Of a stretch of DNA of 64,000 bases, positions 1-64,000 are shown in pieces; position 1 is the stretch's first letter; each line of letters begins with the position of its first letter. The notes beneath the pieces are model-generated. The model did no database searches and was not told where the DNA came from. It saw only the letters and a list, made by a program, of their open reading frames with translations. Made by a program: the position numbers and the translations under genes. The DNA comes from an uncultured Dehalococcoidia bacterium (GTDB taxonomy: Bacteria > Chloroflexota > Dehalococcoidia > Lucifugimonadales > GCA-2712585): positions 1,030-65,029 of the forward strand of contig CAZPLA010000011.1 in the NCBI GenBank assembly GCA_964587385.1, in the 5' to 3' direction.

Positions 1-260
1 GATGTTCAATTAGCCAAGCGTCTGCCTCCATGTTAACCGAACTTCTATCAAACAAGCATCTGGATGAATTAAAAAGGATATCCTATTTGTTTAGGTCCAT
101 GATGCGCGGCGAAAAGTTATCCTCGAGTGAAATGTCCTCGATCGAAGGCCTTGAAGTCCTCGAAGGAGTGAGAAAGTTTCCTATACGAATCAAATGTGCA
201 TTATTAGCTTGGGCTGCTCTGGAAGACGGCATAGAAGAATACTCGCTAAAAAATTCTTAA
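1..260 (+). CDS. sufU: SufU/IscU-type Fe-S cluster scaffold, C-terminal part (5' end lies outside the window)
   Basis: The frame is open from the window edge (codons from nt 3 read CSISQASASMLTE). It continues to LEGVRKFPIRIKCALLAWAALEDG. Both stretches match the conserved GCSISxASASMMT and KFPxRIKCAxLxW motifs of SufU. Confidence 0.7.
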   Translation, partial: CSISQASASMLTELLSNKHLDELKRISYLFRSMMRGEKLSSSEMSSIEGLEVLEGVRKFPIRIKCALLAWAALEDGIEEYSLKNS

Positions 261-279
261 AAAAGATCCTTAAGTTTAA

Positions 280-1953
280 TTAGGAATCTACTCTAATGTG
301 CATCCAAAATCCATACTCAGACAAATACCCAGTAGGATAGAATCCTTGAACGCGGCTTTGGAATGCCCATAAATTGCCATTAGCCCCAATACCTACCATA
401 TATGCTTTATCAAGAAGATGAAGCTGGATATCCTTGAAAATTAATCCCCTCTCATAAGTTCCCTTAATCCCATTCTGAAGCTCTATTAATTGGTCTAGTT
501 TCGCATCCGAATGTCCGATTATGTTCCATCTGCCAGCACTATGAAGATTGGCAAATAAGTAATTATTGGGACCGTAAGTTATTGGTAACGGTCCAAGGAA
601 AGCTTGAAAATCTTTCTTTCCCCATACTTTCTCGGCATATTGTTCAGGGTTTAAGACAGTTATTCTTGAATTTAGACCACTTTGATTCAAATCATGTGCA
701 ATCGCTTCAGACATATCAATATAAACATCACCATAATCAGCAACCAACACATCAAAGTTTATAGGACTGAAAACAATACTACTATCTCTGTTATTCAATT
801 CAAAAAATGGTTCCATCTCAGTTGATTCTAATAACCATGCTACATCCATCATAGGAATTCCCAAATTAACCGACCCGTATCCATTCCATTGTGATTCCAA
901 ATATTTCCATGGCTCTAATGCCCGAAACAACAGTCTTCTCACTTCTGGATCATTAAAAGGAGGTTTACTAGAATTTAATGTAAGCACCAGTCCTTTCCCT
1001 CCTTGTTTAGTAAACAAAGTGGTATATTTCGAACTCTGACTGGTAAATTTATCCCACGAACCTTGGGGTACGTCATAAATGTCTACCGCTCCTGTAACAA
1101 AAGCAGCCAACTGAGTTTCTGGATCCTGGATGACTCTAAATGATAAATGTTCTAGGTGGGGCAACTCTGGATCAAAATAATTCGTATTGGCTTCAAAGTC
1201 AGACCCGACTCCCATCTCAGTTTTTAGCCATACCCATGGTCCAGTACCTACTACAGGACTATTATTCAATCCCCCATAAGTTTCAATTACATCTCTTGAC
1301 ACAATCTTGCTATGGCCATCAGCTACAGCAAAAAGGAAATCAACATCTGGATGCTTAAGATCAAACTGTAAAGTTAAATTCCCATCTGCTTTCACTTCAT
1401 CCATAGCCCATAATATAGACCCGTTTGGCCATCCATCAGTTCGTTGACGTCCATAACTATAAACTAAATCATCAGCAACCAGAGGCCTAGACTTAAATGG
1501 TTGAATATTGTGCCACATGACATCTTCTCTTAGCTGAAATCTATAGGTTAGTGGGTCTATTATTTCCCAGCTCTTACACAAATCGCATTCTAAAATTAAA
1601 CCAGGTTGCTGAACTTCTGGTCCAGTTTTTAATTTTAGTAGACGACTATAAGAGATCCCTGGGCCTCTGCTGACAAGAGTTTCAGAAATACTTTGGTGTA
1701 TATCCCGATTAAAAATATCAGCCGATACTATAGAGGTTATGCTTCCTCTAAATAACTCGGGCATTGAATCTGAATCTGGAGTATTTATCATGGCTGGAGT
1801 AGCAATAAAATTTGAATTAGACACTTCACTCTCAAAACTTTCTGAGTCTAACGATGCCGTGCAGCCATAAACAACTTGAATTGCCACCAGTAAAAAAATT
1901 AATCTGCCTAAACTTGTCATGAATAGGTATTTTTTTTCATTAGAATAAGTCAA
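280..1953 (-). CDS. ABC transporter substrate-binding lipoprotein, family 5 (peptide/nickel/opine type)
   Basis: 557 aa with a signal peptide and lipobox (LLVAIQVVYGC). The SWEIIDPLTYRFQLREDVMWHN...PLVADDLVYSYGR region is typical of SBP_bac_5 proteins. Confidence 0.65.
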   Translation of the reverse strand: MTYSNEKKYLFMTSLGRLIFLLVAIQVVYGCTASLDSESFESEVSNSNFIATPAMINTPDSDSMPELFRGSITSIVSADIFNRDIHQSISETLVSRGPGISYSRLLKLKTGPEVQQPGLILECDLCKSWEIIDPLTYRFQLREDVMWHNIQPFKSRPLVADDLVYSYGRQRTDGWPNGSILWAMDEVKADGNLTLQFDLKHPDVDFLFAVADGHSKIVSRDVIETYGGLNNSPVVGTGPWVWLKTEMGVGSDFEANTNYFDPELPHLEHLSFRVIQDPETQLAAFVTGAVDIYDVPQGSWDKFTSQSSKYTTLFTKQGGKGLVLTLNSSKPPFNDPEVRRLLFRALEPWKYLESQWNGYGSVNLGIPMMDVAWLLESTEMEPFFELNNRDSSIVFSPINFDVLVADYGDVYIDMSEAIAHDLNQSGLNSRITVLNPEQYAEKVWGKKDFQAFLGPLPITYGPNNYLFANLHSAGRWNIIGHSDAKLDQLIELQNGIKGTYERGLIFKDIQLHLLDKAYMVGIGANGNLWAFQSRVQGFYPTGYLSEYGFWMHIRVDS

Positions 1954-1955
1954 CT

Positions 1956-2963
1956 TTAATCATAATTTCTGGTTTTTGAATCATTCCACTGCGGTTGTTT
2001 AATTCCCTTAATGCCTCTAGTCCCTATTAAAGGCAGAGACCCCAAAGTAATAAGTATTGGTGGTAGAAACAAAAAAACATGCATTATCAACGCATAACTA
2101 AACGCAACATCTTGTTGTACCCCAAAAAGCTTCAGCATATAAACAATAGCAAACTCGAATGTCCCAAGAGCGGCCGGTAGAGACGGAATAGACGTGGCGA
2201 CATATATGGTACTAATTATAGCAACAGTAGCCATGAACGGGGAAATCCCTAAGTCCATTCCTAAAGCTATAACCCAAGAAGCAATTCCTATTAAAATCCA
2301 ATATACAAAAGTAAGAACAAATGTAGAAACTAGATTGCCTTTGGCCCCCGCTAAGTCTGCTAAAGAGGCGGCTGATGACGCAATCACAGGAAACTTGTTA
2401 AAAAAGGATTTACTACTTGCCCAAGAAAATATCTTTACCATGAATATAGAAATAATTGCTACCAGCAATAATCCTAGTCCATATGGAACAAAATCACCCA
2501 AGTTCGGAATCAAAGCTAAGCCCACTAAAAGTAAAGTAACAGTAACAACCAGATCAAACAATCTTTCCAGTCCCAAAGTGACAATAGCCGTGCCTCCACC
2601 AATTTTATAGCGCCATCTCAACAACGCAAATTGAGTTACCTCTCCCAATAATCGAACTGGAGTCAAACTGCCTACACCCAAACCTATATTTTGAATCAAA
2701 AATAGCCTCCGAACTGAAATGCGATCCTGTATAAATAACGTTTGCCATCTGAAAGCCCTTATAATGCTAGCTCCTAAAAACAAAAGCAAAGCCAGAAACC
2801 CCAACAAAATCGGAAGGTTAAGAGTATGATTCCATACGCTAGACCAATTGATATCATTAATTGCAATCCAACCAAAAGTCACGCTGAAGAATACCCCTAA
2901 CAACATCTGAACAGGGCCCTTCAAAACCCGATTCATAACAAATTTATGGAGTTTTTCGAGCAT
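1956..2963 (-). CDS. Polytopic membrane protein, UPF0104 / lysylphosphatidylglycerol-synthase-TM-like (flippase-like) family
   Basis: 335 aa with about 8 hydrophobic segments. It has the IRAFRWQ motif after TM2 that is typical of this family. Confidence 0.5.
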   Translation of the reverse strand: MLEKLHKFVMNRVLKGPVQMLLGVFFSVTFGWIAINDINWSSVWNHTLNLPILLGFLALLLFLGASIIRAFRWQTLFIQDRISVRRLFLIQNIGLGVGSLTPVRLLGEVTQFALLRWRYKIGGGTAIVTLGLERLFDLVVTVTLLLVGLALIPNLGDFVPYGLGLLLVAIISIFMVKIFSWASSKSFFNKFPVIASSAASLADLAGAKGNLVSTFVLTFVYWILIGIASWVIALGMDLGISPFMATVAIISTIYVATSIPSLPAALGTFEFAIVYMLKLFGVQQDVAFSYALIMHVFLFLPPILITLGSLPLIGTRGIKGIKQPQWNDSKTRNYD

Positions 2964-3036
2964 ATCTTTATCATTTCAGCATAAAATAATCGAATCAATA
3001 GTATAATTTAAGAGTTGGACCAAAATATAGAGGAAT

Positions 3037-3825
3037 TTGATGTCACTACTAATCGATTGCCATACACATATAAATGATTTCCCACCATCAGAGATCTCGA
3101 GTGTTATAGAAAGGGCGTTCTTAGAAGGAGTAGAAATAATAATATCTGCTGGAACTACCTTGCAGTCATCCCAAGCATGCGTAGAATTAACTCAGGCTCA
3201 TAGTCAGGTTTATTGCGGTGTGGGACTCCATCCTATGAATCTATCTGGACCTATCGATAAACAAACCTACCAGAATCTAGAGAGATTGGCGGTTGAGAAC
3301 CCCAAAGTAGTATGTATCAGTGAAATTGGTCTAGACTTTCTTCCCACGTCTCCCAAACACGAACATCAATATCAGGCATTCCGGAATCAGATACAATTAG
3401 CAAAGGATCTTAATAAACCAATAATCTTTCATTCAAGGGAATCAAATCCAGAAGTAATACAAACGCTGCAACGTGAAAATGCCAATCAAGTGGGTGGAGT
3501 TTTTCACTATTTTCAAGGAGATCTAAATACAGCTAAGGCTAGTATCGAATTAGGATTCTACATTTCATTTGCTAAGCCATTACTTACATTACCATGGTTG
3601 CAAGAAATAGCTAAAAAAGTGCCCCTAGACCAAATAGTGGTAGAAACAGATTCCGCTCCTCAACCATGGAAAAAATACCGCAAAAACTGGACAGAACCAT
3701 CGCATTTGCCACTAGTAGTAAGTAAGTTAGCAGAATTAAAAGAAGTTCCTGTTGAGACAGTAATCAGCCAAACTACATATAATATTTCCAAATTGCTCAA
3801 CATAGATTTGCCAAAATTACCGTGA
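3037..3825 (+). CDS. tatD: TatD-family metal-dependent hydrolase/DNase
   Basis: Motifs DCHTHIN, GLHP, EIGLD, IFHSRE, HYFQG and VETDSAP occur in the canonical order. Confidence 0.85.
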   Translation: MMSLLIDCHTHINDFPPSEISSVIERAFLEGVEIIISAGTTLQSSQACVELTQAHSQVYCGVGLHPMNLSGPIDKQTYQNLERLAVENPKVVCISEIGLDFLPTSPKHEHQYQAFRNQIQLAKDLNKPIIFHSRESNPEVIQTLQRENANQVGGVFHYFQGDLNTAKASIELGFYISFAKPLLTLPWLQEIAKKVPLDQIVVETDSAPQPWKKYRKNWTEPSHLPLVVSKLAELKEVPVETVISQTTYNISKLLNIDLPKLP

Positions 3826-3845
3826 AGTCTTAGTCTATTATTACA

Positions 3846-4265
3846 ATGACCTCCATAGATGATCAATTAATAATATTGCCGCAAAAATTCGCAAAAGAGA
3901 TAACTGACCATGCGATTAAAGAGTACCCGAACGAATGTTGCGGAATATTAGCAGGAACAAAGAATCAATTTTTGCAGCTATTTAGAATGACTAATGTGGA
4001 ATCAAGCCCGTATAGATTTAGTTGGGATCCCAAAGAATTGTTCAAAGCTTGGAATACTATGGAGGATAATCAATGGGAACATCGTGCCGTATATCATTCC
4101 CATACTCACAGCCAAGCCTATCCATCAGATACAGATGTACGTCTAGCAGCATGGCCAGACGCCTTCTATCTGATTATTTCACTCGCTGATAAAGAAAACC
4201 CTGTAATACGAATTTTCCAAATACTGGACGGGAAAATAAGTGAAAAGAGGATGATTACCCAATAG
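3846..4265 (+). CDS. JAB/MPN (Mov34) domain metalloprotease
   Basis: Contains ECCGIL and the JAMM motif HSHTHSQAYPSDTD. Confidence 0.8.
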   Translation: MTSIDDQLIILPQKFAKEITDHAIKEYPNECCGILAGTKNQFLQLFRMTNVESSPYRFSWDPKELFKAWNTMEDNQWEHRAVYHSHTHSQAYPSDTDVRLAAWPDAFYLIISLADKENPVIRIFQILDGKISEKRMITQ

Positions 4266-4368
4266 GAATATCATGCACATTTCCAAAACTCAAACTTCTT
4301 TTCATTTTTTAAAAATCCTACGTTATTTTATATAAGTCGTGTATACGCTTATTCGATAGATCATTAAC

Positions 4369-5502
4369 ATGAAAAACGTCATACAAGAAACTGTAAGGTT
4401 AATTGAAAACGGAGAACCATGCGTATTGGTCAGTGTGGTCCGAACTAAAGGATCGACTCCACAGAAACCCGGGGCTAAATTACTAGTCAAAAAAGACGGC
4501 AGCGGAATAGGAACTCTAGGCGGAGGATGCGTAGAGGGGGATATTTGGTTTGCTGCACAAGAGATTCTGAGACATAAAAGCGGTCCTGAGTTCAAAGATT
4601 ATTATCTCAATGAAGATATTGCCGCAAGAGATGGCTTAGTTTGCGGCGGTACGATGTATTTCTTCATCGAACCCATAGTAAACAACTCTAAATTCGTTCA
4701 CCATGCAAAAGAAATCTTAACGGCGTATGACGGAGGCCCACCAGTAGGAATTGCGACGATAGTAAGGTCCAGTTATCAACAAGACCTTGGAAACAAGGTA
4801 ATGCTAAGAGATGATGGAACAGTTGTTGGTTCATTAGGATCGCAGATGGCTGACAAATTGGCTATAGAATCTTTAAAAAAAATAATGGACTTAGGTAATA
4901 ATACACACCTGATCATTGATGATAATACAGAAATCTTTGTTGAAGGATTCACAACTCCCCCAACTGTGGTAATTATGGGAGGGGGACATGTAGGAAAGGC
5001 TACTTACGATTTAGCAAGTACCTTAGGTTTCCGTACATTTGTAGTGGATGATAGGGCAGAGTTCGCAAATACAACCCGATTTCCGATGGCTGAAGGAACT
5101 ATAGTGTCTGATTTTTCCACCGGTCTTAATGAAATACCAATTAACACCAATACTTACATAGTAATAGCTACAAGAGGCCATCATCAGGACGATATCGCAT
5201 TAGAATCCGCTATCAATAAGGACGCCATATACGTTGGTCTGATGGGAAGCAAACGTAAAACTATATTAATTTACAAGAGATTACTTAATAAGGGATATTC
5301 TTCAGAAAAACTTCGAACAATTTATGCCCCTATCGGTCTAGACTTAGGGGCTATAACACCAGAAGAAATTGCTGTAAGTATAATTTCCGAGATCATAATG
5401 ATCAGAAGAGGTGGATTAGGAAAATCCATGCAAATGAATGACCCGGAATTGCGAAAAATCATAGGAAAACCTGCTGTGAATCAATGGATAACATCGCAGT
5501 AA
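4369..5502 (+). CDS. xdhC: XdhC/CoxI-family molybdoenzyme maturation protein
   Basis: The N-terminal VVRTKGSTPQKPGAKLLV...LGGGCVEG region plus a C-terminal Rossmann-like VVIMGGGHVG is the typical XdhC architecture. Confidence 0.8.
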   Translation: MKNVIQETVRLIENGEPCVLVSVVRTKGSTPQKPGAKLLVKKDGSGIGTLGGGCVEGDIWFAAQEILRHKSGPEFKDYYLNEDIAARDGLVCGGTMYFFIEPIVNNSKFVHHAKEILTAYDGGPPVGIATIVRSSYQQDLGNKVMLRDDGTVVGSLGSQMADKLAIESLKKIMDLGNNTHLIIDDNTEIFVEGFTTPPTVVIMGGGHVGKATYDLASTLGFRTFVVDDRAEFANTTRFPMAEGTIVSDFSTGLNEIPINTNTYIVIATRGHHQDDIALESAINKDAIYVGLMGSKRKTILIYKRLLNKGYSSEKLRTIYAPIGLDLGAITPEEIAVSIISEIIMIRRGGLGKSMQMNDPELRKIIGKPAVNQWITSQ

Positions 5503-6098
5503 TACTTTTAGCTGCTGGTCAATCTAAGCGAATGGGAACTGCAAAATCACTCCTTCCCTGGAAAGGAATGCCTCTGATCGATTATCAAATAAGTGTGCTG
5601 ACTCAACTCAAATTGGAACCTGTTGTTGTTGTCCTGGGGCATAATGCACTTAAAGTTAAATCTAATATCTCTCGTAGATTAAACCCAATTATAGTCTATA
5701 ATCCTAAATATAAATCTGGGAAAACCAGTTCTATAGCAGAAGGACTGAAATGTTTAAAACCTTTCAACTCTAGTTCTCTAATGGTTATAAATGTTGATCA
5801 GCCTCGCACAGAGGAAACCTTAACCAAGTTAATTAATGATCACAAATGCAAGAAAGCGCTTATAAGCGCTCCAACTTATCAAGGAAAATCAGGGCACCCA
5901 TTGATATTATCTATGATGTTAATAGATGAATTAGACGCCATTAGCGAAGAGACTTATGGTATTAGAGCAATAGTCAATAAACATTTACAATCTGTGAATT
6001 GGGTCAGAGTGGAAAGTGAAGAAATACTTTTAGATATTAATTCAAATAGCGACTATTTATTAGCATACGAGAAATTTGGCAAGAATCCTGCGGTATAA
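5484..6098 (+). CDS. MobA-like NTP transferase (molybdenum cofactor cytidylyl/guanylyl-transferase, MocA-like)
   Basis: Has an ILLAAGQSKRMG..K.LLP..G N-terminus. It overlaps xdhC by 19 nt, which suggests an operon. Confidence 0.7.
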   Translation: MDNIAVILLAAGQSKRMGTAKSLLPWKGMPLIDYQISVLTQLKLEPVVVVLGHNALKVKSNISRRLNPIIVYNPKYKSGKTSSIAEGLKCLKPFNSSSLMVINVDQPRTEETLTKLINDHKCKKALISAPTYQGKSGHPLILSMMLIDELDAISEETYGIRAIVNKHLQSVNWVRVESEEILLDINSNSDYLLAYEKFGKNPAV

Positions 6099-6308
6099 AA
6101 TTGGGTGCTACGGAATTTCATTTTTTCCCTGTTTTTAATAGACCGTACATCTAGAATTGTGTTGCGAATGTCCAATTAGACTGTGATAATATAATTCGAT
6201 TTGCAGAGCAAAAACTGAATAATTCAATCAGGGATCATGATATTAATTGAAACTCCAGAAACCAACATCTAAGCAAGTCATATTATTAATCTTTTTACTA
6301 GGAGCCAT

Positions 6309-7550
6309 ATGCTGAAAGATAACAACTACCAGGGTATGGATAATAATAACACCCACGATCAAAATAAAGCTTTGGATGAATTACGTGTGATCGATCTTAC
6401 CCGAGCTTTGGCAGGCCCATATTGCACAATGATGCTAGCCGATTATGGCGCAAACGTGATTAAGATCGAGATGCCTATAAAAGGTGACGATACCAGACAT
6501 TGGGGGCCTCCTTTTGTTAATGGAGAAAGCACTTACTTTATGTCAATCAATCGCAACAAGCGCAGTATCACCTTGAATCTCAAAACCAAGAAAGGCCGAG
6601 ATATATTGCTTCAAATGACCAAATCTGCTGATGTTTTAGTTGAAAATTTCACACCCGGAGTAGTTGCAAGATTAGGTATCGACTATGAAATCGTATCAAA
6701 ACTCAATCCAAAAATAATCTATTGTTCAATCTCCGGATTCGGTCAAACCGGCCCATACAGGAAAAAACCCGCCTATGACCAGATGATGCAAGGATTAGGC
6801 GGTATCATGAGCATTACCGGAGAACCTGATGGTCCACCTCAAAAAATTGGAATGGCTCTAACCGATATTGGAGCAGGAATGTTAGCAGCTTACGGTGTAA
6901 TGACGGCGCTGTTTAATAGGGAAAGGACAGGAAAAGGGCAATATATAGACGTATCGATGCTAGATTTACAAGTTGCATGGTTAACTTATCAAGCTGGAGC
7001 ATATTTTGCCAATGGTCGGGTTCCCCAAAGAATGGGAGCGTCTCACTTAAGCTTAGTACCATACCAATCTTTTCAATGCTCAGACGGTAAATATGTGAAT
7101 GTAGCCGTAGGCAACGAGCGCTTCTGGCATAGGTTTTGTGAGGGTATAAACCGCAAAGATCTAACATCAATGACTAAATATGCTCAAAATGATGCTCGAG
7201 TTAAAAATAGAAAACAGCTGGTCGCAATTTTAGAATCTGAATTCAATAAACAGCCTGCGGCTTACTGGGTAAGCAGACTTGAAGAAGTTGGAGTTCCATG
7301 TGGACCCGTAAATGATATATCAGACGTTTTCAACGATCCCCAAGTATTATCAAGAAACATGAAAGTGGAGTTGCAACACCCCAGTACTGGGAAAATTAGC
7401 CAAACCGGTATACCAATAAAGTTTTCTAGAACTCCAGGAAATATAGAACTAGCACCTCCAACATTAGGGCAGAATACATTAGAAATACTCTCTGAATTAG
7501 GTTATTCTGAATCAGAAATTGCTGCATTAAAGGACGACGAAATCATATAA
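6309..7550 (+). CDS. Family III CoA-transferase (CaiB/BaiF type)
   Basis: LRVIDLTRALAGPYCTMMLADYGANVIKIE and the later GFGQTGPY are family hallmarks. Confidence 0.85.
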   Translation: MLKDNNYQGMDNNNTHDQNKALDELRVIDLTRALAGPYCTMMLADYGANVIKIEMPIKGDDTRHWGPPFVNGESTYFMSINRNKRSITLNLKTKKGRDILLQMTKSADVLVENFTPGVVARLGIDYEIVSKLNPKIIYCSISGFGQTGPYRKKPAYDQMMQGLGGIMSITGEPDGPPQKIGMALTDIGAGMLAAYGVMTALFNRERTGKGQYIDVSMLDLQVAWLTYQAGAYFANGRVPQRMGASHLSLVPYQSFQCSDGKYVNVAVGNERFWHRFCEGINRKDLTSMTKYAQNDARVKNRKQLVAILESEFNKQPAAYWVSRLEEVGVPCGPVNDISDVFNDPQVLSRNMKVELQHPSTGKISQTGIPIKFSRTPGNIELAPPTLGQNTLEILSELGYSESEIAALKDDEII

Positions 7551-7648
7551 CTAATAGCCACATTAAACGTTTGCTTTGCGTTATAGAGTTTTGTATTATG
7601 TACGCCGCACGGATTCCAAATCATATGTAACTCGGGGGAATACAATAA

Positions 7649-8443
7649 ATGGATCTAGGACTTAAGGAACGGGTCGCAATTATAGGCGGTTCGAGCAAGG
7701 GGCTAGGTAAAGCAATAGCTACTAGCCTGGCTAAAGAAGGAACCTACGTTACGATATGTGCCAGAACAGAATCCGAATTACGTAAAGCAGAAATGGAAAT
7801 CGCTAGAAGTGCTACGCAGCAGCACGTATTAGCTATCCCGGCCGATTTATCGCAAATAGAAGATATAAAACGAGTCGTACGGGACACGTATAATCGATTC
7901 GAACGCCTTGACATAGTTGTTAACAACACCGGAGGCCCACCTGCATTCAAACCGTCCGAACTGGAAGATTCTCAATGGTATGAAGCCTTGGAACAAAATT
8001 TCCTAAGTGCAGTTAGAATGAGCAAAGAAGTTATTCCACTTATGAAACAACAAAGATGGGGTAGAATAATTAATCTGTTATCTAATGTTGTAAAACAACC
8101 AGATTTAGATTTAGTTCTATCTACATCAACCCGGCTTGGAGTAGTGGGGTTTGCGAAGATGCTTTCTCAAGAATTAGGACGTTTCAATATTACGGTTAAC
8201 AACGTATTACCAGGACTAATTATGACCGACCGAATAACATCATTATTTGAATCCAAGGCACAAGCTCAAAATTCTGACGCTGAAGAATTACTACGTGGGA
8301 TAACTCAAAGTATTCCTGCTCGCCGCTTGGGAAGACCCGAGGAAATAGGCGACCTGGTAGCATTCGTTGCTTCAGAAAGAGCATCCTATTTGTCCGGGCA
8401 AAGTCTTAGCTTAGACGGTGGTGCTCTCTCCGGAATCATGTAA
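7649..8443 (+). CDS. Short-chain dehydrogenase/reductase (SDR)
   Basis: Has the cofactor motif GGSSKGLGKAIA and NNTGG. Length is 264 aa. Confidence 0.85.
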   Translation: MDLGLKERVAIIGGSSKGLGKAIATSLAKEGTYVTICARTESELRKAEMEIARSATQQHVLAIPADLSQIEDIKRVVRDTYNRFERLDIVVNNTGGPPAFKPSELEDSQWYEALEQNFLSAVRMSKEVIPLMKQQRWGRIINLLSNVVKQPDLDLVLSTSTRLGVVGFAKMLSQELGRFNITVNNVLPGLIMTDRITSLFESKAQAQNSDAEELLRGITQSIPARRLGRPEEIGDLVAFVASERASYLSGQSLSLDGGALSGIM

Positions 8444-8502
8444 TTGAACCTTCTTGGCTCAAAAGAAATTTAGTAAAGTCAGAGGGCTATATCACATGCT
8501 GA

Positions 8503-10185
8503 TTATCCTGTAACTGCGCCATAAGATGACGACGATACTAGTTTTGCATATTTGGCCAATGCTCCTGTATTATACTCAGTGGGCCTAGGTCTCCATAATT
8601 CAGACCTTCTACTCATTTCTTCTGGAGATATTTCCACTTCGATCGTTCGATTTGAAACATCAACCAAAATTATATCTCCTTCCTTCAACAACGCAATTGG
8701 TCCTCCAATTGCTGCCTCAGGAGCAACATGACCACCCATGAGGCCATGAGTAGCACCAGAAAATCGGCCATCAGTAACTAGAGCAACGCTTTCTCCCAAA
8801 CCTTGTCCCATAAGAGCTGAGGTAACCCCAAGCATTTCCCTCATACCCGGTCCACCTTTCGGCCCCTCATATCTAATAACCACTACATCATTAGGTTTAA
8901 TCAATTGTTGCTGTATTGCCAAAAAGGCCTCTTCCTCTGTATCGAATACACGAGCAGGCCCTCTTTGTTTTAGGTGTTGTTTTCCAGCAACTTTTACAAC
9001 AGACCCTTCCGGAGCAAGGTTACCCCTTAAAATTACTATGCCCCCAGTAGGCCCAAATGGCTTTTCAACTGTGGATACTATGTCAGTATGTGCAGGACCT
9101 TCCACTAACGCCAAATTTTCTTCCACTGTTTTCCCTGTAACAGTAAGAACATCACCAACAATAAGTCCAGCATCCAAGAGGCGTTTCATTATTACAGATA
9201 CTCCCCCAATTCTGTCTAGATCCGCCATAACGTAGCGCCCACCTGGTTTCATGTCAGCAATATAAGGAGTTTTATTACTTATGGAATCAAAATCATCTAT
9301 CGAAAGTGGCACACCTGCTTCATGAGCTATCGCAAGCAGATGTAATACTGCATTGGTAGAACCCCCCATAGCAACAACCAAAGTGATAGCATTCTGAAAT
9401 GCTTCCGTGGTCAAAATATCACTAGGTCGTATCCCTAATTTCAACAGATTCATTACCGCTTCTCCAGCTTTATAAGCAATTTGAGTTTTACGTTTATCTA
9501 CAGCTGGAATAGAAGCGTCCCCAGGAAGTGTCATTCCTAAAGCTTCAATCGCAGATGACATGGTATTAGCAGTAAACAATCCAGCGCATGACCCAGCTCC
9601 TGGACACGCTACACTCTCGATATCATGTAAATCCCCACGGGATATTGCACCTTTTGAAAACTTGCCAACTGCTTCAAAAACATCTTGAATAGTCACATCC
9701 CTATCCTGATATTTACCAGGAAGTATGGTCCCTCCATAAACGAATACCGTTGGTAAATTTAGTCTGGCTGCTGCCATCATTGTCCCAGGCAAATTCTTGT
9801 CGCATCCTGCAACAGTAACCAATCCATCCATCCCTTCTGCAAATGCTACCAACTCAATTGAATCGGCAATAATTTCACGGCTAACTAGCGATGCTTTCAT
9901 TCCTTGTGTTCCCATAGATATCCCATCACTCACCGTCAACACTCCAAATTCAAATGGTGTACCAAAGCTAGAACTGACTCCATCCTTTGTAGCTTTGACA
10001 ATGCTACCCAAATGATAGTTGCATGGTGTTAAATCACTCGCAAGATTCGCTACACCTACAAAAGGCTGGCCAAAATGTTGGTCCTTTAACCCCACCGCCC
10101 TAAGCATGGCTCGCGCAGGCGCCCTCGCAGGACCATCAACAACTTTGCTGCTTTTAATCCTCATCCCAGGATTAGACTCACCCAT
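8503..10185 (-). CDS. ilvD: Dihydroxy-acid dehydratase
   Basis: Collinear over 560 aa with the IlvD family, including CDKNLPG and [15 protein letters not shown]. An AGGAGG Shine-Dalgarno sits 8 nt upstream of the ATG. Confidence 0.95.
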
Positions 10186-10258
10186 AATAGAAGCCTCCTA
10201 TCGCGTACAGCTGACAGTATTATAAAAGATAATATAGCTAGTTATTATAATTGCCAAA

Positions 10259-10271
10259 GCTAGGCACGAAT
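10259..10271 (+). repeat. 13-nt exact repeat gctaggcacgaat, copy 1
   Basis: An identical 13-mer recurs at 12870-12882. Confidence 0.8.
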
Positions 10272-10302
10272 AGGGGGCTATCTAACCAATAGCCCCTTTT
10301 TT
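10272..10302 (+). terminator. Orphan intrinsic-terminator-like hairpin
   Basis: The stem GGGGCTAT (10274-10281) pairs with ATAGCCCC (10289-10296) around a 7-nt loop. It is followed by TTTTTT (10297-10302). No plus-strand gene lies upstream. Confidence 0.5.
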
Positions 10303-10324
10303 GGGAACGGATTTGGGAACGGAA
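10301..10324 (+). repeat. 24-nt exact repeat ttgggaacggatttgggaacggaa, copy 1 (itself a tandem of TTGGGAACGGA with a 12-nt period)
   Basis: An identical 24-mer recurs at 12804-12827 in the same orientation. Confidence 0.9.
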
Positions 10325-10667
10325 TCCCAGTATTGAGTGTCTGCTAGGCGTAAAAGATGGGGCATACATTAGCGACCCAGTAGGCGTGACCCCCCTATAG
10401 TATATATAGTGTGGAGTCGCGCGCGATTTGCACCAAGTTTTTGTGAAAGTATCCAAAAAAACCTTAAGAATTGAAATTTATTCTTGTCACTATATAATGA
10501 TTTTAAGTGTTCACTAGCATTTAGGAGTCTAAATCAGGGCTTTTCAAGCAGGGGGTCAAGGGTTCGAATGCCTCTACTCAAGCTAGATGCAAACTTAAAC
10601 TAACGACTAGAAATTCCATGGAGAATTAGGAAAGGAAGTCATCAAACTGAAGTTCATACTATTACTG

Positions 10668-12632
10668 TTGCTACTGCCAACACTCATGCTCTTGATGGTA
10701 GGTTGTGATGAAGTTACGCCTACGCCTACGCCTATGCCTACGTCTATGCCTACCTTTACGCCTATGCCAAACGCGCAAAGCATTATAGACCAATCAAAAA
10801 TTGTTATGTTTAATTCGGAATCACTTAAGTCTGACGGAACATGGGTAATTGAATCGCCAAGCATCAAAATGACATTCACAATAAGTGAAGAGTATCAAGC
10901 CCCTGACAAACATAAGTTGGTAGTAGACTTTTTTGATGAATCCTCTCAATTCATTCAAATCTCTGACAGATGCTATGAGTCAATAGATCGGTTCGGTGAA
11001 ACCCAATGGATTGAAATTAAATCGGGATGTGAAGACGAGGGAAATGATAAATTGGACGATTTATTTTCCCCAGATAAAATCACTCTAATGGATCTGAACA
11101 TACAATCTGACACGGTAGTAAAAGACTACGAAGGTTCAGCCACTTATTACATTAATAGCGGAGAATTAGAAGATTTATCCCAAATAAGTCAAACTAATCA
11201 TTATGAAGGTTTTTTCACAGATAAAGGGATGGGATTAGGAGACGAACCAAATAGCTATGAAATCGAGTATTGGATAGATCGCGATTCGCATGTGCTGAAA
11301 AAAACAAATGTCTTATATAAAATTGACTCCATAAGCGAAGCCTATGGATTTGGGAAAGCCGGAGATCCACTGAAAATGGAAATGACCACGATATTCAGCT
11401 CCAACTATGAAATTAAAGAGGAAATAGTTGCCCCTCCAGTGAACCCTGTAGCTACTCCAGCACCCATAGCTGCTGCTGCAGCCCCAGCGGCCGCACCACC
11501 CGCACTACCCGCAGCTGCGCCAACACCAACTCCCCCGCCTACATTCCAATCGGCTATGAGCCATATCTCTCCATCTTTGGTGAATGTAGTTTCATCCTCT
11601 GGATCAGGCACAGGTGTGGTGATAGATGATCTAGGGTACGTGCTTGTCGGGTATAGAAGCGTGGAAGGGAATTCTCGTGCCACAGTATGGCTACCAGATG
11701 GAACCAGTAGTGAAGGTTTGGTTATAGGCTTTGATGAATTGCGTGACGTCGCGGTAATAAAGATCAGCCAAGATGACCTGCACGAAGCCATATGGGGAAA
11801 ATCCTACGTGGAAACTGGAGACAAAGTTATTGCTGTATGGCGCGATCAAGAATGGAGTGGGCCCCCAAACGGCCTAACTGGAAATGTCATTGCTAAACAT
11901 TCGGATAAAAACAGAAATGCTGACTATATAGTATCAAATAACCAGCTCAAATACGGCACAAAAACTCACGTATTGATAAACATAAAAGGGGAAGTCGTTG
12001 GCCTAACTGTTGACGGATCTAACGTAATTGATAGCCCAGCGATCGAAGGTCTATTATTTGCTATTACGAGTGAAACAATACGCGAATTAATACCAAATAT
12101 GAAGGCAGGTGGGATCACTTTAGCACCTACTCCCACGCCTACTCCCACACCTACTCCCACACCTACTCCCACACCTACTCCCACACCTACTCCTATGCCC
12201 ACAATTAGTCCTATATCTTCTATTCAGATTCCTCCTCCTCCTGCTCCTTCAGGGTGTTTAGGAGGCCGAGACCCCTTGGGAAGAGACAGTGTTCAACTAC
12301 TGGGACTAAATCCCTCAGATGGTAGCAACTTGGGTAACGTGTTTACCTCTGTAAATATCAATGCTGACGTCAGGTACACTCTGGGATCTTTAGATGAAGC
12401 TGTTTTGATTTTGTATTGGGAAGTGGGATTTCAGAGAACCCAAATAGGACATTTGAACATATCCTCTGGTCAAAATGACGTATCCTTAGAAGGCACATTG
12501 GTTACATCAAGCACTGCAGGTTCATTGCTAGTTAGCATTATGCCCGTCCTTTCTGTAGCTAATATGCAGAACTATTCCTGCCTGGCTGAAGTTCTAAGCC
12601 TCAAAGCTGCGAGCTATTACTTTACACCCTAA
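10668..12632 (+). CDS. Secreted multidomain lipoprotein: lipobox, Pro-Thr linker, N-terminal domain, Ala/Pro linker, degenerate trypsin/HtrA-like domain, (TP)n linker, C-terminal beta-rich domain
   Basis: The signal peptide ends in LMVGC. The frame is open back to 10611 and AGGAAAGGAAG lies at 10628-10638, so the true start may be a non-ATG codon upstream. GSGTGVVIDDLGYVLV...DVAVIKI...GEVVGLTV resembles S1C proteases. Confidence 0.6.
   Translation: MLLPTLMLLMVGCDEVTPTPTPMPTSMPTFTPMPNAQSIIDQSKIVMFNSESLKSDGTWVIESPSIKMTFTISEEYQAPDKHKLVVDFFDESSQFIQISDRCYESIDRFGETQWIEIKSGCEDEGNDKLDDLFSPDKITLMDLNIQSDTVVKDYEGSATYYINSGELEDLSQISQTNHYEGFFTDKGMGLGDEPNSYEIEYWIDRDSHVLKKTNVLYKIDSISEAYGFGKAGDPLKMEMTTIFSSNYEIKEEIVAPPVNPVATPAPIAAAAAPAAAPPALPAAAPTPTPPPTFQSAMSHISPSLVNVVSSSGSGTGVVIDDLGYVLVGYRSVEGNSRATVWLPDGTSSEGLVIGFDELRDVAVIKISQDDLHEAIWGKSYVETGDKVIAVWRDQEWSGPPNGLTGNVIAKHSDKNRNADYIVSNNQLKYGTKTHVLINIKGEVVGLTVDGSNVIDSPAIEGLLFAITSETIRELIPNMKAGGITLAPTPTPTPTPTPTPTPTPTPTPTPMPTISPISSIQIPPPPAPSGCLGGRDPLGRDSVQLLGLNPSDGSNLGNVFTSVNINADVRYTLGSLDEAVLILYWEVGFQRTQIGHLNISSGQNDVSLEGTLVTSSTAGSLLVSIMPVLSVANMQNYSCLAEVLSLKAASYYFTP
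10716..10769 (+). repeat. Coding hexanucleotide array (acgcct-like, x9) encoding TPTPTPMPTSMPTFTPMP
   Basis: Read directly from the sequence. Confidence 0.85.
12126..12203 (+). repeat. Coding 12-nt tandem array (cctactcccaca, 5 near-perfect units plus degenerate units) encoding (PT)n
   Basis: Read directly from the sequence. Confidence 0.9.
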
Positions 12633-12803
12633 CTTCTGATATTCAGTCCTTTCTATCCATCCCACCGTACCGCTGACAGAATTTGCATCGTGCGGTTGGT
12701 TTGAAATCCTTGCCTTACAGTGTTATGTTAGCTAGCACATTAGTTCTGGTACTGTGTTATTTGACCGAAATGAAAATTATCGACCAACGCGATGGATGGA
12801 ATC

Positions 12804-12827
12804 TTGGGAACGGATTTGGGAACGGAA
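12804..12827 (+). repeat. 24-nt exact repeat ttgggaacggatttgggaacggaa, copy 2
   Basis: Identical to 10301-10324. Confidence 0.9.
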
Positions 12828-12869
12828 GTAGTAACAAGTAATGGTATACAAAATACTGATGGGTACGTT

Positions 12870-12882
12870 GCTAGGCACGAAT
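12870..12882 (+). repeat. 13-nt exact repeat gctaggcacgaat, copy 2
   Basis: Identical to 10259-10271. Confidence 0.8.
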
Positions 12883-13049
12883 TAAGTAGGTATGACTAGA
12901 TGATGGCAGGCATAAATAGCTGACCATAGATTAAAAGATAAAACTGACCGATTCATTAACCTACAATGACTTAAATACGTGCAATTACCAGTTAGACAAC
13001 GCAAGAATTATAGGAATATAATTAGAACAGTTCTTCTTAGGAAATAATA

Positions 13050-14033
13050 ATGACTTTACCTAAAGTGTTCGTAGCACGTCAAATATTTCAAGAAGCATTG
13101 GACAGGCTTGCTGCAGTATCCAACGTGGAAGTATGGGAGGACGAAAATCCTCCAAGCAAAAAGACCCTTTTGGAGAAAGTGACAGATGTCGACGGAATAC
13201 TATCACTTTTAACAGATTCTATAGATCACGAATTGATGGAGGCAGCACCCAATCTCAGAGCTATTAGTCAAATAGCAGTAGGCTATGAAAATATCGACGT
13301 GAAAGAGGCTACACGAAGAGGTATACCTGTAGGCTATACACCAGACGTGCTTAATGGGACTACAGCAGACATGACATTTGCGTTAATGATGACAGCCGCT
13401 CGAAAAATAATTGATGGTGTTTATGCAGTAAGAGATGGCAAATGGCAAACTTGGCATCCTCTCCACTTCCTTGGCCAAGATGTATATGGTTCCACACTTG
13501 GTATCATAGGAATGGGTAGAATTGGTATAGAAATGGCGAAAAGGGCCCGTGGGTTCGATATGAACATTTTGTACTACGATGTTAACCGTAGAACACTAGA
13601 AGAAGAAGAAACCTATAACATGTCTCATATGCCTTTGGATACGGTTCTACGAGAATCTGATTTCGTAAGCATCCATGTAAATCTCACACCCGCAACTTAT
13701 CATTTCATTAGTGATCGAGAACTAACTCTAATGAAACCTACATCTGTACTAGTCAATGCAGCCCGAGGCCCCGTGGTAGATCCAAAAGCTCTTTACAAAG
13801 CCCTCACAACCAAACAAATTATGGCCGCTGCTCTAGATGTTACTGAGCCTGAACCGATACCGCATAATCATCCACTCGTAAACCTGAACAATTGTGTTAT
13901 AGTCCCGCATATTGCCAGCGCCAGTACAGCTACAAGACTCCGAATGTCAACAATGGCTGTAGAAAACCTCATAGCAGGACTCTCAGGATTACAGATGCCA
14001 AACTGCGTGAATCCAGAAGTCTACACAAAATAA
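13050..14033 (+). CDS. D-isomer-specific 2-hydroxyacid dehydrogenase (glyoxylate/hydroxypyruvate reductase-like)
   Basis: Contains GIIGMGRIGIEMAKRA, NAARGPVVD, LDVTEPEP and PHIASAS. Confidence 0.85.
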   Translation: MTLPKVFVARQIFQEALDRLAAVSNVEVWEDENPPSKKTLLEKVTDVDGILSLLTDSIDHELMEAAPNLRAISQIAVGYENIDVKEATRRGIPVGYTPDVLNGTTADMTFALMMTAARKIIDGVYAVRDGKWQTWHPLHFLGQDVYGSTLGIIGMGRIGIEMAKRARGFDMNILYYDVNRRTLEEEETYNMSHMPLDTVLRESDFVSIHVNLTPATYHFISDRELTLMKPTSVLVNAARGPVVDPKALYKALTTKQIMAAALDVTEPEPIPHNHPLVNLNNCVIVPHIASASTATRLRMSTMAVENLIAGLSGLQMPNCVNPEVYTK

Positions 14034-14040
14034 TTTTACT

Positions 14041-14838
14041 TTATTGAATATCAAACGCAAAAAAGTGCTCCAAGGGACCCTGCCCTAGACCAACCGACTT
14101 TGCACTCAGTAGCGCCTTAGTAACATATTCCTTAGCCATTTCAATCGACTCTTCTAGTTTAAAACCCTTGCCCAATCCGACTGCTATAGCAGAGGAAAAA
14201 GTACATCCTGTACCATGGCTATTTCTCGTATTTACCCTTGGTCTCACAAATTCTATAAATGCATTCCCATCATAAAAGAGATCCACGGCATCTCCTGATA
14301 AATGTCCTCCCTTCAATACGATTGAATTGGCTCCTTTATCAACTATAATTTCAGCCGCCCTACGCATATGGCTATTACTTCGTATCTCCATCTGAGCCAA
14401 TATTTCCGCTTCAGGAACATTGGGAGTGACAATCATAGCCAAAGGAAACAGCTCATCTTGTATCACATTGACAGCGTCCTTCCTTAAAAGCCTGTCTCCT
14501 CCCTTAGCAACCATCACAGGATCCAAAACCACCTTAGAAATCCTATAATAGGTTAACCTTTCAACAACGGCTCTTATAATTTCAATGTTAGCCATCATTC
14601 CTATCTTCACAGCATCAGTCTTGATATCAGTTAAAATAGCGTCCATTTGATCAATAACTATTCCTGTAGGCATTTCCAATACTGAAGTAACCCCCAAGGT
14701 ATTTTGCGCAGTAACCGCAGTAATTGCAGAAGTACCATAAACTCCCAAAGCATGGAACGTCTTAAGATCTGACTGAATGCCAGCTCCAGCACCAGAATCA
14801 GATCCAGCAATAGTCATTACTTTTACAATCTTCTTCAT
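14041..14838 (-). CDS. thiD: Hydroxymethylpyrimidine/phosphomethylpyrimidine kinase
   Basis: IAGSDSGAGAGIQSDLKT and a C-terminal GTGCTFSSAIA. Confidence 0.9.
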   Translation of the reverse strand: MKKIVKVMTIAGSDSGAGAGIQSDLKTFHALGVYGTSAITAVTAQNTLGVTSVLEMPTGIVIDQMDAILTDIKTDAVKIGMMANIEIIRAVVERLTYYRISKVVLDPVMVAKGGDRLLRKDAVNVIQDELFPLAMIVTPNVPEAEILAQMEIRSNSHMRRAAEIIVDKGANSIVLKGGHLSGDAVDLFYDGNAFIEFVRPRVNTRNSHGTGCTFSSAIAVGLGKGFKLEESIEMAKEYVTKALLSAKSVGLGQGPLEHFFAFDIQ

Positions 14839-14879
14839 TACTTTATTTAAATCCTATCAATTGATTTAAGGAAAAATTG

Positions 14880-15899
14880 CTAATCTTCTTCATTTAATAC
14901 GTATTCAAGGAATTGATTATCAAATGCTTCAGAATATTCAATCTTTGGACCTATCAGTTCATTACTAGTCATCCATCTAGTAAATTCTTGCCATCTGATT
15001 TGATCTTGCCATCCAAATCGATTTGAGTCCTCGTCTGTCCACAAAGGAGCAATCAATTCTATTCCCTTTCTTTCTATTGATTCATTAATTTCTGGATGAG
15101 CTTTCTTTAATACATCAATAGCCCTCTGTGGGTCTTCTAATGCAGATTCATGCCCTTTAACAAACGCTCTAACAAAACGACGGACCATTTCAGGATCATT
15201 TTCAATCAACTCTTGATTGGTCACTAAAATAAGCTCATAGTATTTTGGCACTCCCCAATCTTCAACACGCATTATATTTACCGGATATCCCTGATTCTCC
15301 ATCGCAATTGATTCGTGCGTCCAGTAGCAACCAACGCAACCATCAACTTTACCTCCTATTAGAGCAGCACTAAGATTAAATCCAACATTGACCAAAGAAA
15401 CGTCCTCCAATCCACGTGCTCCATCATTCTGTAACATGGTATCCAATAATGGCTCATCTGTAGGAATTCCTGGATATCCTACAGTCTTCCCTATAAGATC
15501 TCTCGGACGTATAATTCCAGATCCTTTTAGTGTCATTACAGAATTCAAAGGTGACTGGACTATAGCTGCAATAGAAACAACAGGAATGCTTTTCTCTCTG
15601 CCCAGTAACAAGTCAGGTTGATAGCTTATGCCAAATTGGTCTGAGCCTGTGCCAACCGTTAAAAGAATAGACGAGGGATCCTCCGGAGTATAGGCAGTAA
15701 CTTCCAACCCTTCATCTATAAAATACCCTTCGTCAATTGCCATGAACAGTCCTGCATGATTTGCATTAGGATACCAATCAAGTGCTATTTTTACTTTATC
15801 TATACCCAAATCACTTTTATCCTGATTACACGATAAAAGCACCAAAGACAAACACGATAGAACTATTAAAATACGTGTCACTCTAAATAAAATCGCCAC
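14880..15899 (-). CDS. thiY: NMT1/THI5-like ABC substrate-binding lipoprotein, probable HMP/FAMP-binding ThiY
   Basis: Signal peptide with lipobox (LVLLSC) and a family-typical LDWYPNANHAGLF. It sits in a TPP-riboswitch operon together with thiD. Confidence 0.7.
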   Translation of the reverse strand: MAILFRVTRILIVLSCLSLVLLSCNQDKSDLGIDKVKIALDWYPNANHAGLFMAIDEGYFIDEGLEVTAYTPEDPSSILLTVGTGSDQFGISYQPDLLLGREKSIPVVSIAAIVQSPLNSVMTLKGSGIIRPRDLIGKTVGYPGIPTDEPLLDTMLQNDGARGLEDVSLVNVGFNLSAALIGGKVDGCVGCYWTHESIAMENQGYPVNIMRVEDWGVPKYYELILVTNQELIENDPEMVRRFVRAFVKGHESALEDPQRAIDVLKKAHPEINESIERKGIELIAPLWTDEDSNRFGWQDQIRWQEFTRWMTSNELIGPKIEYSEAFDNQFLEYVLNEED

Positions 15900-15913
15900 A
15901 TCAGTACCCCCTG

Positions 15914-16714
15914 TTAATTATTACTAGACTGATTAGCTTTGTAATAGTTATTTAATAATATTCTTTCAGCCAAAAATACCAAGAAAAACAACATAATACC
16001 CATGAGAGCAAGAATAAATATCGAAGCGAAAACCCTTTCTGTTTCAAACTGAGGTATAGAACGCGTCATTAGATATCCCAATCCTTGGCTTGACCCAACC
16101 CATTCACCAATAACTGCACCTATTACACTGACCGCTGCAGCAATTTTGATGCCGGAAAATAAATTTGGAATACTAGATGGAATTTGGATTTTCCAAAATA
16201 TTTGCCGTTTTGAAGCACCAAATGTTCTTATCATACTAACCATATCGTCATCGATATTTTTCAAGCCATCAACCATATTTACAACTATAGGAAAAAACGC
16301 CACTAATCCCACAACTATTATTTTAGGTAAAATTCCATATCCAATCCAAATTAGAAGAAGTGGCGCTATCGCTATAATCGGAATCGCCTGAGAGGCTATG
16401 ACAAAAGGGTAAATTGACCTCTCTATCAACCTAGAATATGCTATTGCTAGAGCCAAAACAACGCCAACAATAATAGCTATCGCAAATCCGGCAATAATTT
16501 CGTATAGAGTAACTAAAGCATGTGCCGCAATCATTTGCCTTTCAATAAAAAGTTCTCTTGATATCTCCGATGGTGCCGGAAGTAACCATTTTGGGACATG
16601 GAATACTTGAAGAGCTAATTCCCAAATAATTAATAAAAAACAAATTATAACCGCAGGTAATGCCAAATAAATTATATGTGACCCTTTCAACCAATCACCC
16701 GCCTTGGTCATCAT
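15914..16714 (-). CDS. thiX: ABC transporter permease (ThiX-like, nitrate/sulfonate/bicarbonate family)
   Basis: Six hydrophobic segments. Lies between the substrate-binding and ATPase genes. Confidence 0.7.
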   Translation of the reverse strand: MMTKAGDWLKGSHIIYLALPAVIICFLLIIWELALQVFHVPKWLLPAPSEISRELFIERQMIAAHALVTLYEIIAGFAIAIIVGVVLALAIAYSRLIERSIYPFVIASQAIPIIAIAPLLLIWIGYGILPKIIVVGLVAFFPIVVNMVDGLKNIDDDMVSMIRTFGASKRQIFWKIQIPSSIPNLFSGIKIAAAVSVIGAVIGEWVGSSQGLGYLMTRSIPQFETERVFASIFILALMGIMLFFLVFLAERILLNNYYKANQSSNN

Positions 16715-16762
16715 CTAAACAAATATACCGTGAAATATCAGACATCTAATTTATTCCCCTTT

Positions 16763-17539
16763 TCATAGGTCCTTTGCCCTCAAAGCATCTATAAGGGTTT
16801 TCTTAAACTCTATGAATTTAGGATTTGTTAAAATGTCATATTCTCTAGGTCTATCCAAATTCACATCTAGTTCCAATATCACACGGGCAGGAGAATGACT
16901 CAAAACATAGACTTTATCGGACAATAGAATTGCTTCTTCTACATCATGAGTAATCAACATGACAGTTTTCTTAAAAGTGCTCCAAATAGTTAACAACCAT
17001 TCCTGCATTTGCCCCCTAGTGAAGGCATCCAATGCACCAAAAGGTTCATCTAATAAAAATAATTTCTGGTCTACTAATAGTGTTCTAAGGAAAGCTACTC
17101 GCTGACGCATACCACCAGATAAAGAATTTGGGTATCTACTCTGAAATTCTTTTATGCCGAATATTTCCATCATATCGATAGCATATTGTCTATACTGGTT
17201 CCCATTCCTACCAACAACTTCAAGGCCCAACATAGCATTATCCAAAACCGTCCGCCATGGTAACAAAAGATCTTTCTGAGGCATAAATCCAATTAGTCCT
17301 AATCTATTCTCAATAACATTCCCGTCCAATTCAATTGTCCCACTGGTAGGCTCGTCTAACCCTGCGATACATTTAAGAAGAGTAGTCTTGCCACATCCAC
17401 TAGGACCAATAACACTAACGAATTGGCCCTCAACAACTTTCAAGGCTATATTCTCCAAAACAGGAAATATTTGGTTATCAACATGAAATGATTTGGATAT
17501 TCCAGTCAGTCGTAGCTTAGCAGGATGATGAGTAATCAC
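16763..17539 (-). CDS. thiZ: ABC transporter ATP-binding protein (ThiZ-like)
   Basis: Walker A GPSGCGKTT, signature LSGGMRQR, Walker B LFLLDEPF. GTG start. Confidence 0.8.
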   Translation of the reverse strand: MITHHPAKLRLTGISKSFHVDNQIFPVLENIALKVVEGQFVSVIGPSGCGKTTLLKCIAGLDEPTSGTIELDGNVIENRLGLIGFMPQKDLLLPWRTVLDNAMLGLEVVGRNGNQYRQYAIDMMEIFGIKEFQSRYPNSLSGGMRQRVAFLRTLLVDQKLFLLDEPFGALDAFTRGQMQEWLLTIWSTFKKTVMLITHDVEEAILLSDKVYVLSHSPARVILELDVNLDRPREYDILTNPKFIEFKKTLIDALRAKDL

Positions 17540-17612
17540 GGTAAAGGTACGCCTGGAACAAAAAACACGAACGATTTAAAGACCGAATCTACAAGTACGG
17601 ATTTACACATAT

Positions 17613-17705
17613 CACTCCCTCCGCTGGCATTACCCAGTTCAGGTTGTAAGGGTCGGTGGGATTCTGGTCCACCCTCTCAGCCTGGCTCTCCAAGCTCCCC
17701 TACGT
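17613..17705 (-). promoter_or_regulatory. TPP (THI-box) riboswitch aptamer
   Basis: The minus strand reads ACGUAGGGGAGC..GGCUGAGAGGGUGGACCAGAAUCCCACCGACCCUUACAACCUGAACUGGGUAAUGCCAGCGGAGGGAGUG. This matches the conserved UAGGGGxGC / CUGAGA / ACCC / ACCUGAxCUGGxUAAUGCCAGCGxAGGGA core. It lies about 75 nt upstream of the thiZ start. Confidence 0.9.
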
Positions 17706-17767
17706 CCAATACAATTATTGCGCCGGAAGTATAGCTATAAGCAAAATGCATTGTCAAACATTGCCAT

Positions 17768-18412
17768 TTAGACGCCAATAATCTTGATGGCAGATCTAGT
17801 TTTGTATCTCAGGTTAATGTTAATCAAAAGTACAGTTAGATCTTCTACAAATCGAGCATTCTGCAATGGACCGCCATCAATAGCCCTAAGATCATTAATC
17901 AATGGAACCAATCTCATAACTCTTTCTTTAGCTTCCTGATAATCAGAACACACTATCACATCGCCTTCCATCCTGTGATTCGAATTAAAAAGCTCAACGG
18001 CACTAATATTCTGAAAAGCAGAAACAACATAAGATCCCGGAATTAACAACTGGCATTTTTCTGAAACAGAACGTTCTTTTAGTTCAATTGCTCGAGCAAG
18101 CCCATCCTGGATTCTCATGGCTAGCCCAACGTTGACCACTATCTTGCCTAAAAGATGGTCTCGAAGTTTTCCCAACAACACATCTTCGACTTCGTAAGGC
18201 ACCGTTAAGAAAATCACATCTCCACGAATGGCAGCCTCTGCATTGGTACCATAAGATATATGCGCTTCTGGAACTAAGGCTTGTAATTTTTCTGCAGTGT
18301 TTCTAGCTTTATTTTTGTCCCTTGATCCTATAATCACCTTTTCACTTGCCAATGCATATCTCAAAGCTAGGCCTTGACCTTCAGCTCCTGTACCACCTAG
18401 AAAAGCTAACAT
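17768..18412 (-). CDS. npdG: NADPH-dependent F420 reductase
   Basis: FLGGTGAEGQGLALRYA...IIGSRDKNKA N-terminus. Length is 214 aa. Confidence 0.7.
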   Translation of the reverse strand: MLAFLGGTGAEGQGLALRYALASEKVIIGSRDKNKARNTAEKLQALVPEAHISYGTNAEAAIRGDVIFLTVPYEVEDVLLGKLRDHLLGKIVVNVGLAMRIQDGLARAIELKERSVSEKCQLLIPGSYVVSAFQNISAVELFNSNHRMEGDVIVCSDYQEAKERVMRLVPLINDLRAIDGGPLQNARFVEDLTVLLININLRYKTRSAIKIIGV

Positions 18413-18522
18413 TATCGTGCTCCTACATAATTTCTTTTATTATATCCTTCTCGCTATGTATAGAGCTAACCATAGCTTCGCATTACCACGCACAACTTAT
18501 AAATCATGAACGTTGTGTGATA

Positions 18523-18551
18523 TTGACTACAACAGGTTATTGTTGTAGTAT
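18523..18551 (+). promoter_or_regulatory. Sigma-70-like promoter TTGACT-N17-TAGTAT directly abutting the argJ ATG
   Basis: The -35 hexamer is at 18523-18528, followed by a 17-nt spacer. The -10 hexamer is at 18546-18551 and the ATG is at 18552. Confidence 0.5.
18527..18548. promoter_or_regulatory. Perfect inverted repeat CTACAACA-N6-TGTTGTAG overlapping the promoter spacer and -10 (candidate operator)
   Basis: The arms at 18527-18534 and 18541-18548 are exact reverse complements. Confidence 0.45.
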
Positions 18552-19934
18552 ATGGCCACTATGGAACAAATTAAAGCTGCCTGTATTCACTGTGGGTATG
18601 AATTCTACCCAAGGGTGAAATCCCCGAAGAAATGTGGAAGCTGCCAAAAATCCTGGCCTCTGCACCGAACCGACGTCGCCCAAAGTCCAAAGCACCATAT
18701 TAAAAATGATAAACCGGTCAAAAGGGGTATCACATCAATTGACTCTGGAACGGTCACTTCGCCTAGTGGATATTTAGTAGGGGCCACATTTGCAGGAATG
18801 AAAACTTATAGAGAAGATAAACTTGACCTAGCTATATTGCTTTCAGAGAAACCTTGTTCAACTGCTGGAGTCTTTACAACTAACAAATTGAAGTCCCACT
18901 CAGTTGCTCTAACGCAAGAACGTATGGCATTAGGTAAAGCTCGTGCAGTAATCGTTAACAGTGGAATAGCAAACGCCTGTGTGGGTTACCACGGATATAA
19001 CGATGCCAAATCAATGTCAGCAAAAGCCGCATCTCACTTAGGCCTGGAAGCAAACGAGGTATTGGTATGTAGTACAGGAATTATAGGAGTGGAACTCCCA
19101 ATGTCCCTGATAAATTCAGGCGTTGATAGGATTGAAATGAAAGATGATGGCGGCTCTATGATGGCTAGAGCTATAGTAACAACCGATACTCGTACAAAAG
19201 AAATAGCAGTTACTTTTGACCTGGACGGAGTTAAGACAACCATAGGAGGTGTAGCAAAAGGGTCAGGAATGATCCACCCCAACATGGCAACTATGCTTGC
19301 ATTTATCTCCACTGATGCTGCCATAGAACCGGACATGCTTCAATCTATGCTTGAAGAATCGGTTGATCTTTCCTTCAACATGATCACGGTTGATGGAGAT
19401 ACTAGCACTAATGATACAGTCTTATTGTTCGCCAACGGAGCGTCAGGAACACAATTTATAAAAACTGATACTAAAGAATATAATCTCTTTAAAAAAGCTT
19501 TGAATCAAGTATGTATTTATTTAGCCAAAGAAATAGTAAGAGACGGGGAAGGTGCTACTAAAGTTATAGATATATCGATAGAAGGCGCGACAAGCATATC
19601 AGATGCACGTAAAGCCGCTAGATCTATTGCAGGTTCCAGTCTTGTAAAAACGGCAATATATGGTAATGACCCTAACTGGGGACGAATCGTATCTGCAATA
19701 GGATATAGCGGAGCAGAAGTAGTCGAAGAGAAAATCGCTCTTTACATCAACGGTGTATGCCTTATGGAAGAGGGAATTCCTGTACCGTTTCATAGAGATT
19801 CAATCATAGCAATAATGTCTGAACCGGAGATATCACTTAAAGTCAATCTTAACCTAGGTAACAGCAAAGCTACTGCCTGGGGCTGTGATATGACAGAAGC
19901 ATATGTCACTATTAACAGTGCATATACCACATAG
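18552..19934 (+). CDS. argJ: Bifunctional ornithine acetyltransferase / N-acetylglutamate synthase with an N-terminal ~60-aa 4-Cys extension
   Basis: The ArgJ core runs from about aa 60 (SPSGYLVGATFAGMK ... ATMLAFISTDA ... ends AYTT). The extension carries CIHC-x13-CGSC. Confidence 0.9.
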   Translation: MATMEQIKAACIHCGYEFYPRVKSPKKCGSCQKSWPLHRTDVAQSPKHHIKNDKPVKRGITSIDSGTVTSPSGYLVGATFAGMKTYREDKLDLAILLSEKPCSTAGVFTTNKLKSHSVALTQERMALGKARAVIVNSGIANACVGYHGYNDAKSMSAKAASHLGLEANEVLVCSTGIIGVELPMSLINSGVDRIEMKDDGGSMMARAIVTTDTRTKEIAVTFDLDGVKTTIGGVAKGSGMIHPNMATMLAFISTDAAIEPDMLQSMLEESVDLSFNMITVDGDTSTNDTVLLFANGASGTQFIKTDTKEYNLFKKALNQVCIYLAKEIVRDGEGATKVIDISIEGATSISDARKAARSIAGSSLVKTAIYGNDPNWGRIVSAIGYSGAEVVEEKIALYINGVCLMEEGIPVPFHRDSIIAIMSEPEISLKVNLNLGNSKATAWGCDMTEAYVTINSAYTT

Positions 19935-19961
19935 ATGCTCGCTACCTTAGGAGATACCTAA

Positions 19962-20759
19962 TTGGAAGAAAGCATACTATCAAAACCCATCGTCATAAAG
20001 ATTGGTGGGAGCACCTTGGGCAATAACGACACCAGCCTAGAAGATTTGGTTCACCTTCATAAACAAGGACTAAAATTAGTGGTTGTCCATGGGGGCGGAC
20101 AAACAATATCCCAGTGGATGAAACAACAGGGTATAATGCCAAGTTTCATCAAAGGTCTTAGAGTCACAGACTTGCAAAACCTAGATGTCGCTACCGCAGT
20201 TCTAGCTGGACTGGTGAACAAACAATTGGTTGCTTCCTTAATAGCACTCGGTGGTTCAGCTATAGGATTCAGTGGAATTGACGACCATATGTTGGAATGT
20301 CAAATGGCTGATATGAATTTAGGATATGTTGGCAATATAATCAAAGTAAATCCTGCACCCATAAACCAAGCATTAAGTAATAATTACATCCCGATTATAG
20401 CCCCAATGGGAATTCATCAAATTGATGGATCGGAAAATTCTGGACATATTCTTAATATTAATGGAGATACCGCAACGGGCCAAATAGCGTTTTCGCTAGG
20501 CGCATCTAAGGTGATTTTTTTGACAGACGTCGCAGGCGTTATTGACAGGTCAGGAAATGTAGTTAGGAAAATTAATGCCCAACAAGCCCAGATGTTGATA
20601 CGTTCAGGAACAGCTAAAGGTGGAATGATACCTAAATTGGAGGCATGCCTTGCTGCCTTACCTAGGGTCCCTGAAGCCGAAATTATAGATGGGCGTCTTC
20701 CTGAAGCTTTAAAAGCATCGATTGCAGGAAAAACCCCTGGAACTCACATCCAACCATAA
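19962..20759 (+). CDS. argB: Acetylglutamate kinase
   Basis: Contains KIGGS, VVVHGGG and NINGDTA. TTG start. Confidence 0.9.
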   Translation: MEESILSKPIVIKIGGSTLGNNDTSLEDLVHLHKQGLKLVVVHGGGQTISQWMKQQGIMPSFIKGLRVTDLQNLDVATAVLAGLVNKQLVASLIALGGSAIGFSGIDDHMLECQMADMNLGYVGNIIKVNPAPINQALSNNYIPIIAPMGIHQIDGSENSGHILNINGDTATGQIAFSLGASKVIFLTDVAGVIDRSGNVVRKINAQQAQMLIRSGTAKGGMIPKLEACLAALPRVPEAEIIDGRLPEALKASIAGKTPGTHIQP

Positions 20760-21004
20760 CCTATATATGTAACCATAAATAACTCAACCATGGACAAACT
20801 TCCCACCAAATACTATAGTCAACAGAAGGGAATAATTAGAAAAATTTCCGCACCTATCCCATGTCTAAAAAAGTTTATTAGGAAATAATTTAATTGAACT
20901 ATTGAGATTCCTAATTAATCACTTTGATGTGAAAGGCTTAAACATTATTTCTAAAATCATACATTCCTACCATATACCTGACATAGAAAAAGGAGAGGCA
21001 AAAA

Positions 21005-22189
21005 TTGATCCCAGATTGGATTAGCATAGAAAAACAATACTACGCCCAAACCGTAAAACGCCAACCAGTAGTTATTGAAAAGGGGATTGGAACCAGAGTT
21101 TGGGACGTAAATGGTAAAGAATATCTAGACTTTACTGCTGGATGGGCGGTAACCAACATAGGGCATAGTCACCCAGTAATTGTGGATGCAATAACAAAAC
21201 AAGCAGCTACCTTAATGCAAACATCAAATGCATTTTATACGATACCTCAACTCCACCTCGCAAAACTTCTAGTGACTAACAGTTGCTACGATAAAGTTTT
21301 CTTTGGTAATAGTGGTGCGGAAGCGATAGAAGGCGCGATTAAATTGGCTCGGAAATATGGAAAAGTAAACAGGGATGGAGCATATGAGATTATTACTGCT
21401 TACAACTCATTCCATGGAAGAACCATGAGTACTTTGGCCGCTACCGGGCAACCTCATTATCAAGAAACATTTAGACCTCTCACACCCGGGTTTATCCATG
21501 TTGATTTTAATGACATGGACCAAATACGTGAAGCAACTAGTGACAAAATAGCGGCCATTATGCTGGAACCGATTCAAGGTGAAGGAGGGGTTAACGTACC
21601 AGATGAAAATTACTTGTATGAGGTGAAAAAATGGTGTGAGAAACAGGGCCTACTGTTTATTGTAGACGAGGTACAAACAGGTATAGGCCGGCTTGGTAGC
21701 CTTTTCGGATACCAGGAATACGGCATTGAGCCAGATGTAATGGCTCTTGCAAAAGGTCTCGGAGGTGGAGTTCCTATTGGCGCATTTAAGTCAAAGGAAA
21801 ATTGTATGTCCTTAGAGCCCGGAGACCATGGTTCTACTTTTGGAGGCAATGCACTAACCACTGCTGCAGCATATGCATCGACAAAATATATCATCGATAA
21901 TAATATTCCCGATAACGCGAAAACCATGGGCAATGAACTTATGCAGTCTCTAAACAACCTCAAAAGCGTTTTCTCCTGTATAGAGGAAATTAGAGGAAAG
22001 GGATTGCTTATAGCTATCCAATTTGATGGTGACATAGCGGATAAAGCTTTAGAATTAATTCGCAATGAAGGAGTCCTGTCTAATATGGTTAAACCTAACG
22101 CCCTTAGACTAATGCCCCCCCTAACTATCACCAAACAAGAAATCGAAGAAGGGATAGAGCGAATAGGGAAAGCCCTGACAAAACTGTAG
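21005..22189 (+). CDS. argD: Acetylornithine aminotransferase (class III)
   Basis: Contains GHSHP, FIVDEVQTGIGRLG and LAKGLGGGVPIGA. TTG start with an AAGGAGAGG Shine-Dalgarno. Lies within the arg cluster. Confidence 0.85.
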   Translation: MIPDWISIEKQYYAQTVKRQPVVIEKGIGTRVWDVNGKEYLDFTAGWAVTNIGHSHPVIVDAITKQAATLMQTSNAFYTIPQLHLAKLLVTNSCYDKVFFGNSGAEAIEGAIKLARKYGKVNRDGAYEIITAYNSFHGRTMSTLAATGQPHYQETFRPLTPGFIHVDFNDMDQIREATSDKIAAIMLEPIQGEGGVNVPDENYLYEVKKWCEKQGLLFIVDEVQTGIGRLGSLFGYQEYGIEPDVMALAKGLGGGVPIGAFKSKENCMSLEPGDHGSTFGGNALTTAAAYASTKYIIDNNIPDNAKTMGNELMQSLNNLKSVFSCIEEIRGKGLLIAIQFDGDIADKALELIRNEGVLSNMVKPNALRLMPPLTITKQEIEEGIERIGKALTKL

Positions 22190-22204
22190 AATTAGGGAGA
22201 ATTC

Positions 22205-23404
22205 ATGGCACAAGAAACAATACTTTTAGCTTACAGCGGCGGATTGGACACTTCGGTATGTGTGAAATGGCTTCAAGAGAAATTGGACGCCAAAGTTGCA
22301 ACCCTTACCATAGATCTAGGCATGGTTGACTTAGAAAGCATACAACAGAGAGCCCTACAGATTGGTGCGGTTGAGGCACTTACCGTAAATGGTAAGGAAA
22401 CGTTCGTAGAAAATTATGCATTTCCAGCACTTAAAGCCGGAGCCATGTACGAAGAACAATATCCGCTAGCTACTGCCTTAGGACGACCTCTCATAGCAAA
22501 ATATTTGGTCGAAGCTGCACGAAAGGTAGGAGCCACAGCAATAGCTCATGGATGCACTGGCAAGGGTAACGATCAAGTGCGAATGGATATTAGCGTTGGG
22601 GCTCTGGCTTCAGATCTAAAAGTTATCGCCCCGGTTAGGGAGTGGGGATGGAATCGGGAAGAGGAAATTGAATATGCTAAATATCATAAGATACCGATAG
22701 AGGAAAAGCAAAATCGTTATTCAACAGATGAGAACCTATGGGGTAGGAGTATAGAAGCTGGTGATCTAGAAGATCCTTGGAGAGAACCTCCTGAAGATGC
22801 ATTTGCATGGACAAACCCAGTAAATGAAACCCCTGATGAACCAATTTACTTTGAGATATCTTTTGAACAAGGTGTGCCTCTAACATTAAATGGTGAGACC
22901 ATGGGTTCGGTGGATCTGGTACAGCATCTAAATCAGTTAGCTGGTATACACGGAGTAGGTCGAATAGACCATATAGAAAATAGACTAGTAGGAATAAAAT
23001 CACGAGAGGTGTACGAAGCTCCAGCTGCTATCGTCTTACATAAAGCTCATATGGCTTTAGAGTCGATGACTCTGAGCAAGGATCAAATCCGAATGAAGCA
23101 ACGTATAGCTCAGGAATATTCCGATGTCGTATACAATGGGTTATGGTTCACAGCTCATCGACGAGATATGGACGCTTACATACAAAATACACAAACCTAT
23201 GTCACTGGCAAGGTAAGAGTAAAACTCCATAAAGGCTCATGCTATATAGTAGGGCGTCAAGCACCAAAAGGGTTGTATACGCATGAGCTAGCCACATATG
23301 ACAGAGGAGACACATTCGACCATCGTGCATCAGAGGGATTTATTTCCATCTATGGACTCCCAGTTAGAACGCAGGCAAAGAATCAGGAAGAGATTTCGGA
23401 TTAA
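22205..23404 (+). CDS. argG: Argininosuccinate synthase
   Basis: Contains AYSGGLDTS and HGCTGKGNDQVR. Confidence 0.95.
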   Translation: MAQETILLAYSGGLDTSVCVKWLQEKLDAKVATLTIDLGMVDLESIQQRALQIGAVEALTVNGKETFVENYAFPALKAGAMYEEQYPLATALGRPLIAKYLVEAARKVGATAIAHGCTGKGNDQVRMDISVGALASDLKVIAPVREWGWNREEEIEYAKYHKIPIEEKQNRYSTDENLWGRSIEAGDLEDPWREPPEDAFAWTNPVNETPDEPIYFEISFEQGVPLTLNGETMGSVDLVQHLNQLAGIHGVGRIDHIENRLVGIKSREVYEAPAAIVLHKAHMALESMTLSKDQIRMKQRIAQEYSDVVYNGLWFTAHRRDMDAYIQNTQTYVTGKVRVKLHKGSCYIVGRQAPKGLYTHELATYDRGDTFDHRASEGFISIYGLPVRTQAKNQEEISD

Positions 23405-24760
23405 ATGAAACCATCTGACCTATATACCGTTTCAATAGCATATGACTGGAGGCTTTATAAACAGGACATAGCCGGTTCAATGGCCCACGTCAAAATGCTC
23501 GGCAAGCAAAACATAATTAGCATGGAAGACGTTCAGACCATATGTATGGGGTTGTCAAAAATAGAGACTGAAATTGAGAATGGCAAATTCCCATGGCACG
23601 AAAACTTAGAAGATATTCATATGAATATTGAAGACCGACTTCATACATTGATAGGAAGTGTTGCAGGAAAGTTGCATACTGCACGCTCCCGTAATGATCA
23701 GGTTGCTTTAGATATGCGAATGTACACAAAAGAGATGGTTCACAAGGTAATAGGGAAAATATCTTCAGCCCAAAAAGCTCTTGTTACCCAGGCCGAGTTA
23801 CATAGTGAAGTAATATTACCTGGTTACACCCATCTGCAGAGAGCTCAACCAGTAGTGCTCGCACATCACCTACTAGCTTATTTTGAGATGTTCCAAAGGG
23901 ATATTGTTAGATTCCAAGAATGTTATAACTCAGCAGATGTAATGCCGCTAGGTAGCGGCGCTCTGGCAGGAGTACCATACAACATAGACCGTGACCATGT
24001 AGCTAGCGAATTAGGGTTCAATCAAATAAGCTCAAACAGTATGGACGCTGTATCTGATAGGGATTTCCTTATCCAGTACCATGCAGCCGCTGCAATTTGC
24101 ATGATGCATATATCCCGATTGTCGGAAGAACTAGTTTTATGGTCCTCACAGGAATTTGGATTTGTGACCATGGCCCCTGAATTCCGTACTGGCAGTAGCA
24201 TAATGCCCCAAAAACAAAACCCAGATTTTGCAGAAATTGCTAGAGGCAAAACAGGCCGAGTTTACGGTTACCTAATGAGTATCCTCACTACATTAAAGGG
24301 ACTACCTTTAACCTACAACCGTGACCTTCAAGAAGACAAAGAAGTGTTTTTTAATACGATAGACAGTCTTTTCTCAACAATTGATGTGACAACATCCATG
24401 ATTGATAGTCTAAAGTTTAATTCTAGCAAAATGACAGAGTCTGCAAATTCCGGAAATATGCTGGCAACCGACTTAGCTGACTACCTAGTATCGAAAGGAC
24501 TACCTTTTCGAGAAGCTCATCAAATTCTTGGCAAAATATCCACTTATGCGGAGACTAAACAAAAGGAAGTCCATAGCTTAACGCTCAAGGAATATCGCCA
24601 ATTTTCAGATCTCTTCGAACAAGATGTCTCAGAAATTTCCCTGGAATCTTCTGTTATGGCTAGAAATGTAATCGGTGGAACATCTCCCAAAAGAGTAGCC
24701 AAAGCCCTAGTGACAGCAAAAAAGATTTTGGAGTCTCGTTATGGTTATGAAAACTTTTAA
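23405..24760 (+). CDS. argH: Argininosuccinate lyase
   Basis: Contains TARSRNDQV and the GSSIMPQKQNPD signature. The ATG directly follows the argG stop codon in the same frame. Confidence 0.9.
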   Translation: MKPSDLYTVSIAYDWRLYKQDIAGSMAHVKMLGKQNIISMEDVQTICMGLSKIETEIENGKFPWHENLEDIHMNIEDRLHTLIGSVAGKLHTARSRNDQVALDMRMYTKEMVHKVIGKISSAQKALVTQAELHSEVILPGYTHLQRAQPVVLAHHLLAYFEMFQRDIVRFQECYNSADVMPLGSGALAGVPYNIDRDHVASELGFNQISSNSMDAVSDRDFLIQYHAAAAICMMHISRLSEELVLWSSQEFGFVTMAPEFRTGSSIMPQKQNPDFAEIARGKTGRVYGYLMSILTTLKGLPLTYNRDLQEDKEVFFNTIDSLFSTIDVTTSMIDSLKFNSSKMTESANSGNMLATDLADYLVSKGLPFREAHQILGKISTYAETKQKEVHSLTLKEYRQFSDLFEQDVSEISLESSVMARNVIGGTSPKRVAKALVTAKKILESRYGYENF

Positions 24761-25409
24761 ATTAGCGCCTTCTATACTAAGTGCTGATTTCTCTCGCCTA
24801 GGAGAAGAAGTCAGTGAAGTATCCGCTGCAGGGGCAGATTACATACATTTGGACGTGATGGACGGAAAATATGTACCCAACATTACCTTCGGTCCTGTCG
24901 TTATTGAAAGCATTAGACCATACACAGAACTACCCCTAGATACACATCTCATGATTTCAGAACCTGAAAGATACATCGAAGAGTTTTCTAAGGCTGGGTC
25001 GGATATTCTGACAGTACATGCAGAGGCATCCACGCATTTACACAGAACTATATTCCAAATTAAAGAGGCTGGATGTCTAGCAGGAGTGGCAATAAATCCA
25101 ACTACTGCCCTAACTACTATAGAAAATGCCTTACCTTATGTGGACTTGGTACTTATTCTCACTGTTAATCCTGGGTTCGGAGGACAAACTCTGATACCCG
25201 AAGTGTTGGAAAAGGTCAGGAATTTAAGATCCTTGATAAACGAGAAGGGCTACTCGACTCAAATAGAGGTAGATGGTGGTATTAACGCCGACACCGCAAG
25301 TCAAGTAGTTCAATCCGGAGCAGATATCTTAGTAGCAGGCTCAGCAATATTCAACAAAACCGAATCTATAACCCTAGCGGTTGAACGATTGAGGAACAGC
25401 GTATCTTAG
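24741..25409 (+). CDS. rpe: Ribulose-phosphate 3-epimerase
   Basis: Contains APSILSADF, HLDVMDG and EVDGGI. Confidence 0.9.
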   Translation: MVMKTFKLAPSILSADFSRLGEEVSEVSAAGADYIHLDVMDGKYVPNITFGPVVIESIRPYTELPLDTHLMISEPERYIEEFSKAGSDILTVHAEASTHLHRTIFQIKEAGCLAGVAINPTTALTTIENALPYVDLVLILTVNPGFGGQTLIPEVLEKVRNLRSLINEKGYSTQIEVDGGINADTASQVVQSGADILVAGSAIFNKTESITLAVERLRNSVS

Positions 25410-25413
25410 TGAC

Positions 25414-25605
25414 CTAAGCTTTAACCTTTGTGACTTTATGAAGACTTCTCAAGCACCTAGTACATGTCTTGACACGCCTTCTAGTCCCATCAATTTCCAA
25501 TGTAAGCCTCTGAATGTTAGGCATAAACCTAGTTTTGGTACGCCTCTTAGAGTGGCTTACATTATTACCGGATACCCCTATTTTATTACACAGTTCACAA
25601 CGCAT
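25414..25605 (-). CDS. rpmB: 50S ribosomal protein L28
   Basis: MRCELCNKIGVSGNNVSHSKRRTKTRFMPNIQ...CTRCLRS. I prefer the internal ATG (aa 15 of the tracked ORF) because it gives the canonical 63-aa protein. Confidence 0.85.
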   Translation of the reverse strand: MRCELCNKIGVSGNNVSHSKRRTKTRFMPNIQRLTLEIDGTRRRVKTCTRCLRSLHKVTKVKA

Positions 25606-25691
25606 TTTTGTTCTATGATTGATCCTTATCAGATAAGTCGCATACAATCGAAGAGGTTATCACAGAAGATCATAATTTAACAAGGTGAAGA

Positions 25692-27350
25692 ATGGGCAAA
25701 GATCATCATAACCACAAACTCGAAAGACTTACTGGGCAAGATATGAAGCAAGCATTCATAACATCCACTCAGTATCTTGAAAGAGAAGCTGACCAAATTA
25801 ATGCCTTGAACGTTTTTCCAGTTCCAGACGGCGATACTGGTATTAACATGCTTTTCACTATGCGTTCAGCCAAAGACGAAATAGATAGTTTAGAGAATCC
25901 ACCTGTAAGTTTAGTGGCCTCAAAAATATCCCTTGGAGCACTCATGGGAGCCAGAGGTAATAGTGGGGTCATTTTGTCTCAATTTCTAAGCGGATTCGCG
26001 GCAGCCCTAGAGAATGTAGACTCATGTGATGCGCAAACCCTTGCTAAGGCATTTGTGGCCAGTGCAGACGCTGCATATTTAGCAGTTGCTAAGCCAGTAG
26101 AGGGAACAATGCTTACTGTGATGAGAGAACTATCAGACGCAGCATGCCAAGCTTCATTGGAAAATCAAGCTGACGTAATAGAGGTATGCAAGACCGCTGT
26201 GGACGCTGCTCACACTTCTGTAAGAAATACTCCGATGCTTCTAAATGTCCTCGCTGAAGCTGGAGTCGTTGATGCTGGAGGGGTTGGGATAGCGGTTTTA
26301 TTTGAGGGGTTCCTATCTTCCTTGCTAGGAAAATCAATAGAGAATATGAGTTTTCAAAAATATTCCTTACCCAATTTATCCCCAATACCGTCCTCTATCA
26401 ACAAACAATTTTTGGATGCGACTGAATCCAACCAATATGGATTTTGCACCCAATTTATGATTGAAGGATATACCGTAAATATAGATGAAATACGATCACA
26501 GATATCAGAAATGGGAGATTCGGTGGTAGTAATAGGAAACCAATCCATAATTAAAGTACATCTCCATTGTGAAGACCCAGATAACGTAATAAATGCCTGT
26601 CAAGCATTAGGCTCCATCAGTCAAATAAATGTTAGTAATATGGACCAACAACACGATGAGTTCTTGGATTTTCATCATCAATCGAAAGAAATTCCAAATT
26701 TGGGAATAGTAGCGGTAGTTAGAGGTGAAGGTTTTGCTAACCTGTTTAAAAGCTTAGGGTGTCATTCAATAATTGAATGCATAAATACTATGAACCCTAG
26801 CGCTACAGAACTGATAGAGGCGGCTAAAGAAACAAGATCTAGTCAAATAGTTATACTTCCTAACAATCCAAATATACACCTTACAACTGAACAAGCATCC
26901 AAAATATTTGGACCTGGCCTGCATTACATACCTACAAAGACCCTACCTGAGGGTATTTCAGCACTACTATCTGCCAGCCCTGAATTGCCAACTAACCAAG
27001 TATTAAAAAATATGAATGACGCAATTCAAGGCGTTAGAACATTAGACATATTTAAAGCAGTGAGAAGTGTAAAAATCTCAGGAACATCTATAATACAAGG
27101 TCAGATAATTGGGCTGTTAGATGGTAAACTAGTTGCAGTAGGAAAAATAGCAATCAACGTACTAAAGAAAAGTCTTGCAAATATGGATATAGAAGAAGAT
27201 CAAATTGTTACCATATATTGGGGCAGTGATACTGATACCGATACAGCTAATAGCGCTCTAGAGCAAGTTTCAACTCTTCTGCCAGAAAATGAAGTAGAGC
27301 TTGTATATGGTGGACAACCGTTCTATGATTACATTGTTTCATTGGAGTAA
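25692..27350 (+). CDS. yloV: DAK2-domain fusion protein (YloV family)
   Basis: NVFPVPDGDTGINM and GARGNSGVILSQ, with a C-terminal YloV-type domain. Sits in the conserved rpmB / yloV / degV / recG neighbourhood. Confidence 0.85.
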   Translation: MGKDHHNHKLERLTGQDMKQAFITSTQYLEREADQINALNVFPVPDGDTGINMLFTMRSAKDEIDSLENPPVSLVASKISLGALMGARGNSGVILSQFLSGFAAALENVDSCDAQTLAKAFVASADAAYLAVAKPVEGTMLTVMRELSDAACQASLENQADVIEVCKTAVDAAHTSVRNTPMLLNVLAEAGVVDAGGVGIAVLFEGFLSSLLGKSIENMSFQKYSLPNLSPIPSSINKQFLDATESNQYGFCTQFMIEGYTVNIDEIRSQISEMGDSVVVIGNQSIIKVHLHCEDPDNVINACQALGSISQINVSNMDQQHDEFLDFHHQSKEIPNLGIVAVVRGEGFANLFKSLGCHSIIECINTMNPSATELIEAAKETRSSQIVILPNNPNIHLTTEQASKIFGPGLHYIPTKTLPEGISALLSASPELPTNQVLKNMNDAIQGVRTLDIFKAVRSVKISGTSIIQGQIIGLLDGKLVAVGKIAINVLKKSLANMDIEEDQIVTIYWGSDTDTDTANSALEQVSTLLPENEVELVYGGQPFYDYIVSLE

Positions 27351-27355
27351 AAATA

Positions 27356-28210
27356 ATGGCAATAAAGATAATAACCGACAGCACTTCGGACTTACCGGCT
27401 GACTTAGCAGAAAAAGCAAACATAAGAGTGGTACCTCTGTACATTAATTTTATGGGAAACGAGAACCAGATCCAGAGTTTGCGAGATGGAATAGATGTTG
27501 ACCCAGATGGATTCTACAATCGACTTGGTCAAGAATCTAAGCTGCCAACCACATCACAACCTTCAGTACAAGACTTCATAGAAGTATATAAGGAATATCT
27601 GGACAATGGAGATCAAATAATATCTGTACACGTCTCATCCAAACTTAGCGGTACATGGAATTCTGCTACACAAGCTCACGAACAACTCGGTAGTAATCCG
27701 AACTTAGTTGTTATCGATTCTGGTCTTGTATCCATGGGCATGGGACTAGCTGTACTCGCTGGTGCCAAAGCTCTGGACAATGGAAAATCATTCGAAGAAA
27801 CCCAGGAGATAATCACTGGAGCATGTAACAAACTGAAACTATTTTGCATGGTAGATACCCTTGAATATCTACAAAAGGGCGGACGGTTAGGCAAAGGAGC
27901 CGCTTTCTTAGGTTCTTTATTATCTCTAAAGCCTATATTGGCTCTAACAGACGGTGAAATTCAACCATTTGAACGAGTCAGAACGAGGCGAAAAGCGCTA
28001 GATCGGCTAGGCTCAATAGGAGAGGAATTTGGCAAAATTGATGAAGCCTGCATATTATATACTACCACTCCAGAAGATGCAGAAGCGTTAAAAGAAAGAA
28101 TTAGTCGCTTGGTCCCATCTGACAAAATTATCATCACACGTCTTGGCCCAGTAGTGGGAACCCATGTAGGTCCCGGAGCTATAGGACTAATCGTCAGGCC
28201 ATCAGATTAA
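27356..28210 (+). CDS. degV: DegV-family fatty-acid-binding protein
   Basis: IKIITDSTSDLP, TSQPS and GPGAIGL. Confidence 0.9.
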   Translation: MAIKIITDSTSDLPADLAEKANIRVVPLYINFMGNENQIQSLRDGIDVDPDGFYNRLGQESKLPTTSQPSVQDFIEVYKEYLDNGDQIISVHVSSKLSGTWNSATQAHEQLGSNPNLVVIDSGLVSMGMGLAVLAGAKALDNGKSFEETQEIITGACNKLKLFCMVDTLEYLQKGGRLGKGAAFLGSLLSLKPILALTDGEIQPFERVRTRRKALDRLGSIGEEFGKIDEACILYTTTPEDAEALKERISRLVPSDKIIITRLGPVVGTHVGPGAIGLIVRPSD

Positions 28211-28344
28211 CGGTCATTCTAGACCTCATACTGGAAAATAATCTCGAGTCAAAGGAACGATCACAAAAAGAGTTCCCTAACTACACAGTCATATTCATTT
28301 TAGAACTTTAGTCTTTAGATCCTTCTACATGATAAACTCTGAAA

Positions 28345-30789
28345 ATGATGGCAGAACAAATCTCGAAATTCTCCTTAGAGCTCTTCCATAGTATCCTCAA
28401 GCTAGAGAAGTCTAGGGGATTTGATGACAATACTGTGATCGGTGGTATAGATAAGTATATAGAAAGCTGGAAATCCGACATTTTAAAACTATTCAGCGAT
28501 CCTCCAGCAGTTCAAAAAGTGCTTGGGGAATCTTATTCAGCGTTACACCCTCAAAACAGACAAAATTGGGTTGAAAGTTGGTTAAATCTAATAGACCCCA
28601 TAGTTAATATTCGTAAAACCCCACAAACAAGAAAAAGGGAATCTAATTCAACTATCAATAACCAAAGTATTGATTCTTTAGTGACTGCATTAAAGGGGGT
28701 AGACTCAAAAACAGCGATAAAACTGAAACGAATTGGAGTAACTACGATTCGTGATATCTTGTATCTTTTCCCCCGCCGTCACTCCGACTACTCACATGTA
28801 TCAAAAATAGCAGATGTAAAACCAGGACAAGATATTACCATCAACGCAACTGTCTGGGAATCTAATCAAATACACCTAGGAAAAAACGGTAGGTTAAAAG
28901 CAACTCAGGCTGTGATAGGAGACGAAACGGGCAATATGAAGGTCATCTGGTTTGGCCAGCCTTATCTGGCAAAACAATTACGGCCTGGAACCAAACTCTC
29001 ACTAAGTGGCAAAATGGATGTCTTTAACAAGGCAAAAGTTCTTGAATCCCCCGACTACGAAATTATCACTCCTGGAACTCCTCTAATACACACTAATCGA
29101 TTGGTCCCTATTTATCCATTAACTGAAGGACTTACCGCACGCAACCTTCGACGCATTATTTGGAATGCTTTAGGCTTATGGGCCTCTTTAATAGAAGATT
29201 TTATGCCGTCTGACATATTAATTAGTGTGGGATTGCCCAACCTCCATACGGCTATTATGGATGCACATTTCCCACAAGATGAAATCTCATGGGAGACCGC
29301 CAGGAAAAGGCTTGCATTTGACGAGTTATTTCTCCTCATGACCATAATACAAATGCGGAGACAAACATGGCAGAAAGACGCATCGGGTGTTTCACTACAA
29401 AAAAATTCTGTCATTATTCAATCCTTTATAGACACTTTGCCCTTTTCATTGACAACATCTCAAGAGCAATGCATAACTGAAATAATTGGCGATATGGAAA
29501 CCGGAACCCCCTCCATGAGCCGACTACTTCAAGGGGAGGTAGGTAGCGGAAAGACATTAGTAGCTTTAGTCGCCTTATTCACAACCGTGTTGTCCGGCTA
29601 TCAAGGATCTATAATGGTTCCAACCGAAGTGCTAGCTCGACAACATTTCTCTACTATTTCTAATTTAATGTCTGGATTGTACAGCCCTCAAATTGAAGAG
29701 AATATGGTATCCGCCTCCCTAGATCCTCAATCCAAACCTATATCAGTTGGTCTTGTTACGGGAAGTACACCCAAACCAATCAAACGCAAAATTATAGGTA
29801 AATCTTCAATAGGGAAATTGGACATCATTCTGGGAACTCACTCTTTAATACAAGAAGAAGTTGAGATACCTAACTTAGCTCTTGCTATAGTAGATGAACA
29901 ACACAGATTCGGAGTAACTCAGCGTTCTCTCTTGCGTGGAAAAGGAAACACAACACCTCATTTGCTTGTCATGTCAGCCACTCCCATACCAAGAACTCTG
30001 GCTCTCACTCTATATGGTGATCTAGACATTTCCACCATTTCTCAATTGCCTCCTGGCAGACAAAAAATCCTTACCAGATGGGTTCCTCCGCATAAACGAG
30101 ATGCGGCCAATGATTTTATTAGAGGACAGATTCGCCTGGGCAGACAGGCTTTCATTATTTGCCCTCTTATAGAGGAATCCGAAACAATTGAGGCTAAAGC
30201 AGCTATAGTAGAATATGAACGATTGAGTGAAACAGTGTTCCCAGATCTTAGACTAGGGCTGCTACACGGTAAGATGTCATCAAGAGAAAAGGAAACTGTG
30301 ATGACTCAGTTTCATCAAGGAGAATTGGATATTTTGGTTTCCACTCCAGTTGTAGAAGTAGGGATCGATGTCCCTAATGCTACTATCATGATGATTGAGG
30401 CCGCCCATAGGTTTGGGTTATCACAGCTTCACCAATTCAGAGGCAGGGTAGGAAGAGGACAACATAAGAGTTACTGTTTCCTATTAGCAGAAGATCCATC
30501 ATCCATGGCCAGAGAACGCCTATCTGCAATAGAACAAATTCATGATGGTTTCCGCCTTGCTGAAGTGGACCTTTCTCTTAGAGGCCCAGGAGACCTTTTC
30601 GGTACCAGACAAAGCGGTCTGCCAAATTTGCGTATGGCCCGTTTATCTGATCAAGACATACTAGCAAAAGTTAAACAAGAATCTTTGAAAATATTGACCC
30701 TAGACCCAACCTTATCAATGGATAAACACAAACTAATTGCTAGGGAAATTTCGCGGTTCCAAGGGGATGCTGTCGGTGAAGCAAGCTGA
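28345..30789 (+). CDS. recG: ATP-dependent DNA helicase RecG (with a ~105-aa N-terminal extension)
   Basis: Contains GEVGSGKT, VDEQHRFG and QLHQFRGRVGRG. Confidence 0.9.
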   Translation: MMAEQISKFSLELFHSILKLEKSRGFDDNTVIGGIDKYIESWKSDILKLFSDPPAVQKVLGESYSALHPQNRQNWVESWLNLIDPIVNIRKTPQTRKRESNSTINNQSIDSLVTALKGVDSKTAIKLKRIGVTTIRDILYLFPRRHSDYSHVSKIADVKPGQDITINATVWESNQIHLGKNGRLKATQAVIGDETGNMKVIWFGQPYLAKQLRPGTKLSLSGKMDVFNKAKVLESPDYEIITPGTPLIHTNRLVPIYPLTEGLTARNLRRIIWNALGLWASLIEDFMPSDILISVGLPNLHTAIMDAHFPQDEISWETARKRLAFDELFLLMTIIQMRRQTWQKDASGVSLQKNSVIIQSFIDTLPFSLTTSQEQCITEIIGDMETGTPSMSRLLQGEVGSGKTLVALVALFTTVLSGYQGSIMVPTEVLARQHFSTISNLMSGLYSPQIEENMVSASLDPQSKPISVGLVTGSTPKPIKRKIIGKSSIGKLDIILGTHSLIQEEVEIPNLALAIVDEQHRFGVTQRSLLRGKGNTTPHLLVMSATPIPRTLALTLYGDLDISTISQLPPGRQKILTRWVPPHKRDAANDFIRGQIRLGRQAFIICPLIEESETIEAKAAIVEYERLSETVFPDLRLGLLHGKMSSREKETVMTQFHQGELDILVSTPVVEVGIDVPNATIMMIEAAHRFGLSQLHQFRGRVGRGQHKSYCFLLAEDPSSMARERLSAIEQIHDGFRLAEVDLSLRGPGDLFGTRQSGLPNLRMARLSDQDILAKVKQESLKILTLDPTLSMDKHKLIAREISRFQGDAVGEAS

Positions 30790-30894
30790 ACTCTTAATCG
30801 TTAAGAAAACTTAAAAGCCAACATATAACAATGCTCAACTTTTCGGTTATGTGGTAGCATAGTCATTACACTTAGGTATTCATCAAAAGTTTAT

Positions 30895-32571
30895 ATGGCA
30901 CAGCTAATCAAATATCTGCTCATAGATGGCCTTAATAAAGCAATAAAAAAGGCAATCTCGCAATCGTTAATCCCATTAAAAACCATACCTGAAATAGTAT
31001 TAGAGCGCCCTACACGGATAGAACATGGAGATTTTGCTACAAACTTACCCTTACGATTATCAAAGTCGACACAAATGCCACCAATGGAAATCGCCAACCT
31101 ATTATCACAACTAATACCTGATAAGGAAGAATTAGAGTCAATTACTGTAGCCAAACCTGGATTTATTAATTTCACACTAAACCAAGAATGGATTCAAAAA
31201 CAGGTGCCTCTGATACTGGCAGAAGGGGAATCCTTCGGGAATATCCGACCTAAGGTAAGTCGCAAAATATTGGTGGAATTTGTAAGTGTTAACCCTACAG
31301 GCCCTGTTCATGTTGGACATACACGAGGCGCAGTTTTAGGCAGCTCTTTATCAACCATCCTCGAGGCAGCGGGCCATTCTGTCACTCGCGAATATTATGT
31401 TAATGATGCTGGCACTCAGATGACACTTTTTTATCAATCCGTACTTGCTAGATATTTACAATCTTTGGGATTCCAAGCAGAGGTGCCAAATAATGGTTAT
31501 TCTGGAAGTTATATATCTGAACTAGCAGAACAAATCATCGTTCAAGAAGGTGAAAGATTTGTGCATCTAAGTAAACCTGACGCTATCAAAGAAATAGGGA
31601 CCATAGCAAGAAACCTTATGCTGAATAACATTAAGGATGCCTTGAAGAGCCTCAGAGTTGATTTCGATTCATGGTTCAAAGAACAATCACTGTTTGAGAA
31701 CAAAGAATATGATGAAGCGGTGAATTTGCTACAAACGAGAGGATATACAATACAAAAGGATGGCGCCTTATGGTTCACTTCTTCAGCTTTAGGCGACGAC
31801 AAAGACAATGTTTTAGTTCGCTCTAGTGGATTACCTACTTATTTTGCCAGTGACATTGCTTACCACCATAACAAATTAAAAAAACGTGCGTTTGATCAAG
31901 CTATAAATATTTGGGGAGCAGATCATCAAGGCCATGTTAATCGCATGAAAGCAGCGTTAACGGCTTTAGAAATAAACCAGGACAAACTCGATATTTTGAT
32001 ATCTCAAATGGTAACTCTGAAGCGTGGAAATTCTCTAATGAAGATTTCTAAGCGGTCAGGTGAATTCATAACTCTAAGTGAATTAGTTAACGAAGTGGGC
32101 CCGGATGCCTGTAGGTTTTTCTTTTTATCCCGTGCGCCCAGCACCCAAATGGATTTTGATCTTGACCTAGCCACCACAGAATCGTCTGAAAATCCTGTTT
32201 ACTATATCCAATATGGTCTTGCCAGAGTTAACAGCATTCTAGACAAAGCTATTGAATCTAGCCTTGATTGGAATAGTGGTGACATTTCTCTTCTTAAAGA
32301 TCCTACTGAACTCAGTCTAATAAAACAAATGCTCATGCTACCTGAACTAGTGGAAAAAGTAAGCAATACCCTCGAGCCTCACCACATCGCTCACTATTCA
32401 TTAGAATTGGCTACTGCTTTCCATTGGTTCTACGAAAACTGCCGCGTCTTATCAAATATACCATCTGACATGCCAGTTACCTTGGCCCGCTTAAAACTTG
32501 TAGCGGCCACACGCATCGTGCTAACAAAAGCATTAAAGTTGATGGGAATGTCTACTCCTAACAGAATGTAA
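30895..32571 (+). CDS. argS: Arginine--tRNA ligase
   Basis: PTGPVHVGHTRG (HIGH-type motif). Class I ArgRS layout over 558 aa. Confidence 0.95.
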   Translation: MAQLIKYLLIDGLNKAIKKAISQSLIPLKTIPEIVLERPTRIEHGDFATNLPLRLSKSTQMPPMEIANLLSQLIPDKEELESITVAKPGFINFTLNQEWIQKQVPLILAEGESFGNIRPKVSRKILVEFVSVNPTGPVHVGHTRGAVLGSSLSTILEAAGHSVTREYYVNDAGTQMTLFYQSVLARYLQSLGFQAEVPNNGYSGSYISELAEQIIVQEGERFVHLSKPDAIKEIGTIARNLMLNNIKDALKSLRVDFDSWFKEQSLFENKEYDEAVNLLQTRGYTIQKDGALWFTSSALGDDKDNVLVRSSGLPTYFASDIAYHHNKLKKRAFDQAINIWGADHQGHVNRMKAALTALEINQDKLDILISQMVTLKRGNSLMKISKRSGEFITLSELVNEVGPDACRFFFLSRAPSTQMDFDLDLATTESSENPVYYIQYGLARVNSILDKAIESSLDWNSGDISLLKDPTELSLIKQMLMLPELVEKVSNTLEPHHIAHYSLELATAFHWFYENCRVLSNIPSDMPVTLARLKLVAATRIVLTKALKLMGMSTPNRM

Positions 32572-32602
32572 TCCCACGACACATTATCTACCAGTGTTAA
32601 GG

Positions 32603-33562
32603 TTATAGGTCCAATATAACTTTTATTATACCGTCACTACGAGATTCATACATTTCAAAAGCCTTTTGGATATCCTCAACAGGCATTTTATGTGTAATTA
32701 AAAAATTTGGATCTATCCTATCTTGGTGAACCATATCTACAGCATGCTTCACATAGCGATGCATATTCCCTGAACGCGTGCTTGAAGTAGATATTATAGT
32801 AAGATCATTATCTCTAATATACCTAAAATCAAACCTAAAATTAGGATCCGTTGTAATCCCAAACCAAATAACAGTGCCAAACTTTCTAGCGAGAAGTACC
32901 GATTGTTGAACAGCCAAATTCTCACCAGCTGCCTCTACCACCACATCAGCTCCATGACCATTTGTCAATTCTTTAACCTTTTCCAAAACATCATCGCAAT
33001 TCGAATTAATGGTGCAAGAAGCGCCCATATCTCTAGCCACATCCAGCCTATAATCCTCTAAATCTACAGCTATTAATTGCCTCAGGTTCATGCCACTCAT
33101 CAACTTTGTGAACCCAAGACCAATTGCTCCTTGTCCTAAAATAACCACATTTTTATCTATCAAATCTCCCATTCGACTTATGGAATACAACACAGTGCCA
33201 AGTGGCTGACACATGAGCCAGGCGTCAAGAGAACCTTGTTCTGGCAATACTACCAATGCTGAGGGCGGAACTGATATGTATTCCTTTAATCCCCCTTGCC
33301 CATAAGGGAATGCTATGACCTGGTCTCCTATATCAAACTTTCCAGATGAGATATTGACTATCTCTCCAACCACTTCATGAATCGGGCGTCCCGGGGAAAG
33401 TGGATACTGTTCCTCTGGAAAAACTGTCCTGAAAGCCCTAATATCACTGCCACATATTGAGACCTTATTAACCTTTACTAGGACCTCTCCTTCTATAGAG
33501 GAGGTAGTTGGAGTCTCAATCAATTTGATTTGTCTTGGCCCTATCATTTGAGCCGCTTTCAT
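32603..33562 (-). CDS. Zinc-type medium-chain alcohol/polyol dehydrogenase
   Basis: Contains VSICGSDIRAF, HEVVGE and the Rossmann motif ILGQGAIGLG. Confidence 0.8.
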   Translation of the reverse strand: MKAAQMIGPRQIKLIETPTTSSIEGEVLVKVNKVSICGSDIRAFRTVFPEEQYPLSPGRPIHEVVGEIVNISSGKFDIGDQVIAFPYGQGGLKEYISVPPSALVVLPEQGSLDAWLMCQPLGTVLYSISRMGDLIDKNVVILGQGAIGLGFTKLMSGMNLRQLIAVDLEDYRLDVARDMGASCTINSNCDDVLEKVKELTNGHGADVVVEAAGENLAVQQSVLLARKFGTVIWFGITTDPNFRFDFRYIRDNDLTIISTSSTRSGNMHRYVKHAVDMVHQDRIDPNFLITHKMPVEDIQKAFEMYESRSDGIIKVILDL

Positions 33563-33614
33563 AAGACCTCCTCATCGCATATCGATATCGCATTCCTAAT
33601 GATATAACCAAAGT

Positions 33615-34862
33615 CTAATTATTGCGGTTGATGAATTCATCAACCGCTACCACCTCTTGCTCACCATTAGTCATATTTTTGATCACCAGAGTTCCGTTAG
33701 AGATTTCATCTTCTCCAATAATTATTACTTTTGCCACCCCAAGAGTATTAGCATTACGCATCTGGCCTCGTAAACTGCGATCACTCGGGCCTACAATAAC
33801 GCTTCCGCCATCTTTACGAATTGAAGAAGCAAGTTTTACAGCCTCACTAACTACGCTTTGATCTAATGCAATAATCATATATTCAATTGGTTCTTCCTTA
33901 TCAACTGAGACGGATTGATCTTCAAGATTAAGAATTATTCGTTCTATTCCAGTGGCAAATCCTACGCCTGGAGTTGGCTTCCCTCCTAATCTTTCAATTA
34001 ACCCATCATATCTGCCTCCACCCAATATAGTGCTCTGGGAGCCCCCTCCAGCAGGAATGATTTCAAATACCGTACGGGAATAATAGTCTAATCCACGCAC
34101 TAATTTATGGTCCACTGTAAACGGAATGCCGATGATTTCTAGATATTCTTGCAACTTGGTCCAGTGTTCATTACATGCAATACATAAATGCTTATGCGAT
34201 GCTGGGGCCATCTTCTGTAAAGGTTGGCATAAATCCTGTTTGCAATCTAACAACCTTAAAGGATTTCGCTTAAGTCTATTTCTACATTCTTCGCAAATAC
34301 TATCTATGTGTTCCTCATAATACTTCTTGAGCAATCTCACATATTGGGGGCGGCAATTATTGTCGCCAATGCTGTTAATTGAAAGCCTTAAGCCAGTCAA
34401 TCCCAAATTTGACACCAACGCCCAACCACATTCAATTACTTCAACATCTACCAATGGACTGTCACTCCCTATCACTTCAATCCCAAATTGGTGATGTTGA
34501 CGATATCGGCCTTTTTGAGGGCGATCATAACGAAAAACAGGAGAAAAATAATAAAGCCTCACTGGTTGAGGAAGATTGCCCATTCCATGCTCCAAGTAGG
34601 CACGACAAACCGGAGCTGTCCCTTCAGGTCGTAAAGTCAGATAATCGTTTCCCCTATCCTGAAAAGTATACGTTTCTTTGTCCATAACATCTGTATCCTC
34701 ACCTACAGTTCTTACAAACAAATCTGATTCTTCAAAAACAGGGGTGTCAATTCTCTTATAGGCAAACCTGCGTGTCAGCTCAACAGCTTTATCCTCAACA
34801 TATCTCCAATATCTTTGGGCTGTTGGCAAACGATCATTAGTTCCTCTAGGTGCTCGATACAC
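33615..34862 (-). CDS. hisS: Histidine--tRNA ligase
   Basis: FRYDRPQKGRYRQHHQFGIEVIG (motif 2) and GGGRYDGL (motif 3). GTG start. Confidence 0.95.
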   Translation of the reverse strand: MYRAPRGTNDRLPTAQRYWRYVEDKAVELTRRFAYKRIDTPVFEESDLFVRTVGEDTDVMDKETYTFQDRGNDYLTLRPEGTAPVCRAYLEHGMGNLPQPVRLYYFSPVFRYDRPQKGRYRQHHQFGIEVIGSDSPLVDVEVIECGWALVSNLGLTGLRLSINSIGDNNCRPQYVRLLKKYYEEHIDSICEECRNRLKRNPLRLLDCKQDLCQPLQKMAPASHKHLCIACNEHWTKLQEYLEIIGIPFTVDHKLVRGLDYYSRTVFEIIPAGGGSQSTILGGGRYDGLIERLGGKPTPGVGFATGIERIILNLEDQSVSVDKEEPIEYMIIALDQSVVSEAVKLASSIRKDGGSVIVGPSDRSLRGQMRNANTLGVAKVIIIGEDEISNGTLVIKNMTNGEQEVVAVDEFINRNN

Positions 34863-34966
34863 TATGATTCCTCCCTTACGGAGTAGGATATCGCAGGCCC
34901 CATACGCTGTAAAGCAATATTAACGGTATAGACTAAAATACTCTTCCGGTCTTATCATAGACTATT

Positions 34967-36172
34967 ATGACTACGCAAACGTCAACACTAAAAAGTAAAA
35001 CCCTGCTAGAGGAAATCAGGAAATATCTCCCTCAAGAGAAAAGTGCTCAAGTCGGAGAAGCATTAACGTATGCATTTCAATGCCATAAGGGTCAAAAGCG
35101 AGATTCTGGTGCACCATACATAGAACATCCCCTAAATACAGCATTATTGTTAGCGGAGATGCGCCTGGATGCTACTGCATTGTGTGCTGCACTCTTACAT
35201 GATGTGATAGAAGATTGTGAAGTGACGATTGAGGAACTAACAGCACGATTTGGGCCCGATGTATCCAAATTGGTGGATGGTGTAACTAAATTGACACGCA
35301 TGGAAATAAACGAAGTAAATATGCCATCTGTTTTAACCATCGAAGATCGCCTTAATGTCGAGACCCTACGTAAAATGCTTGTGGCAATGGCGGAGGATAT
35401 CCGTGTAGTACTCATCAAACTCGCAGACAGATTACACAACATGTTTACATTAAATTTTTTGTCTCCGCAGAGACAAAAATCAATTGCTCAGGAAACGTTA
35501 GATATTTATGCTCCATTAGCACACAGACTTGGAATTTGGGATATCAAATGGCAATTAGAAGACTTGTCGTTTCGATATTTGAAACCTCTAGAATACCGTC
35601 AAATTTCCAAGATGATATCTATAAAGAGAGTACAAAGAGAGGAAGTTGTAGGTGAACTTAGGCAGGTTTTACTGGATGAACTGGGAAGAATGAAAGTGGA
35701 AGCTGAAGTAATTGGTAGAGTTAAACATATATATAGTATTTACCAAAAAGGAAAAAAATATTCGGAACTTGGTAAAACCTTTAATGATATATATGACCTA
35801 TATGCTATAAGAGTTTTAGTTAATACAAATACGGACTGCTATCAAGCGTTAGGAGTGATACATAACCTCTGGAGACCTATTCCCGGACAATTTGATGATT
35901 ATATAGCTAATCCCAAAGAGAATCTCTACCAATCACTTCATACAACCGTTATGTGCAAGGGTTCTATAGCTCTAGAAGTGCAAATACGCACTCACGATAT
36001 GCACCATTTAGCGGAATACGGAGTGGCATCACACTGGCGCTACAAAGAGGGCCTTGAAAATGATGTTAGATTTGAAGAAAAAATGACCTGGTTACGCCAA
36101 TTATTAGAATGGCCCAGAGATATAGTGGGGACCGATGAGTTTCTTGAATCAATTAAAACATATATATTCTAA
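34967..36172 (+). CDS. rel: Rel (RelA/SpoT) N-terminal half: HD hydrolase plus (p)ppGpp synthetase domains, ended by in-frame TAA
   Basis: [12 protein letters not shown]...LLHDVIED (HD domain), then YAIRVLV...YQSLHTTV...[10 protein letters not shown] (synthetase domain). It stops at [10 protein letters not shown]. Confidence 0.85.
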   Translation: [401 protein letters not shown]

Positions 36173-36205
36173 TACCAGGTATTCGTATATTGACCTAAGG
36201 GCGAC

Positions 36206-37153
36206 GTGAAGGAATTGCCAGCTGGAGCAACTCCTTTGGATTTTGCATATAGAATCCATACTGAGTTAGGCCATAGGTGTATAGGAGCAAAGGTTAATGG
36301 CAAATTGACATCTTTAGATTATCAACTCAAAAACGGTGACACTGTTGAAATAATGACTACCAAAATTGCAAAAGGACCGAGTTTGGACTGGCTCAATTCC
36401 AACTTGGGATATATTCACACCACAAGTGCTCGTAACAGCGTGAGACAATGGTTCAGAAAACAACGAAGAAGTACCAACATCCAAACAGGAAGAGACCTCA
36501 TACGCAAAGCATCGAAACGCCTGAATATGAAAATTGACGAACGTAGTATGGCTGCACTATTTAAGGTTGCTACTGGAGACGAGTTTCTCCTGGCAATAGG
36601 GTCTGGAACTATAACTATAAATCAAGTAATCAACAAACTTACAGCTGAAGAATCAAAAGTAGTAGGCAATAGACCAATCCAAACTCCAGTTGTCAACCCA
36701 ATCCCAGGAATCAGTGTGCTAGGAGTCGAAGATATATTAACCCGCATTGGCAGATGTTGTAACCCGCTACCTGGCAATGAAATTATTGGATTCATTACAA
36801 GAACAAAGGGAATTACTATTCACAAAAGTACCTGCCATAGTGTTCAAACAGAAGATGAGCCAGAGAGATTAATAGAAGTGCAATGGAATCCAAAACAGCG
36901 ACTGTATCCCGTTTCTATAGAAATCCATGGTCACGACAGAGTAGGACTACTTAGTGACATTACTGCAAAATTGTCCGCAGAAGGGGTTAATATTGCTACC
37001 GTATCAACCAAAGAGAATACAGATGGTGGCGCAACAATATCTTTAACTATACACACAAGTGGATTAGAACAGCTAAGCAGGCTTTTTACCAAGCTTGAAA
37101 CTATTAAAGGAGTAACCAATACAAATCGAATTACTGTCCAAGCAAAAGAATAA
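36206..37153 (+). CDS. rel: Rel (RelA/SpoT) C-terminal half: TGS (lacking its first strand), helical, Cys-rich and ACT domains. Same frame as the N-terminal half
   Basis: [30 protein letters not shown] (TGS), [30 protein letters not shown] (zinc-finger domain) and an ACT-like C-terminus. 36206-34967 = 1239 = 3 x 413. Confidence 0.75.
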   Translation: [315 protein letters not shown]

Positions 37154-37236
37154 TTTCTAAACAACCCTTTACACTCATCACAGAGTGGTTATAATGTAAA
37201 ACCTAAATACAAAAATTGACTCGCAAGGGGGCCCCA

Positions 37237-37491
37237 TTGCCGTCCGAGAAATCAGAACGATCTTCAAAAAGAAAACAGGTACGTAACCGTGGCATAAGAT
37301 CTACAACGAGGACCTTTATCGCGAAAGCGAGAAATGCTATAGAAGCTGGAGATCAAGAACTCGCTTCGAATACAGTTGGGCAAGCTATCAAATCTTTGGA
37401 CAAAGCGGCAAAACGCGGAGTTATACACTCTAATAACGCGGCCCGCAGAAAATCGAGACTCGCAAAAAAACTTAACTCCATTTCTAAATAA
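37237..37491 (+). CDS. rpsT: 30S ribosomal protein S20
   Basis: Basic N-terminus PSEKSERSSKRKQVRNR, then LDKAAKRGVIHSNNAARRKSRLAKKL. I prefer the TTG at 37237, which lies 6 nt after AAGGGG, over the tracked start at 37216. Confidence 0.85.
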   Translation: MPSEKSERSSKRKQVRNRGIRSTTRTFIAKARNAIEAGDQELASNTVGQAIKSLDKAAKRGVIHSNNAARRKSRLAKKLNSISK

Positions 37492-37545
37492 CAACTGCAA
37501 TCCAATTAAAATGTAAGCACTCTCCACTAGTCTTGGCTTTAAACC

Positions 37546-37574
37546 TTGACATCAACCAAGCCCCATGCTACTTT
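37546..37574 (+). promoter_or_regulatory. lexA promoter candidate TTGACA-N17-TACTTT
   Basis: A perfect -35 hexamer lies at 37546-37551; this is the TTG that the ORF track uses as a start codon. The -10 candidate is at 37569-37574. Confidence 0.5.
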
Positions 37575-37579
37575 CGCTA

Positions 37580-37591
37580 GAACATTAGTTC
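37580..37591. promoter_or_regulatory. SOS box (Cheo-type LexA operator) GAACATTAGTTC
   Basis: A perfect GAAC-N4-GTTC palindrome (tAGAACATTAGTTCAt) lies 12 nt upstream of the lexA ATG. Confidence 0.8.
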
Positions 37592-37602
37592 ATGGACTAA
37601 CA

Positions 37603-38250
37603 ATGCGTGCAAGAAAGAAATTATCCATAAAACAAGAACGTATACTTTCCTTCATTCATAAAGCAATGACGGATAATGTGCTACCTACTACGGTGAGAGA
37701 TATTCAAAAAGCTTGTGGCCTAAGTTCCACTTCCGTAGTAAATTACAATCTAAGAATATTACAGATGCAAGGACATCTCCGTAGACATCCCGACGTAGCT
37801 AGAGGAATCGAATTGCTCGATAAATTGGGTAACTCGGTGAGCACTATGCCCCAAGTAGCCGTCATGGGCTATATTGCAGCCGGGGAACCTCTCCCAGGTC
37901 CATCTAATGATGGTTGGAACGATGAACCAATGGAAACCATTGAAGTCCCTCGTAATCTCATGAAGCCAGGTAAAGTTCTATATGCTCTTAAAGTAAAAGG
38001 CCAATCAATGATTGATGCCTTTATCGATGATGGTGATGTAGTACTATTAGAAAAAACAAGCCAGGCAAAAAATGGAGACATGGTGGCGGCATGGCTCATA
38101 CTTGAACAAGAGGCAACCCTGAAACGTTTTTATCAGGAAGGCCCTAAGGTAACGCTTAAACCCGAAAATAGCTCGATGAAAGCTATTTATACTGACGCAT
38201 CAAACATGGAAATCCATGGAAAAGTAACAGCAGTACTCAGGACTTTATAG
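37603..38250 (+). CDS. lexA: LexA repressor
   Basis: N-terminal winged-helix domain (LSIKQERILSFI...). Cleavage and catalytic motifs are present (YIAAGEP, VKGQSMIDA, ATLKRF). The start is moved to the ATG at 37603, downstream of the promoter and operator. Confidence 0.9.
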   Translation: MRARKKLSIKQERILSFIHKAMTDNVLPTTVRDIQKACGLSSTSVVNYNLRILQMQGHLRRHPDVARGIELLDKLGNSVSTMPQVAVMGYIAAGEPLPGPSNDGWNDEPMETIEVPRNLMKPGKVLYALKVKGQSMIDAFIDDGDVVLLEKTSQAKNGDMVAAWLILEQEATLKRFYQEGPKVTLKPENSSMKAIYTDASNMEIHGKVTAVLRTL

Positions 38251-38303
38251 TTAGGTCATCAGTTTAGTATCCATTATCAGCAGCCCTAGTTAGATCACCT
38301 CGT

Positions 38304-39566
38304 TTGCGCTATACTCGCGCCCCTCATATAATATTCGAAGATTTATTTCCTGGAGGAAGTGCTTTGAATAACAAGCAAGCAATTGAATCAGCTGGAATAC
38401 ATTTCCAAAACATTCTACATGAACAACTTGCCCGAATCGAAGAGATCAAGGCAAATCAGGAATGGACAAACTTCGATAACATCAAACCTGTTCGAATAGG
38501 AATGTTAGGGGGAGATGGTATAGGCCCGTTTATCTCAGCTGAATCACAGCGGGTATTAGAACGTTTACTTAAAGATGCTGTGAAACAAGGCCAAGTGGTA
38601 TTCGATGATATTCCGGGCCTAACCATAGAAAATCGCGCCAAACATTTGAAGTCAATTCCTGAAGACGTTTTAAATAAAATCAAAGAATGCCACGTAACCC
38701 TGAAGGGGCCTACTCATACTCCAGAAAAAGGAGATCCATGGCCCAATATAGAGAGCGCCAATGTATCGATGAGAAAATCATTAGATTTATTTGCTAACGT
38801 CAGACCTGTCCGATTACCCCAAGAAGGCATAGATTGGACATTCTTCAGGGAAAATACGGAGGATCTCTACGCTGTCGGAAGCCAAGGAATTAATGTTACT
38901 GATGACCTCGCTATTGACTTCCGGGTTATCACCACTCAAGGCTCAGAAAGAATTATAGATGCCGCATTTGCTTATGCCAAACGTAATCAAAAAGACCGTG
39001 TTACTATAGTGACTAAAGCTAACGTTGTAAAAACTACGGATGGCAAATTTCTGGACGTGGCCCGTCAAGTATCTGAAAAATATCCAGGCATAAATTGGGA
39101 TGCATGGTATATAGATATAATGACAGCGAAACTATTAGACCCCGCTAGGAGAAATGAGTTCCAAGTTTTGGCACTCCCTAACTTGTACGGCGATATACTT
39201 ACTGACGAAGCGGCTCAGATACAGGGTGGAGTAGGAACTGCAGGTAGTGCTAATATAGGAAAAAAATATGCTATGTTTGAAGCAATTCATGGAACCGCTC
39301 CACGCATGGTGGAAACTGGCAGAGCCCAATATGCAGACCCTAGTTCTATGATTAGAGCTGGAGCTATGCTATTAGATCACATAGGATATCAAAGCTTATC
39401 TCAACGACTAAACAAAGCTCTAGATATTTGTACCCTGTACGAAAAAGAAGTATTTACAACTGGTAGAGATACTGGAGCAACCGCAGAGGAATTTGGGGAT
39501 TATCTAGTGTCAACTGTAGAAAGATCTGATTTGAACTCTCTATGGCAAACCTACACTCAATCATAA
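38304..39566 (+). CDS. icd: Isocitrate/isopropylmalate dehydrogenase family protein, probable isocitrate dehydrogenase
   Basis: IGMLGGDGIGPFI and NLYGDILTDEAAQIQGGVGTAGSANIG. Adjacent to mdh. The N-terminal ~65 aa and the TTG start are uncertain. Confidence 0.6.
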   Translation: MRYTRAPHIIFEDLFPGGSALNNKQAIESAGIHFQNILHEQLARIEEIKANQEWTNFDNIKPVRIGMLGGDGIGPFISAESQRVLERLLKDAVKQGQVVFDDIPGLTIENRAKHLKSIPEDVLNKIKECHVTLKGPTHTPEKGDPWPNIESANVSMRKSLDLFANVRPVRLPQEGIDWTFFRENTEDLYAVGSQGINVTDDLAIDFRVITTQGSERIIDAAFAYAKRNQKDRVTIVTKANVVKTTDGKFLDVARQVSEKYPGINWDAWYIDIMTAKLLDPARRNEFQVLALPNLYGDILTDEAAQIQGGVGTAGSANIGKKYAMFEAIHGTAPRMVETGRAQYADPSSMIRAGAMLLDHIGYQSLSQRLNKALDICTLYEKEVFTTGRDTGATAEEFGDYLVSTVERSDLNSLWQTYTQS

Positions 39567-39599
39567 ATCAATATTAGTACTTTATAAGGAGAATCGGAT

Positions 39600-40538
39600 A
39601 TGCGCAAAAAGGTCACCGTTGTTGGAGCGGGCAATGTAGGAGCTACAGCTGCTCAGTTAATACATCGCCTAGGTTATGCAGACGTAATACTGGTTGATAT
39701 AGTTGAAGATATGCCTATGGGAAAGGCTCTTGATATGCAGGAATCTGCTCCTCTAATAGGTTCTGACGCAAAAATAATTGGAAGCAACTCATACGAAGAC
39801 ACTGAAGACTCGGACCTGGTTATAATTACCGCAGGAATCGCCCGCAAACCTGGTATGAGTCGAGATGATCTATTATTAACCAATATGAAAATAATTGGGT
39901 CCGTTACAAGAGAAGTAGTAAAGTTTTCTCCTCACTGTCTTATAATGGTGGTGAGTAACCCGCTGGACGCGATGTGCCAACATGCATTCGAGGTTAGCGG
40001 ATTACCGAAACATAGAGTGTTCGGAATGGCAGGCGTGTTAGATACAGCTCGGTTCCGAACTTTCATATCCGAAGAACTTAACGTTTCTGTAGAAGATGTA
40101 CACGCATACGTACTTGGAGGACATGGAGATGACATGGTTCCACTGGTTAGATATACCACTGTTGGTGGAATCCCCATCACTGAATTGTTAGACCAAGAAA
40201 CTATTGATAAATTGGTGCAGCGTGCAAGACAAGGCGGAGCAGAAATAGTATCACTACTTAAAACAGGCAGTGCATACTATGCACCAGCCGCTTCGATTAC
40301 TCAAATGGCTGAGGCGATTCTGCTCGACAAAAAACGAATACTCCCTTGTTGCACATACTTAGAAGGCCAATACGGAATCAATAACCTATGCATGGGAGTG
40401 CCTGTAAAATTAGGAGCAAATGGGATAGAGTCAGTTATAGAGATTACTCTTACTGACGAAGAAAAATCCGCAATGAAAAGATCTGCAGCAAGCGTGCAGG
40501 AATTAGTAGAAGTAATGAACAAAAACCGCTCTAATTGA
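39600..40538 (+). CDS. mdh: Malate dehydrogenase (LDH-like type)
   Basis: [32 protein letters not shown] and GGHGDDMVP. Confidence 0.9.
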
Positions 40539-40575
40539 AAATTTAAAGCAACGCTCAAGGAAAATAGAGGCTTAA

Positions 40576-41886
40576 ATGGTGAAACGTACCGAGGAAGAAG
40601 AACGACTGCTTGAAAAGGCATTTCGCTTTCTGCCCGGGGGAAGCCTGGGTAACGTAGTGTTTTCTAATGATGATTCATTCATTGTTAAAAAGGGACAGGG
40701 CTCCAAAATATGGGATGTCAGCGGTAACGAGTATATAGACTACTTGATGGGATCAGGCCCTATGGTATTAGGACACTCACATCCCTCCGTGGTTCAAGCA
40801 GTATTAAATGCCGTTGAGAACGGTAGCACCTTTTTCACTATAAATGAATCTGCAGTCATCCTTGCAGAGGAGTTAGTTAAGGCAATCCCATCTGCAGACA
40901 AAGTGCGGTTCACAACAAGTGGCACCGACGCATGTTTTCAAGCCTTAAGAATAGCTCGAGCCTTTAGAAGACGTGAGAAGATCTTGAAATTCGAAGGTGG
41001 GTTTCATGGGAGTAGCGATTATTCCCTAATGAGTAATCCGCCTCAGCTGCTCAACGATTTCCCTAAATCAGAAGCTAGTAGTGCAGGAATACCACATGTT
41101 ATTGAAGAATTGGTGATGGTTGCCCCCTTTAACAATATAGATGTTACAACCAATATTATTGAAAAGCATCACCAGGAACTTGCAGCCGTAATTGTAGAAC
41201 CTGTACAGCGAATACTCGCTCCTGCTCCAGGATTTTTGGAAAGCCTCAGAGAAATCACATCATATTATAATATTCCACTTATATTTGACGAAGTAGTCAC
41301 TGGATTTAGAATGGCTTACGGTGGAGCGCAAGAATTCTATGGCGTAACCCCAGACCTTACCGCAGTTGGCAAAATTATGGGAGGCGGCTTTGCCCTAGGT
41401 GCCGTCTGCGGTAGAGAAGACATCATGTCTGTATACGATCCAAGTCAAACCAAATCCGACAGTTTAGTCAGTCAAATTGGCACTCTAAATGGTAATCCTA
41501 TAGCTGCAGTAGCTGGATTAGCCACATTAAGAGAGCTTAGAAAAGAGGGAGTCTATCAATACCTCTGGCAAATAGGGCGAGAGCTGAGGGATAGCTTAGA
41601 CACCCTTTGTCGTCAGGCTGAGATACCAGCTCAAACTTCAGGTGTAGACCCAGTATTTGACATCATATTCACAAATCAGCCTTTAAATGATTATCGCTCA
41701 ACATTGACAGCCAATAACCAACTAAATAATCTATTCAGAAGTCTGCTTCAAAAACAATCTGTTTTTAGAGGTCCTCAAAAGTTTTATCCATCCCTTGCAC
41801 ACAGTAACGAAGACATACAGTACACAAAAAAAGCGTTCGCTACAGTAATAGAGCAGGTTCTGGAATCTACAGACTCGACAAGTTAG
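40576..41886 (+). CDS. Class III aminotransferase, paralog of glutamate-1-semialdehyde aminomutase
   Basis: FDEVVTGFRMAYGGAQEFYGVTPDLTAVGKIMGGG resembles HemL. The N-terminal PGGSLGNV differs from the HemL PGGVNSPVRAF. Confidence 0.75.
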   Translation: MVKRTEEEERLLEKAFRFLPGGSLGNVVFSNDDSFIVKKGQGSKIWDVSGNEYIDYLMGSGPMVLGHSHPSVVQAVLNAVENGSTFFTINESAVILAEELVKAIPSADKVRFTTSGTDACFQALRIARAFRRREKILKFEGGFHGSSDYSLMSNPPQLLNDFPKSEASSAGIPHVIEELVMVAPFNNIDVTTNIIEKHHQELAAVIVEPVQRILAPAPGFLESLREITSYYNIPLIFDEVVTGFRMAYGGAQEFYGVTPDLTAVGKIMGGGFALGAVCGREDIMSVYDPSQTKSDSLVSQIGTLNGNPIAAVAGLATLRELRKEGVYQYLWQIGRELRDSLDTLCRQAEIPAQTSGVDPVFDIIFTNQPLNDYRSTLTANNQLNNLFRSLLQKQSVFRGPQKFYPSLAHSNEDIQYTKKAFATVIEQVLESTDSTS

Positions 41887-41898
41887 GGGGCCTAAAGC

Positions 41899-43761
41899 AT
41901 GTACGTAGTCGGAACTGCAGGACATGTAGACCATGGCAAGTCAACTTTAATAAAAGCGCTTACAGGAATAGATCCAGATAGACTGCCTCAAGAAAAGCAA
42001 AGAGGAATGACCCTGGATTTGGGATTCGCATGGATGACTCTGCCTTCGGGGCGTCAAGTTAGTATAGTTGATGTTCCAGGACATGAACGATTTGTTAGGC
42101 ACATGCTAGCGGGAGTTGGCGCCATAGATCTAGCCCTCCTGATAATAGCAGCTGACGAAGGTGTAAAGCCTCAAACAACTGAGCACCTTCAAATCCTAAA
42201 TATGCTTAAAACCAAAAGAGTCCTAGTTGTGGTCACTAAATCCGACTTGGTAGACCAGGAAACCCTTGATCTTCTAAATCTCGAATTCGAGGACCTCTTT
42301 AAAGGTACTGTTTGCGAAGAATCCCCGATTATACAGGTCTCCGTACAGAGTGGACATGGACTCGACCACCTAAAGGAAATGATTGACCAGATTCTTAATA
42401 CCACTGAGCAACGCCAAGACCTAGGTAGACCTAGATTGGCTATTGACAGATTTTTTAGCGTATCTGGATTCGGAACAGTGGTAACTGGAACACTAATAGA
42501 TGGCTCATTTGCTACAGGAGATGTTGTTGAAATAGTCCCATCCGGGCTGAACTGCCGTATAAGAGCCATACAATCACACCGCACCACTATGGAGCATTCA
42601 GGGCCTGGACGAAGACTAGCCATTAATCTTTCTGGAATCTCAAACGAAGAAATACGAAGAGGTGATATAGTAACCAAACCTGGATGGCTTAAACCTAGTA
42701 TCATGATTGATGCAGAAATTCAACTTATGCCTAATGCAATTCGTCCCTTAAAACATAACTCTCGTCTTTCATTTCATCTTCTTGTAAGTGAAACCCAGGC
42801 AAGAGTGAGGTTGCTAAACGCTCGAGAGCTTCAGCCAGGTGAACACGCTTGGGCTCAAATTCATCTAACAAGCCCAATTGCATTGGCTAAGGGAGATTTA
42901 TTCATATTGAGAAATACTATGACCACTGTAGGTGGAGGCAGGGTCGTTGATATTGCTCCTAAACGGCATAGGCCTTTCGTTAAATCTGTATTAGAGCGCA
43001 TAGCATTATTAGATGAAGGCACTGTAGAAAGCAGTTTATTAGGTGCATTAGACGAACACAAACCTTCAAACCCAAAAGGGCTTGCTCAAATAACTAATCT
43101 AAACCTAAAGCAAATATTATCATCTATAACAGAGATGTCTAACAAAAAACAACTTGTACTATTGGATGAAATTGAAGCAACCCCTAATTCCGTCATATAT
43201 TCTAACTCAGCCTGGGATAATTTGGAGAGTCGCATAACCCAAGCTATAAATGCCTACCATGAACAACAGCCATTAAGAAGGGGAATCTCAAAGGAAGAAA
43301 TGCGTAGTCGTTTGGACGTTACTCCAGTAATCTTTGCAAAAATACTGAACCGAATGAAGAAAGAAGGAACAATTTCAGAACAGGAAGCCTATCTTCGTTC
43401 TCCCCACCATAGTACTGCGTTAGATGAACAACAAAAACACTTAATTAAATCATTTCTTGATGCCTTGAAATCAAACCCGTATTCTCCTCCCCCAAATCTA
43501 ATTTTGGAACCTGAATTGCTTGCATTACTGGTAAATGAAGGTAAAGTAGTGAAACTAAACAACTCAATAACTTTCTTGGCAGAAACCTACGCTGAAGCTG
43601 TCCAAATTATAAGCGCTCACATCAAATCCCAGGGTAATATTACTGTCGCACAAGCTCGAACTCTGCTAGACTCAAGTCGAAAATATATTCTACCGTTGCT
43701 CGAATACATGGACCAAAATAGAATCACTCGTAGAATCGGAGATCACCGAATATTAAGGTGA
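41899..43761 (+). CDS. selB: Selenocysteine-specific translation elongation factor
   Basis: [48 protein letters not shown] and TKSD. A long C-terminal winged-helix region brings it to 620 aa. Confidence 0.9.
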
Positions 43762-43764
43762 ATT

Positions 43765-44970
43765 ATGTCTTTAGATTTTAATAAAACTCTTGTTCAGATG
43801 ACCGATGTCGTTTCTCGAATGAAAACATCCCAAAACGATCGGAATTTAAGGCTTTCATTGGCGGCAAAAATAATGAAGGCTACCAAAGAAAATGATCTAA
43901 AGGAAAAACTTTCGTTGGCAAAAGATCGCCCCTTTTTATGGGCTAACCCAAGTTCCGAGCTTGGAACCGGTCATTCACCAACCGAATTGCCTGAGGAGTA
44001 TGCTGTAGTTGCAGCGGATGGTTCTCATATAGATGTGGATCGACACTTACCCGTTCCATGCTCTCTAATCAACATAGGAACTTGTATCCTTCAATACGGA
44101 ACTCATCCAAATGCTCACTTAAGTAATTACCCTAAGCTTTATTCGGACGAAGGATTGTACCTTACTGAACATGGAACCACGACCAGAGAAGTCGCCATAG
44201 AGGGCCCCGTTCTTGGATTTAAGCGCACCATAGATGAGGTGCGCGAGTTAGAAAAATTGATATCAGAAATTCCCCCAACAATACCAACATTAGCTTTAGT
44301 AGATGGTTCTCTTGTTTTGTGGGGCTTGTCAGGACAAGGATACCCTAATCTAGTCCGTCAAGAGTTCTTGGACAAAGGCATTTTGCCAATCCTAGACAAC
44401 CTAAAACAAGTTGCACAGAATAGGACTATAAGTGTTGCAGCATATGTTAGTCTTCCTAGAAGTACCGAAGTCGTCAATGCGTTACGGCTCTACCTCTGTG
44501 ATACCAATGCAGTTGAATGCAAAAGATCATGCTCAAACCGAATGTCCCCTTTTAAACCCTGCGATCTACCTAACGAACTCTTAGATAGAGAACTTTTCGA
44601 TATTCTATTAAAACCTGGACAGAGATCCGAGCTATTTTTCACAAATTCATCTATAGTCCGCGAGCATTACAACGGCCACCAAATATATTTCTTCTATATC
44701 AACAATGGACAAGAAATCGCTAGGATAGAAGTTCCTGACTGGGTCGCAACAAACGAAACTTTGGTTTCTTTAACTCATGCTTTGATTTTAGACCAATGTT
44801 ATAAAGGTAGAGGATATCCAGTATCAATTTCCGAAGCACATCAACAGGCCGTTATTAATGGTTCAGATCGACAAACATTTAAAGATATGTTAAGTTCTGC
44901 TCTCACGCGACAGGGCCTTCCAACTTACACCTCTGAAAAAACTCGCTCAAAAAGGCTAGCTTGGCTATAA
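43765..44970 (+). CDS. nurA: NurA-domain 5'-3' nuclease
   Basis: VVAADGSH, ALVDGSLVLWG and GYPVSISEAHQQAVI match the NurA catalytic Asp motifs and the C-terminal YP..(E/R)AH motif. The start lies 3 nt after the selB stop. Confidence 0.7.
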   Translation: MSLDFNKTLVQMTDVVSRMKTSQNDRNLRLSLAAKIMKATKENDLKEKLSLAKDRPFLWANPSSELGTGHSPTELPEEYAVVAADGSHIDVDRHLPVPCSLINIGTCILQYGTHPNAHLSNYPKLYSDEGLYLTEHGTTTREVAIEGPVLGFKRTIDEVRELEKLISEIPPTIPTLALVDGSLVLWGLSGQGYPNLVRQEFLDKGILPILDNLKQVAQNRTISVAAYVSLPRSTEVVNALRLYLCDTNAVECKRSCSNRMSPFKPCDLPNELLDRELFDILLKPGQRSELFFTNSSIVREHYNGHQIYFFYINNGQEIARIEVPDWVATNETLVSLTHALILDQCYKGRGYPVSISEAHQQAVINGSDRQTFKDMLSSALTRQGLPTYTSEKTRSKRLAWL

Positions 44971-44977
44971 TCTAACC

Positions 44978-45547
44978 ATGTCAGAACGAATAGGGGAAAT
45001 AATAGAGGCCAATACCAATAGTTTCATTGTCCAATGTTATAAACTCTATGAATCTCCACCACTAGGCTCAATCATACAAAGCGGAACACCTACAATATTT
45101 GGGGTGATATCCGAAATAACTACTGAACCATTGGACCCTTCTAGGCCAATAATTGCTATAGGGCATGACGAACCTACAGAAGATGAAATATATCGCAGTA
45201 ACCCTCAACTCAATAACTTGCTGTGTACCAGGTTAACCTCACTCACTATAGGATACTCAGACGGCGATAATGTTTATCATGGGTTCCCTCCCCATCCGCC
45301 CAGAATACATTCATTCGTTTATCTATCGGGAAATCATAATATCGAAAGTTTAGCCAAATCATTTGATTTTCTGCATTTACTGTTAACCAGCGGAGCCGGT
45401 GACGAGGTCATTTCGGCATGTTTACGTCAAATAAGCCAAAGGGTTCAAGACGGTTATACATTCCTTGTTGAATCAGGACAGGCACTCGCAACAGAACTAG
45501 TTGGTCAATTCCCTCGCCTCAATGCTATTCTTAGGAGGCTATCATGA
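44978..45547 (+). CDS. Hypothetical 189-aa protein whose N-terminal ~60 aa resemble a stand-alone HerA-type (HAS) barrel
   Basis: RIGEIIEANTNSFIVQC...PPLGSIIQSG..TIFGVISEITTE follows the same pattern as the N-terminus of the downstream HerA (LLGHVVSGSLRDGIEIRM...IKEGTYVTIHG..SFFGLITNVKL). The stop overlaps the herA ATG (ATGA). Confidence 0.4.
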   Translation: MSERIGEIIEANTNSFIVQCYKLYESPPLGSIIQSGTPTIFGVISEITTEPLDPSRPIIAIGHDEPTEDEIYRSNPQLNNLLCTRLTSLTIGYSDGDNVYHGFPPHPPRIHSFVYLSGNHNIESLAKSFDFLHLLLTSGAGDEVISACLRQISQRVQDGYTFLVESGQALATELVGQFPRLNAILRRLS

Positions 45548-47211
45548 TTGTTGAGGACAACATGGCTCAATCAAACGAACAGAGCTTGTTGGGTCATGTA
45601 GTCAGTGGCTCTCTACGTGATGGCATTGAAATTCGGATGGGTAATCAGATATCGGTTGAGGACATAAAAGAAGGTACATACGTAACAATACATGGCCAAA
45701 AAAAGTCATTTTTCGGATTAATTACCAATGTCAAATTAATGACTACAGACCCCAATCTTCAATTTTCTTATTCCGCAACAGACAACCCTTTCATCTCTGA
45801 AATCATCTCATCAAGCATGACATACGGCAGTCTCTCGGTGCTCCCTATGCTAACGCTCCCTGCAGTACTTGGGACTGAAGAGACCGTGGAACCAGCCAAA
45901 ACTGTACCGTCTCATTTTTCACAAGTCTTCCAGGCTTCCGAACGTGATGTCGAAGTCGTCTTCGGGAAAGAGGATAAAACACACTTTTTTATAGGTAATC
46001 CTCTAGATATGGAAACAAAAGTATGTATCAACCTTGACGAGCTCATTAAACGTTCATCAGCAGTTTTTGGGAAAAGTGGCACAGGCAAAACCTTTCTAAC
46101 TAGAATTCTATTAGCCGGGTTAATACAGAGTGACCTCGCATCCAGCCTAGTGTTTGACATGCACAATGAATATGGTTCAACCGGCCAAGACCGAGACAGA
46201 GGAAGACGCGTAAGTGGGCTCAAACAAATCTTTGAGAACAAGGTTGCCGTTTTTACACTTGATCCTGAAAATAGCAAGAGAAGACAGGCAAAATATGACT
46301 TTGAGGTCCAAATAGGTTATGACGAAATCGAACCGGAAGACATACAACTCCTACAAGCAACGCTGAACTTGTCTAATGTCGCTGCCGAGGCAGCCTATAC
46401 TTTTGAAGCAAAACTCGGAGGACCTAAAAAATGGCTCCATGCATTCCTCGAAATGGAAATCGAAGATGTTTATACACTAGCTCAATGCAACGGAGTAAAT
46501 TTACAGGCAGCCCGATCACTACATAATCGACTAACTCGGTTTAAACGCATTGGGTTTATGAAACCTACCGCCATAGATGATTCAGTTAAACGTATGCTAG
46601 ACCTGTTAAACAAAGGCAAACATGTGATCCTTGAGTTTGGTCGATACGGGGATGATCTCACCGCTTATATGCTCGCAGCTAATTTATTGACTCGCAGAAT
46701 ACATAATCGTTATGTATACATGAAAACAGAGGCCGAAGGAACCACTAAAGCCAATGAACCCAGACCATTAGTAATTTGCATTGAAGAGGCTCATAGATTT
46801 CTAAATCCAGCCGTAGCACACCAGACTATCTTCGGAAATATCGCGAGAGAATTGCGAAAATATAATGTTACCCTGATGATAATAGATCAACGGCCTAGTG
46901 CAATTGATTCGGAAGTAATGAGCCAAATAGGAACCAAGCTTGCTTGCCAACTCGACAACGATAGAGATATAGATGCCACTCTAGGTGGTACGTCTGGAAG
47001 TCGAGAATTAAGGTCTGTATTATCTAAACTAGATTCCAAACAACAAGCTTTGATTTTCGGCCATGCCGTACCACTGCCAGTTCTTGTCCGCACACGCGAA
47101 TACGGTTCAGATGGCTCATATACAGACCTAACCAGACCATCATGGCACACAACTGATTTCGGCATTGAGACCGAAGAAGAATTAGAGGAAAGATTAAAAG
47201 AATTATTCTAG
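45544..47211 (+). CDS. herA: HerA-like (DUF87/FtsK-HerA superfamily) hexameric ATPase
   Basis: N-terminal barrel, Walker A FGKSGTGKTFL, Walker B PLVICIEEAHRFL, then MIIDQRPSAIDSEVMSQIGTKLACQLDNDRD. Confidence 0.8.
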   Translation: MIVEDNMAQSNEQSLLGHVVSGSLRDGIEIRMGNQISVEDIKEGTYVTIHGQKKSFFGLITNVKLMTTDPNLQFSYSATDNPFISEIISSSMTYGSLSVLPMLTLPAVLGTEETVEPAKTVPSHFSQVFQASERDVEVVFGKEDKTHFFIGNPLDMETKVCINLDELIKRSSAVFGKSGTGKTFLTRILLAGLIQSDLASSLVFDMHNEYGSTGQDRDRGRRVSGLKQIFENKVAVFTLDPENSKRRQAKYDFEVQIGYDEIEPEDIQLLQATLNLSNVAAEAAYTFEAKLGGPKKWLHAFLEMEIEDVYTLAQCNGVNLQAARSLHNRLTRFKRIGFMKPTAIDDSVKRMLDLLNKGKHVILEFGRYGDDLTAYMLAANLLTRRIHNRYVYMKTEAEGTTKANEPRPLVICIEEAHRFLNPAVAHQTIFGNIARELRKYNVTLMIIDQRPSAIDSEVMSQIGTKLACQLDNDRDIDATLGGTSGSRELRSVLSKLDSKQQALIFGHAVPLPVLVRTREYGSDGSYTDLTRPSWHTTDFGIETEEELEERLKELF

Positions 47212-47325
47212 ATTCCTAAATTAAAATGAGAGTTTCAGAGCTATAATTACAAATCATTTAATCCAATGCACAATCGATTTACAAATTAATCTCTAGTTGA
47301 AAAAAGTTAATTCAGGAGGATTCCA

Positions 47326-48387
47326 TTGAGCATCCTAGAACAAATGTATACTGGTTCTCATGAACAACTTTTAATTTGTTCAGAACCATCAGTAGGATTG
47401 AAAGCTCTAATAGCTATCCATGACACCACCTTGGGCCCAGCATGTGGAGGTTGTAGGATATGGCCCCATAAAACTGAAGAAGACGCAATTTCCGACGTTT
47501 TACGTCTTTCTCAAGCAATGACATATAAGGCAGCTGCCGCTGATCTCTCATTAGGAGGTGGTAAAGCTTTGATAATCGCAGATCCTCGGACTGATAAAAC
47601 TGAGGGATTAATGCGAGCCCTAGGGGTCTTCATAGACTCTCTAGGAGGAAAGTACATTACCACCGAGGATGTTGGATGCACGCCCAGAGACATAGAATAC
47701 GTAGCCAGAGAAACCCAATATGCTGTAGGTCTCCCTACATCTATGGGAGGTAGCGGAGAAACATCCATAATGACCGGACTAGGAGTCTATCTTGGAATGA
47801 AGGCCTGCGCCAAATCAAAATGGGGATCGGATTCATTGTCCGGAAAGAGAATTGCTTTACAAGGTTTTGGTCATGTATCAGAAAGACTAGCTCCTCACCT
47901 AATAAAGGAAGGAGCTCAATTAATAGTCTGTGACCTTTACGAAGACGCTACTGAAAAAGCCAAGGCGCTTGGAGCTCAAATAGTTGAACCAAAAGATATT
48001 TATGACGTTGATTGCGATATTTTCGCCCCAAACGCTCTTGGTGGAGTTTTAAATAACACTACAATACCACGACTGAAATGCGACATAATCGCTGGAGGGG
48101 CAAATAATCAACTTCTTACAAAAGACGATGCCATAACTATTACTAAGAAAAACATATTGTACGGGCCTGACTATATCATCAATGCTGGAGGCATAATTAA
48201 CGCGTCCTGTGAAATAGGTTCTGCCTACAGCGAATCACGAGCTAAGGCACAAACGGAAAGGATCTATGAAACAACATTGAACGTTATTGAAATCTCCAAG
48301 AGAGAGGACATCACTACTGCAGAAGCCGCAGACCGACTTGCCAAAAATAGGATCGAAACTATCAAAGCCCTACGCAGGTTTAAGTAA
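47326..48387 (+). CDS. Leucine/valine/phenylalanine dehydrogenase family (Glu/Leu/Phe/Val DH)
   Basis: GPACGGCRIW, KAAAADLSLGGGKALI and the Rossmann motif LQGFGHV. TTG start. Confidence 0.85.
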   Translation: MSILEQMYTGSHEQLLICSEPSVGLKALIAIHDTTLGPACGGCRIWPHKTEEDAISDVLRLSQAMTYKAAAADLSLGGGKALIIADPRTDKTEGLMRALGVFIDSLGGKYITTEDVGCTPRDIEYVARETQYAVGLPTSMGGSGETSIMTGLGVYLGMKACAKSKWGSDSLSGKRIALQGFGHVSERLAPHLIKEGAQLIVCDLYEDATEKAKALGAQIVEPKDIYDVDCDIFAPNALGGVLNNTTIPRLKCDIIAGGANNQLLTKDDAITITKKNILYGPDYIINAGGIINASCEIGSAYSESRAKAQTERIYETTLNVIEISKREDITTAEAADRLAKNRIETIKALRRFK

Positions 48388-48411
48388 AAATTAACATCGG
48401 ATGAAACTTAT

Positions 48412-48678
48412 TTAATTTATAACTACACTGCAGGCACCTGCTACCGTTTTATGCGTTCCATCACAAAAAGGCTTGGTGTTTGAATTACCGCAACCACACA
48501 ACGATACTCTTCTCTTCCCTAATGTCTCGAATTCATTTCCATCGACATCAACTATTTTAAAAGAGTTCTTAGCCCCCTCTATTCTGATGGGTCCAGTAGA
48601 CTTAATTGTAATCAGAACAGGATCATTAACCGTTTGCGTTTCCTCTGAATCATCTTTATTCATATGTTCATACTCCAT
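48412..48678 (-). CDS. CDGSH-type iron-sulfur domain protein
   Basis: CGCGNSNTKPFCDGTH motif. Confidence 0.8.
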   Translation of the reverse strand: MEYEHMNKDDSEETQTVNDPVLITIKSTGPIRIEGAKNSFKIVDVDGNEFETLGKRRVSLCGCGNSNTKPFCDGTHKTVAGACSVVIN

Positions 48679-48683
48679 TGCAC

Positions 48684-49547
48684 CTACTTATTAACACTAG
48701 ATGTCACTTTACTTCTTATGTCCTTAAGTATATCAATGTTTATTTTATCAGGTCCATTACGTTCAAAACCGGGGACCTCAAGAAAGAATGGAATTTGTTT
48801 AAAAGCTTCATTGCTCATTATAACCTCAAATCCCTCAATTCCAATGTGCCCATGCCCAATGTTCTCATGCCTATCCACTCCTGCTCCTAATGGATATTTA
48901 GAATCATTCGCATGAACTGCTACTAGTCTATCCAAACCCACTGCTTGATCAAACTCTTCTAGCGTATGAGTTAAGCCTAGCGGAGTACTAACATCATAGC
49001 CTGCAGCAAAAGAATGTTGTGTATCCAAACAAACTTTTACCCTAGAACTACCGACCATATGAATAATTCTTCCCAGTTCTTCAAACTTAGAACCTATTTG
49101 TTGACCCATTCCAGCGGTATTTTCTAACACCAAGAAAGGTCCTTCAGGTGAGTGTTCCAGAACTTCAATAATACTAGACGCCGTCTGTTTAAGAATAGAT
49201 TCATAACCGGCTCCCTTATGACTGCCTGGATGAAAAATTATACCTTGGGCATTGGTTTCAGCAGCTAGTTCCATGTAATTAATTAACGATTGTATTGCAT
49301 TCTGCACATTAGATGGATTCGGGTTGCCTAAATTAATAAGGTAAATACAATGGAAAAAAACCGGCGAGATTTCAGCCTCGTCAACCTTAATTTTAAAAGC
49401 ATCAATATCTTGCTTTGGAATAGGTTTGAAGGCCCAACTTTGTGGCGAAGAACCGAAAATTTGTATAGCCTCAGATCCTATTTCAACAGCCCGACCCACA
49501 GAATTTTGTATGCCTCCAGCAATGGAAACATGAGCTCCAATTTTCAT
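48684..49547 (-). CDS. nfo: Endonuclease IV
   Basis: MKIGAHVSIAGG, HPGSH, LENTAG, CLDTQH and HANDSK. I prefer the internal ATG at aa 15 of the tracked ORF. Confidence 0.9.
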   Translation of the reverse strand: MKIGAHVSIAGGIQNSVGRAVEIGSEAIQIFGSSPQSWAFKPIPKQDIDAFKIKVDEAEISPVFFHCIYLINLGNPNPSNVQNAIQSLINYMELAAETNAQGIIFHPGSHKGAGYESILKQTASSIIEVLEHSPEGPFLVLENTAGMGQQIGSKFEELGRIIHMVGSSRVKVCLDTQHSFAAGYDVSTPLGLTHTLEEFDQAVGLDRLVAVHANDSKYPLGAGVDRHENIGHGHIGIEGFEVIMSNEAFKQIPFFLEVPGFERNGPDKINIDILKDIRSKVTSSVNK

Positions 49548-49691
49548 ACCTACCCTATCTCCAAATACACTAAAACTTATTATCAACAAAGAGTGTAATT
49601 CATAGCAACTATTAACTATGAATTAAAATAAGTCACCCACATTTAAAAATGTAAAGCCATGGTATTAGCAGAGCATTCCTGTGTTAGGGTA

Positions 49692-50603
49692 TCAAGAACG
49701 TAACCAACGAAGTTTCAGAAATCTGCCGACTTCTCCTCGCTCCCACATTACCAATAGTTGTGAAGCTATAAATATTGAACTGTAAGTCCCTGCTGCTATT
49801 CCAATTATTAAAACTAAGAGGAACTCTCGTAGAGTGGAACCGCCAATCAATATAAGTGCTGTTATAGCAAAACAAGTTGTTAAACTAGTGCCAAGTGAAC
49901 GGCCAATACTCTCCATTATTCCAATATTCACAGACTGAGCTAGAGGACGGTCAATATTTCGTGCTATGTTTTCTCGAATTCTATCAAACAGAACGATAGT
50001 ATCATTAACGCTATATCCTACCACCGCAAGTAACCCGACTATAAACATTGCATTAACCTCGAGGTCAATCACCTTGCCCAAAATGGAAAAGATTCCCATG
50101 ATAATTAGGACATCATGCACCAAAGCAAATAAAGCGGAAACGCCATAACGAAACGAATTAGGAATATGCCTGAATGCCCATGTAATGTAAGCTAGAATCC
50201 CGACCGCAGCCAACATAACTGCAATAACCGCATTCCTAACGGTTTCCCCCGCTACCTCAGCTGAAACTGTTTCAACTTTAGAAAAGGAACTCACCTTTGC
50301 TACGGAAGCATCCAATTCCGTTTCTATAGACCCTCTTTCTCCATCTTGTAGTTCTTTGGTGCGAACGAAAACACTATCAGAAGCAAATTTTTGTATTCTA
50401 GCGTCAGAATGCCCAACAACCACAAGAGCTTTTCTAACTTCTTCCTCGCTGATTTCATTTTCAAATATAACTTCAAAAGCAGAGCCGCTCGAAAAATCTA
50501 TTCCAGGGCTAAAAGCAGGTGGAATTAGCAGGGAAATTATTCCCGGAATTATTATTATGGATGAAAGGAGCATGTACCAACCCCTTTTGCTAACAATATC
50601 CAA
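49692..50603 (-). CDS. secF: Protein translocase subunit SecF
   Basis: 303 aa with 6 TM segments, immediately downstream of secD. Contains GYSVNDTIVLFDRIRE. Confidence 0.9.
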   Translation of the reverse strand: MDIVSKRGWYMLLSSIIIIPGIISLLIPPAFSPGIDFSSGSAFEVIFENEISEEEVRKALVVVGHSDARIQKFASDSVFVRTKELQDGERGSIETELDASVAKVSSFSKVETVSAEVAGETVRNAVIAVMLAAVGILAYITWAFRHIPNSFRYGVSALFALVHDVLIIMGIFSILGKVIDLEVNAMFIVGLLAVVGYSVNDTIVLFDRIRENIARNIDRPLAQSVNIGIMESIGRSLGTSLTTCFAITALILIGGSTLREFLLVLIIGIAAGTYSSIFIASQLLVMWERGEVGRFLKLRWLRS

Positions 50604-50605
50604 GA

Positions 50606-53302
50606 CTACATACCTCCCCTGTCCACATTAGATGAAGCTCTTCTACCCTCCGGAGTAAACATTCCACTTCCACGACTTCCCCAAGCAAAAGCAACAAGAT
50701 GCAATAAAGTCCGACTTACATTGAGCGCGGTAAACATACTCAATCCTACTCCTAAGAATAAAACAATGGCGAATCCAGTAATACGTGGCTCTCCTAACTC
50801 CCGTCCAAAATAAAACAATATTCCGCAAGTTATAAATGTGGAAATATTACTATCTCTAATTGCCGTCCATGAACGACGAAATCCTATATCTATTGACGAC
50901 ATTAAACTTCTACCAGTTCTTAACTCTTCTTTGAGTCGCTCAAATATGAGAATATTAGCATCGACTGCCATACCTATGGATAAGATAAGCCCAGCCAGTC
51001 CAGACATAGTTAAAGTTACAGGAAGCATTTTAAACAATGCTAACAATATCGCTGCATAAATCATTAGCGAACTAGCGGCAATTAAGCCTGGGATACGATA
51101 GTAAGCTATCATAAATAAAAGTATTAACCCTAAACCAACCAGTCCCGCTTTTAGACTTGCCTTAAGAGATTCATTTCCTAGCAACGAGTCCACCGTGCTC
51201 TCTCTCACCAAATCAAGCGACACAGGAAGACTTCCAGATTCCAGTTGTATGGACAGGGTTCGAGCGCTATCAAATGTAATATTATCTCCCTCTATATATC
51301 CAGCACCTCCGATTATTGCCTGGCGCGCTATCGGACAAATAATAGTCTCTCCGTCTAATATATAAGCGATACATTTAGCATTATTTCCTGCTATTCCAGC
51401 AGTCAATTCCCTAAAAATTCTTGTGCCTGTATTATCAAACACAAAGTTAACTATAGGTAAACCAGTCGTAGGATGAGTGCTAGGGTACGCACTACTAAGA
51501 TTACTGCCGGTTAAAGATTCTCCGCTACGTCCAACCGACTCCCTGTCAGAAAACTGAGAACAATCTGAGTTAAGGCACGTTCGTTCCTTGATAACTAGTT
51601 GTGCAGTTTGGCCAATGAGGGCCTTAGCTTCTTCAACCCCGCCACTCAGTTCAAAGGATTGAACCGCATGTACATTAAAGGCTAATTTAGATTTTAGTTC
51701 TCCCTGTTCATCAGCTCTTAAGCTTGGAATACGAATTCGGAAACTACTGCCAAGAGGCTGTGTATATGACACATCATCATATCCCAAATCACCCATCACT
51801 GATTTAATTTTATCAAGATCTACTGATTCTAAATAAACCGTCCTAATTCGCCCAGTTGAAGGATTGAAGCTGTATTCTCGCAACTCGCCTACCAAGTCCC
51901 CTAGCCCAACACGAATTTCTTCGGATGAATCTTCAGATAATCCAGGAATGTCCATAAGGACTCCATTAACTACCGGTTGATCATTCAAACGAACAATCTT
52001 GGCTTGATCTAGCCCTATCGTACTTAATCCTTCCTGAAGTTGAACCTCTGCCACACTATCTTGAAATACTACCTCTATATTCGTGTCACCAGCTCCAGGC
52101 ATCTGTACTAAAACTCGGTCCTCTCCAAATCTCTGGATAACCGGTTCTGTTATTCCAAATGCGTCTACTCGTCTTTGAATGGTATCAACCACTCCATCCA
52201 TACGCTCTGGAGTAGGCTCTTCTCTTTGAATTTGAATTTGCCCAACTGTCCCAAGTATTTGAGTTAGTTCAGTTTCAAGGGTTAGAGATTTTTCATCTGT
52301 TATAGATGGTATATCAATCCCATAACCAGTAGCCCTAGACTCAGTAACTATGGATTCAGGGTGCCCTAGATAAACAAGAACCGTTTCAACTTCTGTTTGT
52401 TCTTCACTTTCAGCAAACACTAAATCCATGAGAGCTGTATCCACATTCATAGCTTCTACAGCTTGTATTCCCACGATTTCTCCTTGGACATCATTCTCCA
52501 GCTGAGAGTGTTCCGAAGCGTCTACCATCTTAATAATCGCTACGATATTATTTCCCCCATGAGAAATCACAGTTGACCCTTTATAATCCAGCGAATCTAA
52601 TACATCTCGTACTATTCCTTCATCAGGGAAACCTTCAAAAAATATAAGAGACTGTACTTCATCACTGTCATCTTCCGAAGCCAAGAATAAATCATCTAAC
52701 TTATATAGTTCTCCAAGGGCATTCTCTAGATCAGTTTCCGCGTCCTGATCAAGGTAAGGCATTCCTTTAACAGTAAATATTTGCTCCTGTAAACTTGCTA
52801 CCTCAACTCCCTTATAACCTAAGTTCGTCAAAACTGCTTCTACAGTTTCAACATTCGGCAAATCAACAACTTTCAATTGTAGTCGCGTACGATATTCATT
52901 TTTATGTCCGTAATCGACTAATTCCCCCAATTCAGATTCAAGACCTTCGATAAAACTATCAATCTCAGCAGGTTTTAAACCAGGAACACTGATAGAAAAT
53001 TCCTTTTGATCAAACAAACTAATATTAAGTGTATCGAAACCAATTCCTTTAAATGCTTCTCTTATATCTGATTCAGAATGGGATTCCCCAAAAGTAATAT
53101 CTATATTTACCGGGCGTTCTGCCTGATAAATAAGATGCGTGCCTCCCCTCAAATCAAGACCTAAAACTAAACCAAGGGGCCCATCTCCCCCTCTATCGAA
53201 AGACTCACCAGGTAGATCGATATCCTGATAACTAAGTATCATCACTGAGCTAATAACTAAAGCAACTATAAACAACAAATTTCTAAGGTTTTTTCTACGC
53301 AC
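50606..53302 (-). CDS. secD: Protein translocase subunit SecD, expanded to 898 aa by six repeats of a ~70-aa periplasmic module
   Basis: Canonical blocks are present: GLDLRGGTHLIYQ, IQRRVDAFGITEPVIQRFGEDRVLVQMPGAGD, AKALIGQTAQLVIKE and a C-terminal 6-TM region with GMAVDANILIFERLKEE. Long inserts separate them. Confidence 0.85.
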   Translation of the reverse strand: MRRKNLRNLLFIVALVISSVMILSYQDIDLPGESFDRGGDGPLGLVLGLDLRGGTHLIYQAERPVNIDITFGESHSESDIREAFKGIGFDTLNISLFDQKEFSISVPGLKPAEIDSFIEGLESELGELVDYGHKNEYRTRLQLKVVDLPNVETVEAVLTNLGYKGVEVASLQEQIFTVKGMPYLDQDAETDLENALGELYKLDDLFLASEDDSDEVQSLIFFEGFPDEGIVRDVLDSLDYKGSTVISHGGNNIVAIIKMVDASEHSQLENDVQGEIVGIQAVEAMNVDTALMDLVFAESEEQTEVETVLVYLGHPESIVTESRATGYGIDIPSITDEKSLTLETELTQILGTVGQIQIQREEPTPERMDGVVDTIQRRVDAFGITEPVIQRFGEDRVLVQMPGAGDTNIEVVFQDSVAEVQLQEGLSTIGLDQAKIVRLNDQPVVNGVLMDIPGLSEDSSEEIRVGLGDLVGELREYSFNPSTGRIRTVYLESVDLDKIKSVMGDLGYDDVSYTQPLGSSFRIRIPSLRADEQGELKSKLAFNVHAVQSFELSGGVEEAKALIGQTAQLVIKERTCLNSDCSQFSDRESVGRSGESLTGSNLSSAYPSTHPTTGLPIVNFVFDNTGTRIFRELTAGIAGNNAKCIAYILDGETIICPIARQAIIGGAGYIEGDNITFDSARTLSIQLESGSLPVSLDLVRESTVDSLLGNESLKASLKAGLVGLGLILLFMIAYYRIPGLIAASSLMIYAAILLALFKMLPVTLTMSGLAGLILSIGMAVDANILIFERLKEELRTGRSLMSSIDIGFRRSWTAIRDSNISTFITCGILFYFGRELGEPRITGFAIVLFLGVGLSMFTALNVSRTLLHLVAFAWGSRGSGMFTPEGRRASSNVDRGGM

Positions 53303-54758
53303 TACAGTTTGCTTCCCCCTCTACAGTTAACTTTGCCTTTGCCCATTCTAATGCTTCTCGTTTGTTTGCCATACGATTAACGGCATTAGCTTCAGCTATC
53401 TCAGACAATAACAATCCCAACTTAGGACCTGGTTTTACATCTAGGTATTTCATTAAATCATTCCCACTAACTAATCTTCTGATTGGACGATCAATATTCG
53501 ATAATCTAAGCTCCCTTAATGAACCTAATACATTATTTACTAAGTTAACCTTCTTTTGCCAATCTAACAAGTTTATCATAGGACCCTTAGCAGCCATATA
53601 ATCAGCTAAACTAAGGAATAGTACAGCTATCGCTAATTCCTCTAAATCTCTAGAAAATCTGTAGATAGCTCTACTAGAAGGAATATTCCCAGGTTCTGAC
53701 AATTGTGAAGGCCTAAGATGATGCTTTATCATAAGACAAATTGCAGCCGTTCCCTTCCCTCCAACATGCATAAACCGCAACCATTCTTCCATAATTTCAG
53801 ATCCCTTTTTCTCATGTCCCCAAAAATGCATTCCATTATTATCTATGGTTTTAGTGTGAGGCTTAGCAATATCATGAGTCAACGCCGCTAATTTTAAGAA
53901 AGTACGCATGCTATGTCCATCTGAAATAGTCTGTTCGAAATATGATTCGGTATCTTGGTCGTATTCCAACTCACTTAAAAAGATATCTTCCTTAATCCCA
54001 GAAGTGACTCTTTCTACTGCTTCAACTGCATTAATTGAATGATCAAAAACATCCCAATAATGGGCTTTGGGCTGAGAAACCTTACGGCATGCATCTAAAT
54101 CTGGTATCACTCGACTTAGCAATCCCAATCTATCTAACAATCTTAAGCCGTCCGCAGCTCCGTCCCCAGCGATTATCTGCATGAACTCCTCTCTAATACG
54201 TTCTGATGATACATCAGAAACCTTTGAAGAATCATGTAATATAGCACGCTCAGTCTGAGTTTCTATTGCAAATCCACATTTCCGGGCTATACGAACTGCT
54301 CTGAGCAACCTTAGTGGGTCGTCAGTGAATACATTACGAGAAATCATTTTTACATGATTTCCTTGTAAATCATGAAGTCCATTGTATGGATCTACTAAAT
54401 AATTACACCATTCGTCACTAACAGATTTATCTAGATTTAAAGCCATCGCATTTATCGAAAAATCCCTGCCTGATAGGTACTCCTCAATTGAATTACTAAA
54501 ACACGCCAGATCAACTACTTTACCGCTTGGTCGAGTCACTATCCTAACAATGCCTCGAGATTTATCTAGCGTGATTAAAGTTCCATTTAATCTATTTGCC
54601 AATTCCTTTCCCAATTCTATAGGATCGGACATAGCTACCAAATCAAAATCCTGAACCTCAATTCCCAATAAATTATCCCGTAAATAACCCCCCACAATGT
54701 AGGCAGGTATCGAACGAGATGCGAAAAATTCTTTTAAACTGTAGATGATTTCATTCAT
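53295..54758 (-). CDS. cca: CCA-adding tRNA nucleotidyltransferase with HD domain
   Basis: VGGYLRDNLLG..QDFDLV head domain, RLLRAVR and HDIAKP. Confidence 0.85.
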   Translation of the reverse strand: MNEIIYSLKEFFASRSIPAYIVGGYLRDNLLGIEVQDFDLVAMSDPIELGKELANRLNGTLITLDKSRGIVRIVTRPSGKVVDLACFSNSIEEYLSGRDFSINAMALNLDKSVSDEWCNYLVDPYNGLHDLQGNHVKMISRNVFTDDPLRLLRAVRIARKCGFAIETQTERAILHDSSKVSDVSSERIREEFMQIIAGDGAADGLRLLDRLGLLSRVIPDLDACRKVSQPKAHYWDVFDHSINAVEAVERVTSGIKEDIFLSELEYDQDTESYFEQTISDGHSMRTFLKLAALTHDIAKPHTKTIDNNGMHFWGHEKKGSEIMEEWLRFMHVGGKGTAAICLMIKHHLRPSQLSEPGNIPSSRAIYRFSRDLEELAIAVLFLSLADYMAAKGPMINLLDWQKKVNLVNNVLGSLRELRLSNIDRPIRRLVSGNDLMKYLDVKPGPKLGLLLSEIAEANAVNRMANKREALEWAKAKLTVEGEANCSA

Positions 54759-54821
54759 AGGGAAAACCTATTGTTGAGGGAGTTGCAAAATGGGAAAATG
54801 GAGTACCCTGATCAATCACGA

Positions 54822-55355
54822 TTATTCTCGAATATCAGGCATTTCTGCCATATACGAAGCTTCGGAGGACTCATCACGTTTGTAATCAATCTTATACAAT
54901 TGCTCCCTACTAACAAGTCTCTCAATGTAAAGTATTCCATTCAAATGATCGGTCTCATGTTCCAATACTTCTGCCAGCAAGCCACCTTCTGCTTTAATTC
55001 GAAATGATTTCCCATCAGCCCCCAAAGCTTTCACATGCACTCGCTCTGACCGCTTAACTCTTCCTGTATAGCCAGGAATACTCAAGCATCCTTCATCCTC
55101 TTCACGTTCTCCCTCTCTCAAAAGGACTTCTGGATTAATAAGTACAGTGGGTTCCTCATCTTCAGGGAGTTGGATAACCGCAACCCTTAAGGGTACTCCT
55201 ATCTGATTAGCCGCCAGTCCAACTCCATTTTCAACGTGCATAGTCTCAATCATATCCCGAATTAGCCTATGGATGCTAGCATCTATGTGCTTCACTCGCT
55301 GAGTTTTTTGAGTCAAGGTAGGGTGCGGAGCGTAAATGAGAGGACGGACAGTCAC
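54822..55355 (-). CDS. def: Peptide deformylase
   Basis: Contains GVGLAANQIG, EGCLSIPG and HETDHLNG. Confidence 0.95.
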   Translation of the reverse strand: MTVRPLIYAPHPTLTQKTQRVKHIDASIHRLIRDMIETMHVENGVGLAANQIGVPLRVAVIQLPEDEEPTVLINPEVLLREGEREEDEGCLSIPGYTGRVKRSERVHVKALGADGKSFRIKAEGGLLAEVLEHETDHLNGILYIERLVSREQLYKIDYKRDESSEASYMAEMPDIRE

Positions 55356-55441
55356 AAGTGATCCCCTTTCACAAAAGATCGTGACGATTATATCTTTCTT
55401 ATAGATAGGTGTAAAGACAACTGCATCTACTTTTGTTAGGT

Positions 55442-57886
55442 CTATAAAACACTAACCGGATCAACATCTATAGACCACCCCTTAGAGATTTTCAATCCTT
55501 CAACAAGATTAGCGATGTCATATCCACGCAGAATAATGTGCCACCTATATTTACCCCTAATTCTATAAATATGGGCAGGCGCTGGCCCAATTACACTTAT
55601 TTCTCCATCCCTATGTCCTATAGCAAGTTTCCTAATTTGTTTGGTTAAATTCTGAGCTTCTTCTTTACACACATCCTCATTAAAATGACTATAAGTCAAA
55701 TGCACCAATCTCCCAAACGGCGGATTGCCCTGTTGTCTACGATATTCAATCTCCGTTTCAAAAATAGCTCTATAATCCTGATTCGCACCTGCTAAAACCG
55801 CGTAGTTTTTAGGATTGTAAGTTTGAATTATCACATTTCCCGGCACATCCCCTCTTCCCGCCCTACCTGATACTTGGCAAAGCAGTTGAAATGTGCGTTC
55901 TCCAGCCCGGAAATCTGGTAAGTGTAATCCTACATCAGCTAAAATGACTCCTACCAAGCTCACATTTGGCAAATGTAAACCCTTAGACACTACCTGGGTG
56001 CCTACCAATACCTGTGATTTACCCCTAAAAAATGATTCCATGATAGCATTGTGTCCTCCCGCCTCGACTACAGAATCACTATCCCATCGACTAACCGAAA
56101 CCCCAGGCATTATTTTCTTGATTTCCTCTTCTACTTTCTGAGTTCCCTGCCCTAAGTATTTAATCCTTGGGCTCTCGCATCCAGGACATATCGTTACCGA
56201 GTTATATCTCAAATTACACTGGTGGCATAATAACCCTCTGATCTTATGATAAGTCAAAGTTACAGCGCACCGTTTGCACCTTAGAACCATTCCACAATCA
56301 CGACACTGTACAACGCTGGCACTCCCTCTCCGATTCAGAAACAATATGGCCTGTTCGTCGTTCAATATGCATTTTTTTAAACCAGCACTTAAAGCACGGC
56401 TGAATATGCTTCTATTGCCAGAAATTAATTCCTCACGCATATCGGCTATTTTAACCTTTGGAAGACTCAAAATGCGTGGAATAGTACTATTAACATTACT
56501 ACTAGCTGCAACACGGTATGGCAAATTAAATAGCTTATGTTTGCCTTTTAGGGCCTCAAAATAGGTTACTATATCTGGAGTAGCACTACCCATTACCACA
56601 CATATTTTCACCATACGGGCTAATTCAACAGCAACTTCACGCACATGATAACGTGGTTGGCGTTCTTGCTCCTTATACGTCCATTCATGTTCCTCATCAA
56701 TAATCACAAGACCTAAATTCGGCATCGGACTAAATAGGGCACTCCGCGGACCGATCACTACTTTGAATTCGCCTCGTCGTATTGCCCACCATTGGTCAAG
56801 TTGGTTTTTTATTGACATACCACTATGTATAAGAGCCACCTGATTAGGAAATCTCATATTGATTCGTTCCATAGTTTGCGGAGTCAATGATATCTCTGGT
56901 ACCAAGAAAATCGCTCTACGGTTCAGTCGAATACAGTCATCCAGTGCCCTAAGGTATACTTCTGTCTTACCACTACCGGTGATCCCGTGAATTAATATTG
57001 TCCTTGGCGTTTTATCATCCGAAATTAATTTGGCTCTAATATGGTCAACAACAGACTTTTGTTCTAAAGTCAATTCAAGCGGCTGGTCATGAACAATTGT
57101 AGAAGTTGTTGATGCGGAAGTAATTCTTTCCCATTTCTGAATTAATAAATCTTTTCCCAATAGCCCGTCAATCACTGAAGCCGAATACTTCCTTCTTGCT
57201 TCGCCTATAGGCACACCTCTAGGTTTCAATAACAAATCTTTAAGAAGAGCAGATTGTTTAAAAGCTCCTATGTTCGTCAAATGTGCGAGTTCTCTAACAC
57301 CTTTTACTGGCAATTTTGGCATTATTGAAACACGATAAGATGGAGAGGTTCTAGTTTGGGGGATAGTCCAATTTCTCTTAACAAATCCTTCGCTTATTAA
57401 TCTAGATACGGAATTATCCGCAACAGATCCCCAAGTTTTTTTGATTGTCTTTTCTTTAATCGAACCCTGAACTTTAATATATTCCAAAATTCCTTGGGCC
57501 ACCTTTGAAAGAGAATCGGTAGGACTATTATGAACAAGTGGCTCCAAATAGGCATCCATGTTGCTTCTAAAACCTGGAGGCAGCATTACAGAAATAGATT
57601 CAAATAATGAACACTGGTAGTGTCTACTCATCCAACGAGCTAAACGCAATCCACTAATGCCGATTAAAGGAGCAGGATCAACTACCGAAACAACAGATCG
57701 AATGGTTTTCAACTTAGATTCATCAGCTAACGAAAAAATTAGGCCTTGTACCAATCGTTGTCCGAGAGGAACCCATACCATCTGACCTGGCACAGCTCTA
57801 AACCTCTCAGAGACACTATAAGTCAAAGTTTTGTTGGGTCCTATTGGAGCATCAACAGCAACCTCAACATAATTCATGAAACACAC
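55442..57886 (-). CDS. priA: Primosomal protein N' (replication restart helicase)
   Basis: HGITGSGKTEVY, IIDEEHE and the Cys-rich CRDCG..CKRC...CHQC...CPGC insert. The start may be the ATG 9 nt downstream. Confidence 0.9.
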   Translation of the reverse strand: MCFMNYVEVAVDAPIGPNKTLTYSVSERFRAVPGQMVWVPLGQRLVQGLIFSLADESKLKTIRSVVSVVDPAPLIGISGLRLARWMSRHYQCSLFESISVMLPPGFRSNMDAYLEPLVHNSPTDSLSKVAQGILEYIKVQGSIKEKTIKKTWGSVADNSVSRLISEGFVKRNWTIPQTRTSPSYRVSIMPKLPVKGVRELAHLTNIGAFKQSALLKDLLLKPRGVPIGEARRKYSASVIDGLLGKDLLIQKWERITSASTTSTIVHDQPLELTLEQKSVVDHIRAKLISDDKTPRTILIHGITGSGKTEVYLRALDDCIRLNRRAIFLVPEISLTPQTMERINMRFPNQVALIHSGMSIKNQLDQWWAIRRGEFKVVIGPRSALFSPMPNLGLVIIDEEHEWTYKEQERQPRYHVREVAVELARMVKICVVMGSATPDIVTYFEALKGKHKLFNLPYRVAASSNVNSTIPRILSLPKVKIADMREELISGNRSIFSRALSAGLKKCILNDEQAILFLNRRGSASVVQCRDCGMVLRCKRCAVTLTYHKIRGLLCHQCNLRYNSVTICPGCESPRIKYLGQGTQKVEEEIKKIMPGVSVSRWDSDSVVEAGGHNAIMESFFRGKSQVLVGTQVVSKGLHLPNVSLVGVILADVGLHLPDFRAGERTFQLLCQVSGRAGRGDVPGNVIIQTYNPKNYAVLAGANQDYRAIFETEIEYRRQQGNPPFGRLVHLTYSHFNEDVCKEEAQNLTKQIRKLAIGHRDGEISVIGPAPAHIYRIRGKYRWHIILRGYDIANLVEGLKISKGWSIDVDPVSVL

Positions 57887-57967
57887 GCCTCATTACGCAA
57901 ATGCCCGAAACTTAAGTCAACATATCGATAATGACAACCGAATATAAGGATGAGGATCAGGTAAGTG

Positions 57968-58318
57968 CTATTTCGCCAAACGACCTTTTTCTTTTATCCT
58001 AGCTGCTTTACCGAATCTTCCTCTGAGGTAATACAAACGGGCACGCCGAACCTTTCCCCTTCTTATCACTTCCACTGATTCAACTCTGGGTGAGTAAAAT
58101 GGGAATGTGCGCTCTACCCCAATATCTGCAGTAACCCTGCGTACCGTAAAGTTCGAACCGGGCCCCGCTCCTCTTTTCTTTATCACCACGCCTTGAAAAG
58201 CTTGGATCCGTTCTCTTTCCCCTTCCCGCACCTTGTAATTAACCTTTACGGAATCGCCAGGACTAAATTCTTTAATCTTTGGATTGGCCAGTACATCGAC
58301 TAGCTGGTGAGCTTCCAT
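57968..58318 (-). CDS. rplS: 50S ribosomal protein L19
   Basis: [29 protein letters not shown]...[14 protein letters not shown]. Confidence 0.95.
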
Positions 58319-58441
58319 TACCTATTCCTTATTTACATTTTTATAACTTATGCCTCTATTTTAGCTCCGAGTACAGCTTCTAAGCAATAGCCAAACCAAT
58401 ATTTTGATATTTATGCTTAATCACTCTAAAAATTTAGTGAA

Positions 58442-59224
58442 TCAAGAATAATTAGTAGCCTCATATCCTAAGGATCGTAAATATTCTCTATCGTCCTCCG
58501 TAATATCAGCTTTGGCTAAAAGATCGGGTCGATTACGTAGAGTACGGGCAAGAGATTGTCGCCTACGCCATTGCTCAATCTTCCCATGATTCCCGGAAAG
58601 AAGGACCTCTGGAACACTCCAGTCACGAAAAGTGTTAGACCGAGTGAATACAGGATGTTGAAGCAAACCAGAAGTTATTGAATCTCCCTCTATACTAGCT
58701 TCAGTGCCTACTACACCGGGTTTTAACCTGACCATAGCATCAGTTAATACCATAGCGGCTATCTCACCACCTGTCAGGACATAGTCGCCTATACTCACAT
58801 CGTCAGTAATCAAATGTTCTCTGACTCGCTCATCTACACCTTCATAATGCCCACAAATAATCACTATATTTGATTGCTTTGAGAATAACTTAACTGTTTT
58901 TTGATTCAACAATTTTCCCTGAGGGGATGTAAGAATCACCCGGGTGCTGGCCAACTCTAGTTGCGTTAGATCTGAAAGGATTCCCTCAACATTGTCGAAT
59001 ATCGGCTGAGGCATCATAACCATCCCAGGCCCTCCACCGAATTGATAATCATCCACAGAATTATGTCTATTAGATGTATATTTGCGTATATCGTGTATTT
59101 CTATATCAACAATCCCTGCATCAATGGCCCTCTGAACAATACTATGTTGGAAAGGCCCATCAAACATATTGGGGAATATGGTGAGAATATGAATGCGCAT
59201 TTTTGTATCAGATTCAATCGTCAA
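58442..59224 (-). CDS. trmD: tRNA (guanine37-N1)-methyltransferase
   Basis: ILTIFPNMF, GGGPGMVM and CGHYEGVDERV. An alternative start at 59200 (MRIHILT) is equally plausible. Confidence 0.95.
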   Translation of the reverse strand: MTIESDTKMRIHILTIFPNMFDGPFQHSIVQRAIDAGIVDIEIHDIRKYTSNRHNSVDDYQFGGGPGMVMMPQPIFDNVEGILSDLTQLELASTRVILTSPQGKLLNQKTVKLFSKQSNIVIICGHYEGVDERVREHLITDDVSIGDYVLTGGEIAAMVLTDAMVRLKPGVVGTEASIEGDSITSGLLQHPVFTRSNTFRDWSVPEVLLSGNHGKIEQWRRRQSLARTLRNRPDLLAKADITEDDREYLRSLGYEATNYS

Positions 59225-59225
59225 T

Positions 59226-59708
59226 CTAATGATGAGTTGTTTTACCCTTTAATATATCCAAGGCATGTGGCAATATTGGTTTTATCACTTGAAGACATTC
59301 ACCTACTCCTTTAGGATTCCCAGGTAAAGTTACAATCAATGATTTCCCTCTTATACCTACAACTGATCGGCTAAGAATCGAGAGTTGTGTTTTAGCAAAT
59401 GTTTCCATCCGCATAACTTCAGCCATTCCAGGAATTTCTTTGTCAATTACTGCCAGACACGCTTCAGGCGTAACATCCTCAGATGCTATACCGGTACCTC
59501 CTGTCGTTACAATCAGATCCAAACCGTCTTCATCACACCATTTTTTAAGACACTCTTCAATCAAAACTCTATCGTCTCGTACAATTTCATACTTCATCTC
59601 ACAATAGTGAGCGGGACTCAGCGTTTCTCGAATAACGTTGCCACTAGCATCTAATTCAGGGCAGTGCGCCCTGCTAGTGCTAACAGTAAGGATTCCTAAA
59701 GTAAACAT
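59226..59708 (-). CDS. mog: Molybdenum cofactor biosynthesis protein MogA/MoaB family
   Basis: TVSTSRA...DLIVTTGGTGIASEDVTPEA...LSRSVVGIRGKSLIVTLPGNPKG. Confidence 0.85.
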   Translation of the reverse strand: MFTLGILTVSTSRAHCPELDASGNVIRETLSPAHYCEMKYEIVRDDRVLIEECLKKWCDEDGLDLIVTTGGTGIASEDVTPEACLAVIDKEIPGMAEVMRMETFAKTQLSILSRSVVGIRGKSLIVTLPGNPKGVGECLQVIKPILPHALDILKGKTTHH

Positions 59709-59781
59709 ATTCGAATGTTAGCACAACTTTAAGCATCAATAAAACAGTCAAATAACTCGAATAATATGTCAAATTCAGATT

Positions 59782-59807
59782 TTTGATGAAAAATATTTTT
59801 CATCAAA
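59782..59807. promoter_or_regulatory. 26-bp perfect palindrome TTTGATGAAAAAT|ATTTTTCATCAAA in the divergent mog/nrdR promoter region
   Basis: The two 13-nt halves are exact reverse complements, read directly from the sequence. Confidence 0.6.
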
Positions 59808-59813
59808 CCCTTT

Positions 59814-59858
59814 ACATTATGTATATTGCAAATGCCAGCTTCATACTATATATTGAGG
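59814..59858. promoter_or_regulatory. Two candidate NrdR boxes (59814-59829 acattatgtatattgc; 59843-59858 atactatatattgagg)
   Basis: Compared by eye with the published consensus acaCwAtATaTwGtgt, they match 12/16 and 13/16. The core CtAtATaTtG is intact in the second box. They lie 45-90 nt upstream of the nrdR GTG. Centre spacing is 29 bp, against about 31-32 bp usually reported. Confidence 0.4.
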
Positions 59859-59902
59859 TCACTGACTTGTTCCATACCAAATGTAGGTTGCGTGTCATTA
59901 TC

Positions 59903-60394
59903 GTGAAATGTCCATATTGCAATATACCTGATTCAAAGGTAACCGATTCTAGAACTGTTGGTGAAAACGTTCGTAGACGTAGAGAATGTATTCGTTGCGG
60001 GCTAAGATTCACTACTTCTGAGCGTGTTCAAACAACCGCCTTGCTAGTAGTAAAACGCGATGAACGAAGACAAGAGTTTAATAAAGATAAATTGCTTTCT
60101 CAAATAGTTCTGGCATGCACCAAAAGACCCATACCATATAGAGATATTGAAAAAGTAGTAGAAGATATAGAAGCTCAAGTTCAAGGTCTAGGAAAGCCGG
60201 AAATTAAATCTTCAACTATCGGAGAAATGGTAATGGAGCGCCTAAAAAGCCTAGACCGTATCGCATACATACGCTGGGCTAGCGTATACCGAGACTTTCA
60301 AGACATGGAAAGCTTCGAGGAAATGGTTAAAGACCTACGCGAAGATTCGATAAATACGGAAGAAGAAGCTATCCTAAAAAAGTCAGCAGTATGA
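59903..60394 (+). CDS. nrdR: Transcriptional repressor NrdR
   Basis: (V/M)KCPYCNIPDSKVTDSR...RRRECIRCGLRFTTSE zinc ribbon plus an ATP-cone. The GTG start at 59903 gives the canonical N-terminus. Confidence 0.9.
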   Translation: MKCPYCNIPDSKVTDSRTVGENVRRRRECIRCGLRFTTSERVQTTALLVVKRDERRQEFNKDKLLSQIVLACTKRPIPYRDIEKVVEDIEAQVQGLGKPEIKSSTIGEMVMERLKSLDRIAYIRWASVYRDFQDMESFEEMVKDLREDSINTEEEAILKKSAV

Positions 60395-60462
60395 GGCAGA
60401 AAAGTCAAACCAGGAAGTAGCCCGTCCTAGCAATGTCTACGAAATAAAAAGGAAAAACAGGA

Positions 60463-60711
60463 ATGAAGATTAATAGGGGTGGGATGATAGACGCAGTTAT
60501 ACCTCTAGTAATACCGTCAGCCGGTATTACTAGAGCAGACTTGGCACGAAAACTTAAGGTTACATACCATGAAGCAACTCGCTCACTTGAAAGGTTGCGT
60601 CAAAATAGATTGGTTCGTAGGCATATCAACAAATCCCAATATATTTACAAGCTCACAGGATCCCGGCGCTCACTTACAATCGGAACCCTTAGAGCAATAC
60701 ATCTTAACTAG
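60463..60711 (+). CDS. Small (82 aa) winged-helix-like DNA-binding protein, family unknown
   Basis: ITRADLARKLKVTYHEATRSLERLRQNRLVRRH...YIYKLT looks like a helix-turn-helix plus wing. An AGGAAAAACAGGA purine tract lies just before the ATG. Confidence 0.45.
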   Translation: MKINRGGMIDAVIPLVIPSAGITRADLARKLKVTYHEATRSLERLRQNRLVRRHINKSQYIYKLTGSRRSLTIGTLRAIHLN

Positions 60712-60720
60712 GCAAAATCC

Positions 60721-61155
60721 ATGATACCTATAGACACAGGATTAGTTTATTATAAACGGCTATATGAAGAAGCTTTAGCTCTTTATCAAGAAGCAAGTAT
60801 CTCTATGAAAAAAGCTGAAGAGGTGGAGGCTGAAGCAGCCATATTATTAGGATTTGATTCAAATTTATTTACTGTGATCAAGCGAGCTGTCCTCTACCCA
60901 AACGGGATACGCCAATCACGAAGATTAATCCATGAATCTAGAAAGTTGTACGGAAAAGGAGAGCGCCTAAGAAAAAAGGCAGGAGCAACAGCCAAGCTGG
61001 CAGAACAGGCGAGAACTGACCTCAACCCTCTAGCGCCATTCTATCCAAAACAACAATTAAAAACGCAAAAGGTAGAAGAATTAGAGGCTGCACATACATT
61101 AATTGATTTAGCCTATTCTTCATTAAACGGGAGGAAAAAGCTATTGGGCGACTAG
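60721..61155 (+). CDS. Hypothetical 144-aa predicted helical protein
   Basis: The ORF starts 9 nt after the previous stop. It is rich in E/K/A/L heptad-like stretches. I recognised no motif. Confidence 0.4.
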   Translation: MIPIDTGLVYYKRLYEEALALYQEASISMKKAEEVEAEAAILLGFDSNLFTVIKRAVLYPNGIRQSRRLIHESRKLYGKGERLRKKAGATAKLAEQARTDLNPLAPFYPKQQLKTQKVEELEAAHTLIDLAYSSLNGRKKLLGD

Positions 61156-61248
61156 AAACCCTGAAGTCTGGTTTAGATAACCAGTAAATTGTCACATGAA
61201 AGTAGAGAGAGAATCTCGTTATATTTATATAAAAATCGGAGGACGGAT

Positions 61249-63495
61249 ATGACCACCTTACAATTCACAAAAAACGCCGAGACGGTCCTACGGACAAGAT
61301 ATTTAATCGGCGATGAAACTCCTGAAGACCTTTTGTGGAGAGTGGCCAACGCTATATCCGCTCCAGAACTCGATAAAGAGTATTGGAGCCAGATATTTTT
61401 TGACCTTATGGCATCACGTCAATTCATGCCCAACTCGCCGACGCTCTTCAATGCAGGTACAGGACAGGGAACTTTGTCAGCCTGTTTTGTAATTCCTATT
61501 GAAGACACTATGGAAAGCATAATGAAAGCGGCCACTACCTCAGCAATGATACAAAAATACGGTGGTGGCATAGGATATGCTTTCTCTAAATTAAGATCTA
61601 GAGGTAGCCGTATAACAACCACCCACGGCAAGGCATGCGGGGCCACAGCCGTTTTAAAAATGCTAAGTTCACTGAGTGATATGATTACACAAGGGGGAAA
61701 ACGGCACGGTGCCAACATGGGAATCCTACATGTATCCCATCCAGAAGTTATGTCTTTCATTCATATGAAAGACAACAACACAGAAGCCCAAAACTTCAAT
61801 GTCTCCGTAGCCATAACAGACGAATTCATGCAAGCAGTAGACCAGGATGAGATCTGGAATTTAATAGACCCTCATAATCAAGAAGTTGTGGATAGCTTGC
61901 CAGCCAGAAATATTTGGGATGCAATTATTGACTCCGCCTGGAAAACAGGAGATCCCGGGATTTATTTCATCGACGAAGCAAATCGTCATAATCCTACACC
62001 GCACTTAGGAAACCTAGACAGCACTAACCCTTGCGGAGAAGTTCCGCTACTTGCCCATGAAGCTTGCAATCTAGGATCCATAAACTTAGCTTTGTTCGTT
62101 GAAGAAGGCCAAGTAAACTACGATGCCCTCAAAGAGATAACTCAAAAAGCTACTCGGTTCCTAGAAAATGTCGTAACTGTAAATACATTCCCAGTACAGG
62201 AAGTTAAAGACGCAGTAGACGCTACTCGCAAAATCGGCCTTGGGGTTATGGGATGGCATGATATGTTGATAAAGTTAAATATCCCCTATGAGTCCCCCAA
62301 AGCATTAGAAATTGCTGATAAAGTCATGGGTCTGATAAATGATGTGGCAAAAACAACTTCTATGGAATTAGCATTGGAGCGGGGTCCCTATCCAGCCAGC
62401 AAAGAGAGCCAACCTATACGAAACGCGACTCGTACATGTATAGCTCCCACTGGAAGCATAAGCGTTATAGCCGGTGCATCAAGCGGGATAGAGCCTATTT
62501 TTGCTGTTGCCTTTGTTAAAAACGTCCTTGATGGTAAACAGCTGACAGAAGTAAACCCTTATTTTGAGGACATCGCCAAAGAACGGGGATTCTATACACC
62601 TAAGTTAATGGAAGAGGTGGCAGAAACAGGTTCAGTTCAAGAAATAGACTCAGTTCCTCAAGATGTAAAAGAGTTGTTTAAAACTGCTCTAGAAATCAAT
62701 TACAAAACTCACGTGAACATGCAAAGTGTTTTTCAAAAACATACCGACTTAGCGGTGAGTAAAACTATTAATATGGCAAATAACGCTACTCGAGAAGACA
62801 TAGCTTCTGCTTATCGCATGGCATATGAATCGAAATGTAGCGGTATCACAATATATAGAGATGGATCTAAGCCAACACAGGTTTTAGAGGTGCTTTCAAA
62901 AAAGACATCACCCACAACAGAAAAGGAAACAAACAATGGCCTAATTCCAAGAGTACGCCCGCATCAACTCCAGGGAGTCACAGAAAGGCTACGAACAGGT
63001 CATGGAAACATGTACATTACTATCAACTTTGACGAAGAAGAAAAGCCATTCGAGGTATTTTCAACATTGGGAAAGGCTGGTGGCTGTGAATCAGCTAGTT
63101 TAGAAGCTATATCTAGACTAACATCATTGGCATTAAGATCTGGTGTAGAACCCAAAGAAATTGTCGCACACCTCAGAGGTATAACCTGCGTCCCTGCATG
63201 GGATCAAGGAGTCCTCATAGGTTCACCTGCAGATGCAGTGGCCCTTGCTTTAGAACGACACGTGACAGGATCTCCTAGGAGCTCCAAAACTCTAACGTTA
63301 TTGGCTAAGTCACTTCCAACGACCGCAGCAACGGAAGAATACACTGTAACTAGCTTATCATCCAATGGAACTAACGGAACTAATGGAAAATCTTCCAACG
63401 GATCTGGTTTAATGTGTCCAGAATGCAATACTAACTTGATTTTCCAAGAGGGTTGCCTAGCTTGCCTATCTTGCGGATGGAACAAGTGCGAATAG
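61249..63495 (+). CDS. nrdJ: Adenosylcobalamin-dependent (class II) ribonucleotide reductase
   Basis: MTTLQFTKNAETVLRTRYL, TNPCGEVPLLAHEACNLGSINL, CIAPTGSIS and a C-terminal CPEC...CLACLSC zinc ribbon. The start is moved to the ATG at 61249, 5 nt after GGAGGA. Confidence 0.9.
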   Translation: MTTLQFTKNAETVLRTRYLIGDETPEDLLWRVANAISAPELDKEYWSQIFFDLMASRQFMPNSPTLFNAGTGQGTLSACFVIPIEDTMESIMKAATTSAMIQKYGGGIGYAFSKLRSRGSRITTTHGKACGATAVLKMLSSLSDMITQGGKRHGANMGILHVSHPEVMSFIHMKDNNTEAQNFNVSVAITDEFMQAVDQDEIWNLIDPHNQEVVDSLPARNIWDAIIDSAWKTGDPGIYFIDEANRHNPTPHLGNLDSTNPCGEVPLLAHEACNLGSINLALFVEEGQVNYDALKEITQKATRFLENVVTVNTFPVQEVKDAVDATRKIGLGVMGWHDMLIKLNIPYESPKALEIADKVMGLINDVAKTTSMELALERGPYPASKESQPIRNATRTCIAPTGSISVIAGASSGIEPIFAVAFVKNVLDGKQLTEVNPYFEDIAKERGFYTPKLMEEVAETGSVQEIDSVPQDVKELFKTALEINYKTHVNMQSVFQKHTDLAVSKTINMANNATREDIASAYRMAYESKCSGITIYRDGSKPTQVLEVLSKKTSPTTEKETNNGLIPRVRPHQLQGVTERLRTGHGNMYITINFDEEEKPFEVFSTLGKAGGCESASLEAISRLTSLALRSGVEPKEIVAHLRGITCVPAWDQGVLIGSPADAVALALERHVTGSPRSSKTLTLLAKSLPTTAATEEYTVTSLSSNGTNGTNGKSSNGSGLMCPECNTNLIFQEGCLACLSCGWNKCE

Positions 63496-63637
63496 GCGAG
63501 ATAAGGGTCTAGTCATCTTATAATAACCAACTATAGTCTTACTAACGAAGATATAGTTATAAAAACCTGAGAAGTGTATTAACAATGCACGAAATTATCT
63601 CTAGTGCATTATCTTATCAAAAGCTAGCGTGGTTTAG

Positions 63638-64000
63638 ATGATCAACATGCAAAAGCCTATTATTATCGTAACCATGGGAGACCCATCTGGGATTGGCCCT
63701 GAAGTAATAGCTAAGGCTCTATCCAAAGGTGATATTCAACATCATTGCCACCCCATAGTACTAGGCAACACAGAGGCACTTAAGGAAGCAATTGCGGTAT
63801 CGAATATGGACGTAGAAGTATGTCAAATATCAGATATAGAAAATTACAATAATTCTGACAAGGTCATATCGATTATTGACCCGCATAACATTTCATTTAA
63901 AGATATAAAACCAGGTAATCTTTCAGCTTCTTGCGGGAAAGCCTCTATGGAATGGGTGGAAATGGCCGCAAATTTAATAATGTCCGGTAAGGCTAATGCC
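63638..64000 (+). CDS. pdxA: 4-hydroxythreonine-4-phosphate dehydrogenase family (PdxA), N-terminal part; runs off the window
   Basis: Own translation: (MIN)MQKPIIIVTMGDPSGIGPEVIAKAL...SASCGKASMEWVEMAANLIMSGKANA. The frame is open to nt 64000. The start is 63638 or 63647. Confidence 0.8.
   Translation, partial: MINMQKPIIIVTMGDPSGIGPEVIAKALSKGDIQHHCHPIVLGNTEALKEAIAVSNMDVEVCQISDIENYNNSDKVISIIDPHNISFKDIKPGNLSASCGKASMEWVEMAANLIMSGKANA

Follow-up and report, generated by a model that had tools for sequence, protein, structure and literature searches.

Two in-frame stop codons in the rel gene of an uncultured Dehalococcoidia bacterium: a private lesion whose likeliest cause is a sequence or assembly artefact

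The DNA analysed here, referred to as the window, is a stretch of 64,000 nucleotides (40.6% G+C, no N) from contig CAZPLA010000011.1 of the assembly GCA_964587385.1 of an uncultured Dehalococcoidia bacterium. Its rel gene reads as an ordinary long Rel gene carrying a private lesion, a cluster of four substitutions that places two stop codons in the reading frame. An artefact of sequencing or assembly is the most likely cause of this lesion; we consider it probable and rank it ahead of a real, recent null mutation. The artefact is favoured because the lesion is private, clustered and of the same signature as the other private substitutions of the window, and it is supported because the other tested genes of the window are healthy and of full length.

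Organization of the rel locus

The full extent of rel is 34967–37153 on the plus strand, and both stops lie in frame inside it (Table 1). A single frame opens with ATG at 34967, meets TAA at 36170–36172 after 401 codons, continues through the residues YQVFVY to TGA at 36191–36193 and is then open down to TAA at 37151–37153. The original prediction, which had described rel as split by these two stops, is confirmed on this point. The claim that the upstream half keeps both catalytic domains is likewise borne out by Pfam, which finds HD_4 complete (profile positions 1–156 of 156, E 2.7e-54) and RelA_SpoT complete (1–111 of 113, E 1.4e-41). The downstream half had been said to contain the remainder of TGS, a Cys-rich domain and ACT with no further stops. 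Its frame is indeed open to 37153 and it matches TGS (profile 6–60 of 60, counted from PKGD), RelA_AH_RIS and ACT. The motifs HDVIED and EVQIRT and the TGS histidine (IHTELG) are all seen in the rel translation. Of the NCBIfam model TIGR00691, the upstream piece covers positions 1–357 and the downstream piece positions 374–686; taken alone, the former scores 511 bits, above the curated cut-off of 499.2, while the latter scores 215.9 bits, below it. In the window as written, the two stops sever the regulatory region (TGS, helical/RIS, ACT) from the polypeptide that holds the catalytic domains.

The lesion had also been said to cut rel exactly at the catalytic/regulatory junction. This holds roughly, the first stop being in the linker, but the boundary is not a clean one. 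The second stop lies within the first TGS strand, and the first start codon past it (GTG at 36206, 12 nt downstream) lies beyond that strand and still inside TGS, so that a product restarted there would be without its first strand. As for signs of decay along the gene, rel carries outside the cluster a single private change, E515A at a conserved position, with neither a frameshift nor an additional stop.

Table 1. Features of the rel locus and of private substitutions nearby (coordinates of the window).
Feature	Position	Strand	Basis
Upstream piece of rel, HD hydrolase and (p)ppGpp synthetase, 401 codons + TAA	34967..36172	+	residues 1–398 protein-identical to intact conspecific P0008
Cluster of four substitutions, private to the window assembly: 36161 G>T (D399Y), 36170 C>T (Q402*), 36173 G>T (D403Y), 36192 C>G (S409*)	36161..36192	+	alignment to relatives
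First in-frame stop, TAA	36170..36172	+	CAA (Gln) in eight conspecific assemblies, CGA (Arg) in L001
Second in-frame stop, TGA	36191..36193	+	TCA (Ser) in all conspecifics and L001; Thr in 158/164 Dehalococcoidia relatives
Downstream remainder of rel: TGS from PKGD, helical/RIS, ACT; 319 sense codons + TAA	36194..37153	+	translation, Pfam, TIGR00691
GTG, sole candidate restart codon; no GGAG/GAGG/AGGA core upstream; Val414 in intact alleles, same bases	36206..36208	+	sequence comparison
Further private rel substitution, A>C (E515A)	36510	+	site E or Q in 154/161 relatives
Two private C>A, 4 nt apart, in neighbouring lexA (one synonymous, one P>T); signature as in the rel cluster	37683..37687	+	alignment to relatives

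Surrounding genes and genetic code

The rel gene is surrounded by ordinary housekeeping genes (recG, argS, hisS, lexA, icd, mdh, selB, secDF, priA, def, trmD, nrd and ilvD). The window genes tested other than rel have full-length domain matches throughout, and rel is the sole broken gene seen. The genetic code of the window is standard, its 38 genes ending with TAA (21), TAG (11) or TGA (6). This usage argues against a reading in which the two stops of rel are recoded, whether by an alternative code, by selenocysteine at TGA or by programmed read-through, to which we give virtually no credence. Recoding would have to apply to two stop codons of different kinds, no other gene of the window has an in-frame stop, and the relatives have Gln or Arg and Ser codons at the two sites. 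TAA followed by T, the arrangement at the first stop, is moreover a strong terminator context. What speaks for recoding is that SelB is encoded in the window (41899–43761) and that TGA followed by C, the arrangement at the second stop, is a leaky context in Escherichia coli.

Conspecific copies and nearest species

Eight conspecific DNAs from independent samples were compared with the window: Logan DRR683874 and DRR683870, ENA ERZ27286524, a TARA scaffold, two “LUOE20-1” scaffolds and two further ENA assemblies. In all eight of these SAR202 assemblies rel runs without interruption for 726 or 728 codons. They are collinear with the window at 98.2–99.8% nucleotide identity, and five of them align without gaps over up to 22 kb. 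Their junction reads ACA GAT ATA TTC CAA GAC CAG GTA TTC GTA TAT TCA CCT, that is TDIFQDQVFVYSPKGD. The intact conspecific protein P0008 matches positions 1–685 of 687 of TIGR00691 with 765.8 bits (cut-off 499.2). As judged from these assemblies, rel of this species is a single 728-codon gene predicted to code a standard long bifunctional Rel with HD hydrolase, synthetase, TGS, helical/RIS and ACT regions. An exact look-up among ~15 billion proteins places the 401-aa product on one contig, the window's own 68.9-kb record, while proteins of 726 or 728 aa from at least 11 contigs fall into the 90%-identity cluster of the downstream half.

In species-representative genomes 80 Dehalococcoidia/SAR202 loci were found by a scan, the nearest being that of the SAR202 single-cell genome AC-409-J13 (locus L001; 91% amino-acid and 88% nucleotide identity), which shares with the window the gene order hisS, rel, lexA, icd. 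Its junction is free of stops, TDIFRDQVFVYSPKGD, and in it, as in the eight conspecifics, the regulatory and catalytic regions are on one polypeptide. Since this outgroup has the intact alleles at all four bases of the cluster, the bases of the window are the derived state.

Conservation of the junction in Dehalococcoidia

A wider set of 166 Dehalococcoidia rel loci was collected from genomes and metagenomes. None of the 164 loci having one alignment across the junction has a stop there. Two of the 166 have stops elsewhere in rel, one on a contig that ends at the junction and the other on a scrambled scaffold. The residues altered in the window are conserved among the 164: position 399 is Asp in 163, position 403 is Asp or Asn in 160, the neighbouring Q404 is invariant, and Tyr occurs at neither 399 nor 403 in any of them. 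The TGA had been placed at a conserved Thr; position 409 is Thr in 158 loci and Ser in the remaining 6, in keeping with that claim. A search of JGI metagenomes using a pattern in which the four cluster positions were left free gave no match. A protein-based scan of the same metagenomes found other species only, at up to 79% amino-acid identity and all intact at the junction. The collection therefore gives no allele frequencies for the present species.

This distribution bears directly on one of the three explanations offered at first, that of a genuinely bipartite Rel. It supposes an evolved split in which an unregulated catalytic N-terminal protein works together with a regulatory C-terminal protein, translated separately from GTG 36206 or produced by read-through. 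Both pieces are without further stops, both catalytic domains are complete and GTG lies 12 nt past the second stop, as such a split would have it. The comparison with sister genomes nevertheless went against it, sense codons being present at both sites (CAA or CGA, and TCA) in the eight conspecifics and L001. None of the 8 conspecific assemblies has the split, nor does the nearest species, and it is lacking in 164 of 166 relatives. Nor do the 315 stop-free codons that were counted downstream imply function, as had been argued. With 99.8% identity between the window and intact alleles, the downstream half is free of stops because there has been almost no time since the lesion for any to arise. 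It differs from the nearest intact allele by one or two residues, and with zero divergence since the split an intact downstream frame is uninformative. The ratio dN/dS relative to L001 does not bear on the split either. It is 0.071 for the N-terminal and 0.095 for the C-terminal half of the window gene, the same as in the intact locus L081 (0.072 and 0.095).

Signals for separate expression point in the same direction. A Shine-Dalgarno core (GGAG, GAGG or AGGA) precedes 16 of the 38 window genes but not GTG 36206, whose surrounding bases are unchanged from those of intact alleles. Scans for promoter-like and terminator-like sites gave nothing beyond shuffled controls, the count of promoter-like sites being below the shuffle mean. 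A restarted product would lack the first TGS strand (QVFVYSPKGD): the TGS profile match starts at position 6 of 60 at PKGD, and GTG is four codons further on. Read-through, for its part, must pass two different stops, TAA and then TGA. Finally, D399Y and D403Y are radical changes at conserved Asp residues, and they would be superfluous in a designed split. An evolved bipartite Rel is thus hardly credible, while recent inactivation and a sequence or assembly error, the other two explanations first put forward, remain.

Statistics and signature of the substitution cluster

Four of the 50 differences between the window and its nearest relative (L083, 22,187 nt compared) fall within 32 nt (P ~0.002 under uniform placement), a clustering beyond what chance would give. 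Private substitutions were defined as those in which the window stands alone against every covering relative. Their baseline extends over ~45 kb of the window, with at least four relatives over 10.3 kb only; it was limited to ~45 kb because exact look-ups of the 401-aa product and of two other window proteins gave nothing. In the 10.3 kb there are seven private sites, namely the four of the cluster, 36510, 37683 and 37687, with 1 transition versus 6 transversions. Two further sites, 17840 and 18246, are covered by two relatives each; both are transversions and both nonsynonymous. The nine substitutions together amount to 1 transition versus 8 transversions and to 8 nonsynonymous versus 1 synonymous, and 8 of the 9 originate at a G:C pair. 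The same alignments contain natural variation of 87 transitions versus 50 transversions, which differs from the private changes at the seven positions with at least four relatives (Fisher P = 0.014). The difference is significant only when all well-covered positions are used; restricted to rel, the test gives P = 0.34.

Random substitutions in rel would create stops in ~5–6% of cases. Two stops among five random hits in the gene have P ~0.02–0.03, which counts against an artefact, although the finding was itself selected for having stops. The density of private changes is ~4–9 per 10 kb. Over a genome of an assumed typical bacterial size this density would give many nonsense mutations and be nonviable; on this ground, it is more plausible that the bases are not the true sequence of the organism. 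Note that a short metagenome scaffold carrying rel (L171) has private differences of the same kind, 1 transition versus 9 transversions, clustered with four within 49 nt; those located in rel are all nonsynonymous (6 of 6). It is a positive control, showing that assemblies do produce error-like clusters in rel.

Origin of the lesion

In the artefact reading, the bases of the cluster would have entered the consensus from an error-bearing or damaged template. A possible route would be a low-coverage stretch bridged by a poor read; alternatively, oxidised guanines may have been fixed through amplification. Going by the pattern of the private substitutions only, we infer that their signature means error and not mutation. 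The length of the contig (68.9 kb), which suggests a decent average coverage, counts against an artefact. So does the expectation that a real mutation unfiltered by selection would also be mostly nonsynonymous.

The main competitor is a real lesion, which we hold to be a serious possibility though a less probable one than an artefact. A single multi-nucleotide event (an error-prone repair patch or clustered guanine damage) would have hit rel very recently in the sampled cell or strain. The cell would then make the catalytic N-terminal part of 401 aa, blind to the ribosome, and little or no C-terminal part; the allele would be a fresh loss of regulation and not an evolved design. The bases are, after all, present in the deposited sequence. 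All four changes are substitutions that leave the frame unshifted, in an assembly with no indel errors over 22 kb, a figure that also counts against an artefact. The unusual private E515A in the downstream half would fit the very onset of relaxed selection. An engineered Rel of Bacillus subtilis reduced to its N-terminal domains (NTD-only) keeps low synthetase activity and is tolerated (PMC7058999). What counts against a real lesion is that the allele is seen on one contig only and that a transversion-rich, nonsynonymous signature is also found outside rel (lexA, 17840, 18246), at a density too high for a viable genome.

Furthermore, no templating hairpin or donor accounts for the cluster. Template switching at a quasi-palindrome was considered since two imperfect palindromes overlap the cluster and some of the changes improve their pairing. 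It was rejected, with mismatches inside the supposed tract and changes on both arms. The DNA folds of the mutant and intact alleles (-1.3 versus -1.6 kcal/mol) are both weak and no better than those of shuffled sequences. No k-mer of 11 nt or more spanning more than one mutated base, as expected of an ectopic gene-conversion donor, was found elsewhere in the 64 kb searched, a search of low power. A diversity-generating retroelement is ruled out, the changes being at G and C and not at A.

Other sequences also show irregularities at this site. The only indel in L085, the assembly of another strain, removes 6 nt in frame (D403-Q404) from the 32-nt stretch of the cluster, and the scrambled scaffold L086 has one deletion breakpoint there. 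A database protein from another short contig (P0015) begins with an adapter-derived peptide fused exactly at PKGD. This coincidence could mark a trouble spot of assembly or coverage, which fits an artefact, or a true hotspot. The deletion in L085 has been counted in favour of a real lesion, as the site might be prone to mutation. That the lesion is real and that 36161–36192 is a genuine hotspot in the SAR202 population, affected by different lesions in three assemblies (the window, L085 and L086), is in our view very unlikely. Scaffolds of the same pipeline carry deletions in other genes too (L174), which weakens it. If it were true, some of the cells would rely on an NTD-only Rel blind to the ribosome, and stringent-response control would vary naturally in an abundant oligotroph.

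Significance and comparison with known systems

Had the split been an evolved design, a globally abundant ocean bacterium would run its (p)ppGpp metabolism without coupling to ribosome sensing; the evidence indicates otherwise, the species having a normal single-chain Rel. The case calls for caution on a more general point: an open frame downstream of a lesion does not speak for function if the lesion is younger than any divergence that could test it. When a contig departs from its conspecifics by private changes that are clustered and rich in transversions, this can serve to flag consensus errors in environmental genomes, which otherwise get annotated as pseudogenes or split genes.

The intact conspecific protein has the same domain order as the long bifunctional Rel proteins of TIGR00691 (B. 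subtilis, Streptococcus equisimilis, Mycobacterium tuberculosis). The window frame differs by two interruptions, both located between model positions 357 and 374, which no other copy of the species has. If the lesion is real, its expected outcome would be a catalytic fragment of 401 aa, comparable to the engineered NTD-only Rel 1-373 of B. subtilis, with both catalytic domains and no region for sensing ribosomes or tRNA. The low synthetase activity of the B. subtilis protein suppresses the amino-acid auxotrophy of a ppGpp-null strain, whereas its hydrolysis is poor in vivo and it does not respond to starved ribosomes (PMC7058999). That protein is a laboratory construct, and the truncation seen in the window is not conserved in nature. 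The upstream product also resembles the short RSH proteins (SAS/SAH, RelQ/YjbM) as a stand-alone catalytic RSH without regulatory domains. Unlike them it has two catalytic domains; it is clearly a long RSH that has been cut short, scoring 34.7 bits with the YjbM model (cut-off 320 bits).

The lesion itself is probably best compared with the consensus errors of low-coverage or damaged-template Illumina assemblies, which we take to be marked by G>T or C>A changes at oxidised guanine and by A/C and G/T miscalls. Assigned to this class by its substitution pattern only, it is like them in being clustered, dominated by transversions, mostly from G:C pairs and with no sign of purifying selection.

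Differences among conspecific assemblies

The 32-nt stretch of rel that holds the four private substitutions of the window, at the linker and first TGS strand, carries structural lesions (window-equivalent 36173-36188) in two further conspecific assemblies. In L085, 6 nt are deleted in frame, by which D403 and the otherwise invariant Q404 are lost. Scaffold L086 has a deletion of 283 nt that starts at window-equivalent 36188. Either the stretch causes trouble in assembly, or it is a real hotspot.

Private differences, namely bases found in one assembly and in none of the relatives covering the position, are also found in L171, an otherwise near-identical scaffold. Nine of its ten private differences are transversions, four of the ten lie within 49 nt, and all six that are located inside rel are nonsynonymous. 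They look like consensus errors. The transversion signature of the rel cluster is shared by two private C>A changes of the window in lexA, at 37683 and 37687 (spaced 4 nt), one of which is synonymous while the other leads to P>T in the DNA-binding domain. Note that the start of lexA differs between gene callers (TTG 37546 or ATG 37603). Among the promoter-like sites of the region, the strongest (37168-37195, 11/12 matches) lies in the rel-lexA spacer.

The conspecific scaffold L174 has no alignable sequence for 168 nt in the CoA-transferase gene (relative to window 7329-7496) and a deletion of 24 nt in ilvD (relative to window 8735-8772). It follows that indel differences (or errors in the scaffolds) are no rarity in this series of assemblies. 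The window and L174 also differ by five transitions within 16 nt (1750-1765) of the solute-binding-protein gene. This patch, whose transitions contrast with the transversions of the rel cluster, resembles a small patch of natural recombination.

Two database proteins that cluster with the intact rel products (P0004 and P0015) start or end with MCIRDR, LSLIHI or MYKRQ, which are what the Nextera transposase mosaic-end adapter gives on translation. The public protein collection thus includes gene calls from adapter-contaminated contigs.

Other features of the window

Coordinates of the features discussed
Feature	Position	Strand	Remarks
rel of L171	L171:201-2387		scaffold LUOE20-1_SAMN11874522
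TPP riboswitch	window 17599-17711	-	Rfam RF00059, 67.4 bits
rel-lexA spacer	window 37154-37602		~400 nt
SelB - NurA - small ORF - DUF87 group	window 41899-47211	+	
SecD-like ORF	window 50606-53302	-	898 aa

The gene coding the selenocysteine elongation factor SelB is directly followed by those of a NurA nuclease, a small ORF product that matches no family and a DUF87 (HerA-like) ATPase. A tRNA search of the 64-kb window found none of any kind, tRNA-Sec included. The SecD-like ORF has recognisable SecD domains only from residue ~368, preceded by a long amino terminus region without family match.

The TPP riboswitch is positioned upstream of an ABC transporter operon (14880-17539; ABC_tran, BPD_transp_1 and an NMT1-type binding protein) and adjoins a Phos_pyr_kin/PfkB kinase gene. 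Together they probably form a unit for uptake and salvage of thiamine precursors.
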